NCBI GenBank assembly: GCA_025201805.1 | Contig: MU619336.1 | Coordinates: forward strand, 1 to 64,000 | Origin: Parasitella parasitica NRRL 2501 | Lineage: Eukaryota; Fungi; Mucoromycota | DNA length: 64,000 nt | Reading direction: 5' to 3' | Part shown: positions 1 through 64,000 of the stretch, piece after piece | Layout: each line of letters starts with the position of its first letter | Position numbering within the stretch: position 1 is the stretch's first letter | Notes under the pieces: model-generated | Told to the model about the DNA's origin: nothing | What the model saw: only the letters and a program-made list of their open reading frames with translations | The model's database searches: none | Made by a program: the position numbers and the translations under genes

Positions 1-429
1 CAAAAAATTGCTCCAAACTATGCGAATATGTAATCAAAAGATGTCTTATAGTCTAATGCACTACTTTGAATTACTTGTTTTTGTGTTTGAGATCTCTAAA
101 CACTGTTGTCATACAGTTCTCGTCTTTTTTCTGACAATAACACATTAAAGTTCCCAGGGACCAAAAAAAAAAAAAAAAAAATCAGGCGCCTAAAATCTAC
201 GCTGGCTTTACAAAGACACACACTTTTGAACCATTCCAGTATTACAGAAAAGACGGCACAGGTTCAAATAGCCGTTCTACTGTGTAACTGGATATAGAGA
301 GCCCAGCTTGGTACTTACCTGGCAAGACCTTACTAGAAGACGCCATTCATAAAAATTTATTGCATAGAAATTTATAAAATCCTAAGAACATAAATATTAA
401 TATTGCAATGATTTTAGTTCAATTTTTAC

Positions 430-1085
430 AACTGAAAAACCTAGATTCAAAACTATTGATTTATTGATTGATAAGTAGCCTTTTTATATAAAATAAATTT
501 ATAATCCATTATGATTATAGCACAGTAGTAATCAGAGCAAGACCTATCTATATTTAATCAGGTAATCATTGCGAATGTGAATCATTCATCGATAAGTCTA
601 GCTTCGCAATTAAGAGTAAGTAGAACCCAAATAGGTCCTATGGGGCCGCATCCTGTGTACATTGACAAAGGATGTTGTACGGTCTCAAGCTGCGAAATCG
701 AAACACCACACTGCGTTTAGCTGGCTTCGGGTTTTTACCAGCAATTGTTTTGGACTTCCCTGGATTTGTTGTTTGCCTGTCACCCTTACCCTATCTAGGC
801 AGATTGCAAACATCTGATTTTAATCAAGCAGGAATCTTGATAACGCTGAGGAGTCCGGGGCCTTGGCTGGCCGGTCTGGGTTGGTAGGATTACATTTTGC
901 CATTATCACGTTCAATGGTAGTTATAAAAATATTGGAAACCCAAGTAGGGCGTGTTATCCCTTACAAAAAAAAAGAACCCATATAGATGGTAACTTATAC
1001 AAGACATTCTATTGATTACTTCTATTTACTATAAAAAAAAATTGTGAAAATTGAGTGGTAAACATGGAATTCTCTGGATACAATA
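430..1085. repeat. Degenerate dispersed repeat, copy 1 (inverted relative to copy 2 at about 49628-50030), interrupted by a retro-insertion
   Basis: Blocks match the reverse complement of 49628-50030, e.g. 510-634 'gcacagtagtaatcagagcaagacctat...gaatgtgaatcattcatcgataagtctagcttcgcaatt...gtagaacccaaatag', 981-1030 and 'gtggtaaacatggaattctctggatacaa' near 1055-1083. Confidence 0.8.
635..973 (+). mobile_element. Non-LTR retroposed insertion (SINE-like, or LINE 3' fragment), 339 bp, with A-tail and 13-bp TSD
   Basis: Flanked by agaacccaaatag (622-634) and agaacccatatag (974-986), ends in cttac(A)8-9, and is absent from the homologous repeat copy near 49780. Confidence 0.75.
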
Positions 1086-1253
1086 TATACACTTGGAAAC
1101 AATAGAATTCCATATATATTGGAGACTGGCAGCCTTGCAAAGCAAGATGGACCCCGTGTAAACGAAGGTCGGTTTTTACCGTAGCGTGGCGAAGGTGCAA
1201 AAATCAACAGGGTGAGTGGGATGACCAGCTCATGTTTTTACAATAAATTTAAC

Positions 1254-2900
1254 AATGGATGTATGAAAGTACCTTCATAGCTACAAAGGTCGCGACAGAT
1301 GTCTCGTGTATTTTACTGAACACACTCTCAAAGAATGGTCTTTTGCACAGTTCAAGCGTCATTTTGAAAGTGCTACAACTTCACCTTCGGAAGCTAGCTT
1401 GGTCTCAGCTTATTTACACAGTTTAAAAAGCATAAAAAGAAACAAAAAAACCCCATACGATGCATTAGCGAGGGTTCAAAAGCTGATAGAATAGGGAACT
1501 TGACGTACTTTTATTACCTTCTTCCAGACACCAGCTTAACACCTGGTTTATCTGTAGGTTAACCAACCATAATAAGCTGCTCCTACCACGCTTAATTACA
1601 ATCTGCAAGGATCTTCCTCAACCTCGATCTTTAGCGGCAATAATTACTCCACCATTGTGTTCAGCAAGTTTCCTCTCGACCCTAGATCAGGAAAAGGAAA
1701 ACACTGTGAAGAAGAGCACACTAAGATAGATAGATAATCATTCGAAACTATTGGAGATGATGAAGATGATGAAATGATGAAAATAATGAAGATGATGAAC
1801 TGATGAAAATGATGAAGATGATGAGGACTTGATTGAAATCGACAATGAGAAGGCTAAAAAATTGAAGCAGTATCGAGCTGTGAGCATCAAGGGTGCCCTG
1901 AATCACAGATCTCTCAGTGATCTTCGTATATTGTAACGTTAAATGGCTTTAACAAGTTTCTATAATATCTAACTTGTATACATAGATCGTTGTCATATAT
2001 TTTCACCCATGGACATGACAGCAAATACAAGTCGATTTGTAGCGCACTATTAAATGATGATCATTGCATGCGATTATGTCAATCGCAATCTCTTTCAGAA
2101 ACTGATGGTTTATTACCCTTACTCACTGATCTTACAAACGTAAGTAGCTTCCAAAAATATTATTTGCATGAGCTAACTTATATGACGAGTATATAGAATC
2201 GTGCTGGCGCCCATATTGAATTCTCTGACCCATATATCACTGATGTGATGAGCGGCTCCAAAGTGATAATACGGTCTCGGAATCTATCAGAGACTATGAC
2301 TAAAAATTAATTTACACTTGAATCCTTTTTTTTTTTCAGGGACAAGAATTATCTAGTAGCATGGTAAAAGTTTGATAGTGCTGCTTCGTACATGCAATGG
2401 AATGGTATAGCTAAAAGCGCATATTATAGTCAATTCATGCCATTCGAGTTCGCATAACATATAAAGTCATATAAATCGAAACGCATTACAAACATAATTT
2501 AAGATCTTACCAATGAATGTCGCGTGAAGGAAAACACTCCTGATTAAAGTGCTTTCCCTTATACAATAAACATTTAGAATGAGAATAAATAATGACAAAG
2601 ATATCAAGTATGGCAAGGTCCTCAGACAGCAGAAGCAAGCGGGAATGAGTCTTTTGCTAGTGGATACTAAATACCGTGTTGACCATTTAAGAAAGAGAGG
2701 TAGGGAGGGCCTAATAAACACTATTGTTTATTGACTCGCACAAAGATCGTGGCGTGTATTGGGCATGGCTACGCCACCTGTGTAGCATGCGAATAGAACG
2801 CAATGAATACGAATTCTATACAGCGAATTGTATGACAAAAAGCGTCTGAATTGCTTTGGCACCAGCACGGCAGCAGTAAGTTTTACCTGGTTTCTACAAA
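1254..2900 (+). pseudogene. Degenerate coding remnant of unknown, probably multicopy or TE-associated, family
   Basis: Coding-like segments (MDV*KYLHSYKGRDRCLVYFTEHTLKEWSF..., an acidic D/E run at about 1755-1850, intron-like boundaries) broken by stops and frameshifts; no intact ORF. Confidence 0.35.
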
Positions 2901-3233
2901 CCACTCAATTAACGGATATGTAACATGCCAGAAGCAACAGAAAGGCGGATGTGGGACACTGTTCAATAGGATGAAAGATATTAACAATTGTGAAAAAGCA
3001 TAAATCTTTCAAAATGGTTGAATAGACCCTTCTATTCGTAGTTACATTTGTTAGGTGTATCTTTTAATAAATGCCACTATAAATCTGTACGCTTGCCTTT
3101 ACAATGCACATCTTCATGCTAAAGTATATAGTATACACAGTTATTAAACAGTATAGAGATGTAAGTTCATTTTTTATTAAACAAGTTGGCTGATGAATGT
3201 ATGTATATATAATCTATTTTATTTGATTTCTGC

Positions 3234-5113
3234 TTAAATGATTCTTAATTTTACTGAAGAAGGCTCCAGTTCAATTACTTTTGTACAATTCTTTACACCA
3301 TTCTTCAATCTAATCCAACGACCCAGCTTTAACTCCTGGCCAACACCAACAACAAGAAGAGTACGTTTTGAGGGGAAAACGGTCTTAATCTGGATGCTAT
3401 TGACAACACCGTTGACGGGAATCTGTGCAATTTCGCTGAAACTCTTGTTGTCTGCTGCTAACTTCCATACGCGAACAAAACCATCCCATGAGCCCGATAC
3501 GAACAAATCGGAATATCTGAGACACGCAACAGCCGTGATCCAAAAAGGTGTACTGATATCGCCTTCTGATTCGCTTTCAACCGTATTTAATCCATGAGCA
3601 GTCGATACAGAAAAAATGGGCTTTTTACGATTCAGTTCCCATAGAGAAATAACACTAGATTTTTTGTCTTGTTAACTCGCATATATCCGTAAAATAGACA
3701 TGTTTACTTACCCACTATCACCACCTGTAATAAACATACTTTCATCAATCTGTGCTATACAATCAAGTGTTCCTTCTACAAACAAGGGACGATCATTTTT
3801 ATCAGGATTTTTTGTAGCAATGCCGCCTCTATATACAAGCTGTGATTCCTCTGGAATTTTCCACACTCTCGCTGTTTTATCTCTACCGCCTGTTGATACA
3901 CAACGTTCACGGCCAAGGGTATCAATGTCCGTAATATGATCTTGGTGGCCAAATAATGTTTCTATATAAGCACGTTCGTCAATGTTCCATAATTTGATGG
4001 TACGGTCATGAGATGCAGAGTATAATTGATTTGCTCCTTTGCGGAAGGTAAGGCCCTTTTTTTTTTTTTGTATTTTGATTAGATGTCCATCAAGATATTC
4101 AGTGCAAGAGTAAATAGTCAACTTACAGAAACGACGTCTCTATGTTGCGTAAACTTGGCGATATGCTTATCCTCTTTAACAGACCAGATGTTGATCACTT
4201 TATCTTTTCCACCACTTGCAAGGTACTGTCCATCAAAACTCAATGCAAGACATAAGATATGTTCCGTATGCCCCTCGAAATTCTTGACACCTTTTCTACC
4301 ACCAGGAAATGTATGTAATTTCTTAAAGGTTTTAGCATCCCCTACGCAAAATACATTATCAGATAAAAACAATCAGCGCGAATCAAAGCGAAAAAAACTT
4401 ACATTTGATAATTGATCCTTCTTTGGATGCTGAATAAAATATGGAGCCGTTTTCGGCCAACGCTACTGCTGTAACCGGAAGTTGATGCCCACGACATGTG
4501 TTGGTTTTCAGGCTTTCGATATCATCAAATTTAAACTAGTAAAGAAACATAAATAAGTTGTCCATATCAGGTAAAACATTCTATACATACATTGTCGGCA
4601 ATACGCAGATGAAGTCTACCCTCGCTTTCGTCCTGCATAAAGAAAGTTTAATTCACTGATACAATATAAAATTTAAGATTCTTACGTCGTCTTTCTTTAA
4701 GCGCTCGGCAATAAGATCTCTGTCGAGGTCGGCAGCGTCGAATCCTGTAAGGTCATCTGTAGGATTCATTATTGAGTGCCAAATAATTATGTCAGTTACC
4801 AAAGCCAAATCTTACCTTCCAAAGTTTCTTCGATGCTTCCCAAATAGGCTTTGGCAAGACGAACACGCTTTTCAGCAGCAGTTTCCTCAATTTCCTCCTC
4901 AGAAGATTCCTGATCGCTTTCAGCAGACAAGTTTGCATTGAAATGATCGTCATCCTCTTCATCTCCTTCGATGTCACTGTCAACAGCTTTAGATACGGCT
5001 GGACGACCTTTATGTTGAGCTTTGCTGGCAGGGACTTTTCTTTGCACAGTACTGGTTGTCTTTGCAGGACGCTTACGTTTACGAGTGTTGGCGAAAAAGG
5101 AGTCGACGGCCAT
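3234..5113 (-). CDS. RRP9: U3 snoRNP WD40 protein Rrp9 (U3-55K), multi-exon
   Basis: N-terminal 'DSFFA..RKRK' and 'EETAAEKRVRLAKAYL', WD40 repeats 'YIETLFGHQDHITDIDTLGRERCVSTGGRDKTARVWKIPEESQL', C-terminal 'GVGQELKLGRW'. Confidence 0.93.
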
Positions 5114-5489
5114 AGTTTGTTAAAGAAGTAAAGTATTGAAAAAAAAAGCAAACCAAACGTTTTGGCACTTGGATAAAAGGTAAGCCACATGATTGTAGGT
5201 CACGAATGACAGGTTGATGGTTGAATTGAATGCATGAAAACGCATCTCCCAAAGCTTGGAATGCATGCAATCGTATATAAATACATTTAGATTACTTTGA
5301 ATTACGTAGCTTTGAAGCTTAGATGCACAGTTTATCACTGATATTGCCATTTTTGTTGACATTTAGTCGCAATAGATGAAAAAGCAGGTAGTCAGATCAA
5401 AAGAATTGAAATCCCGGATTGTTTTATTAGTAATGTAAAAGATACGTGGTCGATGCTTCCTTGGACAATTTAACGAAAAAAAAAAAAAA

Positions 5490-6820
5490 ATGCCAGAAGC
5501 ACCACCGCCACCAACTTATATATTTCGAGAGCATAAAAGTACAGTAAATTATGTACATTTTTTTTGCCAAGATCAGTACCTGGCATCCTGGTATGACATT
5601 ACAAACAGGCATCAACCAAAAGCTGTATTCGATTAAAACGTTTGATAGTGATGCTGATGGTTGGGTTATCGTTTGGAGAATGAAAACAAGGAGAGTGGTA
5701 AAAAAATGGAAGGCGCACAAAGATAGTTGTTTAAAGGTGGTGACGATGGATGAACACACGCTGATAAGGTGTGGTTAAACACTACACGCGATTGGCATGA
5801 TATAGTAATTCTTTTTTTTTTATGCTGCTAGCCAAGGCAGAGATAACATGATCTATATTTGGAAATTACACATTGAAGGCGAGAATCAAGATCCTACAGT
5901 GGATGCGTCTATTGTGTATAATGCATTGGGATTTTGTAAATTTTCTTTGCATATGACTCAAGATGGTAACATTTGCCTCTAGTTGAAGGAAACTCTCAAG
6001 AGCCTAATCCTGTTTCTAATCTTTAGAATCGTCATTGATATGTTTTCCATCAAAAGATATTGCAATGGTAAAAAAAAAAAAAAAATTAAGCTGTGAATAA
6101 TGGGGTTGAGGATACACAGAAATACTGACTCTAACAGTAGTTTGATATTTACGACTTGACTTATCAATGCTATGTACTTCAAAATATTGGGCAAACTGAT
6201 AGCGGTACGCACCGGCTAGGCGCATGTATGGCAATTGAACTTTTTAAGACATCCGATGGGTTATTTGTACTCTCGGCGTACGAAAGCGGGTCAATAGCAT
6301 TGTGGGAAATCAAAGAAAGCAAGCCTGTACTGATTTGGCAAAGGAAAGAGCACCAAGAACCAGGTAAAATAACGAAGAGCTATATCTTGATACTAAGCTT
6401 TATATTGAAAACATCTATCAGTTCTCGATCTGTCAATAGATTCCTCTAGGATATTTGCTATATCGTCATCAGTGGATAATCAAATATGCAAACATTCATT
6501 AACGACAGGTGATGTTATCAACAAGATAACGATAAAAAAATCTGGGATCATGGCGGTGAAAATTCGACCTGACAATAAGGTATTTGCATTAGGCGGATGT
6601 GATGGAAGGTACTTTTGTTCAGCTTCCCTTGACCACACAAGAAAAAAACTCACATCAGTTTAATGACAGAATCAGATTATTCTCTGTTAAATCAATGAAG
6701 GCGTTGGCTGTACTATCGTACCATAAAGATACAGTTTACGGTGTAAATTTCAGTCAAACTGGCAATTGGTTGATTTGCGCAAGTCAAGACCACCGTATCA
6801 GTCTGTGGAGCATATTTTAA
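5490..6820 (+). CDS. ASA1: WD40 protein Asa1/GNB1L (ASTRA complex-associated), multi-exon
   Basis: Starts MPEAPPPPTYIFREHKSTV; 'SAYESGSIALW', 'IRPDNKVFALGGCDGRIRLFS..LAVLSYHKDTV', ends 'RISLWSIF'. Confidence 0.8.
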
Positions 6821-7089
6821 ACAATATCACATGGGGCTAGAGGGTTTATGGTTTCATATAGATAACGATAAACCAGTGGGAATCCAGGTTGTGTGCGACA
6901 TAGCTGTCGAGCTGGCTTAAAACTCAGGAATTCCTATCTTTATCTTTCTATACGAATTATGCTATCTATCATGCACATACCCAATTCTGATTTATCAGTA
7001 TATACGAATATTATAAATAACAAGGCATTATTTTTACAATTATTTGCATTTCTTTTTTCATATATCACATTAAAGTTAAAAACTACAAA

Positions 7090-8632
7090 ATGGATGAAGC
7101 TTCGACTCCTACCTACAATGCTGGAGACATTGCCTGGGTCTTAACGTCTACTGCTCTAGTGTGGCTAATGATCCCTGGCGTTGGCTACTTCTATTCTGGC
7201 ATGGCTCGCAGAAAAAATGCATTGTCTTTGATTATGTGCTGCGTTTTGTCACTAGTCGTGGTCAGCGTGCAGTGGTTTATATGGGGCTTCAGTTTAACAT
7301 TTAGCAAAACAGCTACAAATGGTTTTATTGGGAATCTTGACAATGCGTTCCTGCGTGGTGTTCTCAACGAACCGTCTATTGGTGGTGCTGCAATTCCTGA
7401 TCTCGTATTCTGTATTTTCCAGTGCATGTTTGCTGCATTGACTCCTGCACTTGCTATCGGCTCAGCAGGTATATATAAGATAAATGTGCAACCTTCTATT
7501 TTATAACAACTCAATCGTTTATCCAATCAATAGCTGAACGTGCTCGCCTTTTGCCTATGATTATCTTTATCTTCATTTGGTCAACTCTTGTATATAACCC
7601 CGTTGCCAGTTGGACTTGGAATGCTAACGGCTGGAGCGCTAAATTAGGAGCGATTGATTACGCAGGTGGCGTAAGTAATTGTGTTTGCGCATTTCAATTG
7701 AAAGCTATTTGACACACATTTTTACTTAGACTCCTGTTCATATTACCAGCGGCTTTGCTAGTTTAGCGTATGCATTGATCCTGGGACGACGTGAGGGACA
7801 CGATCGTGACAAGAAGGACGAGTTCAAACCTCACAATATGTCTAATGTGGTACTTGGAACAGCTTTACTATGGTTTGGTTGGTTTGGCTTCAACGGTGGA
7901 TCTGGTCTATCTGGAAATCTTCGTGCTGCAATGGCCATTGTTGTCACCAATTTAGCAGCTTCAGTTGGTGCCATCACTTGGATGCTCATTGATTACCGTG
8001 TCGAACGTAAATTCTCAGCTTTGGGTTTCTGCTCTGGTGCCGTTGCTGGTCTTGTTGCCATCACGCCTGCCTCTGGCTTTGTCGGCCCTGGGCCCGCTGT
8101 TGCCATTGGATTTTTGGGTGCTTGTGCTTGTAATGCTGCTGTATATTTGAAGCATTGGCTCAATTATGACGATGTTGCTGATGTATTTGCTGTTCATGGT
8201 GTTGGTGGTTATATTGGTTCCTGGTTAACCGGTATCTTTGCGGAAGCTTATATTGCTGCTCTTGATGGCTCCACTATTATTGCCGGTGGCTGGATGAATC
8301 GTCATTGGGTTCAACTTGGCTACCAAATTGCAGAGTCTACTGCTGGCGCAGCTTGGTCATTTACCATTACTTACCTTATTTTGTTCATTATGAACAAAAT
8401 TCCTGGTCTCTCTCTTCGCGTCGATCGCGAATCTGAACTTCAAGGTTTAGATGTTGCAGAAATTGGCGAGATGGCTTATTATCACGTTGATAAGATTGTT
8501 GGTGTCAACCAAAACACTGGGGAAGAACAAGTTGTCAAGGAAGAAGTTCAAGGCTTGAACTTTGATGCACAAGCACAAGGCTCCATGGGTTCTCAAAAAC
8601 CTTTTAGCAAAGAAAGCCTCAATAATGTTTAA
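7090..8632 (+). CDS. MEP: Ammonium transporter (Amt/Mep family), 3 exons
   Basis: 'GDIAWVLTSTALVWLMIPGVGYFYSG', 'DYAGGTPVH', 'LWFGWFGFNGGS', 'GLVAITPASG', 'DVFAVHGVGG'. Confidence 0.96.
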
Positions 8633-9239
8633 ACCAGCCTATACGCCACCAACTCATTTCTTTCAATTTTTCTTATGTAATTAACATACTAATTTACACA
8701 AACTTACTGCCATATATTACTACTATTACCAATTATTTCTTTATCATGTAAAATAAAGCAAAGCATTAATAATTTCCTGCTGTTGTCTTGAAATAGCCAC
8801 ATATTATTGTATAAAATATCATAAGCGCAAGAACGTTTTGTAGATCAAAACAATACGTACCATTGTTGCAAGTTCCTTCAGAAGTTTTTGACTTCACAAT
8901 GGTTCGTACAACAGTAATATTGAGAACTCAGGCATTTGCGCAGCATTTGACGTCCAACTTTGTTCTGCAGCTCATATATCGCCAGCGATATTAGAAAAAT
9001 TACACAAGCACTTTTATTCTGTATGATATGCAGCCGTAAAATCATTACTCTACACATGGTTTGTCAAGTTCTCTTCGACATTTTCATTTGCAATTCCCTT
9101 GAACCACAAAAAAACCGAGTCATTTGCTCAATTATGCCACTACTGCGTGTACTTGAGTTATACAGTGTGATGAAAATTATCATGTGTAAGACCACGAAGA
9201 GTCGTTTATTAATATAATGTTGTGCACATTTCTATCATA

Positions 9240-10181
9240 TTACTTGCTAGTGATCTTAATTGTAGTTGGTCCCTTGATTCCGGTAACAACAACGACCCGA
9301 TTCTTCTTATCATCAAGATCAACAGTAGATTGAGCATTACCACCACTACCAATAATAGACACATTGATATCGTTGGGATACATTTTTGTTGACACTACCC
9401 ATTTGATATCACCAACATCGTCTACGTTGCACGAATATTCCTTGGTGTCGTGTTCAAAATTTTCCGTTTTGAAACGTGCGGTACATTCAAGTGTAGTAGG
9501 AGCGAACCCGTACTCCCCAATGTAATTAACAACGGCACCAGCACAAAGAGGTACCTGCTGCTCAATGCCCTTTAAAAACGAAGTGGGGATGTATCCAGCC
9601 AAATCGATCTGAGTAATGTACGTAATATGTATACCTGTGTCTGTCTTTGTAATCCTCCATCCGGAAACGATTAGCTTGGCACGAACACAACCTGAAACTT
9701 CAGGAACAGACTCATCCTCAACAGAGGTCATTACAACACAGCATTCAGTATCTGACGCCTCACGAAGAGAGGTTCCAGCAATATCACGAGGGTAAACAGG
9801 CCAAGGTGCTTTAAGTTTGCTCCAGAACAAAGATTCGCCTCTGCTATACATTTCTTTGATTTCAGACGTATCAAACTTCTCGTCCCCTGGCAGAATATAA
9901 CATTAATCATATTGAATTCTACACATTAGCTTGTACTTACAGATCTTTCGACATCCAGGTAGAGTAGCAACAGATAAAACTTGTTGAGTAGTGAATTCAT
10001 GGCCCACGAGATCAGTTTCACCGCGAACAATGGAAATGGGACTAGTGTCATCAGCTTTGCGGTAAAGCTTTACGCCTGCTTTTTCTTCGCTGAAATCCCA
10101 GCCGTCTAAACTAGCAGAGAGTTCTTTTAATAGAGATAGCGCCTTCTGAGCTGTTTCAGCATGAGGGTTTACGAGTGTCAT
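9240..10181 (-). CDS. START/Bet v1-like lipid-binding domain protein, 2 exons
   Basis: 'CRKIWDEKFD', 'KAPWPVYPRDIAG', 'VRAKLIVSGW', 'ITYITQIDLAGYIP' are START-domain motifs. Confidence 0.85.
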
Positions 10182-11362
10182 TATTTAAAAAAATGAAAAA
10201 GAAAGGAGCTGAAAATTTGCCCAGCTTTGTGAAATGTACATGAATGTTTTATCTGTGTAACTTTGGTACCTTGAAGGCCAGTCGTATGCACAGTGCTCAG
10301 GCAAATTTTATCCATCAAAACTGTCAAACTCTTACACATAATCAAATATCTTAACGTACCAGGAGTTGACTATTTGCCCTTAAAACTCTATCAGCTGATT
10401 TTGATTCAACTACGTTATAATGATTAGTATTCATTACTTTTTTGAAAAAGCTACAAGTGAGAAATCAAGCCGTATTCCTATTACTGTGCATTGACACATC
10501 AGTATTCAAATAACTTCCATTATTCATCTTCAAGAGAAACATAGTAGATACAAACTGTGATGTCAAAATATTTTATATGCGTAGAGTGATAAAGGCATTT
10601 TCAAAGTCTGTCAGATAGAAGATCACATAAACCAAGATAAAGGTTACCGTATGAATATGCTTGATAAACACTTGATAAACACTTGAACTACTGCCCAAAT
10701 ATTGTTTTTGATATCGTGTCAATCAATGAACCTAATATTTCATATCAACATAGTTTCAAGCACTTTTACTATTTTTGTTCCCTTAAAAAAAGTACCCAGA
10801 AGCTAGTGCAGTAAATCTTTCCAGATTTACGAAACACAAATATTAAAATTATAAGCAAATTTGGGTACAGATGTTTTGAGGTTTTATCGAAAAAAAACAT
10901 ATTACATTTATGAGAATTGGGGTCGTTGTATATTAGCTTTCTTGAATTGAGCATTGACCCGGAAGGCAATTTGAAAATTAGTAGTTGCTTGACTTGGGTT
11001 TTAAGAAGCAAATTATGCTGATAATATTTTATAGTGAGAGACTAAAAAGGAATAAAGATTGTTTTTTTATCGAGAAGAAACAATTCATTTCTACAACTGA
11101 TAATGCCAGATTCCAACTGACTTTTGCATACAACCTTGTTATCTGCGACATATCTCAAATAAACTGTAAAATAAATAGGAGACACGATCGCTTTATCTTA
11201 TCATTTATCATCTTGGCAAAATATCTATTAGTTTAATTTCATGGTGATAGACGTTACTTTTCTTCTTCAGAAACACCTGGAAGGAAATGTTATCTAGGCC
11301 TCCTTTAACATACAGACGACAAGGTAGCTTTATTATCAAAAAGTATAGGGTATTGCGAAATC

Positions 11363-13740
11363 TTAATCATCCCATTCACTACCATCGTCACTATCAGAAT
11401 CATTATCTGATTGAATTGCCTTTTTACGATCATTCAATGCTGCCAATAGACTAGTTGCAAGATCACCGCCAGCCGCTGTGCTTCCTCCAGCACTGGCTCC
11501 AGAACCTGCATTTCCAGGTAATGGACTACTGCGATCTTTGCGAGCTTCGACAGGTGTTGAACGAAGTGCTGTAACACCGCCAGCACCACGAATAGCATCT
11601 AACAAAGCATTACGGGACTCATTTGAAGTAGATAGAGCTGGCCCACCAGAACTTGAAACTGGTGGCGGTGGGGCTGCGGGGGGAACACCACCCATGGGAG
11701 GAGGGGGCGGTGGGGGAGGCGGACTATTACCCATTGGGGGAGGCGGTGGAGGCGGTGGAGGCGGTGGAGGAGCGCCATTATTACCGGATACCATCATGGG
11801 TGGAATTGTAGGTGGAGGTGGGGCATTTACTCTTGCATTAGGTCTTTGACCCATTGGTGGAGGTGGAGGACCTCTTCTATCTCTATTAGGAAGTGGCGGT
11901 GGAGGCGGAGCTACTGAACTTCTCGATGGCATAGGTGGAAGCGGAGGAGCTGCAGGTACAGATCGATTAGGCATGGATGGCAAAGGAGGAGGAGCTGGTG
12001 CTTCCGGAGCATCGTAGAAATCTTCTTCTTCTTCGTAATTGCTGCTGTATTGAGATACCATTTCCGGCTCTTGCTCTGGCTGATGTTGATACGGTGGCGA
12101 ATTTGATATTTGGGGTTGTGGAGGAGGAGGAGGTGGTGGTGGTGGGGGAGGTGGGGGAGGTGAAGGAGGTGCTGCAATTGGCTGGTCATCGTTTTCTTTG
12201 AGAGAAAGTGGTGGAACTGGTGGTGGAACTGGTGGTGGAGCTGGAGCTGGAGCTGGAGCTGGAGCTGGAGCTGGAGAAAATTGCTGTGGAGAAACAAGAG
12301 AATACACAGGTTGCTCTTGATGTACCATCTTATAAGGGTTGTTGGACTTGACCATTGATGGATTCTCATCAAATGTGGGTTGAGATCTAATAGGTGGAGG
12401 AGGTATTGATCGGCTAGGGCTTTCATGATACTTCTGGAGCCTTACTGGAGGTGGAGGTGGAGGTGGAGGTGGAGAGATGGAAACAGGAGTCGACAGATAC
12501 GAAATTTCTTCACGGCCATTGCTTGTCTGTTGTCGAATAGAAGGATAAAGAGGAACTTGGTTGTTGGAACGAGCAGGAGGAGGAGGAGCTGCTCGACGAC
12601 TTGGAGGTGGAGGTGGAGGGGGTCTTCTACCTAAATGACACAATGACAAAACATTAATAGTTGTACGACATTACTGTATAATAATACTCTACCGCCAACA
12701 GGAGGAGGAGGAGGGGCATGACGTCTGGACGGAGGAGGAGGAGGAACACGAGCTTTCGAACCCATTGAACCAGAAGGACGAGGAGGTGGAGGCGGAGGGC
12801 CACCTCTTTCATTCACAAACTCTTTAATAAAGTCCTCATTCTCATGAATCTCTTCAGGTGAAATCCCGAGATCTTTCAATTGATCAAATAGCCCATTCCA
12901 TTCAGAACCTGTATTCTGAACACTAAAGCCCCTATCCGGCGTATAACCAATATGACCCAAATGTCTACATAGCGATTCAATGAATAAAACTCTTGTTATG
13001 AATAATAAAGAGGAACATACCTGAATTCAGATGGCAACCCAATTTGAGATTTATCCAGCTTTCCTTTTGTCTTTTTACCGCTTGTCTCTACATGTTATTC
13101 ACGGTAAACAGCCAAGAAATAGTATGCCGTTTGCTATCGTTTCTTACCCTTCTTTTTCTTGTTTGTTGCTTTGCTGCTACTCTTTAAAATATTTTCCCTT
13201 GTAGAGATCTTTGTGTAAAATACATTAGCATCATCTAAATCCGAAAATGATAATCCAGCCATGTATTCCTGATAATATAGCCGAGTTAACATTTAGCATA
13301 AAGTAGCATGATTTCCATGATTTCTTACATCGGCAGCAAAAGAATAGAAAAACGGGGTATGCTTTGTAAATTCAAATCCATCGTACAGCTCTTGTTCCCA
13401 AATTACACCTTTGTGATGCTATTGAAAAAGCTGTGTTACTCTACATTGCTGTGTACATTTTGCAGTTGAATACTGTACTATTAAGTCTATAATTCGTATA
13501 TAGAGCGAATGTGTTTTCTTGTCTTTAAGAAATGTAACTGCACCCCAAATGTTTGAATATGCCCACTTGTTAGGGTTAGGGTATGCGACATACAATCGAG
13601 CAACCGTCGCCGCATAAATTTTCTTTGCAGATACGCTTAATTAAACGATACTTTGTGCAAATATAAACACTTACGGCAGTAGGTAAAGCACGCCTTACTT
13701 TATTCTTGTCTTCTGCACTGGAAAGAGCAAGAGAGGGCAT
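11363..13740 (-). CDS. LAS17: WASP/Las17 family Arp2/3 activator (WH1, CRIB, polyproline, WH2-C-A)
   Basis: WH1 'KIYAATVARLYVAYPNPNKW..IWEQELY', CRIB 'IGLPSEFRHLGHIGY', long polyproline region, WH2 'RNALLDAIR', acidic end 'DSDDGSEWDD'. Confidence 0.93.
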
Positions 13741-14274
13741 TTAGTTTATTGTGGATATGCTGCTGAAAATATCCCTTGGCGAAAATCTAAAAGTAAAAAG
13801 AAGTGGAAGAAAAAGGGATTCCAAGAACAAAATTGAACAACCATTTTACTTTTTTAGGATTGCCAGCAGCAGCCTAGTGCAACTAATGTCCAAAGCACAA
13901 AGATGCTGGAAGATGTCCAGTTAAAATGCCGAAACATTTGGTGTTCGTGCATCTCACTTTTACCTCCAATTTTCAAGACACTCATGTGCAATTTTCAGGC
14001 TTACCCATTTCTACTCCCTCTTCAAGATTCATATATACTCTATTTATAATATATTGAAGCACAATCATTGATTTATCAAGGCTATTTCTCATCATTCAAT
14101 GCTCTTCGTGACTCCATTTCATGTTCAAATCAAGCCACTGTGTAAGTTACCCCCGCTTAACAGTTCCCCTTGTCCAGCAACAAGGAATTGGGAAGTGGGA
14201 AGGGGGCTACCTATCAAATCCTGGAAGGCTTTTCTTTTCATTTCAGCTACTTTTCAACATCAACTTGATACAGC

Positions 14275-15297
14275 ATGTTTGGCACAATTACAAAATCAAA
14301 CGTAGTTTCTTCCAAAGTTATGACAGCTGTCAAACCAGGTAAAATCCCTCGACATGGTAATCGAGAGATTAGAATGCTTACTCTATATATTCACACATCA
14401 TAGTATCTTGCTTCAGTTCAGCTTTACTCCACACTCAACCCATCCACCAGGATAGCCAAGATGTGACTATAGCGCCCATCAATGCCCTTGGGGCACGGCT
14501 TGGCTTGTCATTAGATACAAATGTCTTGAAACAGGCATTGACTCATAAGTCTATCGACGGCAACAATAATGCTACATTGGAGTTTATTGGAAAAAAAGTC
14601 AGTGGACTCTTTGTTACAGAGTACATTCACAGCAGATATCCTCGAATTCACCCTGGCGCTTTCAACACTACTTTAAGAGCCTACATTGGCAACAAAAGCT
14701 TCAGCAAGATCGCTACTGAAGTCGGTTTACAACACACTGTTGATTGGAGGGCCCCAGAGGATGACAGTGCCAAGTTGGGTCAATCTACAGTTTTAGCCGA
14801 TTGTATGCATGCACTTATCGGTGCCATCTATCAAGAAAAAGGGCAGGATGCAGCCAAAAAGTTCATTCATGATTTTGTCTTGTCTCGCGATTTCGATTTA
14901 AGACCTACGATCAAAGTGCAGGAACCCAAGCGTCATTTGAGTATGCTGTTGAAGCAATTAAACAGAGAGCCTGCTGTCTCTCGATTGGTATCCGAAACTG
15001 GCCGTCATTCTTCATCTCCCGTTTTTAATGTTGGTATCTTTTCTGGTGAAAACAAGCTGGGAGAGGGGTTCGGCAGCTCTCTCAAGATGGCAGAATTTCG
15101 TGTAAGTAAAAAAAAAAAAAAAAAAAAAGATTTGTTTACTCTTGTCGAGCTGTTAATCATTCTTCAACTAGGCATGTCAAGATGCTTTGACAAGTTATTA
15201 CGGACAAGAGTGTAAAGATTTCACATTGCCATCAGATGCTGAAAATGTAGATAAATACGTCGCCAATCCCTTAGGAAACACACAGGCCATTATTTAG
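14275..15297 (+). CDS. MRPL3: Mitochondrial ribosomal protein mL44 (inactive RNase III-like domain plus dsRBD), 3 exons
   Basis: Presequence-like N-terminus; 'QALTHKS..NATLEFIG', 'PKRHLSMLL..PAVSRLVSETGRHSSSPVFNVGIFSG..LGEGFGSSLKMAEFRA'. Confidence 0.85.
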
Positions 15298-15324
15298 TTG
15301 AATATATATGATTTTAGATTTTTA

Positions 15325-16199
15325 TTATTTTGACGTGCTAGCAAAATAAACACCTTCCTGTATAAATACAATGTTAGTGAGATGCTTGCTCCTTTGTGTC
15401 ATAATGCTGTACCTGTGCCATCCATTGCGAGTTTTTCGATGCACTCTTGACAGCAGCAACTTCTAACTGACCAGGAATAGGCTGTCCAAATTGATGGCTG
15501 CTGCTGCTGCTCAAGTAGGAATTTGTATCTATATGAACAAATTGCACAGGGTGCTCACGAATCCAAACTTTATCCCCAGATTCCAAACAGTCTACTTTCC
15601 AATTATCTCCAGAATCCTTTCCATCGTAGCAACTGACCTCTTGCTGTCTGGAAAGAGGGGACTGGTGCAAGTGGCTATGCAAATATCCTTGAGTATTGCC
15701 ATGCTTTAATCGAATAGATGAGCCACAAGGTACAGACTCGCTATAGAAAATGGTAAGCCGCGCTGGTTTCTAGTGATAGTATCTAATAACGTGTATACCC
15801 TCGACTGCAGACTTTTCCAGAAGCTGCTTCAACTACCCAAAAGCTGTTCCCATCATCAGCGTTTGGAAAGCCAGTAACCGATTGCTGACCAGAACCACTG
15901 CCTAATTTGCTCACATTAATCGCTGATACTCATGCCATAACAAAACACTATTTGACATACCGTATGTCACACCATGAGAGTGCAATCGATATTCGGTGGC
16001 CTTGTTTGTGAGCTTGATTGTACTTCCACAGGTTACATGCTCAAAGCCTTGAAGAAGCAAAAAGCAAAAGAGTTATAACTACATGATTCTACACAACAAA
16101 TCACGACAGACACTGCTTACCTTCTTGAATTTCAGGCACGCTGTTATCAGCGGCAAAAATCAATGGAACAAATGCCAACATTAGATAAGGTGTTTTCAT
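15325..16199 (-). CDS. SDF2: SDF2-like MIR-domain ER protein, multi-exon
   Basis: Signal peptide MKTPYLMLAFVPLIFA; 'VTCGSTIKL..YRLHSHGVTYG.GSGQQSVTG', 'LHSHLHQSPLSRQQEVSCY', 'GQPIPGQLEV', ends 'EGVYFASTSK'. Confidence 0.9.
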
Positions 16200-16637
16200 C
16201 TTGAAGAGACTCTAGAAAATAAAGGTACGAAATATGTTTGGGAGTTGTGCAAAACAGATAAAATGTTTGTAATTTGATGATTGGCTGCCATGGCACCATA
16301 CATTCAAATCATACTCAGAGAGGGCATCAATGGATGACAAAAAGTAAACATCCTGTAAAAACAAAAGCATGTGTCTTGAGAAACGTGCATTTGGATCGGC
16401 CTTTGGCAAAAATGCATTGTAATTCTTTAATTTGTGTATTTTCAAACGCTGCTCTTGGCTGTCAATGTATATATCGACCAGGAGAATAGCGTAATTAACA
16501 CCAATAGGAATATTTACAATGTCTAGTGTTCCCATCACTTTGAGGCGGTCATCTAATAAATAAGGCAGCATTAACAAACCCTGTTGTTCCTTTTTTTTTT
16601 TTCTTTCATATAAGCCATACTTGTAGGATCATTGCAA

Positions 16638-18427
16638 ATGTCAGGAGATAGTAGCTACTTTATCGGTATCGACGTTGGCACAGGGTAACTGTCATTTACG
16701 ACGGGTTTGAAGCGGATTTATACAAGAGACTTATCTTCACTACTAGTTCTGCCCGGGCTGCTATCATAGATGCCAAAGGCCAATTGGTCTGTTTAGATGT
16801 CCAAGCTATCATCACACACAATCCCAAGCACGACATTTTTGAGCAGTCTAGTCATAACATTTGGTCAAGTATCACTACCTGCGTTCGCAACATCATGAAG
16901 CAATCTAAGCTTCAACCCGAGCAAATTAAAGGGATCGGATTTGACGCAACCTGTTCCTTAGTTGTGCTAGACAAGCAAGGAAACCCACAATCAATTGACC
17001 AAGCATCCAACTACACCGATAATGAATTCAACATCATATTGTGGGCTGATCATCGCGCAGTGGACCAAGCAAATCGTATCAATGCAACGCATCATGGTGT
17101 CCTCCGTTACGTCGGCAACACCATTAGTCCGGAGATGGAAATCCCAAAGACATTATGGCTGAAGGAAAACATGCCCGAGGATAAGTGGAGTTCTATAGGG
17201 CACATGATGGACTTGCCCGATTTCTTGACGTACAGAGCTACAGGTTCATTCGCCCGTTCGACTTGTTCGCTAACTTGCAAATGTTCGTATTTACCACGGC
17301 TGGTAGGCAAAGGATGGGAGCCAAGTTTCTTTAAAGAAATTGGTCTGGGTTGTTTGATAGATGAAGGCTTTACTAGAATGGGCGGTAACGACCACAATAA
17401 TGTGTTGGAGGCTGGCGATCCTGTGGGATCTGGATTGACAAAGAAAGCGTCGGAAGAGCTTGGACTTCTCCAAGGGACTCCTGTGGGTTCAGCTGTCATT
17501 GATGCTTACGCAGGCGCCATTGCCACGCTGGGTGCGACACCTTACGGCACTACAGAAAGAGACGAAATGCTCGCATCACTTGAGCGTAGTCTTAAAACAC
17601 ATGGCCCTAGTCGTCTGGCCATTATCTGTGGTACATCTAGTTGCCATATTACCATGTCCCCCGATCCTATCTTTGTCAATGGCGTTTGGGGTCCTTACAG
17701 ATCTGTCATGGTGGGCGACATGTGGTGTGCTGAAGGGGGACAATCATCCACAGGCCAATTAATTGATTTAATCGTCAATACGCACCCAGCATTAGCCGAG
17801 GCACAGCAAAAATCTAGAGAACAAAATTTGAACATATACGCATATTTGGCACAACATTTGGTAACACTCCAGAATCAGCGAGGGCTCAAATATGTAGAGG
17901 AACTTTCGAGACATTTGCATATTTATCCAGATTTCCATGGTAATCGTTCGCCATTGGCAGATCCATCTTTGCGTGGAACCATTGTTGGCGTCTCGCTTGA
18001 TAAAAGCATTGATGATTTGGCGTTGCGCTATTTAGCCACATTGCAAGCCATTGCATGTCAAACACGCCATATTATCGAAACACTGAACAAGGAGGGATAC
18101 ACTATTGACACGCTTTGTATGTCGGGTGGTTTATGCAAAAGTCCTTTGTTTGTTCAAATCCTTGTAGATGTCACGCAATGTAGAATTATCTTGCCAGAAT
18201 CTATCGATGGTGCCGTGGTAATCGGTGCTGCCTTTTTAGGGGCCAAAGCTTCGGGATTGTCTTCCGATCTCTGGGAAATTATGGTTAGATTTGGCAGAGC
18301 TGGCTCAACTATTGTGCCCAACAAAGACCAGCAAGTAGTGGACATGAATCATCGTCGGTACAAGGTATTTCTTGCCATGTTGGACGACCAGAAAAAGTAT
18401 AAACGTATGATGCTTGATTCGGAGTAG
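16638..18427 (+). CDS. FGGY: FGGY-family carbohydrate (D-ribulose/ribitol) kinase, 2 exons
   Basis: 'YFIGIDVGTGSARA', 'GIGFDATCSLV', 'ILWADHRA', 'SPEMEIPK', 'ICGTSSCH', 'PDFHGNRSPLAD'. Confidence 0.93.
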
Positions 18428-18789
18428 TATGGCTGGTTGCCATGACAACCAGATCAAGCGGGAGATCTTCTATATTATTATCAGATCTTTCAATTTTTTC
18501 TTTTTTTTTCAAGTAATCCGTTAATAAGTAAATAAATTTGCATGAGAAAGGACTCTTATACTTGTTTCAAAACGAAAGAAAGGTAGTACTTGGTATAATA
18601 CAAACAATAGGTAAGATGATCGAGAAAAGTCTACAACAAAAATGATCTGATATCCATTTAGCACATCAAATATGCTGAAACTAATGCCATTTATTGGACA
18701 CAAATCAAAGCCATTTAACCCCGGCCCTGCATCATTATAAAAAGGCTTTTCTTTTTTTTTTTATCATTAGAAATAGAATCCGTCAGAAA

Positions 18790-20703
18790 ATGAGTGAGCA
18801 GACACCATTACTAAAAAATACAAAGCTAGATGCATGCTGTTCTTCAACTGATAGTCAGCAACCATCAACATGTTGTTCAACGAAAAATAGTAGAAACGGA
18901 CAGCCGGCGTGCTGCTCAGCCAAAAAGAAATCAACACCATGCAGTAGATTGCCACCTGTCAATGATGAAGATTATTGCTTTTTAGCAGAGCAAAAGTGGC
19001 AATATAAAAGCGTTGCTTTAGCATGTGCAATTCTCTTGGCTAGTAAGGCTACCATTCTCACTTGATTTTAATGCGCTACGTTAACAGACTCGGGGTATAA
19101 TAGTTGGGAGCCATTTTGCTGCTCATACGCTAGGTGCCATGAAAAATACAATCAAAACTGTAAATATCATTCTATTTCAAGGAAAACATTATATTGAAAT
19201 TTTAATGTCACACACTTTACAGGAGTTCGGCATCACTAATTCGCAATACGGTGTTATTCAATCTAGCGTAGCCATTGTAAACACTGTTTTGCCTGTTGTA
19301 GGTGGTATCCTGATTGATGCATTCGGCACAGTCCCTGGTGCACTAGTTACAACATTGCTAATTACATCTGGCAATATACTTGTCGCTCTATCTGCTTCTT
19401 CCAAAAGCTTGTATATGATGATTTTTGGTCGTGTCCTCTATGGCATTGGAAGTGGCACCGTGGTCATTGTGCAAGAAACCATCCTTAGTCAGTGGTTTAG
19501 AGGAAGAAGCCTGGCAGCAGTTTTGGCTTTGATGCTTACTGTTAGCCGATTGGTAGTGTATTACTAACCACAACAACAAACAAACAATCCAATGTTTTAA
19601 TCAAGGTGTAATTTAGGCGTCATTTTGTGCCCAGGCAACAGTTATCCCCATTGCCAATTGGACTGGATGGTATGGCTATGGTTTATGGGTAAGATGCCTG
19701 TCATCTTTGTTTATCAGATGCAGATTTTAATATATTGAACGTATGCACATTTAGTTTTCTGCTGGCCTGTGTATATTTTCCATGATCGTTACACTTGGCT
19801 ACATTGCACTATTAAGAACAGTGTCCAACTCTGCTGTCGCCTGTCGTAAGCAAATAGAAGTGATCCGCCGAAAAAAGTCCTTTAGCTGGTCTAAACTCAT
19901 GTTTTTACCGCATTCATTCTGGTTGATCGCTGCTATGGAATTCTTGCTCGGCGGTGCCTGGGGCTGCTTTCTACATATCAACAGTGAATATGTCAAATTT
20001 AGATTCGCGTATAGCGACGCCCATGCTGCTGCAACTGCTAGTGTAGCACAGGTTTTACCTGTTGTTTTGATGCCTTTTCTAGGCGTTTGCGTTGACAAGT
20101 TTGGAAAGCGTACCTGGATGAGTAAGCATTGCTACTGCATTCTTTTGTCAAAGGTTTACTAAACAAGCAACAAATACGATAGTGATTGGGAGCGGTCTAG
20201 CTATGCTTTCATCTATGCTTCTGTTGGAATTCACCGAAACTCCACCTCTCTTTGGTATGCTCTTGTTTAGCATCAGCCTGTCACTTGGTCCAGTAGGTCT
20301 TGTGTCATCTGTTCCTGTGGTTTTACCACAATCGCTTGTTGGAACAGGTATGGGCTTGATTAAATCAGCTACTAATGTTGGCGCTGCGCTTTTTGATATT
20401 GCCACTGGCCTTCTTCAGGATGCTGATCCGCATAAAGGATACGACGGCGTCATTCTTTTCTTTGTTACCATATCATCTCTTGCTGTTGTTGCTGGTGTTA
20501 TACTTTATAGTCTCGACAAGACCATGTACAACTCAGTCTTGGATCGATCTGCAAGAGAGGCATATCGTAGCGACGAAAACAAATTGAACAATTCTCGTCC
20601 AGCTCCATTGACTCCTCTCAAGGCTAATTACATTTACGGCACAATCTACTTTATTTTATGCTGCCTAAGTTGGTTCTTGTTTTTCAGGTTTATTCTGGTT
20701 TAA
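18790..20703 (+). CDS. MFS transporter, MFSD1-like, with Cys-rich N-terminal tail, multi-exon
   Basis: Multiple TM helices, 'GGILIDAFG', 'GRVLYGIGSG..VQETILSQWFRGRSLA', 'GVCVDKFGKR'; N-terminal EQTPLL dileucine motif. Confidence 0.85.
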
Positions 20704-22064
20704 ATCTCATGCCATTTTTATTCCATCATTTCCTTACATACCCTAAACCCATTTATTGAAAACATTTGTATATACACATTTTCTCGATTATTTCATACTC
20801 CAATATCTATATCGCTACTTCATGCCCTGTTTATTTAGATGAATGCAGTAGTAAGCATTTGATTGTATCAAATCTTCTGTTACATCTGAGGAGAAGTAGG
20901 TTGCAAGAACAGTGCTGTTTCATTATGACCTGATTAAAAACTATTAGAAGCTGGTTGAAAAACCATTGTTTATTTTGATATCGAAATAACGGTTCAGTTG
21001 TTGATTTTATCTTTAGATATCATACAAAAGTGGTCGCAATAATCATCGAGTAATCTAATATTTTTCAAAAATGCTGTAACATTGGTAAACAGAGCAACTT
21101 TGTAGTGCTTATACATGAAGACGATCAAGCCGTTTGATGAATTGGTTCCAAGTAGCCTTGATGAAAAAAAGCGAAGAGAAGCCAAAAATCAACGAAAACG
21201 ACGCTTTATACAATATTACTTGATCCACAGCCACTAACTATTCAATAAACATTATATCCAACTTGGTTTTGGCACTCATCAAATTTCGAGAAAACTCATG
21301 AGGGGTCATGAGAGAAAAAAAGTGCCGTTTTGAAGTAATCACCATTTTTGGACCGAAAAATGTAGACTTTTGAATGATGGGTGTTAACAATAATTAGACC
21401 AATGTAGATATTTGCATACACTATTTTCACTTATAAGCTGCGCATTTCAGGGAATTATAAGTGAAAATAGTGTACATGCACCATATAAACTTTTAGAAAA
21501 TAAACGAAAATAAAGTTATTATCAAACTTTTTCATAATATCTAATTGGCAAGTATANNNNNNNNNNAAAAAAAAAAAAAAAAAAAGAAAGCATGCTTCTA
21601 CCCGCTTCAACAGGCGCCGATGTAAACTGCCTCGATAAAAATGCGAAACCTTTCCAATGTTGGAAAGATCCATGAATATATCACCCAGCAAATTTTGCAT
21701 ATGAGATATAAATTGAAAACTAAAAGGCAATGTTGCATGCTATTTATGACAAAATCTAGTTGGTATTATCCACTCAATACAATGATACTTTAATACAGTG
21801 GATTGCTGGCTTGGCTTTATCAAAATAATAGCCATACGGGAAAACAAGGGATATGCTCTAGTAGTCATACAATCATCGCATTGTTCTGGTTTGGTGGCAA
21901 GGCAAAAAGTGGGTTGGGCTACTGGGTATCATTGGCTTCGTTGGAGACCCTATTTATAAAAAGCAAAATTAATTAGTAGGCCTCCCTTTTTCTTTTCTTT
22001 TCTTCTTTACTTTATTCTACCCTTATTACTCTCTCCCATTGATTTTACACTATATCACCATCAA

Positions 22065-23671
22065 ATGCTGCGTGAAGACGGCGATATATTAACTGTCCAA
22101 CGTGCTCAATACATAAATTGGTGCAATAACCGCAATTTTTTATCTTCGCCTTTAATGATGCCAGTAAACAGCAGAGCGATGGAAAAAAAGGAAACCAACG
22201 ATCGCTCCTTTTCACTGCCACCTGAACTATTGATGGAGATATTTGGCTATGTGGGAAACTGCCAGGATACATTGCATTCTATCTCTCTTGTCTGTAAGCA
22301 GTGGTTTTATTGTGCTGCTCCAATTTTGTACTGCCATCCACAGATCAAAGACACTTATCGATGGGCTACGTTTTTGTTGACTTTGACAAGAGAACGCATG
22401 TCATTCTTTTATGGCGATCTTATTAGATCGCTCGATTTATCCTCGGGAAAGTCTATTGGTGAGTATATGTTATCAAGACCTTGTAATTTAATTTAACGTC
22501 GCTAATGTTATTACACTAGAAGCCATGAAAGATCAAGAATTTTATCGACGGTTATCAGATGCAAACAACAACCAACAGCAGCAGCATCAGCTACAGCGAA
22601 ACAATGTCGCTACAATGGATGCTAATAATCGCTTTCACACCGCTGCCGCCAGAAATAACAGATATGACGAGGCAGAAAGACGCAGAGAAGAACACGAATA
22701 TGTCGTCAAAGGCTTGCCTTTTATCATTGTGTCTACATCTTCATTAATACAGGTCTCAAATACCTGCAAGAACCTGACGGTACTCAACCTTTCATATACA
22801 AGCTTGTTGCATGATAGCGTTATAGCCGAGACTGGGGAGTACCTGTCCACTTTGCAGCGTTATGCAGTACAACCTGGTTTAACACACATTAAAATCCCGA
22901 TTGAAGATGCCATTGAAGCCATCGGTAAATCATGCCGTCAACTCCAAGAAGTCAAGATCCAACGATGTGAATGGGTCACTGCCCGTGTTTTATGGATGTT
23001 TGCGTACTATTGTCCAAATCTGAAAAGACTGGATGCACGAAGATCGACCAAGTGTACTGTGAAAAGGCTGATTGCTAATGTGTTGGAAGTGCCTGGTTAC
23101 AACGACAGGTATTTGTACCACGAAGGTAGTGAAAATGATGAACCTGCTTCTCGTTTACCTATGAGAGTCAGACATAGAGTGATATTGGAACATGCTGATG
23201 AAGATGAGGAAGATGATGATCACGAACATGACGATGACGATGAACAAGAGGTTAGAGAAGGTCAAAATGGCGATGTTTCAATGATTCGTTACAGATTAAA
23301 CAGTAAGCTTAATTTTTCACTCTTGACTTTTAGGCTGCATGTGCTAATATGACATCTTTTAAGATGAAACAGGATTATGGGAAAGAGAAACGACCGGCCA
23401 GGTCAGAGATGACGAGGTGGCTTTAATGGATGATAATGCTGAAGCCGTTCGAAATGGTTCATTTTGGTTCGTGCCTTTTCCGAATACTGGTGCTGAAGAT
23501 GAGGTTCACCCAGTTGGAAGGAGGCCACCCTCACCAGTACAAAATCAAATGCCATCTCAGCCGTTTTCTGCAGTTGATGACAGATCGCTGAAGAATATCA
23601 TTCGTACTATCATTGTAGAGTACAAAGATTTAGGTGGGATTGATTTGAATTGGATTCAAGACTATCAGTGA
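22065..23671 (+). CDS. F-box/LRR (RNI-like) protein, 3 exons
   Basis: F-box 'LPPELLMEIFGYV..SISLVCKQWFYCAAPILY', LRR-like 'CKNLTVLNLSYT', 'CPNLKRLDARR'. Confidence 0.85.
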
Positions 23672-23813
23672 ATTTTTCTTGCTTAAATTTTTATGTTCTT
23701 TTATACCTCCTTCTCTATTATCTTGATAATATCGTAAAATTGTAGTATTCTTAAAAATCCAAAACAACAACAAAAAAAAAGTAAATATTCTTATATCAAT
23801 AAAAACTTTGTGT

Positions 23814-24852
23814 CTAATCCATATAGTATTGGTTGATTCCAATACGAGAAATGACATATTTTGGGATACAGTAAACAGGATTTACAGTCTTCAATCCTGG
23901 ATAGCCCAGCAACGATAAACCTGCAACGCCAAATACAGTGTGGAACACATCTACCATATCTCCAGGTCTATCTGAAATGCCCCCGTCTTCGGGATCCTGC
24001 GCTGACAAGATAAACTTGGACAGTTTCTCTTTATCGATCCAATGAACGTTTCCCAGAACAGATAGCGAAGAAAGAACCCACCACGAATAACATACGTCTT
24101 CCAACTTTTGTGGTCTGCCATTCAGTCCTCCGTTCTTCAGCTGCCTTTCACATAGCCACCAGCTAAGCAAATCTCTATCGACATGATGAAGTGCATCTAC
24201 AATCGCTAATGCAGCGACGCAGCAAAAGATTTGGCCTGCGTGAGACTCTGACCCAGGTCGACTACCAAAACCTCCATCATAGTTTTTGCATAGTAAGATC
24301 CATTCAATCGTCTTTTCGACATTGATAGCATCCAATCGCTTCACAAGCGATAGCAGATTCAGCGCCATGTACGAAAATCGTGAATCGACTTCTCCCCATT
24401 CGTCTCCTCGAAAAGAACCATCGGGATTTTGCAATACTTGAACATCTATTGCTAATCTCTTGAGTTGTCCAGTTCATTTCTGCAGCTGTTGTTATCAACT
24501 TACACTCTATCGCTTTGTCGAGATTAATAGTATCTAAAGCATCCAAAGTAACTAATATCTGGATGGCGTACAGGGTATTTGAAAGATGTGTGTCGTGATC
24601 TTTATCAGCTCTGAATCCTCCATTCTCGTGTTGTAGGCTTTTGACGTAATCGATAATCTCTGAGCGAGGTAAAGCATCGATATGGTTCATGAGGTCGAGT
24701 GCAGTGATGCCCCAATAGATGCCACTTAGGCGCAAGTGTTCTGTGAGCCAATATTCAAGATTGTCTTTACGTGTATTCAAAGACTGAATATACTGTACAT
24801 GCAGTGGTATCAAAAGCTCGTTGATTGTGTCTGCATTTGTAGCTGAAGCCAT
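23814..24852 (-). CDS. BET2: Rab geranylgeranyltransferase (type II) beta subunit, 2 exons
   Basis: '[16 protein letters not shown]', '[13 protein letters not shown]', '[10 protein letters not shown]', '[15 protein letters not shown]', '[12 protein letters not shown]'. Confidence 0.95.
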
Positions 24853-24957
24853 GTTTATTAAAGACAATGTTTGGAAAGAAAAAAACCGCAGAATTTCCAA
24901 CCACGCGTTAAAATTCTCGTTCTTTGTCGTTTGCATCGCTCTCTGTTTATCCATCAG

Positions 24958-26275
24958 ATGGACTTTAACGCAAGACAAACAAAGATTGCAAACATTCTAG
25001 AAACATATTTCAGCGATGCTTCGCTGTTATGGGACAAAGTGATGCTCAGTAAAATGTTAAAAGACCCAGAGAAAAGTAGGCTCTGCATGGAGTTGGCCAT
25101 TTATTTCTTTTTAGGTAACCTTTTTTTCTTTCTTTCTTACTTAGTGGTCTCATTTGAGGAGCTTTCAAAATTACCCAAATTCAAATCCATAACAGCAGCA
25201 ACAGAAGAAATACGATCTGCTGCAGAGAGACACTCGACAAATCGATTAAAGGTTTTAGTGAATCGTTTGTCATAAAATGCCGTCTACTCACATCATTATC
25301 CTCATGTTATAAAGTTGAATAAAGACAAGCAAAAAGTAGGCCGAATTAAGCCGTACGTTGTCGACAAAAAAGAAGAATTGGACGAATGGTCTATATACGT
25401 TGAAGGCCTGAAAAAACCGTACGATAACGAGCAAAGTATCAGGGAATTGTTCAACAAATTAGTAGGATCTGTGTCTTTCTTTCGCATACCGCCAACCCAA
25501 AAGGGAGAGTGTAGGTTCTTTGGCTACTGTTTTGTAGAGTTCAACGATAAAAATAATGTGGATCGAGCTATTCAAATTGTCAATCGCTACAATTGCTCGG
25601 ATATAGCTACGGATGTTTCAATGCTGGATGAATCAGAGTCAAAATCTCTTGCGGACAAGTTGAACTTGCGGGTCATGTCAAAGTAATTTACATTTCATGT
25701 GTCTTAGCTTTGATGAAGGCAGTTCTAAAGACTCTTGCATATAGGATGCAATGGAATGCTCTGAAAGACGAATACCTGATCCTACTGACAGAAAGAAAGA
25801 CTTATGTAACAAGTTTGTGGAACGAATATCAAAAGGAGGGGACAGAGGAAAACATGGAGCAAGAAGTAGACGAAAAGCCTTTCTTGGAGGGTTTAATTGT
25901 ATTTGTAGATTGTTTACATCCTCAGTGCCCCAAAACTGTGGCTATTGCGTTACTGCAAACGTCGGGTGTCCAGATTGCTTTCATGAATGTCAAAAAGAAA
26001 GGCTTAACAAGTACCCACATTCGATTAAAAACAGCTGAAGATGCAATCAGAATTTGCGATTATTTCAGTACACATCACATTATACAGGAAACAGAAAAAG
26101 ATACTACGGGAAAAGAGCAAGGGAGCAGGACGACAGATTGCTTGAGATTGAGACGTATCCAAGGTATAAATTGAACACATCAGCTTTACAAAGGGATATT
26201 CGGTTCATGATAATAATTACATAAATAGGCACTGAAGAAGAGATTTATTGGGAAAATGAGCTCAATCGACGATAG
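24958..26275 (+). CDS. LARP7: LARP7/Pof8-like protein (degenerate La motif, RRM1, C-terminal xRRM), 5 exons
   Basis: La-motif-like 'ILETYFSDASLLWDKVM..MVSFEELSKL'; RRM 'SIYVEGL..FFGYCFVEF'; 'LRVMSKMQWNALKDEY'; xRRM 'FLEGLIV..HIRLKTAEDA..IQGTEEEIYW'. Confidence 0.75.
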
Positions 26276-26277
26276 CT

Positions 26278-27736
26278 TTATTCTTTATTATAATACAAAC
26301 TAAAGGCATCTAATGAGGTTGTAATGACAGCAACCAAGATCTCCATGCCAATCAGCCAAATCACAATCCACTCTAAATGCTCTCCATGCGAACTGTTCAA
26401 GTGATCTTTGAGCATCTCTAATAAATCGCTGATAACTTCAACTCTTTGATTCAACAATTCCACACGCTGTGAAATTTCCAAATAGCCACGAATTGCACTG
26501 TATAATGGCTCCAATGTAGGCTCTGACCAAAAGATTTCTGGTGTATCTAAGATGTTGGAAACCAAGTTGACATTGATACGCATGATAAATAATTGTCCAA
26601 TTTTCTTTGTGATTGCAGTTCTACAAACAATTTGTGAATACATGTGATATCTGCTCGTGCCAGATCCGTCTATACCTGGACATTTGAATGTTTCCGCTTT
26701 CAGCCATGACTTGAGGAATATATTTGGTTTCATTAATGGTGTCGTCAATTAATCTCTCGAAAAGTGTCATTTTGACGCTTTGCGCTATGGCATGAGCAAT
26801 TGTCAACTTGATCAGGTAATTTGATGGGTGTCTCAGTGTGATAATGTCGTTGTAAATGCTATGATACAGGCAGTAAAGTTAGGGTAAGGATGGCTGTTTG
26901 CAGACTGTAGACTTTACCGAGGTTGATAGGCTTCATTATAGTAATAATGGAATTCTTCAGTTTCAACATCATCAGCATCAAGCTTTTCTTCCTCAAAAGG
27001 AACCAGTAACTTTAGTATTCTCTGCTCTTCCTTGAGCGTCATGCCCCAAAATACAATAACACCATAGTCAAATAAGAACATTTCAGGGAGCCTTTGATTT
27101 GTGTTGGCAGCATGCGCAGAAGAATGAGGCGGTGCAATTGGATACGTAAAGGCATATGGCGTATACAAACATTCGTCGAACCTCTTTGGCGCTGTTCCGT
27201 TCGTCTTCTTTTTCGACTGAAGGTATTTCACCAATTCATCCATACGATAGGCACTAGTGATTATTATGCGATTGTTACACAACATTATTTTTTTTTTCAC
27301 CAGATAAACAAACTTACGATGCGGTGCAGTAAGCTGTCATTCTCGACAATTCACTTCTATCCATTTTGTTCAACATTTCAGCTTCTTGTCTTGCCATGCC
27401 ATGAGGTATTTTAGCAATTTGAGTATACACGTCAGCTTCATTTTGCTCATGTTCCTGGTCCCATTGGTCATTGTCTTCAGGAAATAGCTTGAGCTTTTGA
27501 GATATCTTTGTTGTGCGCATAGGAAGCTTGGGCTTGCTGGATCTTGCTTGTGATTTCTGCTGCTGCTGCTCGACAAAAGTATTGTAATGAGAGCTTCTTT
27601 GAGGGAAAGAACGAGAGGTGTTTGGTTTCGGCGATGCATTTGATAAAGCGCCAGGGATGTCTCTTGCAATAAGAGGTGTATTTACCTGATCATCGTCTTC
27701 TCTTCTTGCGCTGAAGGCTCTTTGTGGTTGCGACAT
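26278..27736 (-). CDS. RMD1: Rmd1 / DUF155 family protein, multi-exon
   Basis: 'RMTAYCTASAYRM', 'FLFDYGVIVFWG', 'AHAIAQSVKMTLFE', 'NILDTPEIFWSEPTLEPLY..YLEISQRVELLNQR', 'LEWIVIWLI'. Confidence 0.9.
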
Positions 27737-28001
27737 GCTGTATGATTGTTTTTTTATCGGGAAAAAAAAACCGTTTCTTGCTCCCCCCAAGTTGGCAAGA
27801 TGATGTTATAGGATGAGAAACAAGTCATGTTGCTATAACCTTTTATGAATCTTGGTTGGACAGCCGCGCAGCTGGCAGTGCCTATTGTTGACTCATTGCA
27901 TGATTTGAAGGTATTTATCACTTTTTATTCCTCTAAACTATATTTTTTACACACACACCCTCCCCAAGTCGAACAGATTTTTTTTTTAATAATCGCAAAA
28001 A

Positions 28002-29013
28002 ATGAATTCATCTATGCTGAGACATTCTCCTCACTCGCCATATTCTACTGATAGCAAGTTAAGCACAAGCAGGAAGAGCCTTGGTCGGTATACAAGAAGC
28101 GAGCTATATGAACTTCGAGAAAGAAACCTGCAAATGCTGAGTAACCAGTAAGCTTGCTTTGTAGTCAAAAAAAAAAAAAAAAGAAATAAAAATCAAGACC
28201 TGTCTAATACAAAATTTAAAATTTAGATTTGTAATTGATACATTGCCGGATAAAGGTGCCAGGCTAAAAGAGACAGTTCAACATATTGACAAGCTGCTAT
28301 CAAGTGTGTTTGATGAAATAACTCCAGACAACACAAATGACATGGAATGTCCACTTACTGAAAAATTGCAAAATATGTCAGTACTTACTCCTCATCAAGG
28401 AGCAAGAAAGAGGTCAGTTGATTTGGCTAATCAGCAGGCATTCAACCACTATATGTCAAGCGGTTTATTGTGTAGAAAACCAAAGAGAAAATCGAGCACC
28501 CATACTCCTAGCAACGTCTACTCGTCTATATTCGTCCCTCAGCATGCTCACGGTACTAGTCCACCACAAAATTCTCAAACATCTCATACACCACAACATG
28601 TAAGTATCATTAAAGTTTTTCATGTGTCACACTAGTTTAATAACAACAACAGAAGACAAAGGTTAAAATGCTCACATTAAACGAATCTCTATCACTACAA
28701 ACAGAGCAGCAATCGTCAGTAAAAGAAGTAAGGAAAGATCATGACGAATCGAATGCCTGTATTAACTATTTCATTATTTCTTTAGTGTGAGAAATCACTT
28801 GATTTTGCACATCCTAGCAAGAGTCTTTTAAAATCGCTCAAGTAATGTATTTTCTTTGGCAAATAATGTTCCTATCTAATCAAGGATTTAAAACATAGCT
28901 TGTCTGTAGATTTAATCCAACAAGAAATCAACATTGATGATGTGGAATTTCCAGCTCACTTTGAAGAAGATGAGGATGACGATGTCCCTGTCGAGCCCAT
29001 GATGATTGATTAA
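28002..29013 (+). CDS. Gdown1/POLR2M (GRINL1A)-like RNA polymerase II-associated protein, 5 exons
   Basis: Spliced product: N-terminal 'SLGRYTRSELYELRERNLQMLSNQFVIDTLPDKGARLKETVQHIDKLL', later 'KVKMLTLNESLSLQTEQQSSVKE', acidic tail 'FEEDEDDD'. All introns are GT-AG and keep the frame. Confidence 0.7.
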
Positions 29014-30227
29014 AAATAAAGAATAGGAAATAAATATTATGCGTTATTTCATCACCACCGTGGCAAGTGATGAAAACAAGCACACACTTACGCACACACC
29101 CACGCACACAGAGCACGCACAGATAGGTTCGCTGTGGAAGGACACCGCTTTGTGTAATAGGCTGATGCTTGATAAAAACATTCTTTTTTCTTGCTAGTGA
29201 TTGATTCAAACTTCAGTTGTTGATGAAGCACATTAGGAATACTACCGTTAGTAGTCGTTCATGTAATATTTAATGTGATTAGTTTCTTTATTGGTAATAA
29301 AAAGCAATTTTTATTGTCGACTTTTATTGCATCATTCGAATCACACAACAAACACTATATGTTTGTGTGTATTTCTGAAAACGCACAAAAAAGATGTATG
29401 TTATTCTGTACAAAGACACTGTATCGTCATCCTTATTCAGAAATCAAACTCTGGTACTTTTTCAAGATAACGCCCATGTCTCTTGTACTTTCTAGCTAGT
29501 TGCAAAAGCAACTTGAAAGGTTGATTTCATTTTTATTCAAAGGACTCTAATAGTACCAACTAAAAATCACTATTTGACATAAAAATGGATGTATATCGAG
29601 TTGATGATATCATAAAAGGGAATAATATGAAAGTTGTATGAATCCAGTTTTAACAGTAGTAAGGAATTGTGTTTTAATGTTTCGGAACATACGAGTTTTA
29701 ACAGTAATCACGAACACATACTTGTATGTTGACGATATTATGGTTTTCTGTAAAGTTCTACAGATAAAATACTGCTGTACAGTAAGAATGGTGAATTCTG
29801 TCACTTTGAGAAAATTGAATGCATCGATTGTGAACTATCTTCCACACTGCTCTCGTTATTATCATCATCATACTCTGTAGCTGGTTCTTCTACAATAAAC
29901 ACATCTATAGTATTTTTTTGCCCTATGCTATTTTTTTTTTTTTTTTTGCTTTTGTGGACAAAATACCCTTTTTTTAGATTCTCAAAACCATCGAAGAAAA
30001 AAAAGGAACTTCAAAGTAACAAGGCAAAATGTTTACGAATATAATTTGATAAAAATCATGCATTACAATAACAACATTAACAGCATTAATTGGAAAGAAT
30101 ATGGAAGTAAGGTTTTGAAATATGGAGAAAATTAATCTTGATTCTCTATTGCTAACGTAATTGTTGGGACTTTGTAGCATATTTCTAGCATAACAGGATA
30201 TGATACACTATTTCCGGAAATTATTGG

Positions 30228-31135
30228 TGCACCAGCAAAAACATTTAGGTGCACTATCAAAAACGTTTTGGCGCACGACCAAAATAAATTTGGTGCAAAA
30301 ATAAGATGTGTTTGGCACAATTTCTTTATTGCTTCCTTTTGGGTTTCCTTTTCCTATTATAATTTATTTTACAGACATTCAGAATGGATATGCAATTTTT
30401 TTATGAAGATGGACAAGGACATGCTGTTGATGAAAACGGAGTTGAGCCCATGGATCTTGTTGTTGACGAGGAGTTATTCGCTTATCGAAACAATAAGTTT
30501 TCGTACTCAATTCCTAGCGAATAAACCTCCTGAGAGACCTCATAATCCTGTAATGCGTGCCGTTGCGGATGAGAGGAGCTGTGAGGATGTTTATATGGAG
30601 CAATGCTATACAGTTTATCCTGATGAAGATAAAACTCGATTTTTTCATTTATTTTTTAGCAAATGCTTGAATGCTTCTACCGTTGCAAGACAATTGGGTA
30701 TTCATGTCCGAGCAGCACAGAGATGGGTTAAACGTTATTACGAGGACCCTGAAAGCATCTTTGCGAAGAAAAAGTCAGGTCGGCGTCGTATTCTCGGTGA
30801 GGAGCATAAGCAATTTGGTTTAAATTATAGTGATGAGAATCCTTCTTCTGCTGTTGTAACTGAGGTGGCAGAAAGTTTAACGCAAAACTTTGCAGATCTT
30901 AAATGTTTCTCGTTGCACCATTTATAACTTCATGACAACTGAGTGCAATCTATCGATTAAGCAGGCACAATTCCAGCCTGTAGAAAGAAATAGCGAAGAA
31001 AAGATCCAACAAAGGTACGATTGGGTACAAAAGTGGCAGCAAACTGACTTGGATTTCACAACAAATTGTGTCTTTCTTGATGAATCAGCAAAGTTTTGCG
31101 TTAAACTTTCTGCCACTTCAGTTACAACAGCAGAA
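30228..31135 (+). mobile_element. Truncated, frameshifted Tc1/mariner (IS630-like) transposase remnant
   Basis: HTH region 'ASTVARQLGIHVRAAQRWVKRY..KKKSGRRRIL', 'VSRCTIYNFM..CNLSIK', and the first catalytic Asp motif 'NCVFLDES'; the rest of the DDE domain is missing. Left boundary approximate. Confidence 0.8.
30846..31135. repeat. 52-bp inverted repeat (30846-30897 and 31084-31135, 2 mismatches)
   Basis: ttctgctgttgtaactgaggtggcagaaagtttaacgcaaaactttgcagat versus the reverse complement of atcagcaaagttttgcgttaaactttctgccacttcagttacaacagcagaa. Confidence 0.92.
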
Positions 31136-32015
31136 CAAACTCTGGTAACTTATGTGGCTAATATTTGTGATTATAAGAGCTTTTTCTTTATGAAAACAAA
31201 AAGACAAGCAAAGCAATGATTATCAACCTTCATGTTTACTAATTCCTTCAATCTGTCTACTCATGCCAATATATATATTGCAGAGGGTTCAGGTTGCTTA
31301 AATCGTGGCAGAAACTGCATATTTTACTAGATGCTGTTTCCGACCTTGATCTTTTAATTGGTGACAATTGGGGTATATAAAATAACTGATGAAGCTGGTG
31401 TGTTGACAATGCAGTTCATATCGAAAACTTAAAATGGGATAAAAAAGGTATTCAAAGAGTATTTCTCCATACCTGATCAATTATTATGCAAATACTGAAT
31501 ATCCATGTTAATCGTTATTCATATACGCGGGTGCATAAAAACCATGCCGTTATCAACTTTGATTGAAAATATTGTTACTTGCAAAATGAGATTGATCCTT
31601 ACATTTCATATAATGGCTAGCGCCTAACAGAGCAGATGAAAAGACAGAAGAAAAGCCTTGGTTCTAGCATGTAATAGTGTTTTTTTATAGGGATTTGCAA
31701 AGTTTTTGTATCGATATGAAAAACTTGCCTTGATGAACGACATTATACTATATGCCATTTCGAATTCGGCAACTGTGCTCAAACAAACTTAGGAAGTATG
31801 CCACAATGTGCTATATAATTGAAAAAAAAAAGTAATCTTTCAATAAGTTATATTTGCATTCTCAGATTAATCAATAGAGGGATGAATACAGTGGTTTATG
31901 TTTTGTTTAATTTTGATTTTAAACCTCTTTTAATTAAGAGATGGACTTCAATGAAAAGTTTGGTCGTTTCAACACTAAGATCCTTGATTTCACGAATGTA
32001 TAGTTCTTTTCAAAC

Positions 32016-33357
32016 CTAAACAGCAACATATCCACCAGTACCACGGCGGCGCGACATGACAGAATCAACAACATGAGCAAAGAGATCCTATTGACAAAAT
32101 ATGAACTTTAGCAGCAAAACTGCATTCGCCTTGAATAACAACTTACTTTGATGAGATAGGGAAGATCAAACCAAAATTCTAGTTCATTTTGTTAGATGGC
32201 TACTCAGCACACTATTTACAATGATTTCCCTTAGACTTACCACGATGAGGAATCAGATCAAGTCCCTTAGCATTATACATCTTGAAATTGTAAAATGCGC
32301 CACCAATAAAGTAAATGACAGCCAACACAAAGATCATGGTGAAGAAAATCCCAATACCTGACATTCCACTACTATCGTTGCTGGGAGGAGGAGGGTTCGT
32401 CTTATTGCCATCATCGGGTATATTTTCACCTGATTTAGTGCTACAAAATACACGTTAAAATATACTGTATCAAAGCAGTGAACATTATACATACGCGCAG
32501 GCGAAAAAGGTCTTCCATTGGAGTGTTAAAACGTTGTTGTTATACGAAACTACAGTAGGATCAGATGGCACGTCCTAAAACTCTACGTAAATCACTCTTT
32601 TTCTGCTCATCTCATTCATCTTATGTCTACCTTGGATCCATTTTCATCACATTCCAAGAAGATTTGGGCAGACTGTGCCCTATTACCCCAAGCACCGCCG
32701 TTTATCGACAAAGAATACTGGTATCCACCTATACAATAATCTCAGTTGACCATTCATCATAATCCATTTCTCTCTCTCTGATATCCTTACTCTTTGTAGC
32801 ATCACCGTCAGAATTAATAGGTTTGAATTCAGCATTTAAATTGCTGCTTGGATTTGATAACATGAATCAAATCTTGCCAACTTCCAAAGGCTACAATGCA
32901 ACTTACCTTTTGGCGATAGTTTGTATGTAATCAATGCTTTTGGTATTTTCTCTTGTATGAATAACTCTTCTGCAGATAAGCTACTCTTAGCATGTTTAAA
33001 ATGCTTGTCCTATTTGCACGAACCGTATGATTACTTACAGTATCCTTTCCACAAAAATCTTGGGCATTCTCATTTGGGATAGGAAGACTCTCACACAAAT
33101 TTACCTGAACCTCGGTAGTAGTTTTAGTGGGGGGTGTATCTTCTTCAGTGGATATAGTAAACACTCTATTAAACCATGATAGGTATTAGTATAAAGCATC
33201 CTACACGTAAAAATATTTGATAATACTTGTTCAGTTTAGATAAGTCCAATTGTAAATCTTTATCTCCAATAGGCTTAAAGCCCTTTTGGCAATATGGTTG
33301 AATAGCCAAAGCAGCCCCTGAAAGCAAAATTAAGGCCAAGTTGATTGAACTTTTCAT
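32016..33357 (-). CDS. ATG27: Autophagy protein Atg27 / M6P receptor homology type I membrane protein, multi-exon
   Basis: Signal peptide, 'DTPPTKTTT..NLCESL', 'TLQWKTFFAC', TM 'GIGIFFTMIFVLAVIYFIGGAFYNF', 'RGLDLIPHRDFW', ends 'GGYVAV' (YxxPhi). Confidence 0.85.
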
Positions 33358-33445
33358 TATAATGATGTGTTAATGTTTAATAGAAAAGAGGAATGTGCGT
33401 ACAATAAGAAAGATGGCTTTAACAATAGACCGCCAAAACGTGACT

Positions 33446-34902
33446 TTAGTCCTTATGAAGATGTTTACGCTTGTTGCTCGGTAATCCACCTCCAGGCTGG
33501 TTCCAAGACAAGTACGATTCATCGCCCAATTTTCTCGGTCGGATCAAATGTCTTATAGTGAATAAAAGTCCCAGAAGAATACATAAAGCACCAATAGCCA
33601 TATAAGCAATACCAAGGTAAGGGTTGCGACCTCCCATAGCAGTAGTCGTTGTTAAAACTAGCCATTTTTCGCCTCCATATTGCAATGTATCAAAATCTGA
33701 AATAATGGATCAGTAGAGCTCCTCTCCCCCCCCCCTTTTTTTTTTTAATTTACTCACTGGAATCAATAGATATTCTCCATCGACCGGCCTGAAGATCTTG
33801 CGTATCGTTTCTTGCCCAGATCTTACGAAAGTCAGGTAACGCGGCCACGTGCATCCAAACCATGAATCGCTCTTGAGTGGATAAATCTGGCGGAGGATAT
33901 TCATCCGTGTACTCCCCATTAGGATAACGAAGGGCCCAATTGGGTGGAGGCGCAATCTGCGAGATTTGATACTTGGTAGGTCCGTATTTTTGTTGATCGG
34001 ATGGCCATGCAATATTATGAGGGCTCATGACAAATGTCTGGGGCGTTTCAGAATCGACAGAATTGAGATTAGAGGCAGTATCTAGGAGCAAGCCATATAT
34101 ATCAGAATGTCTGCCATTTAAGCCTGCAAAATTCAGCTTACCATTAAACATTGAGTTGGCGATCAATCCACATGGAAAAATAGCTTTTCCAGCATCATTA
34201 AACGCTAACGGAGCACAATTTGTATCAAGTGTGCCGGATGCCACAACGTCTCCCATCAACTGAGTGGCGTCAAAGTTCTTGATGTATAGTCGATGGTTTT
34301 GGTAGAATTCTGTGAGTCTGTAATACAAGAAAACTGGGCCCTTCATTGTGGTGGGGATTGTAAAGTCAATTGTGCAGCGAGGTATGCTAATATTATTGGG
34401 ATTACCCCATGTTGGATCGAGGAAACTGCTTTCGTTCTTGTATGAATACACCGGTGCTTGCATATCTGATGCATTGAAGTTCTTGTCAGACACTTGGTAA
34501 TCGTAGAGGCTTGGAGCCAGAAAAACTGGGTCTGTGTATTGTCGGCAATATGAATAGTTGATCATTATCTGGTCAACCTAAGTTGTATATGTCTTTTAGT
34601 AATAGACTTTGGCTACTCTCTTGCATTGACACTACCTTGTTGCTGTTCCACCATAATAAGCCTCCAGCAGGACAAAATATGATGCCAACAATAAATAGAG
34701 TAGGTAGAACTGTTCTAGGTGTTAAAACTGGCTGCCAAGCTGGTAATTTTTGCTGCCTAAATGCGCCATCTACAATCAGTGAGAGAAGAGCCGCTATTGT
34801 CAATAAAATAAAGATTTAGAATACTGATTGACTACTACCTTTAGGCTTCCTGGATTTCTTCTCCTCTTCTTGGGGCTTCTCTTCTGTTTCTTCCTTTGTC
34901 AT
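33446..34902 (-). CDS. CDC50: Cdc50/Lem3 family P4-ATPase beta subunit, multi-exon
   Basis: 'SRKPKDGAFRQQKLPAWQPVLTP', 'YYRLTEFYQNHRLY', 'PCGLIANSMFND', 'FMVWMHVAALPDFRK', 'MGGRNPYLGIAY'. Confidence 0.95.
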
Positions 34903-35321
34903 AGTGGTTGTGTTAGAAGAAGGAAAAATGAAACTGGGACATTGGTTTCCGACACTGTCTCTTTTATCCCCTCTTCACTCGAGTCACGGCAATTTCATCT
35001 CCTAGCTACAGCGATCGCTTTGGAAAGTGGACAGTACAATAGAAAATAAGGTACAGTTTCCATGACTACTGAATTGCTGTATTCAGACCAAACCTGCATA
35101 ATACCTTGTTAATTCAAGTTTATATTTGCCATTTTTTGTTTCAGCTCATAGCTTGTGATCTACCACCTTCAGCTGTTATAAACATTAAAAAAAAAGGGAG
35201 ATAAATACATGTGCATGAATGCGTGTGAGAAAAAAAAAAAAAAGCCTTTAAACTTTACTCGCAAAACGTATAAAAAGCAATCAAAATGTAATGTCGATCT
35301 CCATTATTTCTTTTCTAAAAC

Positions 35322-36266
35322 ATGAAATTATTACAAAGGACTCAATTGACTGAGGCTGTGAAAGTCGCTGAAGCCTGGGAAGGTTTTGTGAAAACCAAAT
35401 ACGCAAGCAAAAGTTCGACAAAAGAGTCATCTGCTTTTCGTGATTACCAAGTCGCAGACGAAGAACAACCATTAGTCGCTGCATTGTACAAGGAAAACCA
35501 TGCCAAACAGTCGTTGGAACATGTCCTGTCCAAAAAAAAACTTTACGAGGGTTTAACCCACGGCAAAATGAGCATTTGGGAAGCTCTTGAATTGATGAAT
35601 ACCTTGGTGGATGAATCTGACCCTGACACTCAACTCTCGCAAATCGCACACTCTCTTCAATCAGCAGAAGCCGCTAGAAAAGACAATCAGCCAAGGTGGA
35701 TGATCTTGACTGCCCTCATCCATGATTTGGGCAAGTATTTATTCTTTTTGGGCGAACCTCAATGGACAGTATGTAAACATTCAAAAAATGGCTTGACTGA
35801 TTTTTTTTTTTAATCCGATGATGCATTCATGTAGGTTGTTGGCGATACGTTTCCTGTTGGATGTGCATTTTCGGACAAGATTGTATACTCTCACTATCTT
35901 AAAGAAAATCCAGATTACAATAATCCAGTCTATTCGACAAAATATGGTATCTATAGCCCTCATTGTGGTTTGGACAACGTACATCTCAGCTATGGCCACG
36001 ACGAATACCTATATCATGTTGTCAAAGACTACCTGCCTGCTGAGGCAGCTTATATCATTCGTTATCATTCTTTTTATTCTTGCCATACAGGAGGTGAGTA
36101 TTCTTGGTTGCTGAATGAGCACGATGTGGAAATGATGAAATGGGTAAAGATTTTCAACCAGTATGACCTTTACTCAAAGGCAGAAGATGAGCCACACGTA
36201 GACCTGTTAAAACCCTTTTATACAGAGTTAATTAATGATTTTTTCCCCGAGAAAATCAGATGGTAG
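35322..36266 (+). CDS. MIOX: myo-Inositol oxygenase, 2 exons
   Basis: 'FRDY', 'LVDESDPD', 'HSLQSAEA', 'LIHDLGK', '[14 protein letters not shown]', 'SYGHDEYLY', 'IRYHSFY', 'FNQYDLYSK'. Confidence 0.95.
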
Positions 36267-36991
36267 CAAAACTTGATGATATTCTAAAATAAAACAATTA
36301 CAGCTGTTGTCTGTAGTAAGCACTAATCAGATAAGTGATACTTGCTGCATACGACATTGGTGAAGAATGGTTTTGAGAATTAACATAAATTTTTGTGTTC
36401 ATCGAAGGTACCATCTGCTAAAGACGTTGTTGCATTAAAATTAAAGATATAAATCTCCCTGCAGCTGTTGTAGAGGGTTAGCTCTCAAACGTAGGCATTT
36501 AGCTACCAGTATATTTCACTCTTCTGCCTTTATGGAATGATAATCCTTTCGAGATCAACCTATGATTGGCTTTGACATTACTTGTTGGAACCTAATTAAT
36601 GTATGATTTCAATGCTAATCTTTGAGTAATCAATATAATGCAAGCTATCACATTGATAAACGATATAAAAGCTATAATATCATAACGATGGATTATGATT
36701 TTTCTGTCTTAGATGTTTCATGATGGAATATGTGTATGACAAGGCAAGATCAAATTTGAACATGGCTGTGTATTACTAGTAAAATGCAAAAAAAAAAACG
36801 AAACATGTTTTGTGTATATATAATGGATTAGATCAGAATAGTTGGTTTAAAGAGAAAAAAAAAAAAAAGGGGGGGGGGATAACCATCCACTAAGAAATGC
36901 TATTAATGAGATCAATAAAAAAGACATGGAGACACGGACAGAAAATAGAGGGGTATTTTTTATATGAAGTATTTACGGTAACATAAAAATT

Positions 36992-38557
36992 CTAATCATG
37001 GTGGCTGCCTGTGCAAGTTACGAGTCCAACAATGTTTTTCCAGAAACCATGCTTCTCTTTTCTTTCCTTTGCATTTGCTTTTTTAGGGTCATTGAGGGGC
37101 ACATAAGCAGGTACAGAGGGCATGTCATTGTTAGTGGTGTGAGTTACGGTTGGTTTATTACGATCCTGAGCAGTAGGTGTTCTTGCTCTTTTGCTATTCT
37201 GGTTCTTTGGTTGAGATTGGTGATGATGACCTGATCTTCTGGCACGAGCTTCCCTCAATTTGTTGAATCGATTCTGGTTGATTGGAAAATGAGTTAGATC
37301 TCCTTTATATTTCATTGTTGTTTTGTATAAAATTACCTCCCATCCTTTTCCATCGTTCAGCAAGACCCAGTCGTATACCTCATCGTCTTGTTCATCTTCA
37401 TGTTCTAGTATCTTGTCAAACAAACCTCGTAAGAAGTCGTAATCCGGAGTCTCCTCAAAGCCCAACTTTCTAACATATTGAAGATAGATACCAAATTCGT
37501 CTGTGGAAAAAAAAATCAGCTGTCAAAAAAAAAAAAAAGGGCTATTGCTAATTTGAAACTTACCTGGGAAACCATCACAAAGATCCTTTACTGCTGTACT
37601 TTGCTTTTTATCGCCAATCTTTTCGTACTTTTGCTTGTTGGTTGCTGCTTTCAATCCCTGCCATGGCAAGGAGCCTCTTAAAAAGTACATGAAAACATGA
37701 CCAAGAGCTTCTAAATCATCACGTCTCGACTGCTCTACGAAAAAGGAGATTTGTTTAATAAAGGGGATTTCGATGAAAAACAAATGTTGTATTATAGAAT
37801 ACCTCTTCCCAAATGAGTATTGATACTCATGTATCTTGCAGTTCCTGACAAGCTCCTGCGCTCCCTGTAAGGAATATGCTTCTTTGTCTTGGGATCACGA
37901 TAAGATTTGGCCATGCCGTAATCGACCATAAATACCATGTTTGCGTATTTTGTTCCGGGTCGTCCAATCAAGAAATTATCAGGTTTGATGTCTCTGTAGA
38001 TCAAACCGCATTTATGAACACTTTGGACACGGGTTATCTACAGTCGAGTTGGTGAAATGTATGCAAATCAAGGTAGAGAACTCACCATTTGTTTCGCCAC
38101 CATTGCAACTGTCTTGATTGATAATTTACGATTGCAAATGTCGAATAAATCTTCCAAGCTTGGGCCTAATAAATCAATGACCATAACGTTGTGGAGTCCC
38201 TCATGACCAAAGTAATACGCTTTAGGAACACCAGCTAATTTTGATATTTATAATTTTACAGTCAGTAAAGCAAATTATAAACAAAGAAAACAAAAATAAA
38301 TAATACTTACTGGTGTCTTTTAGCTTTTCATAATTACGAAACTCATCTCTTAATTGAGGCACGTCTGTTTTTCTTGGTTCGAATTTGATAGCGACCAACT
38401 GGTTGTTCGAAAGGTTGAGCCCTTCGTAAATCACACCGAAACTGCCCTCACCAAGCTTTTTGCCAACTTGATAATGAACACCAACGATGGAGCTTGTTGT
38501 AGATGTAGCGCTATGGCTACTAGATTTCTCTGTTATACTCTGTGATAGCTTTTCCAT
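36992..38557 (-). CDS. Casein kinase I (Yck/Cki-type), multi-exon
   Basis: '[16 protein letters not shown]', '[13 protein letters not shown]', '[16 protein letters not shown]', '[12 protein letters not shown]', 'LPWQGLKA'. Confidence 0.95.
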
Positions 38558-39300
38558 TGTGTATCTATTCTATGTTATAGTCAAATTGTTTTATTTTTAA
38601 ATAAAAGGAGGGGTAAAGATTGTATTTATAGCAAAAAGTGTAGAAAAAGGGAAAGAAAGAAAAGAAGAGGAAGAGACGAATCAAGAAAATTTTGTTACAC
38701 GGAATAATGAAGTGCGGGAGTTTCGAAGGACTAGATGGAAACACAAAAATAGGGTTAAAACGAGTTTGTTGTCAATTGATTGGTTTAGATGGTGATTATG
38801 ATACATACGGTAGCATGTTATATTTATACACAAGTGATTCACAGAATCAGTATGTGCTATGCCATTTGGCCACAATCCATTTGCTTTGCGGTCTGCTTAG
38901 ACAGCATTGATTATATAAAAGCTTGACACAAAATCATTTGCAAAAACACTTGATGTTATTGTGGAGAACAAAGATGTAATTTTTTTAAGGAGAATCAAAG
39001 CTGAAGCTTGTGCTTTATACTGAAATTGGAGGTCGACACATTCAAATTCATGCTAATTTGTAAGAGAAAATTTATATAGTCATACCAGAAAAACTTTTGA
39101 GATGCCTTCTCCGATCTTTCCTCGTTGCAAAGCAGTTCTGGATATTATAATCTAGGAGGCAATATCTATACCGTCCATTCTGGAAAAAATCTTGAAAAAG
39201 CTGGCCATTGCATTTACTGTTGACAGGAATAGCTTGATAATCATCATTTGAGGTCATTAGAAGATACTGCAGCAGCGAATCACTATCAATTCAATTATTA

Positions 39301-39302
<2 letters not shown>

Positions 39303-39342
<40 letters not shown>
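39303..39342. repeat. (AC)n microsatellite
   Basis: About 19 consecutive AC units. Confidence 0.95.
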
Positions 39343-39344
<2 letters not shown>

Positions 39345-39880
39345 CATAAATGAGCCATGCTTGAAAGTGCATGCAAAGAAAAAAAAAAAATTATTATCGA
39401 GAAATATGTAAGCTACCATACAAAAAAAAAAAAAAAAAAAAAAAAACGGTTTTTTGAAGAAAACTCAATTTTTACGATAAACAAAAAAGCAAAAAGCATT
39501 CAGGGCAGCAATTCAAGTCGCTTGCTTGGCTGTTGTGAAGCTTGAAAAGCTATGATTAGAAATTTTGTTTTAACTTAATTTCTACGGGAGCACCCTCGTG
39601 GATCATCCGAAAAATAAAGGTTTCTTTCAGATATTACGACAAAAAGTAGCTGTAGACAATGTTTAGCGTAAATGGATAGTTCCGAGCCCATTAGACCTAC
39701 TAAATTCTAAAAGTATACTATCAAAATTGATGAGAAGAGAGAGGGGACGGAAATAATTAAGAATGTTTACAGTTTTCTGATGATCATGACGATTAGGAAA
39801 TATACAAGAGTATATTTAAAGAAATGTACATAGACGGGCAATTTGCACTTTTTCTTATACTTGATCTTGTCGACTTTGTG

Positions 39881-42067
39881 ATGAGAAAGACTTTATCAAT
39901 TTTATTGTATGTTACTGCTCTCATCACAGTGACCCAAGCGAAATTGCATCGCTATGAATTCAACATTACATCCACAAATTTGAATCCAGATTGCCATCAA
40001 CAAGGCTATTCTGTACCACTGGTCAATGGTCAATTTCCTGGGCCAACCATATATGTCAATCAAGGTGATGAGGTAGAAATTCTTGTTCGGAACCTTGTTC
40101 AGACGCACAATACCAGTATTCATTATCACGGTATTCGCCAAATCGGAACACCTGAAGCAGATGGTGTACCAGGGATCACACAGCATCCAATCACGCCCAA
40201 TGGCGCTTATCTGCATAAATTCAAAGTTCATGACCAAGCAGGCACTTATTTTTATCATGCACATGTTGGATTACAAGATGATTCAGTCAAGGGCGCATTC
40301 ATTGTTTATGAATCAGATAAAGCTAACCCTGCATTTCAAAAATCCGAGCTTCAAGCTGGCCCATACAAATACAAGAAAGACTTGATCCTGCAAGTGAGCG
40401 AATGGTGGCATGACGAGCTCAAGAGTCGTGAAGACTACTATATGAGTGATCATTTTGTCTTTGATCATGGTGCAGATAGTATTTTGATAAACGGCCGCAC
40501 CGTCTTTGATCCCAATCAGAAGGGCCTATCAGCCAAGAACTGCCAGGGTTATACTACCTTTGATGTTGAGCCCAATTCTACCTATCGCTTGCGTATCATT
40601 GGAGCTACTACCTTTAGAACATTGGCTGTGGGCATCAAAAGCCACAACATGACACTAATTGAAATTGACGGTGAATTGACGCACCCTTACAACACATCGT
40701 TTTTGGAAGTGTCTCCAGGCCAACGTTACTCGGTGCTGCTACAAACAGGGGATCATCCACCTGGTACAACATTTGCCATTGGAACTAGCTATGTTTGGCG
40801 TCAACGAGGTCATGGTATTACAGAAAACGGTTTTGGTTATATTCGGTACACAGCCCCTTCCAACAAGTCGACTCAACAGCCAGAAAGTACAAACTTGTTC
40901 AAGCCGCTTCATAGATGGAACCAACCCTCAATAGAGCCCCGTTCACTGGAGACTCGTGCTGAATGGTTGGGCGATTTCCATGCTCAAGACCATCCATCAT
41001 ATTATCAAGATCAAGAGCCAAGACATTTGTATCAAGAGCAGGATTTACATGCCGCTGCTGCTGCTGTTGATACTGCTGTCATCAAAGGCAATTCAACCAT
41101 TAATGCTAAAAAGTCACCAAAAGACAAGCCTGTGAACGATACAAAAGACAAAGCGCTAAATGATGGGAAGAACAATCAAAATCGTCCAGGTGGAAAGGCC
41201 GGTCAAGGGGAAAGGCAAGACGGCAGAGGTAATCAGGGTAACAAACAAGGAGGTTCGGAAGGCCAAGCTGGTCAAGGTGGTGGACAAGGCGGTGGACAAG
41301 GCGGTGGACAAGGCGGCGGAGGCCGCCCTCGTAAGACAGAGAAAATCTACATTGATCTACCAGCATTCCCTAAAATCGATGAGCCAGATTGGTTTTATCA
41401 CAATATCAAGCCTTTAGCACCTCGCAATCCAATTTTGGATCATACAAATGTGCGCACAATAGAGCTTACTACTAGCTATCGCAAAATGGCTGATAACACA
41501 ACCCGTTATATGGTGAATAACAGGGTCATGTCTCAACCTTCAGTCCCTAGGCTATTAAATTATGGAAATGTCAAGCAATCCAAATTGACAGGAAGCAGGG
41601 CATACAATGCTCAATTGGATACATACCCTATCAATGCCAACGAAACTATTGATTTGGTGTTTCAAAATACGCTAAACACGCAAGGTGGTTGTCTGATTCA
41701 TCCTTGGCATACACATGGTCATTCACATTATCTGATTGCTTCTGGTGAGGGACAGTATGAGCACAAGAGAGACAAGGATATAAGAAATTTCAAGTTTCCG
41801 CTGTACAGAGACACGACTGCCGCATACCCTTCTCTTCCTTCTAATTCGACAAAGGGATGCGGCTGGACAAAAGTTCGACTTGTAGCTGTAAATACATACA
41901 TGCATATATATATATACAAATGGCACCAAAGCTAACATTTTGTGTAGGATAATCCAGGTTTCTGGGCGGTGCATTGTCACATCACAACACATATGATCCA
42001 GGGCAAGATGATTGTGCTCGAGGAAGCACCTGAATTAATAAAAAAATACCAAAGATATCAAAAATAA
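39881..42067 (+). CDS. Secreted multicopper oxidase (ascorbate oxidase/laccase-like, AA1), 2 exons
   Basis: Signal peptide MRKTLSILLYVTALITVTQA; copper motifs 'HYHG', 'YFYHAH', 'HPWHTHGH', and 'DNPGFWAVHCHITTH' in exon 2. Confidence 0.93.
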
Positions 42068-42130
42068 AGCTTTTATTATTATTATTTTTTCTTAATACAG
42101 TGCTCTAATGTTCTATCATGTTGTTTTGCA

Positions 42131-43569
42131 TTACTCTTCCATGGCATCCCCGTTCTTCTTTTGTTTCGCTTGTTCTCCAATAGCTATTAAAAAGGACTCT
42201 ACACTGTTACCTGCAGAAGGATCCAACCCTAATTGAGATAACAAAGGTCCTAGTTGGCCTGTTTGTAATGCAGCGCTGAGGCTTTGCAATGCTTGACTAA
42301 ATTGAGGGCTTTTTACAACTTGCCTGACCTCCTCGGCCGTTCGTTCTGATTCCTCGGGCAAAAAGGGGAATAGTGATGCACAAATTTCAGAGTCATTTAG
42401 AAGAGGGGTGAGCGAATGTGTTGTCAAAATGTCACTCAATGCGATAGGTTGCGATCCCTCTAAGTAATGAGTTAGGCGTGAAACGCATCGTGCCAAAGTA
42501 AGACTATCTTACCAGTAGGTCTAACGTTTGCCAGTATTTGGTGAAGCTGATCCAGCTGTTTACTTGACTGTTGATCGGTAGATGCAGCAAGTGCTTGAGC
42601 AGGAGGAGCGACGGGTGTAGGAGTCGGTTCAGGTACACTGGTGGTGGTAGAAACTGGTGCTGTAGCACGAGCAGTAGCAGGAGAAACTGCTGTCTCCGTA
42701 GGCTCATATTCGTCGTCCTCATCGCCTTCGTCTTGTGTGTCGCCTGATCTACGAATGTTGTTCATATAAGAATGCTATTTTTATGTATAACCGAGTTGTC
42801 CACGTACCCGTTTATACTATTCAGAAATTGTAAAAGGTTCTCAGGAGTAATATTAGGGTCTAAATCATCGAGAAATTAGCACGAGTAGCAAAAAGGACTG
42901 TAGGTTGCTCTTTTTACCTTGAATTTCAACGCCATCCAAGAGTCGCATTAGCTCAGCATGCGATTTTGGTTGGCCAAACCTCGAAGACGCATTCATGTTG
43001 GCTTCAGGATCACGGATAAGCTCATTAACACGTTCTGCGATTTCTTTATCCTTCTCACCCGTTTTACTTTGCATCCAGTAGAAATGGCGTTCGTTGGACG
43101 TTTTGAATAGTAAGAGATAAACACGGCCCGTTGTGCATTGAGTGATTTGGCGAAATTCAGCTTCATCAGGGAATATAATAAGGTCCTAATTGTGTCATTT
43201 ACTTTACATCAGTACAGTTGTTAACCTGCATTTTGCTAGCCATGTTGTTTGCTTACGTCTTCGGCAACAGCTTGACTTTTGCGCTCTTTCCAGTACAAAT
43301 GTAATAATCTATCCTCGCCCTGATCCATCAAAATGTAAATACACTTTTCATAGTAATATATCTGTACCGTAGATGTACCTGATCCATGTAAATTTGGCTA
43401 TAAACAAAGTTCCCGTATTAGCTTTATACCAAATGCCATAAAGTACAACAAAACAAACAACTTGCCCCTTTCTAGTGTCAGGTTTAATCCAAGTGCCACT
43501 GACGATGCATTTACCAGCATTGAATTGGACCAGATGAGTCTCTGCAGGAGTAGTTTGAAACAAATTCAT
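42131..43569 (-). CDS. RPN13: Proteasome ubiquitin receptor Rpn13/ADRM1, multi-exon
   Basis: Pru domain 'LVQFNAGK..KPDTRKGQIYM..LHLYWKER..DLIIFPDEAEF..TGRVYLL..RHFYWMQ'; C-terminal 'SPQFSQALQSLSAALQTGQL'. Confidence 0.92.
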
Positions 43570-44283
43570 AACGTATATATTGATATAAACTTGAACAGTA
43601 AAAATGAAAAGAACAGAGAAAACTTTTTTTTTTTTTTGTTTTTCAGAACTTTAACAAAGCATTTGCTTCTGCTCGCGACGTCACGTAGACGGGTCTGTTG
43701 CGAGGCATGAGCGAGAGATCTACCGCATAATCGACGTAATATCATTGGGAATAATGCTATTATACACCCAAGCAGCAGGGAGTGAGCACGTTGATCGAAA
43801 ATCATACATCTGAGAACTCGACAGATTTACACCAGCGAATATTCGCTTTATTTTGATACCGGAATTCACCAGAAAGTACGACATTATAGCCGATCCACGT
43901 TTATATATACAGTATTTCAAGTAAAATGTCATTAAACAACATGTTTGCATCCAATTTCAGCTTACTTTTTGCCTTGATGTAAATTTCTGCTAAACCCTCA
44001 AGTGAAGCAAATGGCAACTTGCGATCTCTCGGGGGAGAAGCAGCGCTACTGCTGCCAGACAAAGGAAGCTTCCAGTGTGAATGTGAGCATCTACAAAGTA
44101 TCACCAACAGTCCCGCCTCAACAATCTCACGTAGATGTGCACAAAGTTTCCCACGGCAGTTGGTACTTGATTTATATTCCAATCGATTCTGCTCGTTCTC
44201 CATATTGTCTTTCTTTTCCTGAAATCCAGGGCAATTCTATATACCAACTTTTGGCTGCAATTTTCAAAAAGAACCATAGTAGT

Positions 44284-45830
44284 ATGTACTTGAGATCATT
44301 CAAATCAATCTCCTCCTCCTCCGTCGCATCATTTTCTTTGGCACGTCCTTCGAGCAGACTATTTCTCACGGTAAAAGCGAGCATGTTGAATTCATCTCAA
44401 AGCTAACCCTGACCATGTCTATAGCCACGCAAGCACCCTACATCCGCTCGCAATTTCCACCAGACGTTCGCAAAGGACGCAATCAAGCCATTTCTTTTAG
44501 CTGATATCGGTGAAGGCATTACTGAATGTGAAGTAATTCAATGGTAAGATGGTGTGCTATGTGTATCCGCCGAAAGTCGACTAATGTGAGCGTTTAGGTT
44601 CGTGGAACCTGGGTCTACAGTAGCCGAGTTCGACAAGATTTGTGAGGTCCAATCAGATAAAGCGTCTGTCGAGATTTCTTCGAGATACGCTGGTAAAATT
44701 CTGAAGCTGCATCATGGGCTGAATGACATTGCCAAGGTAGGGTCACCCCTAGTAGACATAGAGACAGAAGACGACGATGAGCAAGTGGTCGCACAACCCG
44801 AAATCCCACCCCAGACTGTCAGTCAACCACCTTTGAAGGAAAAGGATAGATCAAAATCCATTGTACCTGCATCTGCTTCTGTTCTGGCAACTCCAGCCGT
44901 GAGAAAATTAGCAAAGGATAAGGGCATTGAAATTTCAAGTGTAACAGGCTCTGGCAAAGACGGAAGAATATCAAAGGAGGACATCTTGTCCTTTGGCTCA
45001 GAGACAGAGACAACTGGTAAGTGTCAACCGCTTCATGTCGAGGAAAGGGAAGCAATTAATGTCATCCAAAAATAGTTGGCATCAATGTCAGTGATTTTGT
45101 TGCAGCTCCCCAGTCGCTCAGCATGGTACAAAAGGCGATGTTCAAGTCGATGACACAATCGCTCAGTATTCCTCAGTTGGGATACAAGGATGATATTGAA
45201 ATTGATGCCACCACTAAATACCGCGCAGCGTTGAACAAGCACATCAGCAGCCATCCCGATCGCTATTCTTTTTCCAAAATGACATACTTGCCAATCTTTG
45301 TCAAATGTCTCTCTGTTGCACTGCACCATTATCCCATCATGAATGCAAAGCTCTCTGGGGATCTGAACGATGTCAATTCCATTCAAATCACATATAGGCC
45401 CTCTCATAACATTGGTATTGCCATGGATACGCCTCAGGGTCTGGTTGTTCCCAATATAAAGAATATACAAGACAAGACAATTTTTGATATTGCTGCTGAA
45501 ATTCACCGTTTGCAAGAGTTGGGTAAGAAAAATGCGATTCCAATGTCGGATATGAAGGGTGGTACTATAACGCTGTCCAATATCGGCACAATTGGCGGCA
45601 CCTATGCAAATCCTGTGATTGTGTCTTCTGAATTGGCTATTGTAGCCCTTGGAAAAATGCAGAAACTACCTCGTTTTGACTCGAATGACAATATTGTCGC
45701 AAAGCAAGTTATGCCAGTGAGCTGGTCAGCAGACCACCGCATCATTGATGGTGCTACCATCGCTAGATTTGGAAATCATTGGAAGAGCCTGATAGAAAAC
45801 CCTGCCTTGTTGGCTAGTGATTTGCGATAA
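44284..45830 (+). CDS. DBT: Branched-chain 2-oxoacid dehydrogenase E2 (dihydrolipoamide branched-chain transacylase), multi-exon
   Basis: Mitochondrial presequence; lipoyl domain 'LADIGEGITECEVIQW..CEVQSDKASVEISS'; 'LATPAVRKLA'; catalytic 'SWSADHRIIDGA'. Confidence 0.95.
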
Positions 45831-46333
45831 TACCGTAACCTAATCAATGAAAGAGATGAAAAACATTTTGGCTTAGCCAACTGCTGGCTTATTTCTTGAT
45901 GCATAGATGTGACGATAGTGTGCATATATTTGATTCAAATATGCATACAAGCCAGGAATAAACATTTATTGCGCCAGAGCTTTGCGTGATCTGGTGTAAA
46001 ATTCGCAATCAACCTTGCGTAATCTGTTTTCTGGCCTTTGTTTTTTTTTTTTTCTTTTTTTACAGAACGGAGGCTTGTAGTCATGAGAACGACATTCATG
46101 CGCACATCTTGTGTCTGACTTTTTAAGGATTTTCTAAATGAGATCTCAGGAGTATCTGGCTGTGTTGACCACTATATTTACTTGTTATCATACAAGCCTT
46201 GTACTTTAAATGCAACGAATTGTGACTAAATAGGGATTGCATTGCATATCGAAGAGTATATATATATCAAGCATTTCTGCTTTTTTCGTTTCTTTTCTCT
46301 ACTGAAAAAACAAAACAAAAAAACTTGTTTAAA

Positions 46334-48528
46334 ATGGGTGGTATTTCTTGCTATTTTCAATTCGATCAGAGTCAAAATAAAGCTGTGCTTGATGAAGAAA
46401 ACTTGCGAAAGTCTCTTGAATACATCAATCATCGTGGGCCTGATTCCAGTGGCGCATACGTTTCGCCTTGCGGTCGTTCTGGTAAGTTTACCCTTGATTC
46501 GCATAAAGGGACCAAATCTAATGTACCCTTTGTTTCACAGGTCTCGGTCATGTTCGTCTGTCAATCAATGATCTAGATCACGGTCAGCAGCCTTTGTCAA
46601 ACCAAGAAGGTGATGTGCATGTTGTCGTCAATGGAGAATTTTATGAATACAAGCGTATAAGAAGTGAGCTCCAGGCCAAGGGCTACGAATTCAAGACTGA
46701 AAGCGATAGTGAGATTGCTTTGTGCTTGTATCAGGAGTATGGGCTGTCTTTTCTTGATCATTTGCGTGGTGAATTTGCCATCTGTATCTGGGACGCAAAG
46801 AAATGCCGTTTCATCGTCGCCAAGGACAGATTTGGTGTCAAACCCTTGTACTTTACTATGGCCAAAGGGACACTGTTAGTTGCAAGCGAAATCAAAGCTT
46901 TTCTCCCAATGGACTGGGTACCTGAATGGGACGTAGACTCGTTATTGAACAACGGTGTCATGTTCGACTTCCGAACAGCATTCAAAGGTGTCAATAAGTT
47001 GCCTCCTGCCCATTACATGGTCGCTACATCTACCGGCAATATTCAAATCAGGCCCTATTGGTGTCAAAAATATCCAAACAAAACTATAAAAGAGACTCGC
47101 AGCGTAGATTCGATGATACAGGGAGTCCGAGAACGTTTAGTAGAGGCCGTCAAGCAAAGACTAGTGGCCGATGTCCCAGTAGGAATTTACCTTGGCGATG
47201 GTATTGATAGCTCTTGCATTGCTGGCATTGTTCACGATATTAGAAAGAAAGATCAATCGAGCGAAAAGGTCAAGGGATTTTCGCTATCTTTTGTAGGCGA
47301 TGATGACTCCAATGGAAGTTCCGTTGCTGAGAGAACTGCACAGTTCTGCGAGACTGATTTTGAGGTCCTGAAAGTAACAGAAAGCGACCTTTTGAATAAC
47401 TTTGAAGAGTCGGTGTGGCATGTGGAGCAACCTCATTTCAATTTAAATGGTGTCGGAAAATATATGCTCTCCAAGATGGTACGAGACCAAGGTTACAAGG
47501 TTGTTTTATCTGGTGAAGGAGCCGATGAGCACTTTGCTGGCTATCCTCATTACCAGCCTGATTATCTGCAAGAACCCGATCTTACTTCGCCAAACGGCTT
47601 TGGTACACTTTCAAACGAGGAGCGCATCAAGAAGCTCGGGATTCTTGGTATGCAGCAAGCTTCCAAGACGCAGAGTCAAGAAAAACGCTATGCCGGAAAC
47701 AAGAGCGTGGTGCACAAGATGGTCAATAACACAAGCGGTCCTACTCTTTTGGAATCAAACTTCACACTGACACCTACGTTCTTCTCCAAGGCAGCTATAG
47801 TAAAATACGGAAGTCCCAACCCTGCACTTGCTATAGCAGAAGCATTGAATGGCATATCACGCAATAATGCAGCTAGTAAATGGCATCCGATCCACACTGC
47901 CATGAGCGTCCAATGCACTACTTTCCTCCCCAATTGGGTCTTGAATTCGTTAGGTGATCGTGCTGAAATGGCTCATTCTGTAGAAGCACGTCCTCCCTTC
48001 TTGGACCATAATCTTTGCGATTATGTCAACAGCCTTCCCCCCTCTGTCAAAATTAAAGCTGATCAAGATGGAACTTTAGTAGACAAATGGATTTTAAAAG
48101 AAGCTGCTAAACCTTACGTAACAGAAGAAGTCTATAATAGCACACAAGGTTCTCTCTCTGTAGTGCCACCATCAAAATCTCCAAATAGTATGTTTATCAC
48201 TTTACTTGACAAGTACATAACGAAGGAAAAGATCGAAAGACTGGGCTGGATCGATTATGAAGTCGTCAAGGAAGCAAAAGAAAACTATTGCAAAGCCAAT
48301 GATTTGAAAACTTATCAGGATCTTTTGATTACCATGTCGTATGTAGTGATTTCAGAGAGATTCAACGTTGCAACCTCAACTTTTGAGAAAGTTACCTTTA
48401 CCAAACATCGTTTTGCGAACAAGAAGCCATCTAAGCTTCCTGCTAACGCAGTTTCTTCTCTGCTCAAAAAGCTTGCAATCTCTGTGGTAGTTATCGCCCC
48501 CATTGTTTACAGCTCATTTTTTCTTTGA
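46334..48528 (+). CDS. Asparagine synthase (AsnB)-like protein with degenerate catalytic motifs and C-terminal hydrophobic tail, 2 exons
   Basis: 'HRGPD', 'GHVRLSIND..GQQP', 'VVNGEFY', 'DRFGVKPLY', 'VVLSGEGADEHFAGY', 'DRAEMAHSVEARPPFLD'. The N-terminus is MGGI rather than MCGI. Confidence 0.88.
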
Positions 48529-48619
48529 TTTTTTCTGCTCTATAGTATAAAAGTACAGAGTAAATGTCATCATTTTCATAATTACAGAATAAAAAGACTT
48601 TATGCAAATATTATTTTGT

Positions 48620-50620
48620 TATTGTGCCACAACATTTTGAGCAAGACGAACCTGTCAAATCTGTTTGGCATTGACCTCATCAACCTAACCTCAAGAAAAA
48701 AAACCTCACAGGTATATAATCAGACAGCTCTGCTGTATATTTTTTGATGATGATAACACTGTGGCGCAAACTAAAAAGGTGTAGGGGGTACCGTATCTTA
48801 TTCTTGCTTGTCATTAGTTGGGCGATCCTGTTTCGTGCAATTCAATGCTATAGTGTGGGCATTATTTAAACATTATTATCATATAAAGGCTTTTCACCCA
48901 TTATTTTATTGATCAAATCCCCCAATTACAGAAAAAGATTGATTTCATGGTTTTTGACGCTTAAATTAGGGGAATTTTGCATTTTATCAGTGTTATTTCA
49001 TATATATGAATGAAGCCAAACCATAAAATATTGTTTATTTTGCTAGATTTATAGTAATAAACAACAAAATTAGGGATTAACTCAACGTAAAGTTATTTTG
49101 AATGGGTCAGTGTTTTTGCCCCTACATATGTCCATAATAATATGGATAACGATCATGATTCGGATATTATATGGTCATCGTTCCGTCCCTAAAAATTACA
49201 ATAAATTACCTTAATATCAGGGTTTGTTGCGCCGTAGTGATAATTTAGAACTATCTTTTTATACTAGCTTTCCAAGGATACATGATTCTGAAGATGAACC
49301 TAAATTATAGTGGATTTTTTATCAAGGACTTTGTGGCAGCAGTGATTGAGGAAGAGAGAAACAATGGCAAATTTGACGAGCGCTGGAGTTGCTTTTTTTT
49401 TGTTCTTGACATTGGATTACATATTCCTGAATCCGTATTAGCTTGGTTTTGATAATTGTGATCTTTGTAGAATGTCCTGGAGGGTTATTTGAAATTCATA
49501 ATCATAATCTTATCTTCAACATAGATTCTTTTTATGTGATGGCTCGGTTTATGCCGATCTATAACAAGTTCTTTAACACATTATAATATGTCAGAAGGAG
49601 CGTGTTTGAAGGACATTGCGACATTAGTGTTGTATCCATAGAATACCATGGGTACCACTATTTCAACTCAGTTGTCAAGGCAACCGTTCCTGATCGGATC
49701 CAAGGTTAAATGTCACCAACTATTCTACCATATAGTAAATAAAAGTAAACAGTAGGATGTCTTGTACAAGAAACCATCTATTTGGGTTCTACTCATTCTA
49801 AATTGCGAAGCTCAACTTATCAATGAATGATTCACATTCATAACGATTAGCTGATTGAATATAGAAATAGATCTTGTTCTGACTACTACTGTGTTATGAT
49901 CTTGTTTGACAATTTAAATGTAAAACATGACCTTATTGTGTTTTATAGATTGATTCTGATAGATTTAATCTAATATAAATAGACAGCTTCTTGTCAATCA
50001 ATAAATCAAGTAGTTTTTTTTGTATCTGGTAAATTAAGTCTTTATTACTTTCTTATTTTCTTTATATATCACAAATAATCACCTGCTGTGCTCATTTTCA
50101 AGACCTGGCACAACAATATTAAAACAGTTATGGATTAAAAGCTATTGTTTCGTTACACTCAGTAGTAGAGACGTGATAATGGTTTAAGGATTGTGTAATA
50201 ATAGAGCCAGTACTACATCATTTCGAAGAATAATTATTCTCTGAAGAGGTCGTTACGATCATCAAGTCTGTCGCGTAGATGAGACTAAACAGCGTATCAT
50301 AAGCATTAGCGCCAATAAGTGAACAAGAGCGTAATTATTCATATATTATGATGTTGGGTATACATGATGAAAAATTAATAAAAAGGCACAAATCTCAACA
50401 GATATTGGGATCTTAGTTGTGAACACATTCAACACTACAATTTGATCTTTCACAAGTCATCATTCATTATAAGGGTGTTTACAACCATAAACTAGCTCAC
50501 ATTACATACACTTCTATCAATTATTACTTGACAAGTAATATCTATGCATACTATTAGCAAGCGATGGCTCAAATAGCAATGTTAGCAACTAGATATGAAA
50601 ACATTTGCCATTAACACAGT
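48620..50620 (+). mobile_element. Highly decayed transposon-derived region containing repeat copy 2 (about 49628-50030)
   Basis: Homology to 430-1085; stop-riddled coding-like fragments, including 'TWHNNIKT' near 50103, which is reminiscent of the MULE 'ESWHNxLK' motif. Family assignment is weak. Confidence 0.45.
48757..49239. mobile_element. 483-bp non-autonomous DNA transposon (MITE) with CAC...GTG termini and 4-bp TSD ATAA
   Basis: Left end CACTGTGGCGCAA; right end TTGCGCCGTAGTG (reverse complement CACTACGGCGCAA, 11/13 identical); ataa at 48753-48756 and 49240-49243; AT-rich non-coding interior. Confidence 0.75.
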
Positions 50621-51070
50621 TTATCAATTTACATACCCTACTTGGGTAATTAACGCTCAATCTCAAGGGGGGAGGTTTAAACTTTTGAGCATCTTTGCCA
50701 CAAATATATCAATAATAATAATAAAAGCCGAATCATTCTAAATTAAACATAATTATGCTAAGAATTGTCAACCAACATAGTTTAAGAGAGAGAGAGAGTG
50801 TGTGTGTATGTGTCGCCTATCATTTTTTCAAGATGCATCTTTCGTTAGATATGCACATGTTGAAATCTCATTTGTATCAATCTGTATCCTCCATATCTAT
50901 GTACATTTGCTATGAGCTATCGCATATGCATATTATATAAATACATGCTGTAGAACAACAAGGAAGAATAATTAATAGTAATGTATATGTATATATTATT
51001 ATTATTATTAAAAAAAAAAAAAAAAAAAAAAGCGTTTGTTTTATACATTGGATATACATTAATTATTATA

Positions 51071-53209
51071 CTATTTTACAGCTACAGAGATTGGATCTAT
51101 TTTCTTCTTTTTTGTTGATGCGGAAGTTGATGTGGATGTGGATGTGGATGTGGATTGTTGTTGCTGTACCTTATGAGCCATAGCAGGTGATACATTCACT
51201 GCTGTAGATGCTCCTGTTTTTGGACGAAGGAGAGCCAAGGAGGCAGATTTCCTAAGTCTGACTTGGTGATTATGGCTACCCGCAGCACTGCTGGAGTCCA
51301 TAGAACTATTATCGCTGGTGGCGCTACCTTGTGAGTAGGTGGTCTGTATGTTTGATAACGAATCACATGTCAGCGACGAGGATGTAGATGGTGTCACAAT
51401 GATACTCGCATCTTCGGCCAATACATGAGATATGGTACGATCTTCTCCGAGTGAGCAAGGTGATGAGCTCAAGAGCGAATCGTCTGGTGATGTAGACAAA
51501 TACAAAGGGTCGTGATTGTTGTTTGGGTTGTGAATTGCAATCTGACCCGTGGATGATGGATGCTCGTTGTCAGCAGGTATTAACATGGGGGAATGTGAGT
51601 CTTTGTAGTGGGTATCTGGCTGTTGTTGTTGTTGTAATAATATGGGTGCACTCGCATTGGATATAATATCAGTGTCCTTGTCAAGAGAGCTGCGCAGCTT
51701 GGAAGGCAGTTGACTTCGATCTGGGACATTGGAAAATAGCTCAGGAAATGATTTTGCTGTGATGAGCAGTGCTTCATCTGCTTTATGTCTATCTTTCTGT
51801 GCTTTTTTAAAATTGACTGGAGGCGATGCTGAAACATTATCTTGATGCGATGCTGCAGCAGCAGCAGCATTGTTGTTGTTATTGTTGTTGTTGTTGCTGT
51901 TGTTGTTTTTCTGCCCTGAAGGTCCATCGTTCAGCTGTGGCGGTGATATCTCAAAAATACCTCCAACCCCATCCGTTGGGAAAAATGTAATGTCATCAAA
52001 GTGAGGCAAGACCATGGTCTCCATAATAAACTCTTGTATCTTGGTTTCGATGGCCTTGACCACCACAGAATAGCCAACCCGCTTTTCCCACACGACAGGC
52101 TCTACCTTCCACTCCATCTTGGGACATTCATGAAAGGCATACCACAATCGGTTTGTAGGAGGCTCCTTGATTTTGATCAGCAGTTTACCCTGGATTTCTT
52201 TCAGTGTGATGCCCAGTACGAGGTCGATTGTAAGTGGCCTTAATAAATCAGAGTACTTCCACTTGAGAACGGTTTCGATTTCAATTCGGAACCCTCCATC
52301 ATACTGCATGTGCGCTTCCGCAGTGAGTTCGCCTGTAGGACTCAGACCAAGCAGCTTTGGCTGTGTGAAACGGGGCAGTGAGTGACCTGGATCTACAGAT
52401 CGAACGGTAATCTCACCCAAAAAAGGGGGTCTTTTCGCATTGATTTTGTCCAGCTTTGTAATCACTTTTTTGTAGAGGGCATCCTTGATATCCTGTGTGC
52501 GATACACACCAAAGAATACCCTACCCAATATAGCATTCAGCCATTGCGTTTGAAAATGATGTTCGTCACTGTGCACCATGGTGATCAAATGATTCATTGC
52601 GGATTGATCAAAATGAGTATTGTCATGCATGACTTTGTTTCTAAGCAACGTTGATTTCGACGCACGAATGAAAGCAAAGTACCAATCTTCCTTGTCGATG
52701 CATTTATGGCAATTAATGTAGTATGTCGAGTCTTTGTGCTGCAGTTTGATCAAGTGCGGTTTGCTGTAGAGTTCGTAATCTTGGAGTCCGGGCGGGTGCA
52801 TTGCAACGGTGTGGTTGCAAAGGTTGATAACTCCTTTACAGTCCAATTGTTTCTCAGAGTCGTACAAGTAAAGCATGTTGTATTTCAGAACTGAGAAATA
52901 AATATTGGCATTTTCCCTTTTGCTTGCTTTTCCAGATATATAGTTTTTGACCATGTCTCCAATTGAGGCATCCGGTGTTGATTGGTCTTCATCCCGAGAT
53001 ACCTTTAGCCATCCCACCTTATATAGGTGCCCTGTACTGCTTTCATTTTCGGCCTTGTCTTGCCTTTTGTTTTCAACGGCGATCTGTTGAGTGTATGCAA
53101 AGAATTTGTCATGGACAGTGTAGACAATGTACAATGCAATGACGCTGAGTGGAATGAGAGTGAGCCCACCTAGGATATAAGCAAATAGAAACTGGAAGGA
53201 TATGGTCAT
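51071..53209 (-). CDS. NVJ2: Nvj2/TEX2-like TM-PH-SMP membrane contact-site lipid transfer protein, intronless
   Basis: N-terminal TM 'FLFAYILGGLTLIPL', PH-like 'LYLYDSEKQLDCKGVI..DKEDWYFA', SMP 'WLNAILGRVF..KEPPTNRLWYAF..ETMVLPHFDD', low-complexity tail. Confidence 0.9.
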   Translation of the reverse strand: MTISFQFLFAYILGGLTLIPLSVIALYIVYTVHDKFFAYTQQIAVENKRQDKAENESSTGHLYKVGWLKVSRDEDQSTPDASIGDMVKNYISGKASKRENANIYFSVLKYNMLYLYDSEKQLDCKGVINLCNHTVAMHPPGLQDYELYSKPHLIKLQHKDSTYYINCHKCIDKEDWYFAFIRASKSTLLRNKVMHDNTHFDQSAMNHLITMVHSDEHHFQTQWLNAILGRVFFGVYRTQDIKDALYKKVITKLDKINAKRPPFLGEITVRSVDPGHSLPRFTQPKLLGLSPTGELTAEAHMQYDGGFRIEIETVLKWKYSDLLRPLTIDLVLGITLKEIQGKLLIKIKEPPTNRLWYAFHECPKMEWKVEPVVWEKRVGYSVVVKAIETKIQEFIMETMVLPHFDDITFFPTDGVGGIFEISPPQLNDGPSGQKNNNSNNNNNNNNNAAAAAASHQDNVSASPPVNFKKAQKDRHKADEALLITAKSFPELFSNVPDRSQLPSKLRSSLDKDTDIISNASAPILLQQQQQPDTHYKDSHSPMLIPADNEHPSSTGQIAIHNPNNNHDPLYLSTSPDDSLLSSSPCSLGEDRTISHVLAEDASIIVTPSTSSSLTCDSLSNIQTTYSQGSATSDNSSMDSSSAAGSHNHQVRLRKSASLALLRPKTGASTAVNVSPAMAHKVQQQQSTSTSTSTSTSASTKKKKIDPISVAVK

Positions 53210-53524
53210 GTATAATGCTACAGCATACAATGGAGAAAAGAAAAATGGGAATAAGAAAGAACGAAAAAATAAAATAAAAAGAGGAGAAGAGTAGCAAAGG
53301 AGAAGGTAATTTATGGCAAAAATGACCTTTTAATATAAGCACAGCTCGTGCTCTTGTGACCGCATGGGCTCATTGATACTATATCAAGATTGACGGCTGG
53401 CATACACACATATGGTTACTCTTGCTCATTTTTATGATGTTACAGATAATCAAGTTTATTTTTGTCTGAAATGCAAATATACGTATATCTTGTTTGTCTG
53501 GGATGGGGGAATGATTCTGATACA

Positions 53525-53547
53525 ATATTATTATTATTATTAGTCTT

Positions 53548-53580
<33 letters not shown>
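53525..53580. repeat. (ATT)n microsatellite
   Basis: Two runs of att units between NVJ2 and the histidine kinase 3' end. Confidence 0.85.
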
Positions 53581-53597
53581 GAGATATATACGTAATG

Positions 53598-56500
53598 TTA
53601 CGATGGTAGTTGATTTATGGCGAGGGTGCTGATGTTGTTGTTGCTGTCGTAGCTTCTGTGGTGGTTGAGCGGCAGTGCTTTCTTAGCGACTCTGCCAATA
53701 CTTTTTGATTTAATGGTTTTGTAAGGTATTCGTCCATACCCGCATTCATACAGATTTGTTTTGCGCTCTCTTGCACATCAGCTGTCAAAGCAACAATTGG
53801 GAATCTCGTTTTTCTACCCTCCTCTCTTTCAATTTCTCTGATTTGCTTGGTGGCAGCAACGCCATCACACTAAATGTAGAAAAAGCACTGCTAAGTAATA
53901 ATCCAAACAAAATTTAATTGCATCTGTATATTACCTTGGGCATGTGATGATCAAAAAAAGCCATGACAAAGTACCCGTCTGGCTGATTGTTCCATGTATT
54001 CACTGCTTCCAGACCGTTGTTTGCGCACTCCACTTGGAACCCAAGCCGGGTAAGCTGTTTTAAGAGTAATTTCTGTGCAACAGGATTGTCTGCGAATGAC
54101 ANNNNNNNNNNNNNNNNNNNNNNNNNNNNNNNNNNNNNNNNNNNNNNNNNNNNNNNNNNNNAAAAAAAAAAAAAAAAAAAAAAAAAAATCGTACCTTCAG
54201 CAATCAGTATGTGCATTTTACTGAACAAGCTTCTCTCCTCATCTGTGATCAGTTTGACGTCGTTTGAACGTACATTGTTTGTGGTCGGACTAGGCAGCTT
54301 TTTGTTGAGCACTTCACTAATGGTACGAAGCAACTTTAAGCGTCTCAGAGGAACGGCCATGCGGATCGCCTTGCAAGATAGCTTCTGATTCGAAATGTGC
54401 TCGATCAGTCCTGAACCTGACTTGTTCAACACACCACCTGCAGGGTAGTTCATGATGATAATCAGGCAATCCTTGTTGATTTTACTTGCTTCCTCAAGCC
54501 ACGTAGATGAAAAGTACCTGTTGTCCGGATTCATAAACAATCCAACAATGATAACGTCGTATCTGTTCTTGCTCAGCAATTGCTTAAAGTCGTCAACCTG
54601 TTGGACACCGTCCACTTTAGTCCCGGGTAGTAAGAAGCGAATCATATCTGTGGTTGCCACGTATTTGGCTATAGCCAATACCCTCAGTGAAATAAGGGAT
54701 CGAGCAAGTGTTGAGCTTTCGTCGTGGTAGCCATCGGACTGGATGCTCTTGCCAGGCTGCGAGCAAAGTTTAGACACATGTACGCTAAAGTAGAAATCAG
54801 AGCCCTTGCCAGGCACGCTCGATACGTTGATCGAGCCAGACATGAGTTCTACCAGCTGCAAACAAATAGAGAGACCAAGGCCTGTACCACCATATTTGCG
54901 TGTTGTGCTGCCGTCGACCTGAGAGAACGGCTCAAAGAGTACCTTTCTCTGCTCGTCACTGATGCCAATACCGGTATCGATGACTTCAAACAAAAGAACA
55001 GCCTGGTCTCCCGTGTCTTTGTTTTTGATCTGAGTACTTGTGTCCAGCGAACATTGTATGCGAATTTCGCCCTCGTGAGTGAACTTGATAGCATTGCCGA
55101 GAAGATTGATAAGCACTTGTCGCAGCCTGTTTCCATCTGCCATAACCATCTTGGGCACGTTTTCGGCAACCATATAGGCAATGTTGATGTTCTTTTGAAT
55201 CGCCATGGCAATCAGCATCTCCACTACATCAGCAATCACGTCTTCCACAACAATAGGTGATAGATCCAATGTAACTTTTCCAGCTTGCAATTTTGAAAAG
55301 TTCAGCAAGTCATCAATGATCTGCAGCAGGATTTCGCACGATTCCTTGGCCGTTTTGACCAAATCTCTCTGTTCGGGGTCGAGGTCTGTCTCTGCTAACA
55401 GCGATATCATGCCATAGAAGCCAGAAAATGGCGTACGAATTTCGTGGCTCATGTTGGCCAAAAAGATCTCTCTTAATCGTGTTGCTCGCACAGCTGCTTC
55501 TTTACTCTTGCGGGCGTCTTCCAAGGCCTTCTTTTGCATTTCAATCATGCGCATATTCGCCATCGTGACACGCTGGACCGATTTAAACAGGAATGCGTTG
55601 GTGATCGAGATACCCATTTGCTGGCAAAGCAGGCTGAGAACTGTGATGTGACGCTGGGTAAAGATGCCGCTAGAGCCTTCCAAAAACACACATCCAGCCA
55701 CTGCTGTTTTGTGAATAATGGGCATACAGATAACCGACTTGCCACCAACACGCTCATACCAGGGTCCCACTGCAAACCGGGAATCTTGCTCGACGTTGTG
55801 GATAAAGATGCTCTCGCTTGTGTTGATTGTGTGGTGAATGATACGACTTGACACTAGCTCATCGTCGTCGGCTAACGGTCGAGGAGGGTCGAACGTCATG
55901 GATCCATCTTGCTGGCTTCCATAGGCGCAGATGCCATACTTTTCTTCTTTGACAATAATGGCTCCGCAGTCAGCACCAGAGTTCTCGAGGATGATGGACA
56001 TCATGGATTTGAGCAGACTATCAAACTTGACCTCAGATGAGATGACTTGCGAGCTCTTGAGGATGGACGCCATATCCAAAATGTCCAAGGTGAGCAACGT
56101 CTGCTCTGTTGTCACTGGAGGGATAGTCTCTGCAACAAACGGCTCGTTTAATGGATTGACAGGGCCCATAGAAGATGTGCTCCAAGTGCCCTGTGGACCT
56201 AAGAACGGGAACGGGTCTGTCTGGACGCCAATTTCATGAGATTCAACACGGTCATCATCGTATTCAGTCAGTAAACCGCTGTATTTAGCATTCAACTGTT
56301 GCGCTTTGCCATAAGAACCATGGTTCATGTACAGGCTGATTGACTTTTTGAGCATGCCATAGGCAGCGTTTTTCAAACCGGCACGGAAATAGAACCCACC
56401 AGCGTATTCATGGCAGATACTGAGCTCCAGGTACCAGCCACCGTTGCGGCTTTCATCAATAGCAGATTCGTAGAGTTGGATGGCTTTTCCAATGTCATTG

Positions 56501-59500
56501 GTCATGGTAGCTGCAATCTCAGCCTCGACCAGAGTATACCACATAACGTAGTTGATGCGAGAATGCACTGTCCATGGCTTCAGTCTTGCTTGGTTATCTT
56601 CAACCTGCTGCATGTAAACGGCAATTTCTTCCCCTGTCATGTCCTCTTTTTCAGTGCGGATCTTTTCTAAAATAGCAAGTGATTGCAGATAAGCTGACAT
56701 GCGTGTATGGCGATGGCAGGGATGGTTATGTCCCCCGCGAAGACACATGTAGCCAACGGCAATAGCGTATTCGTAATGGCCATAGAGGACCAAAGGAAGC
56801 ATGCGGAAAGAATCATACCAGTTCAAAGGCACGTCGACGTTTGCACTCTGCTTGCAGCTTTCAGCGATGAAATGCCTGTCGTTAAACCCGTCGTCGCCGT
56901 CGAATATCTCTTCTGCTGAACTGTTGAATGTGTGTCCTTGTAGAGCTTTAATAACACGGATGATGGACATGATTAGGATGTTGGTATCGGCTGAAGACGA
57001 CCAAGTGTGGATGTCGTCGTAGCAGTTTTCGGCCTCTGCCAGAGTGTCTGACAAACAAGAGCCAGTGTAAAACATGGTGTCGGCAATGTGCAGATGCGAA
57101 AAGGACGCATAGATACGGTCACCAGCAGACAGCGAGTACCTCAGACTCTGGTTGAACCAGGGGATGGAATCGCGGTGGTGGTGCTTCCACATGTTCAAAA
57201 AGATGCTATACAGGCAAATAGCACGGCCCTTTTCGTTGTTGCTTCCGTATTTTTCGGCAAGAATGCAGCCAGCCGCGCCCAGCTCTTCGCCAAACGAAAA
57301 GTCGTTGTAATATTCAGCGCTGCAGAGGCCCAAGAAAGTGAGTGCAATACCGCTCGTCGAAGTCATGCCCTTTGTGAGGGAAAAGTAGACCAATTTAGCA
57401 GCCAAATAAAACATCTCGGTTTGATTTCCTAGCCAGTAGGCGCCAGTGCACATTTCCTCAATAATGACCATAATCGCCTTCAACTTGGGATCATCACAAG
57501 GGCCAATTTTGCACATCTCATCGACACTTATTTCACGGATCATGCCAATGACCTTGGTATACACGCCGTCCAATTCTTCTCTAGTGTTGCAAAACCTGAA
57601 ATCATCCAGCTGCAGCTCCTCTAGACAATTGCGCAATGCTAGCGCGCCTTCTTTGTGCATCTGACGAGAAAAGAAATACTTGTGTTGAATACGATACGCT
57701 GTTACTCGGTCCATGGGATCGGAAGTGTGTTGGAATATGGCATCCAGGTACTCTTCAGTAGTATCATATTCACCAACAACCCAGCTCAGCGAAACAGCAT
57801 TGGTGTATAGGTAATGGGTGCGAGCATAGGAGCTGCCTTCCCAAGCATCGAGACTTAATAGAGCAATAGCAGCCTTGTAGTAGCTGAACGCCATCTTGTG
57901 AGCACCGGAAGCACGAGCTTTGTTGCCTGCTTCGTAAAGAATATCCTTGTAGCAGGTCCTGTGGTCCAGCTCACACACCAGGTTGAGGCATTTAAGCAGA
58001 TGGTCAGCAATCAGGAAGCTGTCGGCATTTTCTTCTATTGAGTCATAGGCTGTTAGGACACAATTTTTAGAACACAATTTTTTTTTTTACCATGCAAAAG
58101 GTATTCAGCAATTTTAAAGTGAATCTTTTCTCGACTTTTGGGGTTAGCAAGCTCCATAGCAGCTTGCGAGTATCTGTCATGAGACCATTTAAACTCGTCG
58201 CTTTCCAGAGGCAGAATATAACCTTCTTGCAGAGCAGCTTGCAAGCCATTGATGGGGTCTCGAGGTTTGCGAGCAGAGCGTTTGACTGTATTGGGCGCAC
58301 TCTTTGCAACGGATGATACACTACTACTGTTACTGCAACTAGAGCCATTCATGTACTGGGAGAACTTGATGAGAGGATGCAACGAGCTACCTATCGTATG
58401 GCCTCCAGACGACTCTGAAGAAGCAACAGTATCATCATCTCCGCTACGAAAATATTCTGAGGAGGTGGTATCGTTATCCGAGAACTCTGACTCGGGATCA
58501 GAATGCAGCATCAAGTACTTTACAGTGTTCCAAGAAAAGGTATCGCCCACAAACGAAGCCCATTTCAACAAACGCTGGCCGTCCAAAGGCAGTTCCTTCA
58601 AGCGGTTGACTAAAAAGTTGATGTCTAGCTCAGCATCACGGTCGGCACCGTCCTTTGTCATGATGGTCTGTTGGATATCTGTCAGGTTATAATCCCATTC
58701 GTTTTCTTCCCAGTTGAAAAATATGAGCTTCTTCTTTTCCAGCGTGGCCAGCAGCTGTGAGGTGTAGAATGCGTTTCCTCGAGTCTTTTTGTAAACAATG
58801 TCGGCTAGCGGTAGAATCGAGTCTCTATTCACCCCCAGAGGCCGGTGAAGAGCGTCGCTGATGTAGTCCACCACAGAGTCAAAATCAAGCGCATCGATGG
58901 AAAGAGGGTGGACTGTGGCATATTCGTTTGTCAAGAGTCTATCAAGAGTATCCGTCGCCTCTTGGTCGCGATAGGCGATAAATATCAGGATCTTGAGACG
59001 AGATCCAATCATGCTTTCAATCAACTCTAACGACGGTTCATCTGCCAAATGTAAATCATCCAAAAACTATATATTGCACACACTGTCAGTAACTGTATGT
59101 AAAAATGCAATGGAAAAAAAAAAAAAAGATCTAGTTTACCAGAGTCACCATCCGCCATTGAGCCAATGCACGAAAGACTTCAACAAATAAGTTGTGGAAT
59201 CGAATGCGTGTCTCTACATTGTCTAGGTGAATTTGATCTATGGGTTCTTCGGAATCTTCGCTATCAACAGGATCCAATAGAGGCCTCAATTCAGGCACCA
59301 AATCAGCCAATAACTCAATTTTATAGAATTGAGCGCCCAAGTGTGATTTAAGATGGTTGTAAAATACATGGATTTCGTCTTCTGATTCTGACAAGATTTG
59401 TTGCAAAATTTGAGAAAGTGATTTCAGAATGCAACTATATGGCACTTTGTGTCTGGAGTCGAATTTGGAGATGGCCACATAACTAGATGAGAACAAAATT

Positions 59501-61440
59501 GAGTATATCTACCAAAAAAAAAAAAAAAAAAAAAAACAAGACATCCAAATCACTTTACCCATGTTGCCTAGCAACATTTTGTACAGCATTAAATACGGTT
59601 GACTTTCCAACACCACCAGGGCCTGCAATAGACACAATTTCTACACCTTGTTTGTTTGCATGCTGTCTACCATTACCGCTAGATATGTCACTTCCGTCAA
59701 AGCCGCTGCAGTAACTGGGTGAAGCATTTGACTTTGTACCTGTGCCCGTTGTGCCACCCACAATACTACCTTCGTTAAATGAGAGTCTATCACTCAAGCC
59801 ATCGCTCACGCTTGCATGGCTTGCTTGAGGATCGCCTCCACTAGTGATGGTGCGTAGAGTAGAGCTTGTCGAATACGATTTGTCACGACGGTTTCTAATT
59901 GATTTATATACACCAGCGACGCGCTGTACGATGTAGGTCATTTCACTAATGATTCCCTGCCTCCCATATATTGTTTTGGGTAATGTAAACACCGAGGCAA
60001 CGTCTCTCTCTGCTAATGGAAATGGCTTGATCACCTAAAGGACAGGAACGAGTTAATTTTGGCTGAAAAAAAAAAAAAAAAAAAAGATGAAAACCAGACT
60101 TTACTTCGACACAAGAATCGGACGCATATTTCAAACGCTTCAAGCATTCCTTTAAATCAGCACGAATCCCATTTGCGCTATTGTATCTATCATCAGGAGA
60201 CTGGTCATTGTACGCAGATTAGCACACATAATATCGTCATAAACTCAAGGTCCTATGATTGCATCCTACTTTGTTTGTCATTCTTTCAACGATGCGTGCA
60301 ACCACCTCGGGTACGTCGAGTTGTATTTCATGAATCAAAGGGACTTTGCGACTCAAGATGCCATTTAAAATCTCTAGGGGGCCGCCATCAAACGGATTTT
60401 TGCCTGTCAGTAGCACAAAGAATACAATACCCAGCGAATAGATGTCAGATCGATGATCAGGAACATAGGTGGTGCGTCCAGTCTGTTCTGGGCTCATGTA
60501 GACCAGGAGGTTCTGCAGCATATCCATCGATTCCTTATTAGTAGCTGTCTTTCTCCAACCCTCACTTGTCAAGTATGTCTCCAAGGACTTGGTCCCTGAT
60601 CCAAAATTCCACATTTTTACTCGAGAAGCATCCTCGCCTGTCCATTGGAAGGCGGATAATCTAATTTCTCCATGAACGACGTTGTTGCGATGGATGAATT
60701 CTAGGCAATCTGTACATTTGATGGCAAAGCGAAGAAACGTGCCGAGATCATAGGTCGGTCCATTGCTCGGTAATCCAGCAGACGGCAACGGTTGGTAGTA
60801 ATAGGTGTCCACAGTCTCCGATTGTGCTTGTCGAAGACGTCTTTTCTCGTCATTGATGGTCGTATCGCTGCCATTGACAGATAAGCTTTTCTCGGAGCCA
60901 CCCGTGTATTTGGAGGACGAATCGTCTGATTGTCTTCTGAAATTCAAGTAGTTCTGTCCTTCGTCTGCATATATTACAATAGTGATTCCGCTTGGCAAAT
61001 GAATGTATTCCAATGGTCGAACTACCGATGATGGGGAGTGTAGAATGATTTAGCACTAGAAGGCAAGGGGATAATCCAGTATCTATGGTTACCTAGAAAC
61101 GATGATCCGTCGTTCAATTGATACAGTCTCTTCATAATATAATATTCCCTCTCTAATCTTAATGAATTGGGGGATACTTTTGCGACCACAGGCTTCTTGT
61201 TTGAGATCCTGTTTACAAGGGGGGAAATCAATATATGTAGTTTGAAAGCCAATATGTATGTTGGAATCAACTGCAACTAGCATACCTATAACCGAATACG
61301 ATATCTACATTTTCGCCATGGGCTAAACTAGGCACCGGGGCTGTTCTGAAATGGTAATTTGGAATTTGCAGAGCATCTCCAACTATACTAAACCCAGTAG
61401 AGTCGGTAAATGACCCTGTCGTTGACCCAGAGTTTGACAT
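53598..61440 (-). CDS. Group X-type hybrid histidine kinase (S/T kinase-like, P-loop AAA, helical region, GAF, HisKA, HATPase, REC), multi-exon
   Basis: 'YMSPEQTGR..DHRSDIYSLG', Walker A 'GPGGVGKS', 'DDLHLAD', GAF 'SVICMPI', H-box 'FLANMSHEIRTP', 'NLLGNAIKFT', 'DTGIGI', 'GGTGLGL', receiver 'FFDHHMP..DG', 'YLTKP'. Confidence 0.95.
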
Positions 61441-61993
61441 TATGTTGAAATGAAGTATCAAGCANNNNNNNNNNNNNNNNNNNNNNNNNNNNNNNNNNNN
61501 NNNNNNNNNNNNNNNNNNNNNNNNNNNNNNNNNNNNNNNNNNNNNNNNNNNNNNNNNNNNNNNNNNNNNNNNNNNNNNNNNNNNNNNNNNNNNNNNNNNN
61601 NNNNNNNNNNNNNNNNNNNNNNNNNNNNNNNNNNNNNNNNNNNNNNNNNNNNNNNNNNNNNNNNNNNNNNNNNNNNNNNNNNNNNNNNNNNNNNNNNNNN
61701 NNNNNNNNNNNNNNNNNNNNNNNNNNNNNNNNNNNNNNTTGGCTTGTGTTTTCATCGCAATTTTCCATTTTTAAAGGAAGGCGAGCGAGTGATAAACCGC
61801 TAAAATTATGGCGAAACCCCCAAAGGTTTGGTATACATTTCCTTTTGGTTTAGATCATTTGAGAATACTCATTCTGCTCGATATAGTACAACGCACAAAA
61901 TTCTCGCCTATTAAAATAGCAATCTTTATTTAGTTAGAGATGTGGTCATTATGATATACCTAAAGAATAACATGGAATATTTTCTCTTTTTGA

Positions 61994-62663
61994 TCAATTG
62001 ATGATGCCAGCACCGACAACTCGAGATTGGTCGAATTTTGCTTTTGATAATTTGAAAGTTCTCGGCATAGGATTTGCTTTCACGGTGTTGGCTATAAAAT
62101 GATTCCAAAAGTCATCAATGTTATTTTCAAATGTGTCGTTTGTGTCTGAAATGATCTGTCCAAAAAAATCAGCTCACAGGAAATCAGCACTAAAAGATTA
62201 CGAAATAATACCTCTTGTCTGCCATCTTGAACAATCTGCATTACTGTCTCTGTATTCTGTTGCTGCAGATAGCCTTCGACATTGGTGTCTTGAATGGGCT
62301 GTCGGTGCTCTTCTAAACCGCCCAAATGAATTGTGCCCAATTCCTTTATCAATATTTGTGTGTTGACTCCTCCTTGAGCCAAGAAATAGTGGCTAATAGC
62401 TCAACATTTAGTATGTTTTTGTTTTGTTTTATATGTCCGTTGTTAACGTACGCTCTGATATCAGTTTTTTCATCGCTAGCTGCTGTCTTTGCAGAGAGCT
62501 TTTGTGTTTGAGAGTTGATTTGGTTCAGTCCTCTGTCGATTGATGGCAGCTCTTGTGGGAGGATTTTACTGTTTGTAAGCTTTGATCGTTCTAAAATTTG
62601 TTTCAAAGACGCAGGTCGCTTCTCAGCAGTGTGTTTTGAAGTTTTAGTAGTAGTGCTTTTCAT
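61994..62663 (-). CDS. Short protein corresponding only to the N-terminal region of nucleoporin Nic96/Nup93, 3 exons
   Basis: 'SLKQILERSKL..ELPSIDRGLNQINSQTQKL..TDIRAHYFLAQGGVN..IQDTNVEGYLQ..DDFWN' matches the Nic96/Nup93 N-terminus; in-frame TGA at 61994-61996 after about 185 aa. Confidence 0.7.
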
Positions 62664-62831
62664 TATGTTTGCAACGGAATCTTGGTCGCGATTAAAGGGT
62701 TATAGATATATAAAAAAAAAAAAAAAACTGTGGAATCACGCACGCAGAAGACAGTACAATCTCCAAAACGTCACAATGGATGTGTAATTTGCTCTTTTTA
62801 TTCCATGATGGATATATTGACCTTGTCCATG

Positions 62832-63265
62832 TTACGGACCAATAGCACTATTATTACAGCAAATGTTAAAGTTTGATTTGAATTGTAAAGCGCTCCCCCA
62901 TGAGACATTACCATTTGACAGGATACACCTCCCACTTTTCCCAAGCCTTGGCCTTGTAATAAGGATCCTTGACGATCATCTCGTTGACTTGCTCGGCTGA
63001 TTCGGCAGACACCAGCAAAAAACTTCCCTCCATTTTGCTCGACTAGTTTGATTATATTAGCCGTCTGCTGTGCTCCTCAAAGCTGCATGACAGCAGGGTT
63101 TACCTCATGATTATCCAAAATAGCACCACCTACTAACAATTGCTTTTCTCTTGCTGCTTTTTTGGCACCTGCTAGATGCTCTTCACGAGCAGCGAGACGG
63201 CGGCTCAGTGCTTCAGGGTCTTTGTAGTCTTGAAGCATGACCAAGAACTGATGGGTTTCTGTCAT
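62832..63265 (-). CDS. YciI-domain protein, 3 exons
   Basis: 'ALSRRLAAREEHL', 'GGAILD', 'KMEGSFLLV', 'KDPYYKAKAWEKWEVYPV'. The last micro-exon (CAIGP*) is inferred. Confidence 0.88.
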
Positions 63266-63479
63266 TGTTTCAAGTGTGAAAAAAAAAAAAAGGCTCAATT
63301 CTGGCGGAAACTCACTTTTGACAGGCGTGCAAGATAGCAGACGTCTTGACTTGAACAATATATACTTGCTATTCGCATTCAACATGATACAAACACAATA
63401 AAAATGAGGGAAAAAGTAAACAAGCTCGTGTGAAAATGAATTTGCTGGATCTCTTTTTTTTAGGGGGAGGGGAATAAAA

Positions 63480-64000
63480 TTACAAAATATATCTATAGGT
63501 GCGTTCGCCAACACGCCCTTCTGTCTCTATCCGCTTATTCAGCCTGGATAAGTGGACTCTTAGAATGGCTGCGCTGATGGCAGCAAGTAGCATGGCAGCA
63601 CCATTGATCATGTTGGACCCGATGTATCTTGGTGCGTCGGACGGCCAGCCAGAATACAGTGCAAATGTACAGATTAATGCGCCAAAATTGGCCACAGACG
63701 ATACGATGCCTGTTGCAGACGCAACTGCAACCGGATCTTCCTTGGAATTGGCAGTCCATGCCATACTCTGAGCAAAAGATATACGCACACATTAGCATTT
63801 AAGGAACGCCACACGCCACACGCCACACGCCATGCTACACTACACTATCCTACACTATCCTACACTATACTGCGGACTTACCAAAGGTACAGTAGGATAG
63901 GTTCCTCCTGCAACTACCATTAAACCAAAATAGCGAGCTCCAACAGGCTTTGCAAAACTCAGGATGCAGAATCCCACAAACGACACACAGGATGCTCCGA
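63480..64000 (-). CDS. MFS permease (Dal5/Tna1 anion:cation symporter family), 3' part only
   Basis: 'RYFGLMVVAGGTYPTVP', 'GIVSSVANFGALIC', 'DAPRY..GSNMIN', 'LSRLNKR', ends 'YRYIL'; runs off the window edge. Confidence 0.85.
63807..63870. repeat. Compound tandem repeat in intron ((GCCACAC)3 followed by CTACACTATC-like units)
   Basis: Visible directly within the last MFS intron. Confidence 0.85.

Follow-up and report, generated by a model that had tools for sequence, protein, structure and literature searches.

A spliced and expressed gene of the Mucorales fungus Parasitella parasitica encodes a probable homologue of the animal RNA polymerase II factor Gdown1 (POLR2M)

The window that we analysed, a 64-kb stretch from Parasitella parasitica (Mucorales), has the sequence of AT-rich eukaryotic DNA. 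On its forward strand, at 28002-29013, it carries a Gdown1-like gene with five exons and four GT-AG introns, whose coding sequence of 765 nt is translated to 254 amino acids. The initial annotation had joined five GT-AG exons into a small protein of about 260 amino acids, and this proposal stands, as all of the joints are present in a 966-nt RNA contig. The parts of the gene are:

27932 to 29143, forward strand: transcribed region, matched by the spliced 966-nt RNA contig in five pieces with 0 mismatches and 0 gaps
28002 to 28147, forward strand: coding part of exon 1, residues 1-48 and 2 nt of codon 49
28148 to 28226, forward strand: intron 1, 79 nt, GT..AG, phase 2 (joint 28147>28227)
28227 to 28599, forward strand: exon 2, residues 49-173, with the LPDKG loop, helix 3, a Mucorales-specific middle block, and a Ser/Thr/Pro-rich linker
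28600 to 28652, forward strand: intron 2, 53 nt, GT..AG, phase 0 (joint 28599>28653)
28653 to 28727, forward strand: exon 3, residues 174-198, in which the PBR-like block begins (M179 and L180 correspond to human L303 and L304)
28728 to 28785, forward strand: intron 3, 58 nt, GT..AG (joint 28727>28786)
28786 to 28841, forward strand: exon 4, residues 199-216 and 2 nt, continuing the PBR-like helix region
28842 to 28898, forward strand: intron 4, 57 nt, GT..AG, phase 2 (joint 28841>28899)
28899 to 29013, forward strand: coding part of exon 5, residues 217-254 and the stop codon TAA (29011-29013), with the end of the PBR-like region and an acidic tail

The 966-nt contig comes from one public run (depth 190, no mismatches), the RNA nature of which is only guessed. 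It has exactly four joints, each of them GT..AG and each at a predicted border, and so every junction that had been predicted from the DNA letters, from 28147>28227 to 28841>28899, is seen in the transcript data. As the contig lacks the four canonical introns, it is a processed transcript, and therefore the five-exon model is confirmed and the gene is expressed. The untranslated regions are about 70 nt (5') and about 130 nt (3') long, and the ATG at 28002 is the first ATG of the transcript. The annotated orthologue from Mucor circinelloides (P0029, 252 amino acids) has the same exon layout.

The neighbouring gene upstream (26278-27738, reverse strand), which has several exons and belongs to the RMND1/Sif2-Sif3/Mrx10 (DUF155) family, is divergent, and its start lies about 260 bp from the start codon of the Gdown1-like gene. 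Downstream, open frames at 30268-31219 (forward strand) weakly match homeodomain-like HTH families (HTH_23 and HTH_29, both below the cut-off). These frames resemble the remnant of a Tc1/mariner-type transposase.

The database entry at the locus is KAI8638903.1 (hypothetical protein BD408DRAFT_8607, Parasitella parasitica, 220 amino acids), whose product has been assigned no name or family. This model shares exons 1, 3, 4, and 5 with the transcript, except that its exon 3 is 3 nt shorter, at a NAGNAG acceptor (28653 vs. 28656). The larger difference is within exon 2:

28377 to 28475, forward strand: coding stretch of 99 nt that is spliced out as an intron in KAI8638903.1 (the RNA contig is unbroken over 28227-28599)

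The part of the protein's middle that is conserved best, which belongs to the Mucorales-specific block, is encoded by this stretch. Because the transcript retains the stretch and because it encodes this conserved block, we consider KAI8638903.1 to be wrong at 28377-28475, and our finding thus also corrects the public gene model.

Gdown1 (also known as POLR2M or GRINL1A) makes Pol II dependent on Mediator in vitro, and it is now also seen in the biogenesis of Pol II in the cytoplasm. Structural papers as recent as December 2025 (bioRxiv 10.64898/2025.12.10.692585) and August 2026 (PMC13443923) describe it as specific to metazoans. Cryo-EM of human GDOWN1 revealed three regions that bind Pol II, termed RBR, EBR, and PBR (PMC13443923). 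The RBR (residues 19-73) consists of three helices with the motif LPDKG and sits on RPB10 and RPB3, with R30, R33, and L44 as the key residues; the EBR (residues 224-255, helix 4) sits on the external domains of RPB2 and on RPB12; and the PBR (residues 290-344) sits on the RPB2 protrusion, with L303 and L304 as the key residues (PMC13443923). Inhibition of transcription requires R30 and L44 in the N-terminal part and L303 and L304 in the C-terminal part (PMC13443923).

Counterparts of two of these three regions can be placed on the protein from the window:

28080 to 28299, forward strand: RBR-like N-terminal module, residues ~27-73, split by intron 1, homologous to human residues 19-73
28243 to 28257, forward strand: LPDKG motif, residues 55-59, in exon 2
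28348 to 28440, forward strand: Mucorales-specific middle block, residues 90-120, ending in a basic R-K-R-S patch
28662 to 28923, forward strand: PBR-like C-terminal region, residues ~177-225, in exons 3-5, homologous to human residues 290-344
28963 to 28983, forward strand: acidic tail, residues 239-245 (E-E-D-E-D-D-D), in exon 5

We compared individual residues across 28 Mucorales and 12 animal sequences. The L, D, and G of LPDKG are invariant (40 of 40). Every aligned sequence has R or K at the position of human R30 (in the window protein it is R41, which exon 1 carries within helix 1 of the RBR-like module), and all 40 have L at the position of human L44 (L55 in the window protein). In the C-terminal block, a hydrophobic pair precedes x-L-x-E-S-L-x-L-Q, after which come two helices, the second of them short; in the window protein the block reads ML-T-L-N-E-S-L-S-L-Q (residues 179-189, exon 3). 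Here all 28 Mucorales have M at the place of human L303 (M179), and the residue at the place of human L304 varies among L, M, and I (L180). The positions of human E23, L24, L35, D46, G48, E308, S309, L312, and Q313 are nearly invariant in both kingdoms. In contrast to human R33, the window protein has Q44; Q is also found in most of the window gene's clade (clade A, below), while clade B has K, T, or R. So, at the places of R33 and L303, the window protein differs from the animal proteins by having Q and M. The conservation of LPDKG and ESLxLQ in other Mucorales, on which the initial annotation depended, is seen in the L, D, and G of the former and the E, S, and L of the latter, which are kept in 28 of 28 sequences. 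Acidic tails are present in all of the full-length fungal and animal members that we aligned, and the tail reported after the second block is the one at residues 239-245. As judged by this alignment, the conserved regions are those that carry the human residues for Pol II binding and for inhibition of transcription.

An AF2 model of the orthologue P0029, made with the family alignment, has three helices in the N-terminal module (residues 27-42, 44-49, and 55-71, pLDDT 88-95), an arrangement that matches the three helices reported for the human RBR, and two helices in the PBR-like region (residues 177-197 and 203-221). Overall, the model is largely disordered (mean pLDDT 63). A Foldseek search of the PDB with this model (entries to April 2026, possibly without those of GDOWN1) gave nothing at E ≤0.001, and its best rows were ribosomal helices; this empty result is expected because the protein is mostly disordered and helical. 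The structure search of the ESM Atlas gave TM values of at most 0.26, which are meaningless.

The middle of the protein is where fungi and animals part. The initial annotation had described a Ser/Pro-rich linker between the two blocks, and exon 2 does encode a linker rich in Ser, Thr, and Pro, but the middle also holds the strongly conserved Mucorales-specific block, which is predicted to be helical (AF2, P0029 residues 99-121). No counterpart of the animal EBR was detected: hhalign of the fungal against the animal middle parts gave a probability of 0.1%. One HMMER alignment places the fungal middle block over the human EBR region, without support of its own, and a short, diverged EBR helix in the fungal protein is conceivable. 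More broadly, the fungal and animal proteins resemble each other in the three-helix module with LPDKG, in the C-terminal hydrophobic pair with the ESLxLQ block and its helices, in the acidic tail, in the order of these elements, and in their disorder. They differ in length (animal proteins have 300-370 amino acids, the window protein 254) and in their central part, the EBR included, which is not alignable and in whose place the fungal protein has the Mucorales-specific block. The human NES and cytoplasmic anchoring motifs (PMC9728996) also lie in regions that are not alignable between fungi and animals.

Evidence for homology comes from within the window as well as from the wider family. We built a profile from 12 animal sequences (fish, molluscs, and insects), with zero fungal sequences included, and with it scored each of the 2,622 open frames in the 64-kb window that have 15 or more amino acids. 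The three best frames were exon 3 (E 1.4e-5, profile positions 230-259), exon 2 (E 0.0055, positions 51-77), and exon 1 (E 0.041, positions 21-51), and these matches are collinear and on one strand. The Pfam family GCOM2 (PF15328) matches exon 2 at LPDKG with 16.4 bits (cut-off 27; model positions 15-37), and in a six-frame scan of the 32.8-Mb genome with GCOM2, this locus was the sole match. Exon 2 also weakly matches DUF7228 (18.4 bits, cut-off 27), but we dropped this match, as it is absent from ten of ten family members.

In database searches, the exons of the window were used singly, and full-length orthologues from the databases, chiefly P0029, stood in for the whole protein. Searches of the PDB with phmmer, using exon 1 alone and exon 2 alone, gave zero matches up to E 10; single short exons are too weak in such a search, and profiles are therefore needed. 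Exon 1 matches one profile (A1) at E 2.1e-10. With exon 2 as the query, exhaustive phmmer gave 28 relatives, and profile searches found about 50 named fungal relatives, all from Mucorales (Mucor, Rhizopus, Pilaira, Helicostylum, Thamnidium, Cokeromyces, Blakeslea, Choanephora, Backusella, Sporodiniella, Phascolomyces, Fennellomyces, Zychaea, Circinella, Lichtheimia, Dichotomocladium, Syncephalastrum, Cunninghamella, and Apophysomyces). The searches with Mucorales profiles extended to animal proteins named POLR2M or GRINL1A (E 2.4e-8 among 5.8 billion proteins), and a fish POLR2M was reached at E 6e-6.

GCOM2 is the top Pfam family in 8 of the 10 family members tested. The orthologue P0014 passes the curated cut-off (28.8 bits vs. 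27), while KAI8638903.1, the public model for this species, falls below it (20.9 bits, E 4.7e-4). Precomputed matches to PF15328 are already in the databases for seven Mucorales proteins. When a profile of ten Mucorales proteins was searched against 177,635 distinct PDB sequences, the sole match was human GRINL1A (28jc_M, 9t5h; E 2.6e-9). The match consists of two collinear stretches: the first aligns profile positions 27-69 with human residues 15-57, and the second includes the L-L-S-I-E-E-S-L block. The strings that the initial annotation had given for human Gdown1 agree with the human chain in the HMMER output.

Each of the two blocks is significant by itself. For the N-terminal module, aligning 19 Mucorales with 12 animal sequences in hhalign gave a probability of 98.7% (E 2e-16, 57 columns). 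For the C-terminal halves, with the N-terminal module cut from both alignments, it gave 94.5% (E 8e-8, 51 columns). So the resemblance to Gdown1 that had been noticed by eye in the N-terminal block with LPDKG is borne out, as is that of the second block, whose exon 3 tops the ranking by the animal-only profile, and the two blocks follow each other as in Gdown1, both in the window and in the match to 28jc_M. A comparison of profiles with POLR2M, suggested at the outset, thus finds each block independently (and the PDB match points the same way), although only about 110 of the 254 residues are alignable with the animal proteins. Overall, the evidence supports the conclusion, which is drawn from sequence, that the product of the gene at 28002-29013 is a homologue of animal Gdown1/POLR2M (GRINL1A; GCOM2).

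P. parasitica has a second gene of this kind, which belongs to a different clade (clade B):

1080 to 2026 of L003 in contig C173, forward strand: second Gdown1-like gene, three exons, identical to KAI8636548.1

The public model KAI8636548.1 starts too late and lacks exon 1. This paralogue has the motif LPDGG, a long acidic tail, and a C-terminal region that is more animal-like. Intron 1 has the same position and phase in the two genes, and the second intron of the paralogue is at almost the same place as intron 2 of the window gene. Other members of clade B are found in Mucor, Lichtheimia, Syncephalastrum, and Apophysomyces. They have the same two blocks as the window gene and partly share its middle basic block, but their C-terminal helix region is nearer to that of animals and their acidic tail is longer than in clade A. 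Members of the Mucor group within clade B have LPDGG as their motif.

In a maximum-likelihood tree of 40 sequences, which is unrooted and has few alignable columns, animals and Mucorales are split by one branch with support of 100/99, and the Mucorales are nested in no sampled animal group. Clade A is a single group (99/98) that is nested in a grade formed by clade B and is faster-evolving. Because both clades include early-branching genera (for example, Lichtheimia, Syncephalastrum, Cunninghamella, and Apophysomyces), the duplication is an old one in this order and probably predates the radiation of its sampled members.

Outside of the Mucorales, the only organisms named in three word-indexed protein searches and one exhaustive phmmer search were Metazoa. 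No Dikarya, chytrids, Mortierellomycota, Glomeromycotina, or unicellular holozoans appeared in those word-indexed and single-sequence searches. As two of the tools need shared words of five residues and the exhaustive search started from a single short sequence, the searches are weak for distant lineages, and absence from other lineages is therefore not shown. The ESM Atlas contains a cluster of 58 Basidiomycota proteins (each an "Expressed protein (Fragment)" of about 248 amino acids, without a Pfam family), which is the nearest unannotated neighbour of two Mucorales queries (0.89 and 0.86, with 194 and 181 shared features). We regard it as a lead to relatives in the Dikarya.

Our search of the literature found no paper that ties Gdown1, POLR2M, or GRINL1A to Mucor, Rhizopus, Mucoromycota, or fungi in this sense. 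The fungal branch of the Gdown1 family is undescribed, yet it is faintly visible in databases through the Pfam matches on Mucorales proteins.

We think it likely that the window gene encodes an expressed Gdown1 homologue that has kept two of the Pol II-binding regions, that would wrap around Pol II and occupy surfaces used by TFIIF, and that has a paralogue. More specifically, the fungal protein would wrap the face of Pol II that runs from RPB10/RPB3 to the RPB2 protrusion, by several weak contacts, in a multivalent manner as in human. It would thereby occupy surfaces that TFIIF uses and compete with TFIIF. The outcome could be a repressed or Mediator-dependent form of Pol II that is like Pol II(G), an intermediate of cytoplasmic assembly or import, or both. 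In the Mucorales, the helix with the R-K-R-S patch would replace the EBR; our guess is that it serves as a lineage-specific third contact, in localisation, or as a phosphorylation site. Binding to Pol II and exclusion of TFIIF are our inference. A complex prediction that paired an Rpb2 fragment (residues 12-700 of the main exon, so that the first ~90 residues of the protein are missing) with residues 158-225 of P0029 (PBR-like) scored 0.00 and has no bearing either way. The Rpb2 gene itself (contig C58) has two small 5' exons followed by one exon of more than 1,030 codons, and the coding sequence of the Rpb10 gene (contig C67, L007:1498-1850, forward strand) is spread over three very short exons (about 31, 32, and 11 codons).

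The most basic objection to homology would be that short motifs in an unrelated disordered protein have come to resemble Gdown1 by chance or convergence. The mean pLDDT of 63 for the P0029 model indicates a mostly disordered protein, the similarity is restricted to two blocks, and the PDB searches with single exons were empty. However, the blocks are each significant independently and have kept their order, the match of the Mucorales profile in the PDB is unique, as is the match of GCOM2 in the genome, and one orthologue clears the Pfam cut-off. Two independent, collinear, and significant blocks therefore rule out a chance match of motifs, and we give this explanation hardly any credence. If the protein is a true homologue, its gene could still have passed from an animal lineage into the ancestor of the Mucorales by an ancient horizontal transfer, which we consider improbable. 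It would fit the naming of Mucorales and Metazoa only in every search, but these searches were word-indexed or used a single sequence and are weak for distant lineages, and the Basidiomycota cluster in the ESM Atlas is a candidate for a further fungal branch. Also, the 100/99 branch separates the two groups and no sampled animal group contains the Mucorales, the fungal genes have spliceosomal introns whose position and phase are common to both paralogues, and both paralogue clades reach early-branching genera of the Mucorales. A very old transfer is nevertheless compatible with the tree taken alone, because the tree is unrooted and has few alignable columns.

The remaining alternative concerns function rather than descent, and although we hold it to be unlikely, it deserves more weight than the other two. 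The protein could be a true homologue that in fungi serves solely to assemble Pol II in the cytoplasm or to import it into the nucleus, or whose role is diverged in some other way, without Pol II(G)-type repression or imposed dependence on Mediator. Recent work puts human GDOWN1 mainly in the cytoplasm, on assembly intermediates (PMC13443923; PMC9728996), which speaks for such a role, and so do the undetectable EBR, the altered equivalent of R33 in the window gene's clade, and the faster evolution of that clade relative to the clade of its paralogue. Against it, the conserved regions hold the residues that inhibition requires in human (R30, L44, L303, and L304; PMC13443923).

The initial annotation had also proposed that Pol II(G)-type regulation may predate the split between animals and fungi. 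This part of the claim fits the tree, with its 100/99 branch and no nesting, but it falls short of proof, as the searches turned up Mucorales and Metazoa alone. A fuller version of this idea is possible, if somewhat short of probable: Gdown1 was present in the ancestor of fungi and animals; the two paralogues in Mucorales still form a complex like Pol II(G) on the face from RPB10/RPB3 to the RPB2 protrusion; one of them has specialised (for example, one in cytoplasmic assembly or import, with the other in nuclear repression); and more diverged relatives, to which the Basidiomycota cluster is the lead, are hidden in other fungi. The fungal branch either pushes the origin of the family back or exposes an old transfer. 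It suggests that the ancient parts of the family are the RBR and the PBR and not the EBR, and it offers a test case for Pol II(G)-type control outside of animals. If the idea is true, then repression of Pol II that is relieved by Mediator would be an ancestral opisthokont feature that was lost in yeasts, not an invention of animals. The animal Gdown1 gene is essential for embryos, which makes deletion hard in animals. Transformation, RNAi, and CRISPR tools exist for Mucor lusitanicus and M. circinelloides, so Mucor hosts are genetically tractable and both paralogues could be deleted.

Two metagenome contigs also carry related genes. One (Ga0247628_1001748, L015:265-1266, forward strand) has an intronless open frame of 333 amino acids with LPDKG and a match to GCOM2 that is above the cut-off (34.7 bits). 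Its middle region looks animal-like, and a WD-repeat-like open frame lies on the opposite strand. The other (Ga0302182_10059760, L016:146-1368, forward strand) has a fungal-looking member with introns, in which the middle basic block and the C-terminal motif of clade B occur together, and this member may come from a fungus outside of the genera listed above.
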